Shown in pieces: positions 1 through 64,000 of a stretch of 64,000 bases of DNA. A program made the position numbers and the translations under genes. The DNA is taken from positions 17,918,001-17,982,000 of the forward strand of contig OZ231126.1 of NCBI GenBank assembly GCA_965153355.1, written 5' to 3'. Under the pieces are notes generated by a model. That model made no database searches and had not been told where the DNA came from. It saw nothing but the letters and a program-made list of their open reading frames with translations. Position 1 is the first letter of the stretch. Each line of letters begins with the position of its first letter. Source of the DNA: Flaccisagitta enflata (lineage: Eukaryota).

Positions 1-1964
1 GGTTTATTCTTATACATGTGCGGGTTTGTGCTTAATGCATCATATGAATGTTGAACAATATTACTACTTAACAACATCTAAAATAAGGACAAGAGCCTTT
101 GGAGCTCTAACTGGTGTTCAATATTACATTACGCAAAGATCGTGTTCCCCACCTTTAGGCCTATATCCAATTCCAACTGGCAGCAAGACTGGTTTCATAT
201 TCGCGTTATCACAATCAAATAGTAATTTCTTGGAACAGCGGCTTTTTGTCATTGTTGCGCGCTGAAAAGCCGAGTGAGATCTATCAAGAGTGAGAAACTA
301 ATTCTGGATCCAACTCTAGCCTAATAATTCGTCTTATGCCTCATCGCCTCTCCAGACAGACTAGGCTCCGGGGCTTCTTTGTTGCTTATGAGGAAGCAGC
401 CACAAAGAGATGGAGTAATGTTTTTATTCGCGTGCACGCGACTGTATAACCCGCTGTGTCCGCAACATAAGTGTGTTGGTCGGTCGGTCGGTCACACATT
501 GCCTTTTTTGGCCCAAATGCTTGGTCGGCCTAATTACCCGCACGCGACTTGGGCCTCGTTCACATAATATAATAAAATATAATATAATATAATATAATAT
601 GATATGATATAATATAATATAATATAACATGATATAATATAATATAATATAATATAATATATAGCAACCAACACAGACCCCTGAGAGTCCAAAAAATGGT
701 TGCTATTAGTTTTATTTCACGCCCTTTTGTCTTTTTGCCCCCGTATCTTACCCAACTCATATCATTGCTTCATAATGCAAAATAGCCTTAGATTAGGTCC
801 TCAACCCAGTAAAACATCAGATGAGGAACCAATTCGTATAGCAGCAGTCATTGTTATTATGAGTATGTGGACTAAGCAATGGGTACCGCGAAGCATCGAT
901 CTCTTATTTATCTCTTTATCTCTGTCTCCTTCCGTCTCCAAAGATATCTCCATCACGAATCCCATCACTTCACTTCACCACCTCTTTTCTTCCGCTTTTC
1001 TTCCCTCCAAGAGATCATTATCTCGCCATCGACAAATCTTTTTTAGTAATAAAAAAAAAGAAACGCTAAAATAACATGTGTTACTCAAAGAACCACCAAG
1101 ATTTTTTTTTTTTCATTCTTTTTTTTTTTTCGTTTTCCAGCTTTTATCGAAAATCAGGCATTGAAAGATATAAGGAAATGAAAAAAACAAGGATGATTGG
1201 GCCAACGGAGCGTCGGGTTTGAATTATAACTCTAGTTTTAACCCTGGTTTTAAATTAAGTTAATGATTAATCAAACTGACAAATAAATGAATGCGTGAAG
1301 GAATGTAAGGATGAATGTGTGAATAGTACTAAATGGTCGCAAAAGCTCTGGATGGTCCTCGGTACCCGACGTCCTTTAGTTAGTGTACGTGGGAATGAGA
1401 TGGTGAGAGGAGCAAATGACCCTTGCTTTGGAAGAATCATGGGCAATTATCGGGCGCGTAGGGTTGGGATAAAGACCTTTGGGCCACAATCCTTCGATTT
1501 GGACCTCGCGGCAGAGATTTGGGCCTTAAGCCTATCAATCAGGCCTTGAGACTGAGATTTGGACCTTGTGGCTGAGATTTGGGCCTTAAGACTGGAATGT
1601 GTACCTCGATGCATATATGGGCCTCAAGGCTGAAGTTTAGGCCTTAGGTCTTGAATATGGGCCTCGAGACAGAGATTTGTGCTTAGAGGAAAAGATTGAG
1701 GCCTCAAAGAGATTTGGGCCTTGAGGCTAAGATTTTCGCCCCAGGGCTGGGATCAGATTTTCGGTTCCAAGCAGGAATAGACTATTTTACATAAACAGCT
1801 GATTACATCTTTACTTCAAACTGAATGGAAGCTAAACCCCCGAAGCCAGTGCTATGAAATAAACAGTGCATGAATAAATAGAAGAGTAAGTGCCTTTTAC
1901 AAACTACACAAAAACAAATAAGCATTTCTAACAAGGCTGGTTCCACGGCAATCTCAGTTGTAGA

Positions 1965-3362
<1,398 letters not shown>

Positions 3363-4650
3363 TAGATGGATGAGTAGGAGCTGGTAATCTCACAAAATGA
3401 CTTTGACTTTGTATTTGCATGATTAACTGACCACGAGACGGACTGATGGACGGTTTTTTGAAGTGATGCGAGCATTCATCTCAAAACGGGGGAAGGAGAT
3501 AAAAAGAATTCGGATTGAAAAAAGATCGAAATATATTGATGTAAGGCTGTCCATTTTTTTCTGATCCTTTTTCAATCTCTCTCTTTGAATGATTTTTATT
3601 TCCAAACATTGGATATTCTTTGAGGGAGGTTGAAAAAATTGAAGCAAAATTGATTCTGCGAGTTTACCAAAAAAAAAAAAAAGATCAATGCATCAAAATG
3701 GGGACAAAATTACGTCAATAAAACTCGAGAAAAACGAGAAAAAGAAATATAGAAAAGGGATAAAAACAAAATAAGCGACGAGTTGATTTGATTAAAATGA
3801 TTAGTATGGGCGACCTCACCAAGAGAATAACTGATTGGCTGACCAACAGACCGACTTATTGGTGATTATGCACAGCGCTCCAGATCCCACCACCACAAAG
3901 AATGAGTAACTTTCACCCTCATATCATTTCCTTATTACCACCCATTTACCTACCAGGCCTGAGCGATTGTATATGGTATTGTATTTTCTGTCTGGGAAAA
4001 ATCCTTTCCGTTTTTAGTCGCGTACTACGCGACTCTGAAAGCCACTTTTTGGTTGGTCCGTCGGTCGGTCCGTTGGTCGGTCCGTTGGTTGGTCCGTCGG
4101 TCGGTCGGTCCGTCAGTCAGTAACAAAGTCGTAAATTAACGCAATTTTTAATGTCTTTTTGTAGGGAAGTATGACAAAAAAAATTTTTCTCCAAAACCCC
4201 AATCATTGGTATCAATCGATGCAGAATATCAAGGGCTTTCGATTGATACCCCATAATGCATATCTAAACTATTTTTCTAACATACTTCGCAATATATTGC
4301 CTTCGGCGCCGTTCTCACGAGTCTGTCACTTGTTTGGACATAACTCCTAACCAAATGAAATCCGTCTGGCGATGAAAATTTGACTTGGAACATGCAGGGT
4401 ATCCGTCCAGAATGAACTTGTCACATCATAAACCTAATGCTTTACCACAAAGACTCATTTAAGCTGTATATCACCACAATAGTGAAAGGGATGACGATCC
4501 GATAATCATTCTCAAAACTGCAAAGTGATTGTGATTTTCAAAACAATGTGGCAATATGGCAACGTCAAGGGGTGTGAGAAGGGGCAAGCGGTGGGGTGTT
4601 GTCTTATCAGCAGCTCTCTTTCTCTCTGTCTCTCTCTGTCTGTGTGCCAA

Positions 4651-4762
<112 letters not shown>

Positions 4763-6348
4763 CCTCCCTCTGAAATCAATGGAACAAGTGATGCGGGGTC
4801 ACAATATTGTTGCGGATGGGTGGGCAGGGGCATCCAACCCCCATCCACACCCCATGCCCCCCCTCACCAACAGACATAAAAAACCCACCTAAAATGCTCG
4901 TTTTTCCACTTTTCGACTCCTGCGCTATGGACAGATGGACGGACTGACAGACCAATGGACAGACAAAGCCTGTTATAGAGTTGCGTGTCTGCAACTGAAA
5001 CGGATGGACGACTGACAGACAGACGTGCACAGTCATTATAGAGTCCAAGAAAAAAAAAACTGAACAAAAGATGTAAAGCAATTGTCTATTCAAACAATTT
5101 TGTAAAAAAAAGTTGCGCCATTGCATTGAATGTAAAAGAAAGGCACAAATTGTAAATAAATTTTTAAGATCATCCAGTGAGTAAAATTCATGGAATCTCC
5201 ATTTGACAAAAGACGATAAGACTGAAAGACAAAACGACCAAGAGACAAAATGTAAATTGACTTAAAATAACTTTAAATGACTTAAAATGACTAAAAATGA
5301 CGTCAAACATCAGAAAAAGTTAGGCATCACGGACCGATGGACCGACGGACAGAGTGGGTCATAGTCGCGTGCACACAACTAAAAAGGCTAACCAAGCATT
5401 TTGGCAGGAGCAGTAATGCGAAAAACGCCCATAAACACAAAAAAAGCAGTGTTACCGACCAACCAACGGATGGACCAACCGGGTTATAGGGTCGTGTACA
5501 CGCGACTAAAAATCTAAAATCGGATAGTGAAAATTTACGAACAACGTACTGTTAATTTGCGTTTTAGGCGCAAGTTCCATGATGCTATTTTGGTTAGCAA
5601 CTTAGCACTTTTTAGTTGCCGACACGCAACTTTATAAGAGGCTTTGTCCGTCCGTCGGTCCGACCGTTGGTCCGTCCGTTGGTCTGTCCGTGGACACGAG
5701 TCAAAAAGTGGAAAAACGCGCATTTCCGCCCCTGCCCACCCGTCCGCAACTGGTATTGGCCGTGTATCTGGCCTTGTTAAGAGATGCTTTGTCTTTTTAT
5801 TGAAACTGCGTTGCCTCGTAGAAATAGAAAAAAGAATGAAACCAGATTTAGAATCAGCATGGTCGAAACTATATGTTCTTTTATGTACAGCGGCGTACAG
5901 GCCTAATTACAAGCGTAAAAGCATCTTATTTCACAGCAAGTCTTATTTATGTAAACGTCAGTTATTTTCACTTACTAAAAAATGACTCTCTGACTCAAGG
6001 GGCCCTTTCTATGTAATACCAGACAAGCAAAATGATTGATTTATCATTCTTAAATCATATTTTCATATTCACTTTTCTGGTTTAAAAAAAACAGTCGTTC
6101 TTTTTAGTTGCGTGCATGCAACTCTACAACTCGCTTTGTCCATCCGACCGTCGGTCGGTTGGTCGTTCGGTCACATTTTACTTTTTTTATGATTTTTTTT
6201 CTTCAACCTCACTGCTCCTGCCCAAATGGTCTATTGACCTCAAATACAGCCCCTGCCCACCCGCACGCGACTTTGCTAGCCGTGTATCCGGCCTTGTTTC
6301 TCTACTTATCACTCCACAAACTAAACTGCCGTGCAGAAGTTCCTAGTA

Positions 6349-6932
6349 ACGGTGGCAAAAAAAAAACGGAACAAATTGTTTTGATGATTTTTGCTAAAGT
6401 GATGACTGTAACCATAGAAAATCCATGACCATTTGAAAGCTCTGCAAAAGATCTTTCATATGCGACGTTGCTGGTCATTCTAGCTTTTTCCGTTTAGAAA
6501 TGGTGTAAGAATGAATGAAAACATTGCCATATTCAATTTGCGGTCAGATTGAATAAAAAATAGTGATTCACTTTAACAAGCTCTAACTTTTAAACGGTTT
6601 GAGATACAGATCTGGGATTGGTCTAGAATAAAAGAAAATTAAAAAATCTATAAATTACACTAAGAAAAAAGTTCAAATTATTAATTTTTAATCATTTTTT
6701 AATAAAACAACAGAGAGGAACAACCTCTACGACTTCAACTTTTACATTCATGACCACCTCTTCTTTATTACTGTCTCATTACTTAACGAATAAAGACAGA
6801 ACAGCCAGCATGGTCTCATTTTGAAGATCTTTCGCAGAGCTTTCAAACGGTCATGGATTTTGCTATGTTTTTCTCATTGGATGCTTTTAAATCTTTAAAA
6901 AACATTTTGTTCCGTTTTTTTTTTGCTACCGT
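6349..6932. mobile_element. TA-flanked MITE
   Basis: TA|ACGGTGGCAAAAAAAAAACGGAAC ... GTTCCGTTTTTTTTTTGCTACCGT|TA; interior similar to 35682-36094. Confidence 0.75.
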
Positions 6933-7595
6933 TAAGCTAGTGTTTTTTTAAGTCTTTACAAAGGAGACTGCGTCTTCCAATGACTATAGCGTTACTCAGG
7001 ATGAATTTAGATAAAATCTGAAAGCAGATTTGAAATCAGCGTTGTCGAAACATTAAGTTATGTGACGAACAGCAGCGAACAGGCCTTTTTGCAAGCATGA
7101 AAGCATTTTTCATCGCATATATCTTTACTTAATGAAAATTGAGATTTTTTTCATCGAAAAAAAGAGACATACCTAGTCTTATGACTGTTCCAACGTGATA
7201 CCAGTTGCAAAAAAGTATCAAATATTCATTTTTCTTAATATTATTATACTCATTTGGCCTGTTAAAAAAATCAGTCAACTTTTTTCCTCCTTGGTTCATC
7301 CCACAAACTGAACTTCATAAGTTCCTACTTTTTGAAAGAAAAAAAATGTTTGTCTGTCTGTCTGCCTGAATTTTTTTGAAAGTGCCGACGCACGCGACTT
7401 AGGTCTAATGACCTTGTTTTTTATCATTGTGGGATTGATGGCAGGAGACTAGATTTGGTTGATGAAGTAGAAACAGGAGCTTTAGGTGGTGGTGGATTGG
7501 ATGTGATGGCATTTTATAGCTCAAAGTCAGCGTTTTCTTCAATACATCAACTGGATTTAGAACCGTTCTTGATTTATGCAATTTGATTTGAAAAA

Positions 7596-10500
7596 AACAA
7601 GGCCAACACCTATAAGTCGCGTGCAGGACAATAATAACTGAACTGACCTGTCTCCTTATTGTATCTTTTTAATGAAAATCAGACTTAAACGCAACCCAAA
7701 ACAGACCCAAACCAGACTCAAACCAGACTCAAACCAGACTCAAACCAGACTCAAACCAGAATTAAACCAGACCGAAACCAGACATAAACCAGACATAAAC
7801 CAGACATAAACCAGATTTAAGCCAGACTCAAACTAGACTCAAACCAGACTCAAACCCTACTCAAACCAGACTCAAACCAGGATCAAACCAGACTCAAACC
7901 AGACTTAAACCAGACCAAAACCAGACCAAAACCAGGCTCAAACCAGGCTCAAACCAGGCTCAAACCAGAATCAAACCAGACTCAAACCAGACTCAAACCA
8001 GACTCAAACCAGAATTAAACCAGACCAAAACCAGACCTAAATCAGTCCTAAATCAAACATAAACCAGACAAAAAACAGACATAGACCAGACCTAAACCAG
8101 ACCTAACCCAGACCTAAACCAGACATAAATCAGACATGAACCAGTCTTAAACCAGACTTAAACCAGACGTAAACCAGACTTTAACCAGACTTAAACCATA
8201 CTTAAACCAGACTTAAACAAACTTAAACCAGACTTAAACCATTAGATTTAAACTAGCAGACTTAAACCAGCAGACTTAAACCACCAGATTTAAACCAGCA
8301 GACTAAAATGACCAAAATGACCAAAAATGATCGAAAATGATCGAAAATGACAAAAATGACCAAAAATGACCAAAAATGACCAAAAATGACCAAAATGACC
8401 AAAATGACCAAAAATGACCAAAAATGACCAAAAATGACCAAAAATGACCAAAAATGACCAAAAATGACCAAAAATGACCAAAAATGACCAAAAATGACCA
8501 AAAATGACCAAAAATGACCAAATTGACCAAAAATGAAAAAAATGAAAAAAATGAAAAAATGACAAAAATGACCAAAAATGACCAAAAAATGATTAAAAAT
8601 GATTAAAAATGATTAAAAATGACCAAAAATCACCAAAAATGACCAAAAATGACCAAAAATGATCAAAAATGATCAAAAACGACGAAAAATGACCCAAAAT
8701 GACCCAAAATGACCAAAAATGACCCAAAATGACCCAAAATGACCAAAAATGACCAAAAATGACCAAAAATGACCAAAAATGACCAAAAATGACTAAAGAT
8801 GACCAAAGATGACCAAAGATGACCCAAAATGACCAAAAATGACCAAAAATGACCCAAAATGACCCATAAAACCAAAAATGACCAAAAAATTACCAAAATG
8901 ACCAAAAATGACCAAAATGACCAAAATGACCAAAAATGACCAAAATGATCAAAAATGACCAAAAATGACCAAAATGATCAAAAATGACCAAAAATGACCA
9001 AAAATGACCAAAATGACCAAAATGACTAAAAATGACTAAAAATGACCAAAAATGATCAAAAATGACCAAAACGACCAAAAATGACCTAAAATGACCAAAG
9101 ATGACCAAAGATGACCAAAAATGACCCAAAATGACCCAAAATGATCAAAAATGACCCAAAATGACCCATTAAACCAAAAATGACCAAAAATGACCAAAAA
9201 GTTACCCAAATGACCAAAAATGACCCAAAATGACCCATAAAACCAAAAATGACCAAAACGTTACCAAAATGACCAAAAATGACCCAAAATGACCCAAAAT
9301 GACCAAAAATGACCCAAAATGACAAAAAAAACAAACAAAAATGAGCAAAAAGACCAAAATGACCAAAAATGACCAAAAATGACCAAAATGACCAAAATGA
9401 CCAAAAATGACCAAAAATGACCAAAATGATCAAAAATGACCAAAATGACAAAAATGACAAAAATGACAAAAATGACGAAAATGACCAAAAATGACCAAAA
9501 TGACCTAAAATGACAAAAATGACAAAAACGACCAAAAATGACTAAAAATGACCAAAATGACAAAAATGACAAAAAATGACTAAAATGACCATAAATAAAA
9601 TGATCAAAATGACCAAAATGGCCAAAAATGATCAAAATGACTAAAAAAGACCAAAAAAGACCAAAAATGACCAAATATGACCAATATGACCAAAATAACC
9701 AAAAATGAAAAAAATGACCAAAATTGATCAAAAATGATCAAAAATGATCAAAAACGACCAAAAATGACGCAAAATGACCAAAAAATGACCAAAAAATGAC
9801 CAAAAATGACCAAAAATGACCAAAAATGACCAAAAATGACCAAAAATGACCAAAATGACCAAAATGACCAAAATGACCAAAATGACCAAAATGACCAAAA
9901 ATGACCAAAAATGACCAAAAATGACCAAAATGACCAAAATGACCAAAAATGACCAAAAATGACCAAAAATGACCAAAAATGACCAAAAATGACCAAAAAT
10001 GACCAAAAATGACAAAAAATGACCAAAAATGACCAAAAATGACCAAAAATGACCAAAAATGACCCAAAATGACCAAAAATGACCAAAAATTACCCAAAAT
10101 GACCCATAAAATCAAAAGTGACCAAAAAATTACCAAAATGACCAAAAATGACCAAAAATGACCAAAATGACCAAGATGACCAAAAATGACCAAAATGATC
10201 AAAAATGACCAAAAATGACCAAAATGATCAAAAATGATCAAAAATGACCAAAAATGACCAAAATGACCAAAAATGACCAAAAATGACCAAAAATGACCAA
10301 AGATGACCAAAGATGACCAAAGATGACCAAAAATGACCCAAAATGACCCAAAATGACCCAAAATGATCAAAAATGATCAAAAATGACCCAAAATGACCCA
10401 TAAAACCAAAAATGACCAAAAAGTTACCAAAATGACCAAAAATGACCCAAAATGACCCTTAAAACCAAAAATGACCAAAAATGACCAAAAAGTTACCAAA

Positions 10501-11256
10501 ATGACCAAAAATGACCCAAAATGATCCAAAATGACCAAAAATGACCCAAAATGACCAAAAAAAAAAAAAAAAAAAAAATGAGCAAAAAGACCAAAATGAC
10601 CAAAAATGACCAAAAATGACCAAAATGACCAAAATGACCAAAATGACCAAAATGACCAAAATGACCAAAAATGACCAAAATGAGCAAAATGACAAAAATG
10701 ACCAAAAATGACCAAAAATGACCAAAAATGACCAAAATGACCAAAAATGACAAAAATGACAATAATGACCATAAATGACAAAAAATGACCAAAATGACAA
10801 AAATGACCAAAAATGACTAAAATGACCATAAATAAAATGATCAAAATGACCAAAATGACCAAAAATGATCAAAATGACTAAAAAAGACCAAAAATGACCA
10901 AAAATGACCAGATATGACCAATATGACCAAAATGACCAAAAATGACCAAAAATGACCAAAAATGACCAAAAATGACCAAAAATGACCAAAAATGACCAAA
11001 AATGACCAAAAATGACCAAAATGACCAAAATGACCAAAATGACCAAAAATGACCAAAAATGACCAAAAATGACCAAAAATGACTAAAAGCAACCAATAAT
11101 TCCCAAAAACAACAAAAAAAATGACTCAAAATAACTCCAGACGACCCAAAAAGACGCAAAAAAGCAAAGTGTTACGGACCGACCGACAGACCGACAGACC
11201 GACCGACCGACCGACCGACAGAGCGGGTTGTAGAGTCGCGTGCACGCGACTAAAAA
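7596..11256 (-). mobile_element. Satellite-carrying HINE/DINE-1-like element, copy A
   Basis: 5' TTTTTAGTCGCGTGCACGCGACT hairpin, (GGTC)n, ~2.8 kb (GACCAAAAAT)n, a short 14-mer block, (AAACCAGACTC)n, 3' CACGCGACTTATAGGTGTTGGCCTTGTT. Same unique segments as copies B and C. Confidence 0.88.
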
Positions 11257-11524
11257 TCATTGAAATTCTTGAATAACATCGAATTTCTCAAATGGGCTTT
11301 GGGATATTGATTTTTAAGGCGTCTTGTTCACGAGTGACTTTGGTATGCCAACCAGTCTCCAAATGTAGCATGTTGCACTCAAGCCCCTCATGGCTATGAA
11401 CATTTTCTATCCATTAGGTTACAAAAGTATTTATACTTATCAGGTAAACGTATGTTCAAACTCCCCATTGACCCTGAAATCGGGTTGGAAATTTGAGCCC
11501 TACAACTCGCAAAAGTGAGACATA

Positions 11525-12179
11525 CACTCTTTTTTTTTTATAAGCACGCACTTTTTTTGGCTGAAGCTGAGCGTGCTTAGCAAAATCTCATTTTCAAGGC
11601 TGAAATGTGCTTAAAAGTGTGCTTATCATTTATCGGTTAGTAATTATCCTATTTGGTATAATGTAGAATTGAGTATAGTATAGAATACAGTAATGAATGT
11701 ATTTTGCATATAATAATATACAGTATCTTTTGCTGACGTAGTTCTACTTTTATATAAACCATGGGATGAGATCAGTATCTTGATTTGATATAAATTTTTT
11801 TAGATTTTAGTGTTATTTAGAATCATGATATATTATTGTTTTTTAGTGGTTCTTGTTACAGCAATAAATCAACAATAGTATTTAAGCAATAATGTTCTTA
11901 AATGTTATTAGAAATCCAATTATTTTTATTAGTATCAAATCCTGAATTTATTAACAGATTGATATTAAAGATAATTTCAATTTCTATCAAAGTTTCTATT
12001 GGTTTTTGTGAAATTCCAACTAAAAATGTTTAAAAATTAGCATATTTTTGAAATTTCATCAAAATTTTTTTTCGAATTGAAAATCTCAGCCTGGAGTGTG
12101 CTTAGCAATGTGCTTAAATTTTCCCAATATCTGAGGCTGGGCGTGCTTATAAACGAGGTGCTTATAAAAAAAAAAAGTG
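11525..12179. mobile_element. TA-flanked MITE (CACTCTTTTT..ATAAG family)
   Basis: TA|CACTCTTTTTTTTTTATAAGCAC ... GTGCTTATAAAAAAAAAAAGTG|TA. Confidence 0.8.
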
Positions 12180-12465
12180 TATTTCTAAGCGCAAAAAGCC
12201 GACTTAAGAAGGAGAAGAAGCATGAAGGGAAAGAGGGATAGGAACAACTAAGAAGGGCCACCTGGAGAAAGGAGGGAAGAAGTGAAGCTTTTTAAAGCCT
12301 AGAGAGTAGAGAAGAGAAGAAGAAGAAATTTAAGTGCGCCTTGTTTAATGTTTATTCATAATCCTTGGAAGGACCTGAAAAGGCGAAAAGGTTTCAGGCA
12401 AAATTAGATTCGAGGCTCAAGAAGATTTTCCTCATGTTTGATATATACACACGAACAACGATGCT

Positions 12466-13010
<545 letters not shown>

Positions 13011-13638
13011 CAGTTAAGGTACAGTGAGGGATATTGTTCCACTTGTCAGTTGTCAGAAAGATAACCATGAAACGTTTACAGCACGTGAAAGTTCATGCCC
13101 TATAACTACAAATTGTTGGTGGGTGTGCCTTGATAGCGGGCGCTCTCTAGTGCGACTGTTATCAATTTGTATCCTATCCGTTCATCTGGATCAATGGACG
13201 GATCGACTGACGAAGACACTTGTAGAGTCGCGTGTCAGGCTACTAAGAACATTACTAACAAATGTTTGACGGGTTAACCAATTGACTGACGCGACGTGCC
13301 CAATTAGTCATTGACACTTGGACTCGTCTTCTCGGCATTATTCTGTACTCACCCTTTTGCGACGAATAAGACGCGAATTAAATGCGACGAAGTTGACAAA
13401 GAGCGAAGACCTTTATCGCGGTTGTTCCTACATTGCGCGTGAAGGAGGATTGGTGTTTGGTTCTTCCGAAAAAAATGATAAGTTGTGAATATTTGTTCAC
13501 TAAGTGAGCATGAAGGGAGAAAGGCGCTTATTCAATTCCGAAACAAACAATTAGTGAATTTTTGTTCATTTAATGAACATAAAAGGGGGAAGGGTGCTCA
13601 TTTTATTCCAAAACAAACAAATTGTGAATTTTTGTTTA

Positions 13639-14063
13639 CACTCTTTCTTTTTTATAAGAACGAGATTTTTTTTCAAAGGCTTCATGTTCTTTTTTTCAAG
13701 GCCAAATAAAGCCTTCAACGATCTTAGAATGTTTTTAATTTCAAAAACTATATAGACTATAGAAAACCCTATAATATACTATTAATCAATTACACTAAAC
13801 ACATTTTTATTAAATACTGTTAAAAAACGTCAATTATTAAAGTCTGGGGATATTTCCATGATGTTTATTTAAAAATTATAAAACATCATCTTAATTACAC
13901 TAAAATTCAAGTGTATTCCTAATGTTCTTCAAATGATATTGTAAGCGAATTTTTTTTCTCAAGATTTAAAGCCTTCGTATGTTCTTAAGATGTTCTTAAT
14001 TTTGGGGCTATTTGAAGCCTTGATGTTCTTATAAACTAGGTTCTTATAAGAAAAAAAAGAGTG
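13639..14063. mobile_element. TA-flanked MITE related to 11525-12179
   Basis: TA|CACTCTTTCTTTTTTATAAGAAC ... GTTCTTATAAGAAAAAAAAGAGTG|TA. Confidence 0.8.
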
Positions 14064-14411
14064 TATTTAGTGAACGTGAAGGAGGATGTTGGCCGAAAGT
14101 ATCAAGTCGATGGAGTGACTCGCGCAGGTCATTTGCATATTATCATCGACGCTCAAAATCTTTGTACTGAACTGCTGATTGCGATTGATCATCCTCCATT
14201 TTACGATTTTAGTTTTTTTTTCTCTTTTGCTTTTGATGCAAATACAACCTGATCATTTCCTCACAACAAAATCAGTCATATTCAATAATCAGTTCCAGTG
14301 CGTTCAATAGGCTATTACGGTCTAATTTGAGTCTTAAACATCACTTTACCATGCGCATAAGTGTAACCGGCCGTTTATACTATAACAACACCGACCCCAG
14401 CAACAAAAAAG

Positions 14412-16400
<1,989 letters not shown>

Positions 16401-17123
16401 GCAACTCGATATTCACAGAAGGCGAGTTAGTCGAGATCCATCTACATGTATCTTTTTGCGCCAACATTATTGGCCCAGCACACGCCTCCTCGGTTCGTGA
16501 ATATTTGATCAAAGTAGTTTAGGATCGGCGGGGTTTTGAGACCGTTATCGTGGTAAGGTAGCGCGCAACGAGGATAAACTTTGACAAAGCGTCATGATGT
16601 CATGGGTCGTAACTACGTTGAAGAAATGGTTATCGCGGTAAAAGTAGGACAATCACACACAGAACACGGAGGAACCATCAGCATAGCCGCAGTAAAAGCA
16701 AGGATTGCCAGTCCCCATTCTCTGTGAGACCAAATTGCTGTTCTAGACGTAAATGAAAGCCGACTGCTCTCTTCAAATTTTCACTTTTTCAAGCAATTTC
16801 GACCTGTCCCTGGTCTGCAAAAAGAGGAAGGCGAAACAAAGACTATCTCTAAAGTGAAGGCCTATTAGGCTATTACGCATGCAGGTGGCCAGGGGTAATG
16901 AGTCGCTATTTGTGACTAAGTTATGGAATCCAAACAGTCAGAACTATAGATGCGGGGGGGATTTGGTTATGTAGCTCAAGGGATGCTAGGACCTATCTAA
17001 AAATGATTGGGAGTGGTGTGGGAGCCTCCCACTGAGAGGGATGGAATTGGTGATTGGATTTTTGGAAAAAGTGCAACGGACCGACGGACGGACGGACAGA
17101 CCCTCTTATAGATTCTCAAAGAC

Positions 17124-17223
<100 letters not shown>

Positions 17224-17778
17224 TTCCTTCTTTCTCCTTGATTTTGTTTGCGTTTTCAAAGACGTTTTATTGATCTCAACTTTGGTCCGTTTTTAGAACC
17301 GAACCGGTTGTAACTGTCCGTATACTCACGATCACCGACAACCGACAACACTTTTTGGCGGTCAGGATATTTATTTACGGCGCTTCGTAAACGTTTTAAA
17401 TGGTATCGGTTTAGTTTGCGCAATAAGGATGACAGATGACAAATAAAGAGAGAGCGGTGAAGAGAAAACAATAGCCAAATTATGAACAAATGCATTTTTA
17501 ATCGCGTGTACACGACTCTATAACCCGCTATGTCGGTCGGTCGGTCCGTTGGTCGGTCCGTCTTTCGCCGTTAGTTTTTAAGTCGTTTATGAGTGGTTTT
17601 TGTATTACTGCTCCTGCCCAAAAGCTTGGGTTCGCCTTTTCATCATTGCCCCTGCCCCCCCCCTCCCGGCACGCGACATCGATAACCGGGTATCCGGCCT
17701 TGTTTTTTGAGCAGCGGCTCCAAAGGGGACGAAGTCCTGTAGAACACAGGGGGAATCTGTCCGTACGTATGTATTTAA

Positions 17779-18231
17779 AGGGGTCCAGAAAAGACCAAAC
17801 CATAGAAATCAGTAATTAAAACGGCCTCACTAGCCCCGTTTTTCGTGCTGAAGCCAATGGTCACGGTCCCGAGACCGCCAAATGACCGGGCACCCCACCA
17901 CCATGGCCCTGAATCGGCATAACTATATTTTTTACATATTTTTGCTATTTTTTGGTAGTAAAATGGAGTTAGTTTTATCTGAATTACATAAAAACCATTC
18001 AGAACACTCAAGGCTGGTCATATGACTATGAGCTTATCATTACTGTCCTAGAACTAATGATGACCATTTGTACTCCATATACCACTTTTAGAGGATCATG
18101 GGGCCCTGTATCGAGCATTTTTTTCAATTTTGCGGCTACTGAAATAGTCCCTGCAGAATTGATGTTTTCACTACAGCTGTGGTTGTCCTTATGCTGTTCT
18201 TGTTGATACAGTATTTGCTCCTATTTAGGTC

Positions 18232-18327
<96 letters not shown>

Positions 18328-18418
18328 TTACTGTTATGAATTTTTATCGACAAATATACTTCTAATATCTTATTTTGGCTGCTTTTTATCCTTTCTATTG
18401 AGCTTCCTAAGACAGCAT

Positions 18419-18505
<87 letters not shown>

Positions 18506-18601
18506 TTTGTCATTGGTGTTTGTTGGATTGGTCCTGTTGGACCCATTGGTTGTTTTTTTCTATCGAGCATTCTATTATAGCTTTGGTTGTTGTGGTTGTG
18601 G

Positions 18602-18666
<65 letters not shown>

Positions 18667-21600
18667 GATATTATTGTTGGTCTTTAACACAATTAAAAAA
18701 CGACTTACAGGTAATGGCCTTGTTTTTTTTTTCTTCTCTATTTTTGTTTTCAACATAACATTTTTGTAGTCATATTGCGATTGCTGTAGCATCTTCATTC
18801 CTGAATAATGAGCATGTGTATGTTGCAACCTAATAACTCTTAAAAAGGTTGCGTCCCTCCGTCTGTAAGTGTTCAAAAGACTTACACCTGCCTGACATAT
18901 AGGCGGAAAAATACTTAAGCAAAAGAACAAAAACTGTACTTCTAGTTGGCCCAGTAAGATGAAATCTTAACTGTAGTGTCCTAACACATTTGAGATACTA
19001 CAGTAGAAATTTCATCAAACTGGCTTGACTAGAAGTATGGTTTTCAAACATTAGGCCCTCTAGTGTTTCTCTGCACGCGACTCTACAACCCGCTTTCTCC
19101 ATCCGCCGGTTGGTCAGTCGGTCGGTCCCCATTTTATTTTCTTTTAAGATTTTATTTCTTTAACGTCACTGCTCTTGCCTAAATGGTCTAGTGACCTCAA
19201 ATATGGCCCCTGCCCACCCGCACTATAACTATCTCTGTCTGTTGGTCGGTCGGTTGGTCACGCATGAGTTGAAAATCTCTGAACAAAGCAAAAGTCACTG
19301 GAAATGATTCAGAAATATGATATGATGATTTTTTGGTGCGCCATTGCACCTCTATAAGAGGCTCTGTCCATCTGTCCATCTCTCCGTCGGTCATGCTCGA
19401 ATGAAAAATTGCTAAAAATGTTTGAGATCAATTGAAAGCTCATTTCGTTCATCATTGATGGTACTCGTCATTTCATCCACCTAAGTAATCAGCTATGGTT
19501 AGGCCTGATAGAGCTGGGGATAGGTCTGATATAAATGGTGATAGGTCGTATCGGTCTAATAGAGCTGGGGATAGGTCTGATAGAGCTTGGCATAGGTCTG
19601 ATAGAGCTCTGGATAGGTCTGATAGACCTAGGGATAGTTCTGGTAGAGCTAGTGATAGGTCAGAGAGGTCTCATAGAGCTCAGTACAGGTCTGATAGAGC
19701 TAGGGATAGGTCTGATAGAGCTAGGGATAGGTCTGATGGAGCTAGGGATAGGTCTAAGAATTAATAACGCTCGGCGCACCGTCTTGGCCCGTGTATCCGG
19801 CCTAGTTACATGGGAGGCCCTTGAGGGTCAGAGTTTTTTAAACGCCAAAATGGGGAAAATAAGGAAATGGGGAAACGCCAAAATGGAGGTAAGGTCTCTG
19901 GTTGGGTGGGATGATTGATGGTCCCAATCAAGATATGATAACTGAGAGGCGTGATTCTGAGGCCTGATAAGGGAGGGACAGACAAACAGATGAATGGATG
20001 AACTGTCAAAAGAGCAAATATAAAGAACAAATAATCGAACAAACCGAAGTCCCCCTGTGTTCTACAAGACTTAGACTCAGCTGCCAAAATACTCATAATT
20101 TTGGTCATTTCCAGCTATTTCTGATTTGGATACCCTAACGAAGCCCCTGGTTGCCAACCCCTAAAAAGACCAATAACCTTTGTTACTCTTCCATTTACCA
20201 AATGAAAGTTTTCTGACAGCAAAGTTCTTTTTGGGCAGTGGCCCTATAGGGCCGATGACCTTTAAGATACAGGGGGTGAATTTCTAGACCTCTCTCAGTC
20301 TGTCCTTCTATCCATGTATCCCATTTTGGCCATTGGGGCTTCAAATCAGCTCTCTCAAGCCTTATTTTGGCCCTCTAAGCCCTCAAATTAGCTTTTACAG
20401 ACCTCAACTAAGCTCTCAAGATCACAAATCTGCCCTCCAGGCCTCAAATCAGCTCTTCAGGCCTCAAACATGCCCTGTAGATCACAAGCCTGCCCCCCAG
20501 ACCTCAAATCATCCCTCAAGATCAAAAATCTGCCCTCTACTATCTTGGAAAAAAGTTTATCGCATTGTTGAAGCAAGCTTATCTACTCTTAACATTTTTG
20601 CAGTTAAAAAAATATGGTTAGACTTAGAAAAATATGTTGAGTGGCATATGAAAGATTTTGTAAAGTATTTTCAAAATATAACTATTTGCTTATTTTCATG
20701 ATACTCCATAAACTATATGAACATTAACATAAGATGCGATAAACTTACTTCCAAGGTAGTAGACCTTAAGTTGGCCTTCAAAAACCTCAATCAGTCTTCT
20801 TAGGCTTGATGTATTCACCCTTGTGTCTTACAGGACGTTGGCTCTTTAGGGCCCCTGCCCTGCTCTCACTGCACTCCACAACTTCATTTGATCATGCTAA
20901 GCATTGAGAACATGACTAAAACTCATAGTATTGGTCTTTATGATATATTTCGGCAATTCTATGTCCCTTAGAGAGCCCCTTTTACAATCCTCAAGGGGCC
21001 CCTTCCATTTTGCTTTTCCATTTTTCACATACCATTATCAAATCTCTTTCAAACAAAACCAATTCCATGTCTTTCATAAATCCATTTAGAAATCAAAAAG
21101 AAGACAAGGTGTGCTGTAAAAAGATCGATTAAGGTGAATTTACCCAGATCGGCGATGTACTCATTTGCATATTGCGGTCAACGACTGTTAATTAAGACCC
21201 CTAAAATTCAATCTGAAATGATTTTTTCACAACCCTTTGACTATGCGACATAAAAATCTACTTGGCAAGAATTCATTCAATGGAATTTATCACTCCTTTG
21301 TAGCTACCAAGGCAGATTGCGACAATTGATGAGATTTTCACCATTTCATGCTCGATACGGGACCCCAAATGGCTTAGGAAGCCTCAGTATTCATAATTAT
21401 AGGTCATTAGGCAATGAGGAGTGTAAAGGAGGACAGGAATGATCATGTTTGAGAGGCTGAATCATTGTATGAGAGATTTTACAGCTTTAATACCCTTAAA
21501 CAGCCACCAAAATGGTGAAAATATGTCAAAATATGTAGTTATGCCATTTCAGGGCCGTGGTGGTGGGGTGCCCGTACATTTGACAGCCTCGAGACTGTCA

Positions 21601-21682
21601 CCATTGGCTTCAGCACAAAAAATGGGGGTAGTGGGGTCGTTTTAATCAATATTTTCTACATTTTGGTCCTTTCTGGACCCCT
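17779..21682. mobile_element. Non-autonomous TIR element, possibly Kolobok-type (AGGGG termini, TTAA/TTAT flanks)
   Basis: Imperfect ~150-bp inverted ends AGGGGTCCAGAAAAGACCAAA... / ...TTTGGTCCTTTCTGGACCCCT. Removing the element rejoins the host HINE microsatellite (GTAT/GTCC). Confidence 0.6.
19500..19756. repeat. 21-bp tandem repeat GATAGGTCTGATAGAGCTAGG inside a degenerate HINE
   Basis: About 12 visible units; the host element ends GGCCCGTGTATCCGGCC at about 19802. Confidence 0.85.
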
Positions 21683-23103
21683 TTATGTATGTATGTCCGT
21701 CCGCATGTACGTCCCCCACCATCCTCAGGGCTTCGTCTCCTTTGGGGCCCATTCTGACCTAAATTCTGCTAAATAGCCCAAATCAAAGCAATATGGCCCA
21801 AATCAAAGCAAAATGGCCCAAATCAAAGCAAAATGCCCTAATTTCAAGCAAAATGGCCTAAATCTAGCAAGAAAACCCCAATTCTGGCCTGAGGTCCATC
21901 ATTTCTGACCCAAATTCTACTAAATAGCCCAAATCCAAGCAATATGGCCCAAATCTGAGCAAAATGGCCAGAAATCCAAGCATAATGGCCCAAAGTCAAG
22001 CAAAATTGCCCAAATCTAGCCTGAAAACTCCAATACTGGCCTGAGGTCCCTCATTTTGGCCCCTTAAACCGATATTGTGGCCTCCGATATCTAGGTTATG
22101 ACCAGATTTGGACCATTTTGCTTGGATATGGGCCATTATGGGTCACGTTGCTTGGATTTGGGCTTTTTGGCAGAAAGGAAAGACAGACGGACGGATGGAT
22201 AGACGGAAGGTTGGATGGACGGGCAGATTTCCTCTGTGTTCTACAAGACTTCGTCCCCTTCGTGCCCTTCCAGGCTGCTGCCCTGCTCCCCTTCAATTTA
22301 AATCACACTCTACTCAAGCAGGGCACGGGTACCGCTGACCATTTACTGCCTTTGGGCTGCTATTTTTAGTCGCGTGCACGCGACTCTACATTTCGCTTTG
22401 TCCGTCTGTCCGTCGGTCGGTTGGTCGGTCACATTTTACTTTTTTTATGATTTTCATTTTTGGTCCTCACTGCTCCTGCCCAAATGGTCTAGTGACCTCA
22501 AATATGGCCCCTGCCCACCCGCACGCGACTTTGGTAGCCGTGTATTCGGCTTTGTTTTCTAGTAAATGATTCCGTCTACGTAGACCTGACATAATGGGGG
22601 CACTTATAGCTCCGACTCGGACAATGTCAGGCCCAAAGATGTGATAATTGGGATTTATCAATATTTGGAACAGACTTGCTCTATTTTTTTTAGAATCAAA
22701 TCCACTTTGACTTACCCATGGCATGTTCTTTGAGAATAACGCTCAATTGGCAGTTGCTAGGGAACTGGCCTTTAGCATAAACAAAATCTTTAGTCGCGTA
22801 CACGCGATTCTACAACCCGCTTTGTCCGTCCGTCCGTCCGTCCGTCCGTCCGTCCGTCCGTCCGTCCGTCCGTCCGTCCGTCCGTCGGTCGATCACTTTT
22901 TACTTTTTTTTGTGATTTTATTTCTTTGACCCCACTGCTCCTACCCTATTGGTCTAGTGACCTTAAATATGGCCCCTGCCCACCCGGACGCGACTTTGGA
23001 AGTCGTGTATCCGGCCTTGTTTGAAAACATGGTGTGGTAAAGTTGTAGCAGATTATTGGTGCAAAACAATGTGTCCGCAGATATTAATTATAATCATAAT
23101 GAA

Positions 23104-23233
23104 AACAAGGCCAAGTAGGCCAATAGGTGCGACGTGTGAATCGTTGAACAAATGCGTTATCTACAGACAGACAGACCAACCAACCGACCAACGGACAGAG
23201 CCAGTTATAGAGGTGCTTTGTCGCACCTAAAAA
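23104..23233 (-). mobile_element. Short HINE (AGGTGCGAC family)
   Basis: 5' TTTTTAGGTGCGACAAAGCACCT, 3' GTCGCACCT then GGCCTACTTGGCC TTGTT. Related copies at about 54513-54680(+) and 57220-57325(-). Confidence 0.8.
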
Positions 23234-23615
23234 GTGTCGTCTTCTCACATTTACAAGCGAACATCTCGTCACCATGCACGCCCCCATTTTCTCAAGTCTA
23301 GAGGACCAACAGACCGACGGACTAAAGGATATAACTGGTTATAGAGTTACATTTACATTAACATTTACATTTAATTACTTATTGCTTAGGCCATTAGCTT
23401 TCAAATGAACCAAGCGTATAGTTCTTCAGCTAGACAGTGTAAATGTAGGAGCCCCTCCTTCTTTCTTTCTTTCTTTATACTCGTACAGACCCTATCGATG
23501 TCAAATGAACTGCAAAATGAAGGGGGAAACGCACTTTGAGAGGAATTTCTTTTCATCTTACAAATTTGTTTGTGTCTCAAACATAGACGAATGTAACTCT
23601 CGTGATATGTCATTG

Positions 23616-23812
23616 TCAGTCAGAAGTGGCAGCTTTTTCACAAACAGCTCTGCGTTTGGTATCAGAACAGTCTTCATCTTCCCAATTTCCCCTCGATCCA
23701 TATCCATATCTAAAGGTGAGGCAACCTTCGTTGGAAGACGATGGACCATAATCCCATCTTCTGTCCTTTGTACTCAGACGCCTTCCATTGATCCATCGCC
23801 AACGACCAGACG
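23616..23812 (-). CDS. Lectin gene exon 8 (CTLD2 end, stop)
   Basis: ASGRWRWINGRRLSTKDRRWDYGPSSSNEGCLTFRYGYGSRGNWEDEDCSDTKRRAVCEKAATSD*; TTCAG| acceptor; frame of ORF 23616..23834. Confidence 0.9.
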
Positions 23813-26800
23813 CTGAATTGGAACAAAAGTACATTACTAAAGATCATTAATTACTCTCTGTTGTACATTGAACATAATTGAATCATAACAAAACGAGTTA
23901 AACGACATTATCAGTATTGTCGTTTAAATGAATAAGATTAAGTAGAATAAAATACCAATAGCATGTAGGAGCTTGCTCGCTGTGTATTCTCTGCCCAATT
24001 CTATTCCAAAGAGGACTACTGGTTCCTCAACGTTTCTATGATATCGACCACAGAAAATACTACCTAGCTCATAAATATACGGACACTTGAAAATAAGCAT
24101 CAACTTTAGAAAGGTGCTGCGCCTAAGCAAAATAAGTTACTGACCCCAGATTGGTCGCATTTGAAAGTTCTTAAACAACTCTTTGAAATGAGCTTAATCT
24201 GGTGTCAATAACTCAATTTGTTTAAGGGCAGCACCTCTCTTAAGTTGATGCTACTTTTCAAGTGTCCGTATATTTATGAGCTAGATGGTATGCAAATTAG
24301 TAAATGCATATGTATGGCTCTCTCCGTCTTAGGATTATTTTACAGTATAGTATAGTCACGTATAGTCACGTATAGTCACGTATAATCACGTCTGTACGAT
24401 TCAACACAGGAACTATCAATGAGAAAATTTGTGTCGGAAAAGTAATTCCATCTATGTATAATGTATTCTCCTATATTTCTATCATAGTTCATCTTAAAGG
24501 CCTGTTTATAATTGAGTAGTTTAACAATTTAACACTATTAGAACCTGAAGAATACTGTTTTATTGCTTTATGGGGAAGAAAATCATATATTTTGTATCGC
24601 GACGAGAGAAAATAAAAGGTTCACTAACTACAAACAATACATTAGCGTCTTTTCAATCTTAAAAGCAACCAAATACTGACGATATGCTCAAAATAACAAA
24701 CATGGGGCTTCCGTTTGAGATGAATTTAGTACAATAATTGGGTGATTCTGTCTACCTGCAGATGCTCCCATGAAAATATTTTCATACATATGAACTTTGC
24801 CAAACTTCTTCATTGACTTCAAAAGAAACTTCCATTCAGCATCAGAATTGATGACAACCAAATCACCTATTGTAAAAAAATGAAGTCAAGGTTTATGTTT
24901 CAAAGCACTGCACGACTGTAAGTAATGTCCGCCTGTCTGTCAGCCAAAAAATATGAATATCATTGATCATTATATATCAATCTGCGATGGTCGGCTACCA
25001 GAGCAGGGACTGCTAACCCCAATCTATCTCCCAACAAATATGATGTCCCAACAAAAATTTACTGTGGAAATTATAACCAGTGATTACTTTTAGCGTAAAA
25101 TCTTTATCAGTGAGACCGTTGAGATAAATTTCTGTTCATAAACAATTGACAAACAATATCAAATATAGTAAAAGCTTGATACAATTTCCTAATTGAGATT
25201 GATAGCCCGGTAGATGCAACTAACACAAATCAATAGCCTAAGTTCTTTACCAGTAATGGCGGCTGTCGCCGTGAGGAAAAAAGTCGTAAGCATTGGTCAC
25301 TTTTCACTAAGCTTTTGTCTTCAGTCACTGCAAATGTTTTTATTTGTTTGATCAAATCAAGAGCAATTGTATGTATTGAAAATGCACTGAAAATGCACTG
25401 AAAACCAGAAAAAAAAAGGACTGAGCCAAATGAGCTAGATGAGCTAAGATGCTCAAAATCACTAAACCAGACAACCAGCTGTGCTCACTGACATGCTTTC
25501 TTGTACCTGCATGCTCACATCAAAACATTTATTTATCCCATTAAAAATTTAAGAAAAGATTGAACTAAATGAGCTAAAAGAGCTATGATTCTCAAAAACA
25601 TCCTCACAGGTGAGCAGCTATGCTCAATAACATGTTTTCTTGTACTTGCATGCTCAAACAAACATACATACACTCTTTTATTGATCCTACTTACTACCTA
25701 GCTCATAAATATACGGACACTTGAAAATAAGCATCAACTTTAGAAAGGTGCTGCGCCTAAGCAAAATAAGTTACTGACCCCAGATTGGTCGCATTTGAAA
25801 GTTCTTAAACAACTCTTTGAAATGAGCTTAATCTGATGTCAGCAACTCAATTTTTTAAGGGCAGCACCTCTCTTAAGTTGATGCTACTTTTCAAGTGTCC
25901 GTATATTTATGAGCTAGATGGTAAAATCATAAAAGAATTGAAAAAATTCATTTTGAATTTTTTGTAAATAAATCTTTAAAAAAATATAACGCAAAAAATA
26001 TTTGTCGTAGACTATTCTGCTTGGCGCCAAATGAAAGATAATTATGAAGTTAACTTACCCTATCAATTTCATTGGAAGCCTCAATCGCTCGATCGAGTTT
26101 CAAAACTTTTGCATAAGAAAATGAAAACCATGTTTCTCTCGATTATGTCAACAAGTTGAAGACTGACTTCGACTTTTTTCCCGATCACCTCCATCTGCTT
26201 GACAGTTTTCCCGCGAAGCATTCCAGAGTTTCTTTTTGGGCGTTACTGAGTAAACTGATCCTCTAAACGAGCCAATTTTTTCTGGACCTGAATTTCATTA
26301 TTTAGCTTCTACTAAAATCACCGTTAAGACCACCATGACGGTCGACCATTTTTTTCTTAAATTTCCCTAAAAAAAATTTAGTGATAAGGTCATGAGTTTC
26401 TGTGTTCAAACCAGTATCTGTTTGCCCGCTGTGATAGTGAGAAGTATTTTTAAAAAATTGATCTTTGTTTCTGCCCTCATGGCCAAAGAGCGGAAAACAA
26501 GCCCAATAGGGCAACGATGCGTCCTCTGGTGAGGTCTGGGCTACTATTCAATTGTGGCAGTAAGCAAGGTCAACAGATCTGCTTGGTAAAGCTATAAGAT
26601 CAGTGCTTTGAAGAGTTTTGCAAACTGCAGTGCTTGTCTTAGACATTTCTCATCACGCTCTCAAGGATGCGTTATGAACAAAACGTTAAAATATTATCAA
26701 GCAAAAGTCAACCAGCAACCAATGAAATAGTATTTCATGATATGAATAGGTAAATACACTTTGAGAGCGGTAGCAGAACTTTCATTATCTTATGGAATGA

Positions 26801-29800
26801 AATGCAAAAGGATTAATTTTAAAAAAATTGAATTCTAGAGGTGGGAGGGACGGGGGCATAATCAAGTCTATTAGGGGTGGATGGTGAGTGATTGGAGATG
26901 GATACGCGGGATTTTTGAGGTATGGGTCACGGACGGACGGACGAACCCTCTTATAGAGATGCGAGGACGCATCTAAAAACCTGGACGGCGCAGAGTCGGT
27001 TGAAACATTGATTTCTGAAAATTGAAAGTTGATAATTCGAAACACGAGATAGAGTGAAAAGCTTTTTTTGTTTTGAATTCCCCGTACCTTCAGGGTTCAG
27101 GGGTGGCATGACAACAGAACTTGGAACCTCGCAAATGAAATAATTCGATCGTCTGCATTTTGTTTTGTCCCATTCGTGGTCTTCATACAGCCTCCAAGCT
27201 GCCAGCATCAAACAATATGGTTCATCACCGTCGTAACGTTGAAAATTTCTTGTGTCATTCGTTTTTGAAAGAAGGGCCTTCAAATCAAGGCTGGCACCAT
27301 TGACCCAAAACCAGTTTTTTTCATCGTCTGACGCGTAAATTGATTAAGAAGTTTGTTATAATACCTCTTTTGGATATGTATCATTTATGATGAATGCTGC
27401 TGATGAGATGAGCAAGCTAACACCTATGTTGGCTTAGAAATGACTAAGCATTAAATTAAGAAATCATTCGATTTTTAGTCGCGTCCACGCGACTTAGTTA
27501 TTAACCTGTTATGTCTGTCAGTTAGATGGTTGGTAAAATGGTCGGTCGGATAGTTGGTCCATAACACTTTATTTTAATCAGACAAGCAGTCCTGTGTCTC
27601 AAATACACTTTAAAATCTATTCCACTACAAGGAAATGGGTATTATATCTGCGAAATGGGTATTATACCTGCGAATTGAAGAAATCATAATTTCTGATAAG
27701 CAACGCAAAATAAGCAATCGCAAAAAAATAGATATCTGAGACTTTGCATTCTAATGATGGTCGATGGTCGATGGTCGATGGTCGATGGTGGATGGTGGAT
27801 GGTCGATGATCGATGGTTGATGGTTGATGGTCGATGGTCGATGGTGGATGGTCGGTGGTGGTGGTAAATGGTCGATGGTCGATGGTCGATGGTCGATAGT
27901 CGCTGATCAAGGGTCGATGGTCGATAGTCGATGATCAAGGGTCGATGGTCTAGGGTCGATGGTTGAGGGTTGATAGTCGATGGTGGATGGTGGATAGTCG
28001 CTGATCAAGGGTCGATGGTCGATGGTCGATGATCAAGGGTCGATGGTCTAGGGTCGATGGTTGAGGGTCGATAGTCGATGGTGGATGGTGGATAGTCGCT
28101 GATCAAGGGTCGATGGTCGATGGTCGATGATCAAGGGTCGATGATCAAGGGTCGATGGTCGATGGTCGATGGTCGATGGTCGATGGTCGATGATCAAGGG
28201 TCGATGGTCTAGGGTCGATGGTTGAGGGTCGATAGTCGATGGTGGATGGTGGATAGTCGCTGATCAAGGGTCGATGGTCGATGGTCGATGATCAAGGGTC
28301 GATGATCAAGGGTCGATGGTCGATGGTCGATGGTCGATGGTCGATGATCAAGGGTCGATGGCCGACGGTCGCCGGTCGATGGCCGATGGTCGATGGGCCT
28401 TACGATTGTGGATGGTGAAACGGATCGTGATTATGATTGTGATCGTGATTATTCTCTCACAATTCTACCAATACTTCCGGTCTTTTTAGTCGCGTGCCAC
28501 GCGACTCTACACCCCGCTTTGCACGTCTGCCCGTCCGTCCGTCAGTCGGTCGGTTAATCCCCATCCTGTTTTTTTTTTTTGGCGTTTTTAAATGTTTTGA
28601 GCTCACTGCTCCTGCCTAAATGCCCCAGTGACCTTCTCCATCACTGCCCCTGCCCACTTGCACGCGACTAAGGTAGCCATGTATCCGGCCTTGTTTGATT
28701 AAAAGAGCGATTTCGATGTTGATGTCAATGTCTTTGAGGCTTACTAGTGTATGCTCCAAGGTATATTACACGAGGTTGCGCCCATTTTGGTGCAGCTTTG
28801 ATAAGCGATCGAAGGGCGTTTTTTTCATTATCCGTCTCAAGAATGGCGAGATGACCTGTTGAATTGAGATAAAGTATCTGTCATTTTTTCCTATACAATA
28901 AGAAATTACATTGCCAAAATAATGCCGTTACAAAAGTACAGCTGGTTGGTTTTTTTTAGATGATGTGTCAGACGCTTTATGACCGCACAAACTACCAAAG
29001 CCATGGGGTGAAAAGACGACCTTACACCTCAAAAGCCATCTAAAAAAAAGGACTAAGCCAACAAATACAAGAACCGTCACTTGATAGATTTGTAACTGAC
29101 ATAACCGACTTATTTTATTTAAAGACCTTATTAGAATTAATGATTTTAATTCATAAAATGATTGAATCAGATGTATACATTCAAAAATACAGTAGCTTGA
29201 AAGACATCTCGTTTAAAACGTTGTTAGTTTAGTCCAGGATATCCTAAGAGGGGCCTTCCTAAGGTCCCTCAATCGCCAACAATCACCCAAAAATTGCTAA
29301 AATGTCTAAAAAACAAAAAGACCAAAAAAACAAAAAAAACTGCAATAACGGTCCAAACTGTGTTGAATCGAAAAAGCCGGGTTTACAGTCACGAAACACA
29401 CAAATAGAAAAAAATGGTGTTCATATCACTGCTAAGGATGATCGATAACAAGCTTGCTGGTCACTCCTTCATACTTTCATACACAATGTAAGGTAGTCCA
29501 GTGCCACGGTTAGGTCAGTCGCAACTCTCAAATTCAATGACCCAATAGGCTCAAATTGTTTCTCTTACCTCGGTAACGTTTACAAGCAGCCTTTGCATCT
29601 TTGAAGCTTTTATATTTCATGCCGAAGTAATACCTTGATTCGCCGATTGTGCCGTAATCATAGTAACCGTCTGAGATATAACAGAAACATGTTTGAAATA
29701 GTTTATTTGATATCAGTTATTTAAGAGACTGCAGTAGGGACTCGATTAAAGGGCACTGAACCTGTTGTCCAAAGGCAAAATGTTTTTAGCGTTGCCCCGC

Positions 29801-29869
29801 ACGGTAATCAAATACATACATACATTGATTGATTGATTGATTGGTTTATTGATTGAATAATTGATTGAG

Positions 29870-29946
<77 letters not shown>

Positions 29947-32000
29947 AATTGATTGATTGATTGATAAATTGATTAATTTTACGGACCAACCGCTGAACTA
30001 ACCGAATGAATAACTAAACAACTCATCAACAAAAAACTTTGCCGTCGCGTTACGCATCAAAAAATAGGCTTCATGCTTCATTTTGACAAGATAACGATGT
30101 ATGGTTATCTATGACTCAATCTCCATTTTAGTTTCTTAACGTCTTACCCGCTCCCGTGTTGCACTTTGCCACTCCACCATGAGTACAGTCCCATGAGCGG
30201 TAGTTACATAGGCAAGTATGGCACATATTTTCTGGGTCACAATTCCAGGCACCTCGAATCTCGCATCTGTTCACTATCGTTCCATGCTCACAATCCGACA
30301 GTTGACCTTAAGTCATTTAAGAATAAGATTGGATTCATTCAATTAAGTATAAAATTGAATTCATCATCATGGTAAAAAAATCTAAGAGTTTTTAGGTCAA
30401 ACTTTTTAGGTCGCTGTGACTGTGACGGTGTGATCAAACTGATTGTGTAATATTGTATCCAAGTGTAGTACGATTGGAGCAATAACGGCAGCACAACGAA
30501 GGCCTCCTGTAGCCTCACTATTTGAATGAGGAAAAAAAAGCTTTGGTTTTACTGAAAGCTGATGTTACGAGGCATAAAATTCCACACCAAGTGATTTGTA
30601 ACAAAACTGACAATCCATTTCTCGTTATTGTATGAGGTGCAATACACCGTCTTTAGATCAAATTGAAAAATGTTAAACCTTTATAATTCCTAAACTGCTA
30701 GGCATAAAGTCTTCAAATTTTCAGTGAACATTGCTAATATATGATGGTTTTGTTGTACAAAACCTTAGATAAGAGTACTGAATAATTGGAGCACAGCAAA
30801 ACACTGAAAGAATCGGTCTTTTTAAGCCTGGGTAAATTTTTCCTCCGCTTTTTTTAAAAGAGCCGTCTTTTTCTGCTTGCCATTTCCAAACAAATCAAAC
30901 TAAAATGTTGGCATCGGTAACAATTGATTAGTTACTAGTTGTAGAAGGCACATTTGCTGAAAATTTTGAGAAAAAATAGATACTTAGCGGAATTTTCACA
31001 AATTTCGGGTGATTTTCTGTAAAATCATGAGTGGCAAACTTGAAAATCACTATGATTTTTTCAAAACTAATGAAAATCATTCAATTTTCAAGCAAAATGG
31101 AAGTGTTTGCATGTTCATCATAAGTCTAAAAGTGTTTTTGGGGTTCTTGTTTACTTCATTTGGAGTTAATAGGCAGCAAACAACCAGCTTCCTCTAAGAA
31201 ATGATGAAAAAAAGTTTATTTTGCATAGAAAAAGACCATTTTTTTAGTCGCGTGCACGCGACTCTACAACCCGCTTTGTCCGTTGGTCTGTCGGTCACAC
31301 TTTACTTTTTTCTATTTTATTTCTTTGACCTCACTGCTCCTGCCCAAATGGTTTGGTGACCTCAAATATGGCCCCTGCCCACCCGCACGCAACTTCGGTA
31401 GCCGTGTATCCGGCCTTGTTTTTCAGGGTTTTGCTGTACCCCAATTATTCACTATCTATGTCTAGGCTTTTTCATAACAAAACCGTCACATGTTAGCAAT
31501 ATTCACTGAAAATTTGAAGACTTTTTGCTTAGAAGTTTAGGAGTTATAAAGGTTTAACATTTTTCAAATCGATCTAAAGACGGTGTAGCTTTGTTGGTAA
31601 TATACCGAACTTCCGTAAAATAAATCTGCTCTCTTCAAATATACATAGATGCACACAGGCTTGACACCTACTGTCTCGAAAATCAAAAATGCAAAGATAC
31701 AAAAAATGCTTACAACCAGCAAACTAACCGACTGACCGATCGACCCACCGACCGACACAGCAAAGAACAGAGCCGCGTGTATGAAATTTAGGAATCAAAT
31801 GAAATTTTTCACGATGTCTTGGTCAAGATTATTGATGTTTCTGACAACCGACTCACTGAATGGGCGGCTCCTAAGAGATTGTCTCGCGTGTGTTACGATA
31901 ATAGTGTAGAAATTCACGTACCTCGACCTTCAACTGAGAAAATGTAAACGTTACAAAAAGCAAGGAATCCAAAAATGAAGGCTGAAAAACAGAAAAACAT
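23616..32000 (-). CDS. 8-exon gene: secreted protein with signal peptide, Cys-rich (VWC/pacifastin-like) module and two C-type lectin domains, 365 aa
   Basis: Manually spliced exons, all GT-AG and all phase 1: 32000-31922, 30306-30148, 29670-29569, 28855-28745, 27327-27088, 26287-26189, 24866-24756, 23812-23616. Total 1098 nt, open frame ending in TGA. CTLD hallmarks: SFKDAKAACKRYRGHLAIL...IYLGA...WFWVNG...C...W...C...FICE and LWNASRENCQADGGDLVVINSDAEWKFL...IFMGA...WRWING...C...WEDEDC...AVCE. Confidence 0.9.
24058..24290. mobile_element. ~230-bp hairpin MITE, copy 1 (lectin intron 7)
   Basis: CTAGCTCATAAATATACGGACACTTGAAAA ... TTTTCAAGTGTCCGTATATTTATGAGCTAG; nearly identical to 25692-25923. 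Confidence 0.85.
24756..24866 (-). CDS. Lectin gene exon 7 (CTLD2 middle)
   Basis: GDLVVINSDAEWKFLLKSMKKFGKVHMYENIFMGASA; AATAG| and |GTAGAC; 111 nt, same length as exon 4. Confidence 0.9.
25692..25923. mobile_element. ~230-bp hairpin MITE, copy 2 (lectin intron 6)
   Basis: Near-identical direct copy of 24058-24290. Confidence 0.85.
26189..26287 (-). CDS. Lectin gene exon 6 (CTLD2 start)
   Basis: GPEKIGSFRGSVYSVTPKKKLWNASRENCQADG; TTCAG| and |GTGATC; 99 nt; intron at the same codon position as after exon 3. Confidence 0.85.
27088..27327 (-). CDS. Lectin gene exon 5 (CTLD1 end plus linker)
   Basis: NDEKNWFWVNGASLDLKALL...DEPYCLMLAAWRLYEDHEWDKTKCRRSNYFICEVPSSVVMPPLNPE; same frame as ORF 26951..27283; GTCAG| and |GTACGG; 240 nt. 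Confidence 0.9.
27757..28395. repeat. (GATGGTC)n heptamer minisatellite, lectin intron 4
   Basis: Directly visible 7-bp units with GATCAAGGGTC variants. Confidence 0.95.
28745..28855 (-). CDS. Lectin gene exon 4 (CTLD1 middle)
   Basis: GHLAILETDNEKNALRSLIKAAPKWAQPRVIYLGAYT; AACAG| and |GTAAGC; 111 nt. Confidence 0.9.
29569..29670 (-). CDS. Lectin gene exon 3 (CTLD1 start)
   Basis: DGYYDYGTIGESRYYFGMKYKSFKDAKAACKRYR; CTCAG| and |GTAAGA; 102 nt. Confidence 0.9.
30148..30306 (-). CDS. Lectin gene exon 2 (8-Cys module)
   Basis: GQLSDCEHGTIVNRCEIRGAWNCDPENMCHTCLCNYRSWDCTHGGVAKCNTGA; acceptor TAAG|, donor |GTAAGA; 159 nt. Confidence 0.8.
30645..31585. mobile_element. TA-flanked MITE (~100-bp TIRs) with a nested HINE, lectin intron 1
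   Basis: TA|CACCGTCTTTAGATC...AATGTTAAACCTTTATAA and its inverted copy ending GATCTAAAGACGGTG|TA. Confidence 0.8.
31239..31420 (+). mobile_element. Short HINE (AGTCGCGTG family), representative ~190-bp copy
   Basis: TTTTTAGTCGCGTGCACGCGACTCTACAACCCGC, GTCY microsatellite, core, CACGCAACT subTIR, GCCGTGTATCCGGC hairpin, CTTGTT. Related copies at about 421-560, 4011, 6101-6298, 17494-17704, 22363-22556, 22789-23022, 27472, 28483-28695, 58970(-), 63473-63697(-) and 63708(+). Confidence 0.85.
31922..32000 (-). CDS. Lectin gene exon 1 (signal peptide)
   Basis: ATG...MFFCFSAFIFGFLAFCNVYIFSVEGR, hydrophobic, followed by donor GAG|GTACGT; phase matches exon 2. Confidence 0.75.
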
Positions 32001-32525
32001 GCCTGCTCCCGGTCGACAATTCCCTTGTATGACTAAAATAACACTTTTTTGTTTCCTTATTTTGGCTGCAATTTCCTTCGACTGAGATTGTCAAATGGCC
32101 AGTGTTGGTTGGCTCTTGGTCTGGATGGCGCTCGTTTGTTGATTAGATCAAATCCCGTACAGTGAACTTTTGACACTCGCGTGTAATATCAAAACCCGTA
32201 ATAAATAAAGCCCTGGCACTGACATATTTCACAGCATCGATCCAAAGTCACTGCACAGTTTGCACACTTGCTACTCTATTTTTTCCTTGATGAGCCGCAG
32301 AACATCTTTTTTATGGATTATCCATATTCTTACCCTGCTTTCAAAAGCAAGTGTTACCAGCAAAATCTTTATTGCATCTCAAGTATTTGTTTTTGGAAAT
32401 TCAGATTGGATTTGCCAAAAAGCATATAACCTACCATTTGTTCATGCACAATTTCAAAGGACTAGCTCAAGCCGTATGGCTTCCACATGATTTTGAATGA
32501 AAGTGAGATATTCTCCATAAGAGCA

Positions 32526-34051
32526 TTTTTAGTCGCGTGAACGCGACTCTACAACCCGCTCCGTCGGTCCGTCGGTCGGTCGGTCGGTCGGTCGGTCGGT
32601 CGGTCGGTCGGTCCGTCCGTAACACTTTGCTTTTTTTCATCTTTTTGGGTCATCTGGAGTTATTTTGAGTCATTTTTTTGTTGTTTTTGGGAATTATTGG
32701 TTGCTTTTAGTCATTTTTGGTTATTTTTGGTCAGTTTTGGTCATCTTGGTCATTTTGGTCATTTTGGTCATTTTGGTCTTTTTGGTCATTTTTGGTCATT
32801 TTGATTATTTTTGATTATTTTTGGTCATTTTTGGTCAATTTTGGTCATTTTTGGTCATTTTTGGTCATTTTTGGTCATTTTGGTCATTTTGGTCATTTTG
32901 GTCATTTTGGTCATTTTTGGTCATTTTTGGTCATTTTTGGTCATTTTTGGTCTTTTTTGGTCATTTTTGGTCATTTTGGTCATTTTGGTCATTTTTGGTC
33001 ATTTTTGGTCATTTGGGTCATTTTTGGTCATTTGGGTCATTTTTGGTCATTTTTGGTCATTTTTGGTCATTTTGATCATTTTTCTTCATTTTGTTCATTT
33101 TGTTCATTTTTGGTCATTTTTGGTCGTTTTTGGTCGTTTTTGGTCATTTTGGTCATCTTTGGTCATCTTTGGTCATAAAGTCTGCTGGGTAAAGTCTGAT
33201 GGTTAAAGTCTGCTGGTTTAAATCTGCTGGTTTAAATCTGCTGGTTTAAGTCTGCTGGTTTAAATCTAGTGGGTTAAGTCTGCTGGTTAAAGTCTGCTGG
33301 TTTAAATCTGCTGGTTTAAGTCTGCTGGTTTAAGTCTGCTGGTTTAAATCTAATGGTTTAAGTCTGCTGGTCTAATGGTTTAAGTCTGCTGGTTAAAAAG
33401 ATATTAAAGATAAGTATGGTTTAAGTCTGGTTAAGTCTGGTTTAAGTCTGGTTAAAGACTGGTTCATGTCTGATTTATGTCTGGTTTAGGTCTGGGTTAG
33501 GTCTGGTTTAGGTCTGGTGTATGTCTAGTTTTTGTCTGGTTTATGTTTGATTTAGGTCTGATTTAGGTCTGGTTTTGGTCTGGTTTTGGTTTGGTTTCAT
33601 TCTGGTTTGAGTCTGGTTTGAGTCTGGTTTGAGTCTGGTTTGAGTCTGGTTTGAGTCTGGTTTGAGTCTGGTTTGAGCCTGGTTTGAGCCTGGTTTGAGC
33701 CTGGTTTGAGCCTGGTTTGAGTCTAGTTTAAGTCTGGTTTGAGTCTGGTTTGAGTCTGGTTTGAGTCTGGTTTGAGTCTGGATTGAGTCTGGTTTGAGTC
33801 TGGTTTGAGTCTGGCTTAAATCTGGTTTATGTCTGGTTTATGTCTGGTTTATGTCTGATTTAGGTCTGTTTTTGGTCTGGTTTAATTCTGGTTTGAGTCT
33901 CGTTTGAGTCTGGTTTGAGTCTGGTTTGAGTCTGGTTTGGGTCTGTTTTGGGTTGCGTTTAAGTCTGATTTTTGATAAAAAGATACAATAAGGAGTCAGG
34001 TCAGTTCAGTTATTTTTGTCCTGCACGCGACTTATAGGTGTTGGCCTTGTT
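32526..34051 (+). mobile_element. Satellite-carrying HINE, copy B
   Basis: Same termini and module order as copy A; 10-mer array at about 32710-33175. Confidence 0.88.
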
Positions 34052-35231
34052 TAAGAATAGATCAACTGACACTGTGACTTAAAATCATCGTCATTTCTTA
34101 ACGAATCAAGCAAAAATGGCCCGATTTGTCTTGAAAAAAGGATATTAGTCTCAGTTTACGTATTTCTGTGGAAAAATACCAAATCATTGAAATTTAAGAG
34201 GATAATCTAGGTTTTCTTTTGATTTTTTTTAAGTTTGAGCAGGTTTCAAATGCATTTAAGGACCAAAATTTCTTATAAAATGGTGAAAAACTAAGGTGAT
34301 ACAAATTAAGTGTCAATTATTGACTATACATGACTTATTTGGTCATTCAAGCTCATAATGTGAAATGTTAATGAAGGTTCCTAGGTGCAAAATCGCTCAA
34401 AAATGTGTTTTTTATGCAAATTTTGCTTAAATTTCACCAAATTTCAAAAACATGTGGACGATAAACCGCTAGACCCATCATGATGAAATTTTGCATGAAA
34501 AAATGGTAGGTTATGTGCTTTTAGACAAAACCAACCGGATTTTCTAAAAATGAATACTTTATGCACAATAAAGTTTTTACTGGTAACAATTGCTTTTGAA
34601 AGCAGGGTATCAATCAGAGTGATTCAAAATTCCTCCCAGATTATTTTTCTTTCAATGATCACAAACATCTCTTTCCTCGTTTAAAACATTGCTGGCTTAC
34701 ATCATTGGGTCGCGTGCTACTAGAGTTCCATCATGTAGTAAATAAACAACTTCTTTTTTTTTTTCATGAAGATGAAAACTATATACACGCCTGCAAGTAG
34801 GGCTAAATTAACAATTCATTTGTCATTTATAAATCAAGCTTGCTAGACTATGAGTCATTTTTGTTTGGGTGCAGGTTGCATTGGGTATGCGCGGACAGAA
34901 AGCACCCTTGAGCGTAAGTTGCCTTCTTGGGAATTTTTTTCAGAAATGAACTATCACGTCTGGAAGCAGAAATATTCTGTTGGGGGGCGTTTCCTGTAAG
35001 TCTTAACCTGGTGCAACCTTTAAACGTTCTTGATCAAATTATTGGTCACCGGAAACCAAATAAAGTCAAAGAATCGAGTCATTGCGAGTCCTTTTTTCTT
35101 TATTTTGGTTTTTGTCTTTTTGGTCACTTGGTCCTAGGTCACTTCGACCACTTTGTTGTACGTAACAAGTATCTACATCTTGTTGTTGTTGTTGTTGATG
35201 ATGATGATGATGATGATGATGATGCTATTTC

Positions 35232-35265
<34 letters not shown>

Positions 35266-35279
35266 GCAACAACAACAAG

Positions 35280-35330
<51 letters not shown>

Positions 35331-35681
35331 TATTGCAAAAGCGTTAGTTGGTCAGCGGTACCCGTTGCCTCATGATAAGTGTATGTGGAGACGAGGTAGT
35401 GAGAGGGGCAGTGACCCCAAAAGAACCGACGTGATGACTAACCACCGCAAATATCGACCCGCATTGGACAGGCTGACCGAGACTCCTTCCTGTAGGCTGA
35501 TTCCGAGTTTCGTCATGCGCGCGAGAAACCCTGACTCTTTGCCATTGTAGAAGTGTCATCGCTTCTTCTGCTGAATTGCATAAGGTTACAAAGGTTGGGT
35601 GACATACCTAACTATCTGGTGTGCCATACTAAACCAATATTTGCCACACCGACTGCCCCTATGGGGTCCAAAACAGGGGTA

Positions 35682-36094
35682 CTACGCGAATCATAAAAAA
35701 AAGCCGCACTTTTAGATGATAATTTATCATATTAAATTTCAAAATAATCAAACAAAATCTTAGACCATTTTGAAGATCTCAAAGAGATCTTTCATTTGGT
35801 TCCAATCTGGTATTTCTAGCTCTATTCGTTTAGAAATGGCATAAATGATGAAAACAATTGCCCCCTTTCAGTTTGCAATCTATTATGAAGAAATGAGTAT
35901 TTTACTAAGAGAGAGGTTCACTTTGCTTAAGCTCTATCTCCTAAACGGTTTGAGATACAGACCTGGGGTTGGTCTAGAATGAAAAAAAAAATCAAAAATC
36001 TTTAAAATCAGTTAAACAAAAAAATTTTGAATTAATTTTTTGTGTCTCTTCTACTCAATTACAAAAGGGTGCGGCTTTTTTTTTGATTCGCGTA
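35682..36094. mobile_element. TA-flanked MITE
   Basis: TA|CTACGCGAATCA...GCCGCAC and GTGCGGC...TGATTCGCGTAG|TA. Confidence 0.75.
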
Positions 36095-36522
36095 GTAGAA
36101 GGGTCTATTAGGGCCTGTCCCGCTTCTGTCCCTTCAAGCAAAACGCAAGTTTAACCAATCAAAAAATGTCAATGGGGGTCATCCAATAGCTTGTAAGCAA
36201 TCACTATCAATCCATTGATATGTGTAGAAAGTTTGAATTCAATATTTCATCTGTAAGATGACAAAAAATGAATTTGAATTATGATACTCTTCCCCCTTTA
36301 TTTTTCTGTCATTTTTTTCTAAAAATGAGTTAGGTAGAAAGTTTTTTTTGTAGGCCTATCTTTACTCAAACATTAGGCATTTTTTCTTTTTCCATTGTAT
36401 TAAGGACTAGTTGGAGGACCTTTCCTCCGATTTTCAAGGATTTTTTCCATTCTATTCAAAAGAAATAAGCATTTTCCTGGAGCGTTACAATTCAGAGGTG
36501 CTCCTTGTTGTAGCTGTCACAC

Positions 36523-38522
36523 TGGTGTGTTCAGGAATTGCAAAAAATGCTAAAAACGCCTGTGCCAAAAGTTTGGGTACGGTACATGGTGTATATAATG
36601 AGAGGGAACCATCGGTGGGACTTTTTGTCTAACCATATTAGTGCTCGGATGAGTTTTGAATTGTAAAAATGGCCTATAATGGCCATATTTAACTATGGAC
36701 CCCTCTAACTTGCAAAATGGCAAGCAGTCAAGTACTCTTACAACATACTTTTTGGCTTAATGGAGTCAGAATACACTAAGGTAGGTGGTAGAGTGGATGG
36801 TGGGGGTCACCCATGGGTGGGGGTAAGGGGGCCAAATTGGCCAAAATTCACCTCCTGATGGAGGTGGCTATAAAAAATGTCAAAAATCAAAAAAGTTGAT
36901 ATTTTTGGCAAGAATAGGTGTTAACTAGTGCGTTTCAGCAAAAAAATTGGATTCATTTTGGAAAATGAACAAAAAATGATCAAATCAAAGTATTGATGGT
37001 TGTTGGTAATTTTGAGGTATGAACCATTCAACTTCAATTGCTTATAACTTTTTATGCTGAGGAAGAAAAAAATATGGTTGATCTCATCTGAAAGATCTTT
37101 CCAAACTCTTCTTTCAGAATCTCACGGATTTCAACTCATTTCGTCTAAAAATGGCAGTACAGTGATCTTCCAAAGTACAGTAAATATTGATTTCTTGGGC
37201 GATAGAACCATTCAACTTTGACTGTTAATGAATTTTGAATACTTCAAAGCATTCAAATTTGGTTGGTCTCATCTGAAGGAACTTTCCAAACTCTTTCAGA
37301 CTCTCATGAATTTCAACTCATTTGGGTCAAAAATGGCGGTACAGTGATCTCACAATTTACAGTAAATATTGATTTCCTGGGCGATAGAACTCACAATATA
37401 GTTTGAGGGAAAATAACTGGACCCGTTTTTGGTTGTTGGACCCATTTTTTTTATCTTATTTTCATTGATTGGACCCATTTTTATTAGTCAGAGGACCCGT
37501 TTTTTAGAGACTTAGAAAATAAAAAACGGGTCCACTGACTGACAAAAACAGGTCCGTTCACCAAAAACAGGTCATCAATCAATAGGTTATAATAAAAGAA
37601 TATGCGTAAAAGTATTTTTTGAGCTTGCAATTTTCCTCATCACTGTACTGGTCTCACTATGCAGTGGTGAGTTATTCTCATGCATGATATTGAACAGAGC
37701 TCCTCTTTTTTCACCAAGAGGACCCGTTCTGACTATAATAAAAAGGTGAATAGACCTGTTTTTTTTTAGTCAGAGGACCCATTTTTCATGAACCCCGTTT
37801 TTGCACTTATAGGACCCGTTTTCCTTAACTCCTCAGATCCCATCAGTGAACTTTATTTTTTGACGGTCAGGGACCCGTTTTATGAGTCACAATGTAAAAA
37901 TAGGTTACACAAATAGGACCCGTTTTTATCTGACCAGAAAACAAGTTTAATATTGATTTCTTGGGCGATAGAACCATTCAACTTTGATTGTTAATGAATT
38001 TTAAATACTTTTTAAAAGCATACAAATTTGGTTGGTCTCATCTGAAAGAGCTTTCAAAACTCTTTCAGAATCTCCTGAATTACAACTCATTTGGTTCAAA
38101 AATAATGGTACAGTGATCTCACTAAGTACAGTAAATATTGATTTCTTGGGTGATGGAACCATCCAACTTTGACTGTTTATAGATTTTGAACACTGTAGAG
38201 CGTAAAAATTTGGTTGATCTTTCAAAACCCTTTCAGAATCTCATGGATTTCAACTCATTTGGTTGAAAAATGGTGGTACAGTGATCTCACAAAGTACAGT
38301 AAACATTGTTTTTTTTTGGATGATGGAACCATTCAACTTTGACTGTTAATAATTTGAAACACTTAAAAGCATACACATTTGGTTGATCTCATCTGAAAGA
38401 TCTTTCAAAACTTTTTCAGAATTTCATGGTTCCAAAAATGGCAGTGATCTCTCATAGTACAGTAAATATCCATCCAAAAGAATATTGTCACTGCTTTCTT
38501 ACTATTTTGTATTCATTCTTCT

Positions 38523-38596
<74 letters not shown>

Positions 38597-40697
38597 CTTC
38601 TGTGTACAAGACCTTGACATCATCTTGAAGCCAATGTTCAGTTTTGCAAACATGCATCTTGTGCTTCCTAAGCACTTGTTCGACCACCAATTCAGCCACC
38701 AACTGAAGCAAATTGCCAGCAAGAAATAAAAACAAAAACAGAAGTAAGAGGAAGTTTGAGGAAGTCTTTGGTCCGTGAAGCGCATCTACCAAACTGAGAT
38801 CGCCAAAATCGCTTGAGAATTCAGGAACTTTATTTTTGGAGACTGTAGTCCTATTCTCAAGGCTTTAATCCCCACCTCAAGGCTTAAATCCCTGTCTCAA
38901 GGCTTAAATCTCAGCCTTGAACTCAAATCCTAGCTTCAACAAACAAATAAACGAATGAAAGTCCCCCTGTGTTCTACAGGACATCCTCACCTTTGGGGCC
39001 GCTGCCCTGCTGACCATCACCTACAATCACAAACATACTAAGCAGGGCAAGTGGGCAACATGTATCGCTGACCACATATTGCCCTTGGGTAAAAGTGTCT
39101 GGAAAGTGATGACTACCCAGCATAAGGTAATGAGGTATAACTAGTCATCCAAGATCGCATGGTCCATGGTACTGATGCCCTTCTTGGAGTGATAGCTGAA
39201 GAAGTGAGTGGGCAGGGCAGCGTCCCCAAAGGGCCGTGTCCTGTAGGACATAGGGTGAATTTCCGCTGTCCTTAGAGGGGCATATTGAGGTCTTAGTAGC
39301 AACTTTCCATGTTATTCAGCCAAATTTACCATGTTATTCAATGGGAATTTTGCATTTTTCACAATTTTCCTTAATTTTCTATGTTATTCAATGGGAAATA
39401 TGCAAGTTTTTACTATTTTGTAAATTTTTCATGTTTAGTTTAGCTTCAAATTTGTCGCTAAAACAATTTTTTTTGACAAGGGGTTTCAGTGTTTTTCACA
39501 GCTGTCTCTGACTGTATCTTGGTACCCAGAACTCAATTTTTGTCTGTTAGTGATATAAGAACCTGAGAATTGATATTTTCTTGCATTTTTCGTGGTAAAA
39601 TTCAAGTAGGTTTATGATGTCTCATTATCAAAAATTTCCACGTCAAAACCAGTCATAATCTTTCATAGCATTTTTGGCATGACACTTTCTGAGAGCCAGG
39701 CACTTTCTCGGGCACACAATTATGCCCCAATTTGTAAAAATACTATATTTTAGCTACCTCTGTGTCAAATTCCAGCCCAACGACTCCATTATTTCTATCA
39801 ATTTTGCTCATTTTGCTAGTTCGTTTAATTATGTGAGAGGTGTTATTTACTGTACTTTGTGAGATCAATGTACCACTATTTTTGAACCAAATGAGTTGAA
39901 ATTCATGAGATTCTGAAAGAGTTTTGAAAGCTCTTTCAGATGACACCAACCAAATTTGTATGCTTTAAAGTATTTAAAATCATTAACAATCAAAGTTGTA
40001 TGGTTCTATCGCCCAAGAAATCAATATTTACTGTACTTTGGGAGATCACTGTACTGCCATTTTTTAACGAAATGAGTTGAAATCCATGAGATTCTGAAAG
40101 AGTTTTGAAAGATCTTTCAGATGAGATCAACCATATTTTTTTTCTCCTCAGCATAAAAAAGTTATAAGCAATTGAAGTTGAATGGTTCATACCCCAAAAT
40201 TACCAACAACCATCAACACTTTGATTTGATCATTTTTTGTTCATTTTCCAAAATGAATCCAATTTTTTTGCTGAAACGCACTAGTTAACACCTATTCTTG
40301 CCAAAAAAATCTACTTTTTTGATTTTTGTCATTTTTTACAACCACCTCCATCAGGAGGTGAATTTTGGCAATTTGGCCCCCCTTACCCCCACCCCATGGG
40401 TGACCCCTCCCACCCATCCACTCTACCACCTACCTTAGTGTATTCTGACTCCATTAAGCCAAAAAAGTATGTTGGGTGGTGAAAATTTGACTGTTTTTGC
40501 CATTTTGCAAGTTAGAGGGTCCATAGTCAAATTTGGCCATTTTAGGCCATTTTTGGCCAACTAAAACTCATCCGAGCACTAATATGGTTAGACAAAAAGT
40601 CCCACTGATGGTTCCCCCTCATTATATACATCATGTACCGTACCCAAACTTTTGGCACAGGCGTTTTTAACATTTTTTGCAATTCCTGAACACACCA
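36523..40697. mobile_element. Mutator/Foldback-type non-autonomous element with ~850-bp TIRs
   Basis: TIRs at about 36523-37380 and 39846-40697 (TGGTGTGTTCAGGAATTGC...); 9-bp TSD CTGTCACAC at 36514-36522 and 40698-40706; internal ~180-bp tandem units and GGACCCGTTTT repeats; no transposase ORF. Confidence 0.85.
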
Positions 40698-41842
40698 CTG
40701 TCACACTTGTGTCACACTATGATTCATACTATGCCACGGCATAGTAACATAAGTGACGAAAAATTCATCTTCATGATGGGAAAGAAAATCAAATTCTGTA
40801 CTTGCACCTAAAATTTCAACTCTTAACTCCAAATTGTTTGGTCACAGTGAAATTTCAAAGATGATCACTACAAAAAAAAGAATTGAATTGTAACGCTCGC
40901 CGACCAAGCTTCGTAGTTAATTCTTTGTTTCCACACAGCGCTTCTCACACAAATGCGTGATGCTATTAAGTTTTATTTTGGTAAAATTTCACAAAATCCA
41001 AATTTGCATATCTCAGGAACTATTTGAGTTAGCCCAATGAAATTTTGCATGGTTGGTATCTGGATCAAGAGACTCCTTTGCCTAAATTCTGATGCGACCT
41101 AGAGAATGTTGAGCAGTCCAACCAGACCAACCAGCCTACCAGATAAAAAAATGAAAAAATGGCATAATCTCTAAAATAATTGACCGATCTGGTTGAAATA
41201 TTGCATGAAGCTTCCTTTAAAGATTCCTCGTCACTGGCATAAAAAAGAGCATGGGGAATTTTTTTTCTTCCAACAGCCTACCCAGCTAGAAATGCTACTT
41301 ATAGAGATCTTTTTAAAAAACTAAAAAAATTCAAAAAAATTTCAGAAACATGATCACACATGTTTGCTTGAAAGTTATCAATAAGAATTTCCCTGTCATA
41401 TTGATTTCGTGATTGTATTTAGCTAAATTTTCTTGTAATAAAACTGCCAACAATATCTATTTAAGCCTAATTTGCATGAAAAATGAGCTTACTTAAGAAA
41501 ATCCAAGTATAGATTCATATGTAAGAATAGGTGAGCTACATGATGACATATGGTTTTGTTCAATTTTCAAACATGTGAAATTGACGAATTTCATCCCGTC
41601 CGCGGTCGGCTTAGCGTGACACTAGTCTGTATCGTTGATCCGATATCCAGTGTGCAACACCGAGACAGATTGCCGAGACAAACAGACAGACCCACAGATA
41701 GACATATCACCGAGACAGACCGCCGAGACACAATGGGCATATTCAAGGCTGAGGATTAGTAAGAAGGAGAAGAAAGGGAGAGGTCGAGGAGAGACAATGG
41801 AGAGAAACAAGTCGTCCAAGGTTTCCACATGGTCAGCGGTAC

Positions 41843-44800
41843 TTTTTTTTTTTTTTGTTATCCAACGTTGAAGATCGCTTTAAAGTAAATCGTCCAGGGA
41901 AGAAATAGAGTCAGAAAGAGAGACGTGACTTGGGGATGCCGAGTCATAAGATGAAGACGAAGGAATTGAAAGCGTGGAAAAGAGCAAATGAGAAGAGGAA
42001 CCGCCCGGCGAAGGTGGAGGTGCCGGAGGCGGCCGTCCGTCTTGATGGAGTTGCGGCGGCGGCGGCTGGAAAGGAGGCGGCAACGAGTCGAAGGCCGGAT
42101 GCGTCGCTAAGAAGTTGGCAACGCGGTCAGGCGACGACCACATATCCTCAGGGGATAATTGCGTTGGACGCGCAGGGCAGTCGAAGAGGTGCTGCACAGT
42201 TTGCGGATCCAGATCGCATTCAGGACACGTATCATCGTCAGCTCTACCAATGCGATGTTGATAGTCTTTCAATTTTGCACAGAAGCCAGAGCGCAATTGC
42301 GACAAGACGGCGCGAGTTGGGCGTGGAAGAAATTTCTCTCTGTAACTTATTTGTGGAGCAGCACTATTCAGGACACGGTTGGGCTCTTGATTTCTTATGG
42401 CCTCGGTTACGATATCAGTATGGATCGATTTGATCGTCGAGCCGTAGGTACCTGGAGCAACCACCCCATTGGCATCCAGGTAAGGGGCGACAATATTATC
42501 GACCTTGGACTTCAATGTTTCCTTCATATTCCGCCTACCTGGGGGGCGCATCACAACCTCGTGTGAAGGGTGGCGAGGTTGGAGGCATTTAGCCAAGAAC
42601 TGCGATGAAAGGAGACGAAGATGGTCATTGACTCGTAACTCTTTAGCCTCTGCATGGATGTGATCAACGGAAGCCATCTGGTGGCAGCCCAGCGCCAAGC
42701 GCAGGGCCCGATTTTGGATCCGCTGGAGCCTTTTGATAGACGTGTCTGAGTAGTTTGGATATACTATTGGGGCCGCATAATCAAAGACTGATCTAATGTA
42801 GGTCTTGTAGGTGGCCAAGAGGCACTCCTTATCTTTGCCAAACTGCGTGTCTGAAAGAGCCCTTAATAAGTTGATCCTAGAAGCGGCCTTACGCGCCACG
42901 GCTGCAGCATGAGAAGAAAACGAAAATGTTGGGTCCAAGGTAACCCCAAGCAGCTTAGGATTCTTTTCTGTTGGTATTTGCGAGCCGTCCAGGGAGACGT
43001 CCAATTGAAGGTTGACTTGTTTCGTCCATGGAGTGAAGAGAGTCACTGATGATTTAGGAGCCGAAATCGACATGCCATTATTCTCAGCCCAAACATTCAT
43101 TTCCTGAATGGAACGATTTAAGACGTTTTCAATTGACCCAACATCAGAAGACGAGCTGGCAGAGTGATAGTCATCTGCAAAGGCTTCATTCACTTCCGCA
43201 ACGCTGGGCTCCAAATCGGCGCAGAAAAAGTTGAACAGAAGCGGGCTTATAACGGAACCTTGAGGCACACCAAGTTTTGATTTCCTCCACTGCGACGTGA
43301 CACCTTGATAAGCAACTCTAACCCTGCGGTCCCTCAAATAGGCAGTCAACCACCTCTTGTAGTTGGGATGAAGATCAGTTCCATTCACCTTTTTGAGCAG
43401 TTTATCCCTTTCAATGACATCGAAGGCCTTAGACAGGTCCACCATGAGGAGACCAGTTCTAGAAGCGGGTTTCGGTTGATTGAAGCCATCAGCAATGGAG
43501 GTCACCAATGGCAGAAGCGCGGTCACCGTAGACCGGCTCGACCGGAAGCCGTGCTGGGCTTGGTTGGGCTTCAGGGAGGCTGCAAGCGAGGGATACATGA
43601 GCTTCTCCAAGATCTTGGCTTCCAGGCATAAAAGGGAAATCGGACGGTAGCTATTTCCTTCATCTAAAGGTTTACCGGGTTTTGGCACCGGAATGATGGT
43701 TGCCGAGCGCCAAATGGCGGGAATATCCGCTTTCCTGACTGAAAGATTGTACAGACGAGTAAGAAAACGAACGCCGTGCGGCCCCAGATTCTTGAGATGA
43801 AGGGCATTTAAACCATTCGGGCCGATAGCCGTCGAACTTTTGGCAGATTTAATGGCATCTGCTGTCATCTGAGCCGTGAAAGGGGAAAAAGAGTTGTCGA
43901 GCTTGTTGTCTATTTTCATAGCGCGATAAGTTTGACGAGACTCTTTAGAATTCTTGTGAGGTCGAACATTGGCGTATTGCTTGCAGAATTGGTCAGCAAT
44001 ATTGACTCGCTTGGTATGGACCTTGTTCCCAAACCTGATGGGCTGGTTTGGTGCTTGATTTGTCCTCTTCCCTGACAGAGACTTCATAAGATTCCAGAAT
44101 CGCCTTGGGTTCGACTTCCGGTCGGCATCCATCACTTTATCCATCCACCGCTGCCGGTTGGCTGTGGCAATTGATAAAGCAACTTGTCGATTAAGCTCAG
44201 GAAGCTGAGGATCGTTTGGGTCTCTTCTACGAACTTCATCACGATGGCGAGCGAGACGAGTTGACTCAGGATCAAGACCAGGTGAGTGATTCTTGAAAAA
44301 CCCAGAAGGAACAAAACGAGCCGAAGCCTTTTGCATGATTCTGCGCCAAACTTTCTCTCCCTGAGAGCATGACGAAGGTAGAGGAGTTGAAGCAAATTGA
44401 GATTCTGTGTACTGCTTAAACCCTTGCCAATCTGCCTAATGATAACTAAAGTAAGTTTTAGAAGTGCGATTTGTTGGAATGTCATTGTCGAAGATGACGG
44501 AGTGAGGGTAGTGGTCGGAATTGAGAGTGGAGACGACGGACCAGTTGAGACTAGTGGCGATGTTGATAGGCGCAAAAACGACGTCTGGCGAAGAGTGAGA
44601 AGAAGGACGAGTGGCGACATCTGGGTCGTTGAGGACGATGTAGTTAGCACGGTCAACTTCCTCAGCGATAGCATCACCGCGATTGTCACTATTTCCAATA
44701 GACCACAAATCGTCGTGGGCGTTGATATCCCCAACAACAACTGTGGAGCCGTCGAGAAGAGGCGAGATGGAGGCGACGTAGTTCCGCGGACTGCCATCCG

Positions 44801-45426
44801 GATTTCGAATGGAAGATTGAGGCGGCACGTAAATGTTCGCGATGGTAATGTCGACGTTGGCTATTTTAGTTTTGATGAGAATCGATTCAGCGACACCATC
44901 CTGTAGAGGCGATGGTATTTCGACGTAGGAGAGAGAGTGATGAATTAATGTCACCAGACCACCACCACCACCCGTCGGCCGGTCCCGGCGAACAGCAACA
45001 TAGTCCTGGAACACCGGCGTTCGAATATTTGGACCTAGCTTTGATTCCTGAATGCAGGCTACTTTGACCTGCCGTCGCGAAAGAAAGTCGGCCAATTCTA
45101 CAGCTGAGCTCCGGATTCCGTTACAGTTCCATCCTAGAATACCGATGGGGGCGTGGAGGAATTTTGACGTGGTCCTGGATTGATGCTGACGTTGCCGATG
45201 ACGAGAAGGAAGAAAATGACGGAGGAGACGAGGAGAGAGAGAAGAGACGACGGGCGATTTAATTTTCGGGGGGAGGAGATAAACCGGCGTTTACGGACGG
45301 ACGCCGCCGCCGGCCACGACGTCCGCCTTAAAAAGGGAGACGATCTTCTGTTGGTTGTTGTGTATGCAAATTCGGCCCCCCGAGGGGGGATCCAATCCAC
45401 CACGGAAAGGCTGCATTTTTGGATTG
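41843..45426 (-). mobile_element. Full-length non-LTR retrotransposon, Ingi/Vingi-like (single ORF APE-RT-zinc finger, no RNase H), 3584 bp
   Basis: TSD GGTCAGCGGTAC at 41831-41842 and 45427-45438; poly(A) tail (T14 at 41843-41856); 3'UTR about 23 nt. APE motifs WNCNG, CIQESKL, NIYVPP, GDINAH, SSPDV, SDH. RT motifs YRPISLL, QHGFR, DLSKAFD, GVPQGSVISPLLF, FADD, LLGVTLD. C-terminal QLRSG...CPEC...HLFDCP. Clade assignment is from recalled motif style only. Confidence 0.93.
41880..45250 (-). pseudogene. Retrotransposon polyprotein (2A-like/APE/RT/zf) disrupted by one frameshift and one nonsense codon
   Basis: ORFs 44436..45095 and 41880..44336 are in the same frame, separated only by TAG at 44436-44438 (YH*ADW, where K-ADW is typical). 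The NPGP leader is one base out of frame with APE near 45135-45165. Confidence 0.88.
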
Positions 45427-45427
45427 G
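45364..45427 (-). ncRNA. Candidate HDV-like self-cleaving ribozyme at the retrotransposon 5' end
   Basis: (C)CAAUCC-AAAA-AUGCA-GCC-UUUCCGU-GGU-GGAUUG-GAU-CCCCC-CUCG-GGGGG-CCGAAUU-UGCAU. Proposed pairings: P1 CAAUCC/GGAUUG, P2 AUGCA/UGCAU, P3 GCC/GGU with a 7-nt loop, P4 hairpin, J4/2 CGAA. Confidence 0.55.
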
Positions 45428-45617
45428 GTCAGCGGTACTAGATGCCCTGCTTGGAGTGATTAGCTGAAGAAGTGGAGTGAGAGCAGGGCAGCGGCCCGCA
45501 GCGGCCCTAAAGGGCCGATGTCCTGTAGGACACAGGGGTGAATTTCCATGCGTCCTGAGAGGGCATATTTGAGGCCTTAGTATAAATTTTCCATGATATT
45601 CAATGACAATTTTGCAC

Positions 45618-46359
45618 TTTTTGGGCAGCGGCCCCAAAGGGGACAAAGTCCTGTAGAACACAGGGGGACTTTCGTTCGTTCGTCCGTTTGTTCGTTGTTT
45701 GTTTGTCCCCCCCCCTCACCAGGCCCTTCAGGCCTCAAATCTGGCCTCTGAGACCTCAAATCTGGCCTCTCAGGCCTCAAATCCAGCCTCACTGCCCTCA
45801 AATCCAGCCTCTCAGGCCTCAAATACAGCCTCTCAGGCCTTAAATCCAACCTCTCAGGCCTCAAACCTGGCCTCTCAGGCCTTAAATTAGGCTACTCAGG
45901 CCTCAAATCCAAATTCTCAGGCCTCAAACCTGGCTTCTCAAGCCTCAAATTAGGTCTCTCAGGCCTCAAATAAGGCCTCTCAGACCTCAAATAAGGCCTC
46001 TCAGGCCTCAAATTAGGCCTCTCAGGCCTCAAATCAGCTATCTAAGCCTCAATCTATTGCTCTCAGGCTTCAAATCAATCCTCTGACCTTTCAAGCTTTA
46101 ATCCAGCTCTCTCAAGCATCAAGTCAGCCCTCTCAAGCTTTAGATTGGCATTCTGAAGCCTCACATCAGCCTTCTTAGACCTCAGTTTAGGCTCTTAAAG
46201 GTCTTCAGTAAGCTGACGAACAAACAAAAGTCCCCCTGTGTTCTACAGGACTTTGTCCCCTTCAGGGCCGCTGCCCTGCTTCCCCTAACTCCAATTCACA
46301 ATCACTGAAAGCAGGGCAACGGGTATCGCTGACCACATATTGCCCTTGGGCGACCTGTT
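45618..46359 (+). mobile_element. HINE-like element (GGGCAGCGGCCC family) with ~20-bp central tandem repeats
   Basis: ~60-bp inverted repeats (45623-45684 / 46215-46276) enclose (CTCTCAGGCCTCAAAT...)n; an 80-nt 3' tail contains GTATCGCTGACC and GCCCTTGGGC and ends CTGTT; inserted in a T run. Confidence 0.85.
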
Positions 46360-46684
46360 CAATTTTTTGTCAATTTGCCATGTTATTTAATGGGAATTTT
46401 ACATTTTTCTTATTTTCATCAATTTCCCATGTTATTCAATGGGAAACATGCATTTTTTTGGTTTTTTGTAACTTTTCCATGTTATTCAATGGGGAATTTG
46501 CATTTTGACAATTTCCCATGTTTTCTGATGGAAATTTGAGGCTTTAGAAGCTTCGGGGGGGATGTACGGACGGACGAACGGACGGACGGACGTATGGAAA
46601 TTTACCCCTGTGTCCTACAGGACAGGGCCCTTTGGGGCCACTGCCCAAAAAGGAAGTGTGAATAGAGAATGGGGGAGAAAAGTC

Positions 46685-46718
<34 letters not shown>

Positions 46719-47028
46719 TCGATTTTTTCAGTCATATTTGGGTGAACAATTGCTCAAAATTGATGACAGTTGAAGAACAGACAAAAGAGGTTGAATGTCT
46801 AGCTCATGCTCATGCCATGGACGGATTATTCATGTCTGAAATAAAACAACCAGTTTACTTTAAACAGTTACAAATGTCAAGTCTCCTGTCTCAAATTCGA
46901 AATTTTTCAAATTTTCATATAACATTGTTTTCCATTGGAATAGAAACGATCTCAGAAATAGATTTCTCTGAATTGATAACAGATACAAGGAAAGCGACTC
47001 TACTGGATTTACTATGTTAAGCGACCTA

Positions 47029-47603
47029 ACTATGGCAAAAAAAATTTTTGCGGAAAACAAAAACTATGTAAAACCATACTTAACGGTATCCAATTTTCAT
47101 AGAAATTGAACTGAAGCTAAAGTATATTGTGTAGATGGTTGGGTAAAAAAATTATTGAATTCCTCCAATATTTGGGGGGTAGAGAGCAATTTGAGTAAAA
47201 AAAGCGAAGTTTAGAAATTGATGAAAATCAAAGGGAGACACATTTTCAAATGACAAGGAAAAGAAAAAATGCTCTTGCAGCTAAAAGTTTTGGAATTTCC
47301 GCATGATTTTTTAGCTGCTACCCCCTAATTATGTCTCCCAGCTTCAGTAAAAATTTTATGAACGTCGGAGCATTTTTTGTATGGTTTTATGGAATGAGAA
47401 TATCACTAAGTATAAAAAGATAATGGGCAAATGAAATCTAGACAAATTTTAGAAAAATGTGGATTGCGGCCAAACGGTTCAGAGTAAGCAGCATCTTTAT
47501 GATTATTCGGCCTAGTAACGCCTAAATTTTCATCCAAATTGGTTGATATTTACTACCATTTTTGGTTGTTCAAAAATCTCTGCAAAATTTTTTTTGCCAT
47601 AGT
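47029..47603. mobile_element. TA-flanked MITE
   Basis: TA|ACTATGGCAAAAAAAATTTTTGC ... GCAAAATTTTTTTTGCCATAGT|TA. Confidence 0.65.
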
Positions 47604-47630
47604 TATCAACATTTCAAAGCGGAAAATTCC

Positions 47631-47713
<83 letters not shown>

Positions 47714-48699
47714 CTCATTCAAGAAATGGTTGATCCTTTAGTTATGATAAGTTAGTTATGAAAAAAATTGTGAATCATATCGGAAATCGATATCTAGCTA
47801 TATATAATAATTGATATATAGCTATCTCTTCTCGTATCTATTGGAGACGAGAATCGCCTAGATCGTGCAGTAGATCGTATCTATTTGTAAAACCTGTATC
47901 GTCAGTGGTTAGTGCGATGACCAATGCTTAGACGCAAGAGGAGTCATAAAGCGTATCTTAATCTAAGGGGTTGATTTAGGCTGGGACTTGGGCCATAAGA
48001 CAGGAATTTGGGCCTCAAGACTGGGATTTGGGACTTGCAATATCAGGTCCGTAAGGCTAGGAGTTGAGCCTTAGGCCTGATATTGGGGCCTTGTAATATT
48101 TGGTCCGCAAAGCCGGGATTTTGGTCCCAGGGCTGGGATTTTGGCACTGAGGCTGGGTTTTGGGATTCAAAAATGGAAATTGGGCCTCGTGGTTGGGATT
48201 TGGTCCTCAAAGTTGTGATTTGGGCCTTGAGACCGGAATTTGGGTTTCAACGCTGGGATTTTGGCTCGGAGGTTAGGATTTGAGTCTCGGGGTCTCGTTG
48301 TTGTAATGCTGTGGTCCATCGTTTCAATTTTCTGTTATTTTGTAAAATTGTAAGTAAAACTTAGTTGTTGTTGACTTGTTGCACTCTCTCATGTACGCGC
48401 ACAGAGACGTACACAAACACACTTACCAAGATGCATAGTATGGTTGTCTGATGTCTATCATCTTGTTCGTTTTTTCTATCCCCGTGAGCTTTGTTAAATC
48501 CAAGGCAAATCCCTCCCACTAAACACAAAAAAGCCCTCAAACCAGTTTCTCGAGTTACCTCTTTGACAGGCTTTGTGAGCGACGAAAGATCCCCTACTCA
48601 TCTCACCAATTGAAAAAAAGATTAAAAAAGATTAATTTATTTTCTTTTTCTTTCTTTTTTTGAACGTCTGCTTTTCAGCCTGTGCCTCTCTGTCTCTAA

Positions 48700-49162
<463 letters not shown>

Positions 49163-50122
49163 TCTCTAGTTTCCGTTTTTAGATGTGTCATCGCATCTCT
49201 ATAAGACCGTCCGTCTGTCCGTCTGTCTGTCTGTCTGTCCGTCTGTCCGTCCGTCGGTATATCCTTTACAACTGTGCACAAATCGCGCAGATGTTGCATC
49301 GAGTTGCCCGGATATGCTTGTTTCCCCTTTTGTTTCCTTCCTCAGCGAAGTATTGAATCTCAATCAAGAGTAAAATGAGATTTTCTATCCCCGGAAGTTT
49401 TAATTAAGATTGTGGAGACGGAGTTAGTACAAAAATTCAAAGGACTATACAAAGTCTTTTATGAAACATAATCAGAATTGATTGAATTACATCAATCAAA
49501 TGACTTTGCTGGTGTTAATGTCAATCGCCCAAAAGTAAAAAGATGTTGTTGTTGCTGGCGGGTGGGTGGGGATAGGGGGATGGCAATGGTAAATAAGAAC
49601 GACAAGGACAAAGTTACGAAAACCACTCGTAACAGCGAGCAGCGTGTACAAAAGCCGCGCATATATGACAATGCGATAATTGAAACTAGCAGATTCGATA
49701 TTACGTTTTTATAATCTTAAACGGCGAATTCTTTTCGTTAAGACAAAAGATAGCTGCACGAAAATTCGAAAACGCTTCATTTTATCCAATAACCCAAGAT
49801 TCAGTCAAAAGGCTTCACTGTACCAAAATAGGATATGGTCATTTAGTGTGCTGGTGTTCTCCTGAAATGACTGATCGGGAAAAAAGTCGAAGTCAGTCTT
49901 CGACTTTTTGACATATTCGAGAGAAACAGGATTTTCATTTTCTTATTAGGAAGTTGAGGGTCTCCTAGGGCAGATTGGGGCCTCCAATGAAATTGATAGG
50001 GTAAGTAAATTGGATAATTCTCTTTCATTTGGCGCCAAGCAGAATGCTCTACGACAAATACTTTTCGCGCTATGATTTTTTAAAGATTTATTTACGAAAA
50101 ATTCAAATGGGATTTTTTTCGA

Positions 50123-52024
50123 TTTTTAGTCGCGTGCACGCGACTCTACAACCCGCTCCGTCTGTCGGTCGGTCGGTCGGTCGGTCGGTCGGTCCGTCGG
50201 TCCGTCGGTCCGTCGGTCCGTAACACTTAGCTTTTTTGCATCTTTTTGGGTCGTCTGGAGTTATTTTGAGACATTTTTTGGTTGTTTTTGGGAATTATTG
50301 GTTGCTTTTAGTCATTTTTGGTCATTTTTGGTCATTTTTGGTCATTTTTGGTCATTTTGGTCATTTTGGTCATTTTTGGTCATTTCTGGTCATTTTGGTC
50401 ATTTCTGGTCATTTTTGATCATTTTTGATCATTTTTGATCATTTTTGATAGTTTTTGATCATTTTTGATCATTTTTGGTCATTATGGTCAATTTTGGTCA
50501 TTTTGATCATTTTTGGTTATCTTTGGTTATCTTTGGTCATTTTGGTCATTTTGATCATTTTTGGTCATTTTTGGTCATTTTTGGTCATTTTTGATCATTT
50601 CTGGTCATTTCTGGTCATTTTTGGTCAATTTTGGTCAATTTTGGTCATTTTGGTCATTTTGATCATTTTGATCATTTATGGTCATTTATGGTCATTTATG
50701 GTCATTTATGGTCATTTTTGGTCATTTTTGGTCATTTTGGTCATTTTGGTCATTTTGGTCATTTTGGTCATTTTGGTATTTTGGTATTTTGGTATTTTGG
50801 TCATTTTTGGTCATTTTTGGTCATTTTTGGTCATTTTTGGTCATTTTTGGTCATTTTTGGTCATTTTTGATCATTTTTGATCATTTTTGGTCATTTTGGT
50901 CATTTTTGGTCATTTTTGGTCATTTTTGGTCATTTTTGGTCATTTTGGTCATTTTGGTCATTTGGGTCATTTGGGTCATTTTGGTCATTTTGGTCATTCT
51001 TGGTCATTCTTGGTCATTTTTGATCATTCTTGGTCATTTTTGGTCATTTTTGGTCATTTTTGGTTAAAGTCTGCTGGTTAAAGTCTGCTGGTTAAAGTCT
51101 GCTGGTTAAAGTCTGCTGGTTAAAGTCTGCTGGCTAAAGTCTGCTGGCTAAAGTCTGCTGGTTAAAGTCTGCTGGGTAAAGTCTGATGGTTAAAGTCTGC
51201 TGGTTTAAATCTGCTGGTTTAAGTCTGCTGGTTTGAATCTAATGGGTTACGTCTGCTGGTTAAAGTCTGCTGTTTTAAATCTGCTGTTTTAAATCTGCTG
51301 GTTTAAATCTAATGGTTTAAGTCTGCTGGTCTAATGGTTTAAGTCTGCTGGTTTAAGTCTGCTGGTTAAAATGATATTAAAGATAAGTATGGTTTAAGTC
51401 TGGTTTAAGTCTGGTTTAAGTATGGTTTAAGTATGGTTAAAGTCGGGTTTAGGTCTGGTTTAAGTCTGGTTTACATCTGGTTTAAGTCTGGTTTAAGTCT
51501 GGTTTAAGACTTGTTCATGTCTGATTTATGTCTGGTTTAGGTCTGGTTTAGGTCTGGGTTAGGTCTGGTTTGTGTCTGATTTAGGTCTGATTTAGGTCTG
51601 GTTTTGGTCTGGTTTTGGTCTGGTGTTGGTCTGGTTTAATTCTGGTTTGAGTCTGGTTTGAGTCTGGTTTGAGTCTGGTTTGAGTCTGGTTTGATTCTGG
51701 TTTGAGCCTGGTTGGAGCCTGGTTTGAGCCTGGTTTCGGTCTGGTTTAAGTCTGGTTTGAGTCTGGTTTGAGTCTGGTTTGAGTATGGTTTATGTCTGGT
51801 TTATGTCTGATTTAGGTCTGGTTTTGGTCTGGTTTAATTCTGGTTTGAGTCTCGTTTGAGTCTGGTTTGAGTCTGGTTTGAGTCTGGTTTGAGTCTGGTT
51901 TGAGTCTGGTTTGGGTCAGTTTTGGGTTGCATTTAAGTCTGATTTTTGATAAAAAGATACAATAGGAGTCAGGTCAGTTCAGTTATTTTTGTCCTGCACG
52001 CGACTTATAGGTGTTGGCCTTGTT
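50123..52024 (+). mobile_element. Satellite-carrying HINE, copy C
   Basis: Same termini and module order; 10-mer array at about 50310-51063. Confidence 0.88.
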
Positions 52025-52041
52025 TAAAAGAGTCTATTCAT

Positions 52042-54263
52042 TACGTTTCTTCAAGCACAGTAGGAACGTTGATACGCCACCTGTCAACGTTTCCATTGAT
52101 GATACATGACATGCCCAGTCTACATTTCAAATTTGAGCATCTCAGCGTCACCAAACCCTTCGTCGAAATGCACTTGAAGAAATAAACAAAAGACAATGAC
52201 ATTCTTGAACCACTTTTTTTCAATTTCATTTTATTTTACCAAAGGATGAGAGCCTTTGAAGCTCTCAATGGTGTTTTCAATTGATTGAATGCAAAATGTC
52301 AATTATTTGATTACTCTTTTCGGTTGGAAGGCGCAACGACGTAAGTCATTGCAAACAACACGCGACGCTTGCAAACAAGGCCGGAGCAGGAGCAGTAATG
52401 CGAAAACTGCTCACAATTCAAAAATATTCATGACGGAGAGAGGGACCGATGGACATACCGACCGACACGGCAAGGTGTAGTCACGTGTTCTTGACTAACA
52501 AGTGACGCGAGGTCACGATATTGTTGCAAACGGGTGGGCAGGGGCACTCAACCCCCATCCACAACCTAAGTCCCCCACTCACATATACAAAATGCATCTA
52601 AAACGCTCTATTCACACGGGCCGACGGACCAACAGACCAACGGACAAAGCCTCTTATAGAGTTGCATGTCCGCAACTAAAAACTGACGTTGTTCCTCAGA
52701 CTTAGTAGTTCTGTCATTGAAGTCCGTCACCAGTTGTATCATATGCTCTGCCACATCATTGGTGACATGAAATCTTTTCACATGCCGCTTGAGTCGAGCG
52801 AAGCATTCATCATCACCCAACTTGTTTGATCGCGTTAACAAAAACAAAGGATCTAGGTCCAGGATTTGAGAAGAAACGTAGCTCTGTTCTCCAGGTGAGG
52901 TTCATCCCGCTTTGTTGGTCGGTCGGTCGGTCGGTTGGTCCTCTTTTTACTTTTTTTGGCGTTTTTGCCTTGCCCAAATGCCCACGTGACCTCTATCACT
53001 GCTCCTGCCCACCCACACGCGACTGGGGTAGTCGTGTGTCCAGTCGTGTGTCCAGTCGTGTGTCCAGTCTTGTTCAACATGACTTAAGCTTTCCTCATAG
53101 TTGACCCTTTTTGTCAATTTCTTTTTATTTCTTTGTTGGCAATAAGGGAAATCCGCCTAAAGTGGATAAAATTTGTTGGTCCCTTGATATCCGTTTTTGC
53201 GGGGTTTAACTGTAATCAAAACAGCTACCCTAGTTGCGTGGGTGGGCAGGGGCAGTGATTAAATTGATCAACCACTAACCAGACAGCTGGGCAGGAGCAG
53301 TAACCCATCCCCTACCCCCCCCCCCTGGTAAACGCCGAAATAAGCTGAGCATGACTGATTGACGGAGGGACGGACCGACGGACAGAGCGGGTTGTAGAGT
53401 CGCGTGCACGCAACAAAACAACAGTTAAAAGGATGGATGAGCCTGGGCTTTGGCTGACCACGTAGAGAGAGAGAGAGAGAAAGAGAGAGAACACGCACAC
53501 ACAAACACACAAACACACACGCACACGGGATGTTTCTAGTCAGAGACAATCGCGTTTTGAACGGGTCACTCGGTCGCTCGCTATGTTTGTTCGCTCGCAC
53601 CGCTCCCTCCGCTCACACACTACTCAGCACTCCCATTCACTGCGCTCGCTTTGCTCGCTCGCTCCGTTCACGGGCTTGCTTACTCACTTTGCTCACTCCC
53701 TTGTGGGACAGTTGAAGTTCTCAAGTATGTAATCACGCTGTAGTCGCGTTTCACGGGTTCAAACCCGTTTTTCATCTTCACTAGAAACACGCCCACACAC
53801 AACCACACACGCAAACACACACACACACACGCACACACACACACACACAATATCGTTGCGGACGGGCGGGCAGGGGCATCCAACCCCTATCCACACCCAA
53901 CACTCCCACCCAAATACAGTGCATCTTAAACGCTCATTTTCGCACTTTTTGACTCGTGCTTATGGACCAACAGATCAACGGACCGACAGACGGACAGATG
54001 GACCAAGCCTTTCGTTCGTGTCGGCAACTAATAATTTCAACTCCAAGGCTGCCGTTTGTAACGAAGCGTCAGAGGCTTTTAAGAATTGTGCATCTTATTA
54101 GTTTGTTTTTTATTGCAGTCTGAAGCTTTTTTTTCGTTTCGGCGAAGGGTTTGGTGATGCTGTGACGTTCAAATTTGAAATGTAGACTGGGAATGTCATG
54201 TATCATCGATAGAAACGTTGACAAGTGGCGTAATATTGTTTCTACCGTGCTTGAAGAAACGTA
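52042..54263. mobile_element. hAT-type element with ~125-bp TIRs and a probable transposase remnant
   Basis: TIR TACGTTTCTTCAAGCAC...; 8-bp TSD CTATTCAT at 52034-52041 and 54264-54271; minus-strand fragment VTNDVAEHMIQLVTDFNDRTTKSEEQRQFL (about 52680-52770); several HINEs inserted inside. Confidence 0.8.
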
Positions 54264-54955
54264 CTATTCATGTTTACTTGAGCATGCAAATACAAAAAAA
54301 ATGTTTATGAGCACAGCTGCTCATCTGTGAGGGCGTTTTTGAGCATTTTAGCTCATTTAGCGCATTTATGATGGTGCAGTTGTTATTCTGTGTGTGTTTT
54401 TGTTGGAGTGGGGGTTAGGATGTAGGGTTGGGGTAAGGCCAGGGGTTGGATATACATGGATGGCCCTGCCCAGCGGTCCGCAATGATATTGTGACCCCGC
54501 GTTACTTGTTTCTTAGGTGCGATAAAGCACCTCTATAACTGGCTGTGTCTGTTGTTCAGTAGGTTGATCAGTTGGTTAGTTGGTCAGTTGGTTGGTTGGT
54601 TGGTTGGTCAGTTGGTCAGTTGGTCGGTGGGTCTGTAACACATTTGTGCGACAATCCACATGTTGCACTTATTGGCCTACTTTTATTCATGAATGCTTTT
54701 AGTCGCTTGCTAAGCGACTGATCAGAGGGTATGTTCATTGGTCGGGAGCGACTCTAAAAGTGGCTTTCTCATCGAGAGGGAGTGTTGATTGAATAGAAGG
54801 ATGCACCACTTTTCCTGCCCACCCACATAACAGCCCCCAACCACCCACAAAACTGCCCCTGTCCCCCAGAATAACTGCTTCTGCCCATTCCAAGCGATTC
54901 CGTATTGGTCGTGTTTCCGTCCTTGTTTTTGTCCTGTGCAGATGTCCAGCATGTA

Positions 54956-55555
54956 CAGTACGATGAGAGCAAGGACGACCTAGACTGGAGGATAGATTTT
55001 AGGTATCTTAATTTTACTTGATATATGAAAAAATTGAGATCAATACTAATTGAATGGTGCTCTATTGCTTGAATATGTTAGCTTTTCTCATTTTTCAACT
55101 TGTGACTTGACTCCATCAGGACTTCATTTTTCAATGTTCTAACCTAGCTCATCAGATCGGGCAGAAAATTCTATATCATTTAGAAAAAAAAATCAGCCCA
55201 ATCGGACCATTTTTAAAGATTTTACAGCTATTTTTCAAACAGAATAATTATGTAAATTAGTATTTGTGCAAAGTTTAAAACAGGCATAAAACCTGCAAAA
55301 ATGGTCCGATTGGGCTGATTTTTTTTTCTAAACTATGTAAAATTTTCTGCCCAATCTGATGAGCTAGGTTAGAACATTGAAAAATGAAGTCCTGATGGAG
55401 TCAAGTCACAAGTTGAAGAATGAGAAAAGCTAATATATTCAAGCAATAAAGCACTCTTTAATTAGTATAGATCTCAATTTTTGTATTAATCAAATGAAAT
55501 TAAGATACCTAAAATCTATCCTCCAGTCTAGGTCGTCTTTGCTCCCATCGTGCTG
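54956..55555. mobile_element. 600-bp near-perfect palindromic MITE (Tc1/mariner-like ends)
   Basis: TA|CAGTACGATG... ~270-bp arms ...CATCGTGCTG|TA. Confidence 0.85.
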
Positions 55556-55991
55556 TACATCTGTTCAATCCACGCCCCTGCCCTTCCATGAATAAGACTG
55601 ATGTGTTGGCTGGTGGGTTGCTCAGCCTTCTATTTGGTTCAGAATAAAGGATTGCTATCGACGAGAAAAGCAGATAAAAAAATAGTTATCATTCATAACT
55701 GAATTAAAATCTTATCTCATCAAATCAAATCAAATTCATGTATGAAAGAATAAATGAATGAGTGAATGAATAAATGAATGAATGAAGGAGTGAATGAATA
55801 AATGAATGAATGAATGAATATGCATACAAAGTATGGATGTTTGAAGTTAAAGACAACTGCTGAATGTGTAATCGCAAGCTAACATCAAGATTATAACAAT
55901 CAAATTATGATATGATGAAAAAAAGAGCAAAAAATGCTTTTTTTTTGCTTTTATTGACTTATAATCAAGCAAATCAATAAAAAATTTTTTA

Positions 55992-56236
55992 AACAAGTGA
56001 CGCGGGGTCACAATATCATTGCGGACGGGTGGGCAGGGGCAGCCAACCCCCAGCCTCGCCCCAACCCCCATCCCACACACTAATATACACCCACACGCAT
56101 TCAATGACAACTGCAGCATTGTAAATGCGCGTTTCTTGCGTTTTCAACTCGAGCGTGACGGACCGACCGACGGACCGACCGACGGACGGACGGACGGACA
56201 AAGCCTCTTATAGAGTTGCGTGTCCGCAACTAAAAA
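55992..56236 (-). mobile_element. Short HINE (AGTTGCGGAC family), representative copy
   Basis: 5' TTTTTAGTTGCGGACACGCAACT hairpin, (GTCC)n, 3' GTCCGCAA subTIR, GTGACCCCGCGTCAC hairpin, TTGTT. Related copies at about 4783-5000(-), 5608-5779(+), 52497-52683(-) and 56580-56822(-). Confidence 0.85.
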
Positions 56237-57690
56237 TTGGATATTTTGTATAAATTAGATATAATAGAATATTTTGAAGTATTTTCTTATTGAATATATT
56301 TGAAAAATATGAAAAAATCTCATGATATTGTGAAAATCATTAAATATTAAATCATTAATATTTAGCTAATTAAAATAGATTTTGCATTAATTTTTTTTGT
56401 TTTGTAATCAGAAAGTGATATACTTTGCTACTATGAAGAAAAAAAATATTTTATAACACTTCGATTTTTTAACCTTGGTGACTACCAAATTTCACGCGAT
56501 CTTGCACCGTGTCTTAAACGCACTGAAATCGAATCTAAGGGCAGCTAGCTTTAATATCAGGATCAGGATCAAGCCCCTCAACAAGCGACCCGGGGTTACA
56601 GTATCCTTGCGGACGGGTGGTCAGTGGCATACAACCCCTATCCACACCCCCCTTCCCCTCAGCCCCTTCCCCCCCCCCCTCCACACACTACTAAATTCGA
56701 ATTTTTACAACTTCTGACGGACGGATGGATGGACGGGCAGACGGACTAACGGATGGATGGACGGATAGACGGACGGACGAACAAAGACTCTTATACATGA
56801 AACAGTTGCGTGTCCGCAACTAGAAAGAAATCAGCCTCCGCCGCTTATCGGGCCTTGTTTCAATCTAGCTCGCTATGAAAATGTTTAGTCGACTTTTTAG
56901 CCCACATCATTGAATTTCACAAGCAGTCTCTGGAAGCATTCTGTCTGAATTTTACTGTGTTAAGAAAGAAATAAACGCCTCATCGATAGAAATGGAAAAG
57001 AATATTGCACTAGACGATATTTACTTGGAGCACGAATCTGCTTTACAGGTGAACACCTGATTTAATGATGGGAACGCAAATGAAATAAAAAAAACTCACG
57101 TACTGATTCGTGTCACCATCTTTTCCTGATCGGAAACGTGGAGTCGCTGCGCAAGATTCTTAGGTAGAACCTGTTGCGTTCTAGATTAAACTTAAATTTA
57201 AAGAACCTTTTGCGAGAGAAACAAGGTCAAGTAGGCCAATAAGGTGCGACGTGTGGATGATCAAACGAATGCGTTACAACCGGCAGTTACAGCCAGTTAT
57301 AGAGTTGCTTTGTCGCTCCTCAAAATAGGATGTGAATGTCGTCAAAATCTTTTTGTGGTGGATTAAAGAAATTTTGACGATCTTTCAATTGATGGTTTTC
57401 ACTGAAAAGTTGTAAGTTGCGTGCTGCTAGTCACTTATTCAGTTGGTCGGATGGTTCACTATTAGTTTAGTTGAGATATTACCTGGCCCATATACCACAA
57501 GATATAACACTCTGCGCCGCATCCTGTTATCGCTTGCATGCAGCCATCAAGACTTTTTTTTTTACATATTTGCCTTCTTTAGGACAAAGCATTTATATCT
57601 TCATGTATAGAACCAGCTATAACTCTATGTCTTCGTACTTGCGCTCGCTGCGCATATACGCAGATTGATCGCAGCATATCGACTGACCAG

Positions 57691-57930
<240 letters not shown>

Positions 57931-59510
57931 TTTAAATGGATGAACAAAAAGGAGCTAACATTTCGACTCTCTCACTTGATTGCCGCCAATGCTGTGGGTT
58001 GGACCGTGACCACCCACTATGCGCCAAAATGATTCAAAATGCACTGTAGGCTCAAAGGTACCAAAATAGATATATAATAAAAGATAAATTTTTTTATAAA
58101 AAGATTAATAAGAAAACAAGTTTTTTATCATTCTATTGATATTTCATACATTGAAAAATATGTTGAAGACATGAAAGTGTCAAAAAAGAAAAATTGTACA
58201 TGATTTTTTAACTCAAAAAGAATGTCGGCAATGATAGCGATGATAGCGACAATGGCGATGATGGCGATGACGGCGATGATGGCGATGATGGCGATGACAG
58301 TGATGACGGTTATGATGGCGATGATGGTGATGATGGTGATGATGCCAATGATAGTGATGACGGCGATGATGGCAGTGATGGCGATGATGTCTTCATCGCC
58401 ATCGTCACCATTGTCGCCATTGTTGCTTTCATCGCCATCATCGCTATCATCGCAATCTTTGACATCATCACCATCATTGCCTTTGTCGCCGTTGTCGCCT
58501 TAGCCGTTGCCGTTGTTGTTATCATTATCTTTGTTAGTCTTTCATATGAATCAAATATAGTATCTGTCAGATAACGCCACAGGTTGGCATAGTCAGCAGA
58601 CTTGAGGCCCAAATCCCTAGAGACTGGAATATGAGCCTTGGCCCAAATCCCAACCCCAAGGCTCAGATTCCAGTCTCAATGGATTTGCGCCTCAAGACTG
58701 AGATTTGGGCTTCGAGGCTGGGATATGGGCCTTCAGGCTGAGATATGGGCCTGGAGGCTGAGGGGAGGGTGGGTACGCAGAAGAAGAAGGAGAAATTCCC
58801 CCATATGTGAAAGCATAGGTCATCGGCCCCTTCAGGGCCGCTGCCCAAAAGGGGGACCAACCGACCAACCGACCAACCGACCAACCGACCAACCGACCAA
58901 CCGACCAACCAACAGACCGACATTGCCAGACCGACATTGCGGGGTGTAGAGTCGCGTAGCACGCGACTAAAAAAAGAGAGAGAGATCAGCAGATCGAGAT
59001 GGAGATGGAGAAGGGAGATGAGCGGAAATCCCTCACTGAATTAGACGCCGTCGCAGCTACTGGACATTAGAAGATAAAGCAGGCCAACAATATCGACTTA
59101 TAGCTTTATTGTCTAGCAAATGCTATGCTGGTTGCTCATAGAATCTTGATAACGACATGGTTGCGATGGCAAGATGCGCAGCATGCTGCTTTATCTTGTA
59201 GTATATGAGCTGACAAATATATGGTTTAGTTGGACCAAACGTCGGTAGGTTGGTGAGTCACAAAGTTTTTTTTCTTGGCATTCACCGCTCCATCACAACC
59301 CCTGTCCGCGACTCAAAGGGTCGGTCTGTCAGCCAGTACTCTGGTCCATCAGTCTGTAACATTTTTAGGTATTTCAAGTCAATGTCAAGTGTGAGCACTT
59401 TTTGTAGGACTGCCCCTTCCCAACTGCCAGCGACTATTGCCCTGTGTTGAGTTGTTTCATCTCTTTACTAGACCAAAAACGTCCACAAGATCAAGACCCC
59501 TCCTGCCGAG

Positions 59511-61384
59511 ATGAGTTTGAGAGCACCGATGACGACGGCGTCAGAAAGAACATTCAGCGATAAATGCGTTGTGGTGGTGGGAATTTGCATGACCCTGTCA
59601 TTTATGGCTTTGGTAGCTGCCATAACAGTTACCGGATATTTTCGAGGTACTCAAAAAGGTTTTTTTTTGTCCGCGACGGAATATCATTCCGACGCGGACT
59701 ATAATTCAAGGCGGGTGGGTGTCGTCGTTGTCGTTGTCGTTGTCGTTGTTACGGATTTTAAAAAATGGATAACTTTTTTATGCTTTGACCGATTTGGTTT
59801 ATATTTGGTGGGAAGTTGTACTAGGGTAAGGCGCTTTACATCCTATCCGATTTTTGTGATTCGACCAACCCAACCGGCCCAACCAGCCTACCGGCCTAAA
59901 AGTGAAAAACGTGCATTACTTTGGCGTTTTTTAACCGATTTGGTTGAAATTTGGTATGGAGTCTCTAAATGGAAGGACTCAACATTTGTATGTGATTCAT
60001 ATGCATTTGAGCATGCTAACCGGCCAAACCGACCTACCACCCAACCAGCCTACCGACTAAAAAGTGAAAAACTTGCATAACTTTGTCATTTTTCAACTAA
60101 TTTGGTTGAAACTTGGTAGGGAGTCTCTAAATAGAAGAACACAACATATGCACACTATTTATCCTGTCAAACCAGCCTACCACCCAACCAGCCTACCAGC
60201 CTAAAAGTGAAAAATGTGCATATCTTTGGCGTTTTTCAACTAATTTGGTTGAAATTTGGTATGGAGTCTCCAAATGGAAGGACTCAACACATGTATGTGA
60301 TTTATTTATGTTTGAGCATGCTAACTGGCCAAACCGACCTACCACCCAACCAGCTTACTGGTCTAAAAGTGAAAAACTTGCATAAATTGGACATTACTCA
60401 ACCAATTTGGTTGAAACTTGGTATGGAGTCTCTAAATGGAAGAACTCAACATATGCACACTATTTATCCAAACCAGCCTACCACCCAACCACCCTACTAG
60501 CCTCAAAGTGGAAAACATGCATAACTTCGCCATTTTTAAACGGATTCGCATGAAACTTTGTATGGAGGCTCTAAATATAAAGTTTTAGCGAACTTACAGG
60601 GTTAGCGATCTTTTGGTCATAGCGATCTTATGGAATTGGTGATCTTTAACCCCCTCCGTCGCGGACCCAGATACTGTTCAGATTTTTTCATTCTGCTTCA
60701 TCAAAAAATAAACATTTTAGAGTGGCACATGGTCAGCAGTACCCGTTGCCATTGTAATCAGCTGAAGGAATGAAGGAGGAGCAAGGCAGCGGCCCTGAAG
60801 GATTTTGTCCTGTAGAATACATGGGTAAATTTCCAGATGTTTTGAGGGGCCACTTATGAGAACTCAACCGATGAAATGCTTCAACGGCTCATTTGATACT
60901 AGGGAAGGCAGTCTAGAGAGGTGGGAAGGCAGCTTTGATAGTTAGGAGGGGGTCAAATGAGACCTTGGGGAGCTCATTTGAGGCCAGAATGAGCTGATTT
61001 GAAGCTAGGGGGTATACGCAGAATTATGGATGAGTTTCTGCATATTCACCCGCTGTCCATCAAAAACCGCACATACTAGACTTGTATGATTCGTCCCCGC
61101 TAAAGAGGTAACGCTTACTCTTAACTTTCTTTTATTAGAAACTTCGAAGCCCGACATAGTCCAAAATATTCACGGTTTGTCTGGCCCATCGGGAAAAGAT
61201 GGTGCCGACGGAGTTCAAGGTCCGCCTGGGCAATGAGGACAGCGAGGACTCCCCGGGCCCAATGGTGCAAACGGGGCGCCTGGGCCTAGAGGGCAACAAG
61301 GTCCATCGGGGCCTCAAGGTGCGAGAGGACTGCCCGGAGACCGTGGTGCGCAGGGACCACCTGGCTCGAGCGGAAAATTAGTTG
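59511..61384 (+). pseudogene. Type II transmembrane collagen-like gene, exons 1-2, with in-frame TGA in the collagen exon (pseudogene or null allele); 3' part uncertain
   Basis: Exon 1 59511-59646: MSLRAPMTTASERTFSDKCVVVVGICMTLSFMALVAAITVTGYFR (short tail plus TM segment), donor G|GTACTC. Exon 2 61139-61384: polypyrimidine-TAG acceptor, 23 Gly-X-Y triplets (GLSGPSGKDGADGVQGPPGQ*GQRGLP...GPPGSSGKL), donor G|GTAAGG. Phases agree. TGA at 61234-61236. Confidence 0.75.
59660..60685 (+). mobile_element. HINE (GTCCGCGACGGA family) with internal tandem units, in collagen intron 1
   Basis: T run, GTCCGCGACGGA (59669-59680) with near-inverted TCCGACGCGGAC (59688-59699), (GTCGTT)n, repeated CCAACCAGCCTACC...AAAAGTGAAAA units, 3' subTIR TCCGTCGCGGAC (60655-60666). 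Confidence 0.75.
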
Positions 61385-61699
61385 GTAAGGTGTTCAAAAT
61401 ACGCGAGCTGAAATACTGCCCTCATGATGCCCATAAATGTCAACAAGGCCGTATACACTCCCCCCAGTTGCGGACGGGTGGGCGGTAGCGGAAAACAGAA
61501 ATAAGACGTGACCGACCGACCGACCGACCGACACGGCAAGTTCTCGAGTCGCATGTCCGCGACTAAAAAGGCAAAGTGTTACTGACTAACCAACCAAGCG
61601 ATGGACCGAGCGACCGTAAAAGCAACTCATTATGTCGCTTGTCACGCGACTTAAATAGGAAATTATGAACTTAAAAATGATAAGCATGTTTATTGTCAG

Positions 61700-61797
61700 T
61701 TCAATATCTCCCGATCGGTTATCACATGTACGGATCTATTCCTCGGCATGCATTGAAGGCGCATCCGCCGCCACCTGCACAAGTTGGGCTACGATGA
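61700..61797 (+). CDS. Possible third exon of the collagen-like gene
   Basis: TTTATTGTCAG acceptor; the phase-1 frame reads VQYLPIGYHMYGSIPRHALKAHPPPPAQVGLR* and then runs into a repeat. No recognisable domain. Confidence 0.3.
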
Positions 61798-61991
61798 AAA
61801 AAAAAAAAAAATTTAGTAAGGAGGCTAAAAAAGGCCCAATCTTATGTAAAAAAACCTGGGGAATCCAACCGTGACCTTTTTAGAGCCCTACGCGGCTGCG
61901 TTTAGAAACGGCCCCAAAAAAACACCCAAAAATGGCTATTTTTGGGTATTTTTGGCCAAAATTTAGTACTTAAATGGAGGCCAAGTGTTTA

Positions 61992-63450
61992 AATTCATAG
62001 TTGGGGACACTTCAAGATGTAAGAGACTAGTAAAACAAGAATCATGATGATGGGGCTATTGTGGGGTACCTAAAAAGGCCCAAAAAGGGCCCCTAAAACG
62101 AAAAAAATGTAGTTTTTTTTTCACTGTAACTACAAAAATGAATGGAATGACTTCAAATTTAAAATGGAAGTTCCTTATAAATGCAACTACCATCATGTAA
62201 AAATTTGTGGCCCTCCTTAGATGGCTTCATAGGAAAATTTGGCCACAAAAACCAAAAATCGCTCCCAAAAAATCAGTTTTTTGAGTTCATTGACCTAAAA
62301 ACAATATTATAAGGTCAGGGTACCCCAATATTTTTTTCTATTTTGCTAATATAAGATGTTTGGAGGTTCCAAAAAAAATTTCAGGCCATATTTCCAAAAA
62401 ATGGCTGAGATATGACCATTTGAAGCGACGTGGTAAAAATGGAAAACGCCAAAAATGGTCATTTTTGGTGATTTTTTTAAACAATTGGGTACAAAAAGGG
62501 GTCCTGTTCATTTTAATTCATAGTTGGGGACACTACAAGATGTAAGAGATTATAAAAACAGGAATCATAATGATGGGGCTATTGTGGGGTACCTAAAAAG
62601 GCCCAAAAAGGGCCCCTAAAATGAAAAAAATGTAGTTTTTTTTTCATTGTGACTACAAAAATGAATGGAATGCCTTCAAATTGGAAATGGAAGTTTTTAA
62701 TAAATGCAACTACCATCATGTAAAAATTTGTGGCCCTCCTTAAATGGCTTCATAGGAAAATTTGGCCACAAAAACCCAAAATCGCTCCAAAAAAATCAGT
62801 TTTTTTAGTTCATTGACCTAAAAACAATATTTCAAGATCAGGGTTCCCCAATTTCTTTTTTCTATTTTGCTATTACCGTATTTTTTCCATTTATCGCCCC
62901 CCCTCCAATTAACGCCCCCCCCTCTTTGAGCTCTCAAAAACAGTACTTTGGAAGAAGGTGAAATAGTAAATAATCTTTGTAAGTAGAAAGATTTTGCATA
63001 TTTCAGCAGGTTTTTTTTTCAAGGATTGAATGAAAAACAAGCAAGATGCATTTTATCCTATCTTTATCTGATATCCTAAGTAGCATTTTTTGTGAATAAC
63101 ATATAATTAGAGAGTTCTCACAGATCAAAAGGGGGCGTTCATTGGAGGGTAGAATGACAATATATTTTTTCAATTTCGAAAGCGCCCGGGGCGCTAATTA
63201 GAGAAAATACGGTATAAGATGTTTGGAGGTTCCAAAAAAAATTTCAGGCCATATTTCCAAAAAATGGCTGAGATATGACCATTTGAAGCGACGTGGTAAA
63301 ACTGAAAAATGCCAAAAATGGTTATTTTTGGTGATTTTTAAAAACAATTGGACACAAAAAGGGGTCCCGTTCATTTTAATTCATAGTTGGGGACACTACA
63401 AGATGTAAGAGATTATAAAAACAGGAATCATAATGATGGGGCTATGGTGG
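61992..63450. repeat. ~523-bp tandem repeat (about 2.2 units), with an inverted partial copy at 63860-64000
   Basis: AATTCATAGTTGGGGACAC recurs at 61992, 62515 and 63378; ORFs 62360 and 63223 are duplicates of each other. Confidence 0.85.
62876..63212. mobile_element. pogo/Tigger-like MITE inserted into a tandem unit
   Basis: TA|CCGTATTTT...CGCCCC ... GGGGCG...AAAATACGG|TA; the preceding tandem unit has the empty site (about 62348). Confidence 0.85.
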
Positions 63451-64000
63451 TTAGATTTGCATGTCTTTGACTAACAAGGCCGGATACACGGCTACCCCAG
63501 TCGCGTGCGGGTGGGCAGGGGCTGTTTTTGAGGTCACTCAATCATTTGGGCAGGAGCAGTGAGGCCAAAGATCGCAAAACCCCCCAAAAAAGTAAAGTGT
63601 GACGGACCGACGGACGGACGGACCGACAGATGGACGGACCAACGGACGGACGGACCGACAAAGCGGGTTGTAGAGTCGCGTAGCATGCGACTAAAAATGG
63701 TTATTTCTTTTTAGTCGCGTGCTACGCGACTCTACACCCCGCTTTGTCCGTCGGTCCGTTGGTCCGTCCGTCGGTCCGTCGGTCCTTTCGTCCGTCGGTC
63801 GGTCGGTTGGTCCGTCCATCACACTTTACTTTTTTTGGGTTTTTAGGGTTTTAGGGTTTTTGGCTAAAAAATCACAAAAAATGACCATTTTCGGCGTTTT
63901 CCATATTTACCACGTCGCTTCAAATGGTCATATCTCAGCCATTTTTTGGAAATATGGCCTGAAATTTTTTTTGGAACCTCCAAACATCTTATATTAGCAA

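What the first reader, a model, noticed from the sequence alone, without database searches (positions are those of the whole stretch)
45364..45427. Candidate HDV-like ribozyme starting exactly at the 5' boundary of a Vingi-like retrotransposon
Seen: the first ~63 nt inside the TSD fold into the nested double-pseudoknot order P1-P2-P3-L3(7 nt, UUUCCGU)-P3'-P1'-P4-CGAA-P2'. Established: HDV-like ribozymes process the 5' ends of R2, RTE and trypanosome L1Tc/ingi elements and can support cap-independent translation. Inference: this family self-cleaves out of read-through transcripts, so it would need no promoter of its own. Deviations from consensus: the first base is not G, L3 has U where C is usual, and two extra U precede P2'. 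It could be a variant or a damaged copy.
Basis: partly seen in the sequence, partly recalled or inferred. Interest (0 to 1): 0.75.

Follow-up and report, generated by a model that had tools for sequence, protein, structure and literature searches.

The report
Self-cutting RNA at retrotransposon start
The first 64 bases of a jumping gene fold like the hepatitis-delta self-cutting RNA, a known way for such elements to trim themselves out of longer host transcripts; this is a probable new example whose cutting has not been tested.

Summary
On the minus strand, 45427 to 45364 has the full HDV-like order P1-P2-P3-L3-P3'-P1'-P4-CGAA-P2'. It begins at the first base of a 3.6-kb APE+RT non-LTR retrotransposon bounded by a perfect 12-nt target-site duplication, an A14 tail and a paralogous empty site.

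- **Rfam:** the HDV-F-prausnitzii model aligns end to end from exactly 45427. It scores 24.8 bits, below the gathering score of 44, and has E 2.2 in a blind scan of the whole window.
- **Strict descriptor (written after seeing the candidate):** it hits only this site in the window. It hit 2 times in 150 shuffled windows.
- **No nucleotide copies could be fetched.** Two related proteins read through the same region. They keep the L3/P3'/P1' core as "LSVVD" and force compensatory changes in P1.
- **The "deviations" fit a known type.** C at +1 and a weak A-U P1.1 match published, active L1Tc/ingi-type ribozymes.
- **Element layout:** like L1Tc, it has an ORF open from base 1, no early AUG, a 2A-like NPGP motif, a 23-nt 3' UTR and a poly(A) tail.

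Verdict: probably a genuine HDV-like 5'-processing ribozyme and a new member of a known kind. Cleavage, expression and the Vingi label remain untested.

The parts
45364..45427 (-). Candidate HDV-like ribozyme, 64 nt. Predicted cleavage is 5' of C at 45427.
   Evidence: Sequence. Rfam RF02682 full-length alignment, 24.8 bits. Only strict-descriptor hit in the window. Shuffle controls.
45421..45427 (-). P1 5' strand CCAAUCC, pairing with 45392-45398 (GGAUUGG).
   Evidence: Back-translation of P0001 forces G-C at pair 2-35 where the window has C-G.
45399..45411 (-). P3 (GCC/GGU) enclosing L3 UUUCCGU. U20 is at 45408, C24 at 45404, G25 at 45403.
   Evidence: This stretch is read as LSVVD and is shared with P0001/P0124.
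45376..45389 (-). P4 hairpin CCCCC(CUCG)GGGGG, preceded by J1/4 AU at 45390-45391. A37 can pair with U22, giving a one-pair P1.1.
45369..45375 (-). J4/2 CCGAAUU. The candidate catalytic C is at 45374.
   Evidence: In the alignment, CCGAA lines up with the model's GCUAAG.
45364..45368 (-). P2 3' strand UGCAU, pairing with AUGCA at 45412-45416.
45427..45438 (.). 5' copy of the 12-nt target-site duplication (GGTCAGCGGTAC on the + strand).
   Evidence: Paralogous uninterrupted site at about 39150-39175.
41831..41842 (.). 3' copy of the target-site duplication.
41843..41856 (-). A14 tail, preceded by a 23-nt 3' UTR (41857-41879) and the TAA stop (41880-41882).
45170..45427 (-). Reading frame open from element base 1. 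It runs through the ribozyme, a conserved leader (PF[LF].R..PA[AT]A) and a 2A-like motif LLVIGNVSINPGP (45208-45170). It contains no AUG.
44436..45290 (-). APE endonuclease part of the ORF. The window has G5 at 45147-45151 where all four DNA contigs have G6. An in-frame TAG lies at 44436-44438.
   Evidence: Pfam PF14529 and PF03372. Indel table..
41880..44435 (-). Reverse transcriptase plus a C-terminal Cys/His motif. No RNase H was detected.
   Evidence: Pfam RVT_1, E 2.1e-29, the only family found. Translation.

Best explanation
[quoted passage not shown] It has C at +1, C-G pairs at the base of P1, and a weak A-U P1.1. It forms the very 5' end of a compact single-ORF APE+RT non-LTR retrotransposon.

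Proposed mechanism:
1. The element is transcribed as part of a longer RNA from whatever lies upstream (inferred).
2. The ribozyme folds into the nested double pseudoknot. The cytidine at 45374 (the CGAA in J4/2) catalyses scission just 5' of C45427 (inferred from family knowledge).
3. The released RNA starts at the element's first base, so a full-length copy regains its ribozyme at each insertion. This matches the DNA boundary, which is shown.
4. The reading frame is open from base 1 and has no AUG for about 360 codons (shown). Translation would therefore start without a normal cap/AUG context, or within the co-transcript. The 2A-like NPGP motif would then free the APE-RT protein from the leader (inferred by analogy with L1Tc and R2).

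This particular copy may be weakened or dead. It has U rather than A at J1/4 position 38, an in-frame TAG, and one G fewer in a homopolymer than the reads show.
For: 1. **Full architecture with the core residues.** P1 has 7 bp, P3 3 bp, and L3 7 nt with U20, C24 and G25. P4 and CGAA are present, and P2 has 5 bp. R2 work names the L3 C and G and the J4/2 C as the conserved or catalytic residues (PMC3774820 passages).
2. **An independent, pre-existing model.** Rfam RF02682 aligns 1-74 of 74 positions to 45427-45362, with E 0.027 for 801 nt against all families. It is the only ribozyme family among the 37 sub-threshold matches in the whole window.
3. **Strict descriptor.** One hit in the window, against 2 hits in 150 shuffled windows and 1 in 1500 shuffled elements.
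4. **Position.** Model position 1 equals the first base inside or at the TSD. A paralogous empty site at about 39150-39175 confirms the insertion boundaries. So do repeat copies in the runs whose homology starts or ends at 45427 (X4 loose end, X1 record 4). An independent copy with 72 differences and 4 gaps over 528 nt stops matching at 45427 (X2 record 9).
5. **Relatives seen only as proteins.**
   - P0001 and P0124 (64% identical RT) read through the region as ..RVQRARLSVVDPK.. against the window's PIQKCSLSVVDW... The shared LSVVD corresponds to L3/P3'/P1' in the window; the flanking residues differ.
   - In the ungapped register, all 12 P1, P3 and P1.1 pairs are possible and 4 are forced. 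Pair 2-35 changes from C-G to G-C, and pair 4-33 from A-U to G-Y. Slid controls have 2-6 impossible pairs.
   - Random residues at the six non-anchor codons are compatible in 334 of 20,000 trials.
   - Both P0001 and P0111 have Lys (AAR) right after P1'. This gives AA opposite U21 and U22, a two-pair A-U P1.1.
6. **Published precedent for the odd features.** C1 is the mapped cleavage product of L1Tc/ingi-clade ribozymes, which also have reversed G-C pairs in P1 and a different P1.1 (PMC4035085 passages). An active ribozyme with a single-pair P1.1 is described in PMC3185411.
7. **L1Tc-like element layout.** There is a short leader, a 2A-like motif, APE and RT, then a 23-nt 3' UTR and poly(A). 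L1Tc has a leader, 2A and a 21-nt 3' UTR plus poly(A) (PMC3185411 section 12).
Against: - Below Rfam's gathering score (24.8 against 44). No match at gathering threshold. In a blind scan of the whole window against all families the E-value is 2.2, and the hit ranks 21st of 37 by bits. No other HDV-like Rfam family matched at E up to 10.
- No nucleotide sequence of any other copy could be examined, so there is no direct covariation test. The peptide-derived test rests on one relative lineage (P0001/P0124) and one partial one (P0111).
- P0001 and P0124 share at least 13 more codons upstream of the predicted cleavage site. In that lineage the motif may therefore not be terminal, or both contigs may come from one locus.
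- In this copy P1.1 is a single A-U pair, and two U separate CGAA from P2'.
- 45427 is also the last base of the TSD, so the first base cannot be assigned with certainty.
- Folding energy is ordinary, z = -0.87.
- In the roughly 6% sample read from one poly(A) RNA run, no read lay on 44900-45466. There is thus no sign of expression or of a 5' end.
- The closest locus with DNA in hand, L001 (36% identity), shows no supported HDV-like motif.
- The strict descriptor was written after the candidate had been seen.
Confidence: 0.7

Rival explanations
1. Chance look-alike. The stretch is only the start of a coding leader or 5' UTR. The HDV-like arrangement is a coincidence helped by a C6/G6 palindrome and a short AUGCA palindrome.
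For: - The Rfam score is sub-threshold and E is 2.2 in the blind whole-window scan.
- Folding energy is not unusual.
- A loose descriptor gives 30 start positions in the window, nearly all clearly junk.
- The frame is open across the motif, and the leader downstream is conserved as protein.
Against: - The strict descriptor is unique in the window and rare in shuffles.
- The motif starts at the insertion boundary to within 1 nt out of 128,000 possible start positions.
- Conservation is RNA-like: the L3/P3' core is kept while the P1 flanks change in a compensatory way.
Confidence: 0.12
2. The fold is real and conserved, but its main job is not self-cleavage. As DNA it could act as an internal promoter. 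As RNA it could be a translation-initiation or protein-binding structure, with cleavage weak or lost in this lineage.
For: - In L1Tc the same 77 nt act as both promoter and ribozyme, and HDV-like folds are proposed to support cap-independent translation (PMC3185411 passages; PMC6765202 passages).
- The ORF has no AUG and is open from base 1.
- P0001 and P0124 carry shared sequence upstream of the predicted cut.
- P1.1 is weak in this copy.
Against: - The catalytic-core residues (J4/2 CGAA, L3 C and G) are all present.
- The DNA 5' end coincides with the predicted cut site in two independent copies. This is what RNA processing at that site predicts.
Confidence: 0.1
3. The family has a working ribozyme, but this copy is a decayed relic that no longer cleaves.
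For: - There is an in-frame TAG at 44436-44438.
- The window has G5 where all four DNA contigs read G6, which breaks the frame.
- J1/4 is AU here, but AA is implied in P0001 and P0111.
- No RNA reads were found.
Against: - The TSDs are perfect (12 of 12) and the A14 tail is intact, so the insertion is young.
- All helices are intact, with no mismatch in P1, P2 or P4.
- A single-pair P1.1 is active in L1TcRz (PMC3185411).
- The homopolymer difference may be an assembly error.
Confidence: 0.3

Closest known systems
L1TcRz / Pr77 ribozymes of the trypanosomatid L1Tc/ingi clade (PMC3185411, PMC4035085)
   Same: - An HDV-like fold occupies the first 64-77 nt of an APE-type, poly(A)-tailed, TSD-flanked non-LTR element.
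- C is the +1 nucleotide, and C-G pairs sit at the base of P1.
- P1.1 has one or two pairs.
- The ORF has a short leader followed by a 2A-type motif.
- The 3' UTR is about 21-23 nt.
   Different: - The host is not a trypanosomatid. The window has 40% G+C, and the flanking repeat is also found in marine metagenome runs.
- No RNase H domain was found.
- No sequence-level comparison with Pr77 could be made.
- The 2A-like motif departs from the D(V/I)ExNPGP consensus (GNVSINPGP).
- Promoter activity and cleavage are untested.
R2 / R4 / Dong 5' ribozymes (PMC3774820)
   Same: - They process the 5' end out of a co-transcript.
- The L3 C and G and the J4/2 C are conserved.
- 5' junctions form with microhomology.
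   Different: - R2 elements have a restriction-like endonuclease and are specific to rDNA.
- Many R2 ribozymes cut upstream in the 28S sequence, have very large J1/2 loops, and have G-type cleavage-site pairs.
HDV-like ribozymes of Baggins (LOA) and RTE elements (reported by Ruminski et al. 2011; seen here only as summarised in PMC6765202)
   Same: They are promoter-less APE-type LINEs with a terminal HDV-like ribozyme, transcribed from host or neighbouring promoters.
   Different: They belong to different clades. The original paper is not held, so no feature-by-feature comparison was possible.
Rfam RF02682, HDV ribozyme from Faecalibacterium prausnitzii
   Same: It is the best-matching curated model. 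It has the same helix order, a 7-nt L3 (UCUACGU against UUUCCGU), and C-(U/G)-AA in J4/2.
   Different: It is a bacterial family. The score of 24.8 is below its gathering score of 44. The J1/4 GG that forms a G-C P1.1 is absent here.

Membership tests
HDV-like self-cleaving ribozymes | Nested double-pseudoknot order P1-P2-P3-L3-P3'-P1'-(P1.1)-P4-J4/2-P2', with a 7-bp P1 and a 3-bp P3. | tested here: met
   Sequence reading. The MFE fold gives P1, P3 and P4. The strict descriptor hit includes P2.
HDV-like self-cleaving ribozymes | A catalytic cytidine in J4/2, followed by purines. | tested here: met
   C at 45374 within CCGAA. It aligns to the model's J4/2. Its catalytic role is not tested.
HDV-like self-cleaving ribozymes | Conserved L3 residues: the C and G named for R2 ribozymes. 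| tested here: met
   L3 is UUUCCGU, with C24 and G25. PMC3774820 passages.
HDV-like self-cleaving ribozymes | A P1.1 pseudoknot between L3 and J1/4, usually two G-C pairs. | tested here: inconclusive
   Only U22-A37 can pair in the window. AA after P1' in P0001 and P0111 would give two A-U pairs. A single-pair P1.1 is known in active L1TcRz.
HDV-like self-cleaving ribozymes | A G1-U wobble at the cleavage site, as in the HDV, CPEB3 and R2 type. | tested here: not met
   The pair is C1-G36. L1Tc/ingi-clade ribozymes with a mapped C1 are active (PMC4035085), so this feature does not define the wider family.
HDV-like self-cleaving ribozymes | A score at or above a curated Rfam gathering threshold. 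| tested here: not met
   No match at gathering threshold. RF02682 scores 24.8 against 44.
HDV-like self-cleaving ribozymes | Helices supported by covariation among homologues. | tested here: inconclusive
   No nucleotide homologues were obtained. The peptide-derived test on P0001 shows 12 of 12 pairs possible and 4 forced, with two compensatory positions. P4 is uninformative.
HDV-like self-cleaving ribozymes | Mg2+-dependent self-scission that yields a 5'-OH at +1. | not testable with these tools
   No RNA read lay on the element's 5' end in the one run laid.
Retrotransposon 5'-terminal processing ribozyme (R2, L1Tc, Baggins, RTE usage) | The cleavage site coincides with the element's 5' terminus. 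| tested here: met
   The TSD, poly(A) tail and empty site place the boundary at 45427 or 45426. A second copy ends at 45427.
Vingi clade of non-LTR retrotransposons | A compact single ORF with APE and RT and no RNase H (as described in PMC13708176). | tested here: met
   Pfam finds Exo_endo_phos(_2) and RVT_1 only. The element is 3585 nt. The ORF is single once the read-supported G6 is used. Several other clades share this feature.
Vingi clade of non-LTR retrotransposons | RT phylogeny places the element as sister to Ingi, together with named Vingi elements. | not tested
   No named Ingi or Vingi reference sequences were available. Kojima 2011 is not held. The only informatively named homologue is an amphipod 'reverse transcriptase domain' protein.
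2A / StopGo recoding peptides | The motif D(V/I)ExNPGP in the N-terminal part of ORF2. | tested here: inconclusive
   NPGP is present at 45181-45170 in GNVSINPGP, but the D and E positions are N and S. PMC3708506 reports some E-to-S forms as inactive. All 16 relatives with a long N-terminus have (N/H)PGP there.

The most novel reading that the evidence does not exclude
The ribozyme and the 2A-like peptide form one conserved 5' "self-release" cassette. The RNA cuts itself free at base 1, and the protein frees itself from a leader that starts inside the ribozyme and has no AUG. This cassette would be shared between trypanosome L1Tc/ingi elements and a family of elements from marine animals that lack RNase H. 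It would therefore date back to the Ingi/Vingi ancestor. It would also supply the 2A motif and ribozyme that earlier work could not find in 5'-truncated Vingi copies. The same C1, A-U-P1.1 ribozyme type would then be expected in the 5' UTRs of Vingi elements now being used as gene writers.
Probability: 0.3. Interest if true: 0.6.

Novelty: new member of a known kind. Interest (0 to 1): 0.4.

Why it matters
HDV-like ribozymes are an established answer to how promoter-less LINEs obtain a defined 5' end. The published cases seen here are R2, L1Tc/ingi, Baggins and RTE.

A C1-type, A-U-P1.1 example in a non-trypanosomatid element with the L1Tc layout would matter in three ways:
- It would extend the ingi-type ribozyme beyond trypanosomatids.
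- It would support the published remark that the classic search descriptor is too restrictive (PMC4035085).
- It would tie RNA self-processing to AUG-less, 2A-assisted translation in one compact 5' module.

It may also have practical relevance. Vingi-1 elements with their native 5' UTRs are being developed as gene-insertion tools (PMC13708176).

In the one search that paired these terms ('HDV-like', 'ribozyme', 'non-LTR', 'Vingi'), only one paper held all four. Its passages do not link Vingi to a ribozyme. Ruminski 2011 and Kojima 2011 could not be read, so prior description cannot be excluded.

Tried and rejected
- **Whole genome.** None is held, so genomic copies could not be collected. The window holds only one copy of the element.
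- **Related loci.**
  - The metagenome scan kept 80 loci. Only L001 is reasonably close, at 36% identity.
  - The genome-contig scan gave 8 distant loci. The viral-contig scan gave none.
  - L001 has a 2A-like/PHD/APE/RT element. A loose HDV-like arrangement starts at 232 (a run that hit the time limit, so its output is partial).
  - That arrangement is not supported by Rfam, by the single-sequence model R1, or by the strict descriptor. I treat it as inconclusive.
- **Model R1, built from the window sequence alone.** Over 89 sources it found only itself (103.2 bits) and one 11.9-bit match, E 1.7, in L084.
- **Loose descriptor.** It gave 30 start positions in the window, so it is not specific.
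- **Folding-energy z-scores.** Not discriminating.
- **Protein searches for more N-termini that read through the ribozyme.**
  - Only P0001 and P0111 were found.
  - Only P0111 was relevant among the 4 hits from the representative library.
  - Cluster look-up added P0124.
- **P4 hairpins from back-translated peptides.** Uninformative: shuffled peptides did as well in 308 of 500 and 182 of 500 trials.
- **Sequencing runs.**
  - No RNA holder was listed.
  - The one RNA run laid (X13, poly(A), about 6% read) put 302 reads on the stretch. All were only partly on it, and all lay on the upstream repeat.
  - The variant table was cut off before the ribozyme (123 rows not shown). The differences in the X2 copy could therefore not be read, and the single call allowed was already used.
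- **Earlier findings of this scan.** Nothing for this genome or sequence. The word search returned only phage and virus HDV-like cases.
- **Papers not held.** Ruminski 2011 and Kojima 2011.
- **tRNA origin of the flanking repeat.** No tRNA was found.
Full report
**What is at the coordinates**

The feature lies on the minus strand. Read from 45427 down to 45364, and counting n from 45427, the RNA has these parts:
- P1: CCAAUCC (n1-7).
- Spacer: AAAA.
- P2: AUGCA.
- P3: GCC.
- L3: UUUCCGU.
- P3': GGU.
- P1': GGAUUGG.
- J1/4: AU.
- P4: CCCCC-CUCG-GGGGG.
- J4/2: CCGAAUU.
- P2': UGCAU.

This is the order and spacing of an HDV-like nested double pseudoknot. P1 has 7 bp, P3 has 3 bp closing a 7-nt L3, P1' follows P3' directly, and a cytidine followed by GAA sits after P4 (n54, coordinate 45374).

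ViennaRNA returns P1, P3 and P4 as the minimum-energy fold. It does so for the 66-mer and for a 171-nt context with 33 nt upstream and 137 nt downstream. The energy itself is ordinary: z = -0.87, and 38 of 200 shuffles fold at least as well. The C6/G6 run pairs in any arrangement.

**Is it more than chance?**

Three tests bear on this.

1. *Rfam.*
   - At gathering thresholds nothing in the window matches.
   - At relaxed thresholds, HDV-F-prausnitzii (RF02682) aligns over all 74 model positions to 45427-45362. It scores 24.8 bits, and the family's gathering score is 44.
   - E is 0.027 for an 801-nt search against all 4227 families.
   - In a scan of the whole 64-kb window E is 2.2. The match ranks 21st of 37 sub-threshold matches, most of them miRNA-hairpin look-alikes.
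   - Taken blind, it is not significant. As a test of one prior hypothesis it is notable, because dividing 2.2 by 4227 families gives about 5e-4 for this single family (my arithmetic). It is also the only ribozyme family listed.
2. *A loose descriptor of my own.* It gave 30 start positions in the window, so it is useless as evidence.
3. *A strict descriptor.*
   - It requires: P1 of 7 bp with at most one G-U; P3 of 3 bp; L3 of 7-8 nt with CG near its end; P1' abutting P3'; a P4 hairpin within 1-4 nt; C-N-AA within 2 nt after P4; and P2 of at least 5 bp abutting P3.
   - It hits only this site on both strands.
   - It hit 2 times in 150 dinucleotide shuffles of the window, once in 1500 shuffles of the 3607-nt element, and never in the 340,700 bases of the 88 fetched loci.
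   - It was written after I had seen the candidate, so these numbers are optimistic.

**The element and its boundary**

Downstream on the same strand lies an open frame carrying two domains:
- Exo_endo_phos and Exo_endo_phos_2 (44436-45290).
- RVT_1 (41880-44435, E 2.1e-29). No RNase H was found.

The frame ends in TAA, followed by a 23-nt 3' UTR and A14 at 41843-41856.

The 12-mer GGTCAGCGGTAC (+ strand) stands at 41831-41842 and again at 45427-45438. It is a perfect target-site duplication. The insertion lies inside a repeat, and three observations confirm the boundaries:
- A paralogous copy of that repeat at about 39100-39240 runs uninterrupted from the sequence left of the element, through one copy of the target, into the sequence right of it.
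- In public DNA runs this repeat is enormously abundant, while the element is low-copy: 1-3 contigs cover any part of it. Repeat copies lose homology at exactly 45427.
- The consensus of what follows in one marine run is homologous to the window's other flank (X4 loose end at 45427, X1 record 4).

Ribozyme position 1 (C at 45427) is therefore also the last base of the TSD. The element's first base is 45427 or 45426, a one-base microhomology of the kind described for R2 5' junctions (PMC3774820 passages).

An independent copy helps here. A 1353-nt contig of run X2 aligns to 44900-45427 with 72 differences and 4 gaps, and stops matching at 45427 although 30 more letters of the contig follow (record 9). 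Two insertions thus agree on the same first base, which is the predicted cleavage product.

**Comparative evidence**

No whole genome is held, and the window has one copy. The collections gave no close nucleotide relative:
- Metagenome loci: only L001, at 36% identity.
- Genome contigs: 8 distant loci.
- Viral contigs: none.
- A covariance model built from the window sequence alone found only itself.

The variant table from the read lay was cut off before the ribozyme. The differences in the X2 copy could therefore not be read.

Protein data gave an indirect test.
- The RT has 778 relatives with E up to 0.001 among the 8000 candidates scored. Most come from ENA contigs of about 3.6 kb.
- In the window, the frame that starts at element base 1 is open through the ribozyme (PIQKCSLSVVDW...). 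It continues through a leader and a 2A-like motif.
- Two relatives were called far enough upstream to read through the same stretch. P0001 and its cluster-mate P0124 read ...EARVQRARLSVVDPKSAFGRPN.... P0111 starts MVDPKNAGLGRRQ....
- Further searches for such N-termini found no others.

In the window LSVVD is CUU UCC GUG GUG GAU, that is, the last base of P3, all of L3, P3' and the start of P1'. It is conserved, while the residues on both sides are not. That is the pattern described for R2 ribozymes, in which P1.1, P3 and L3 are the conserved part (PMC3774820).

I back-translated P0001 in the ungapped register anchored on LSVVD, with these results:
- All 12 pairs of P1, P3 and P1.1 are possible, and 4 are forced by the amino acids.
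- Pair 2-35 is G-C where the window has C-G. Pair 4-33 is G-Y where the window has A-U.
- Sliding the 3' partners by 1-3 nt gives 2-6 impossible pairs.
- Random residues at the six non-anchor codons are fully compatible in 334 of 20,000 trials, and reach four forced pairs as well in 145.
- Lys (AAR) follows P1' in both P0001 and P0111. This puts AA opposite U21 and U22 of L3, a two-pair A-U P1.1. The window has AU there, which gives one pair.

The same approach says nothing about P4, and I could not place P2 in P0001.

One observation cuts the other way. P0001 and P0124 share at least 13 codons upstream of the predicted cut. Either both contigs come from one locus or precursor, or the motif is not terminal in that lineage.

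**The "deviations" and the closest known system**

Published work on the trypanosomatid L1Tc/ingi clade reports the following:
- Primer-extension stops fall at "the +1 nucleotide (C1)" for several active ribozymes.
- The classic search requirements were "too restrictive" (PMC4035085 passages).
- L1TcRz is active with a single-pair P1.1 (PMC3185411 passages).

The candidate's C1-G36 and C2-G35 pairs and its weak A-U P1.1 fit that type.

The element also resembles L1Tc in layout (PMC3185411 section 12):
- A ribozyme in the first tens of nucleotides.
- A short leader peptide.
- A 2A-type motif before APE.
- A short 3' UTR (21 nt in L1Tc, 23 nt here) followed by poly(A).

It lacks RNase H. A 2026 review gives the absence of RNase H as the difference between Vingi and Ingi (PMC13708176 passages). 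That makes "Vingi-like" reasonable, but other clades also lack RNase H, and I could not run an RT phylogeny with named references.

HDV-like ribozymes at LINE 5' ends are already known for R2, R4/Dong, L1Tc/ingi, Baggins and RTE (PMC6765202 passages; PMC3774820 section 15).

**Translation context**

- The frame from base 1 has no AUG. With the read-supported homopolymer length, the first Met is codon 365.
- All four DNA contigs covering 45146-45151 (three in X1, one in X2) have G6 where the window has G5. With G6 the leader/2A frame continues into ...NPGPRQNSSTPPIGILGWNCNG..., the APE domain.
- One in-frame TAG remains at 44436-44438.
- All 16 of the 120 listed relatives that have more than 40 residues before the WNCNG motif carry (N/H)PGP there.
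- 2A-like motifs in the N-terminal part of ORF2 are published for Ingi, CR1, Crack, Rex1 and L2 elements. They were not found in Vingi, whose copies were 5'-truncated (PMC3708506 passages).
- The motif here (GNVSINPGP) lacks the consensus D and E, so its activity is open.

**Mechanism proposed**

- Shown: the fold, the core residues, the coincidence with the DNA 5' end in two copies, and the AUG-less open frame.
- Inferred: co-transcription from upstream, self-scission 5' of C45427 by the J4/2 cytidine, translation without a normal start, and 2A-type release.

Nothing here shows expression. No RNA holder was listed, and the one poly(A) RNA run laid (about 6% read) put no read on 44900-45466.

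**Verdict**

This is probably a genuine HDV-like 5'-processing ribozyme of the L1Tc/ingi type (confidence about 0.7). It sits in a family for which I found no description in the searches made. I class it as a new member of a known kind.

Its interest is moderate. The principle is established, but an ingi-type ribozyme coupled to a 2A-like leader outside trypanosomatids would be a useful extension. Biochemical cleavage and a nucleotide alignment of other copies are the decisive missing pieces.

Noticed in passing
window 45427-45700 (also about 39100-39240, about 35350, 46265-46334): The element is inserted into a hyper-abundant interspersed repeat. Summed contig word depth reaches 1e6 to 2.5e7 in two DNA runs of the same organism label, and the repeat is also present in marine metagenome runs. 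It contains an internal duplicated unit (45487-45540 and 45627-45670). Poly(A) RNA reads cover 45602-45682. No tRNA-like part was found.
   Followed up: partly
window 45720-46084: A tandem array with a 21-nt period (consensus CAGGCCTCTCAGGCCTCAAAT, 17.4 copies, 77% matches) directly adjoins the abundant repeat. A second array with a 49-50-nt period lies at 46363-46506.
   Followed up: no
window 45147-45151: The window has a run of five G. All four DNA contigs laid over it (three in X1, one in X2) have six. The extra base joins the leader/2A frame to the APE frame. This is a possible homopolymer error in the assembly, or a real difference between individuals.
   Followed up: partly
window 45170-45208 (minus strand): A 2A-like motif LLVIGNVSINPGP lies just upstream of the APE domain. 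All 16 relatives with long N-termini have (N/H)PGP at the same place, several of them followed by a PHD finger. The consensus D and E positions are replaced, so StopGo activity is uncertain.
   Followed up: partly
window 45293-45325 (minus strand): A strong 12-bp G+C-rich hairpin lies inside the conserved leader-coding region, about 100 nt downstream of the ribozyme (seen in the fold). It may bear on translation start or on ribozyme attenuation, as described for L1Tc.
   Followed up: no
L001 232-354: This is the closest locus with DNA (36% identical RT; layout 2A-like/PHD/APE/RT). It shows a loose HDV-like arrangement starting at 232: a 7-bp P1, GGGG/CCCC around UGUCCG, and a CCCAC/GUGGG hairpin. 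Rfam, model R1 and the strict descriptor do not support it.
   Followed up: partly
window 58256-58769 and 35172-35265: Clusters of sub-threshold miRNA-precursor matches lie on both strands (best 42.3 bits, E 2e-5, well below gathering scores). They probably mark long inverted repeats or MITE-like hairpins.
   Followed up: no
window 44436-44438 (minus strand): A single in-frame TAG lies between the APE and RT parts of an otherwise open frame of about 1180 codons, in a copy with perfect TSDs. It lies outside the stretch on which reads were laid, so it was not checked against them.
   Followed up: no
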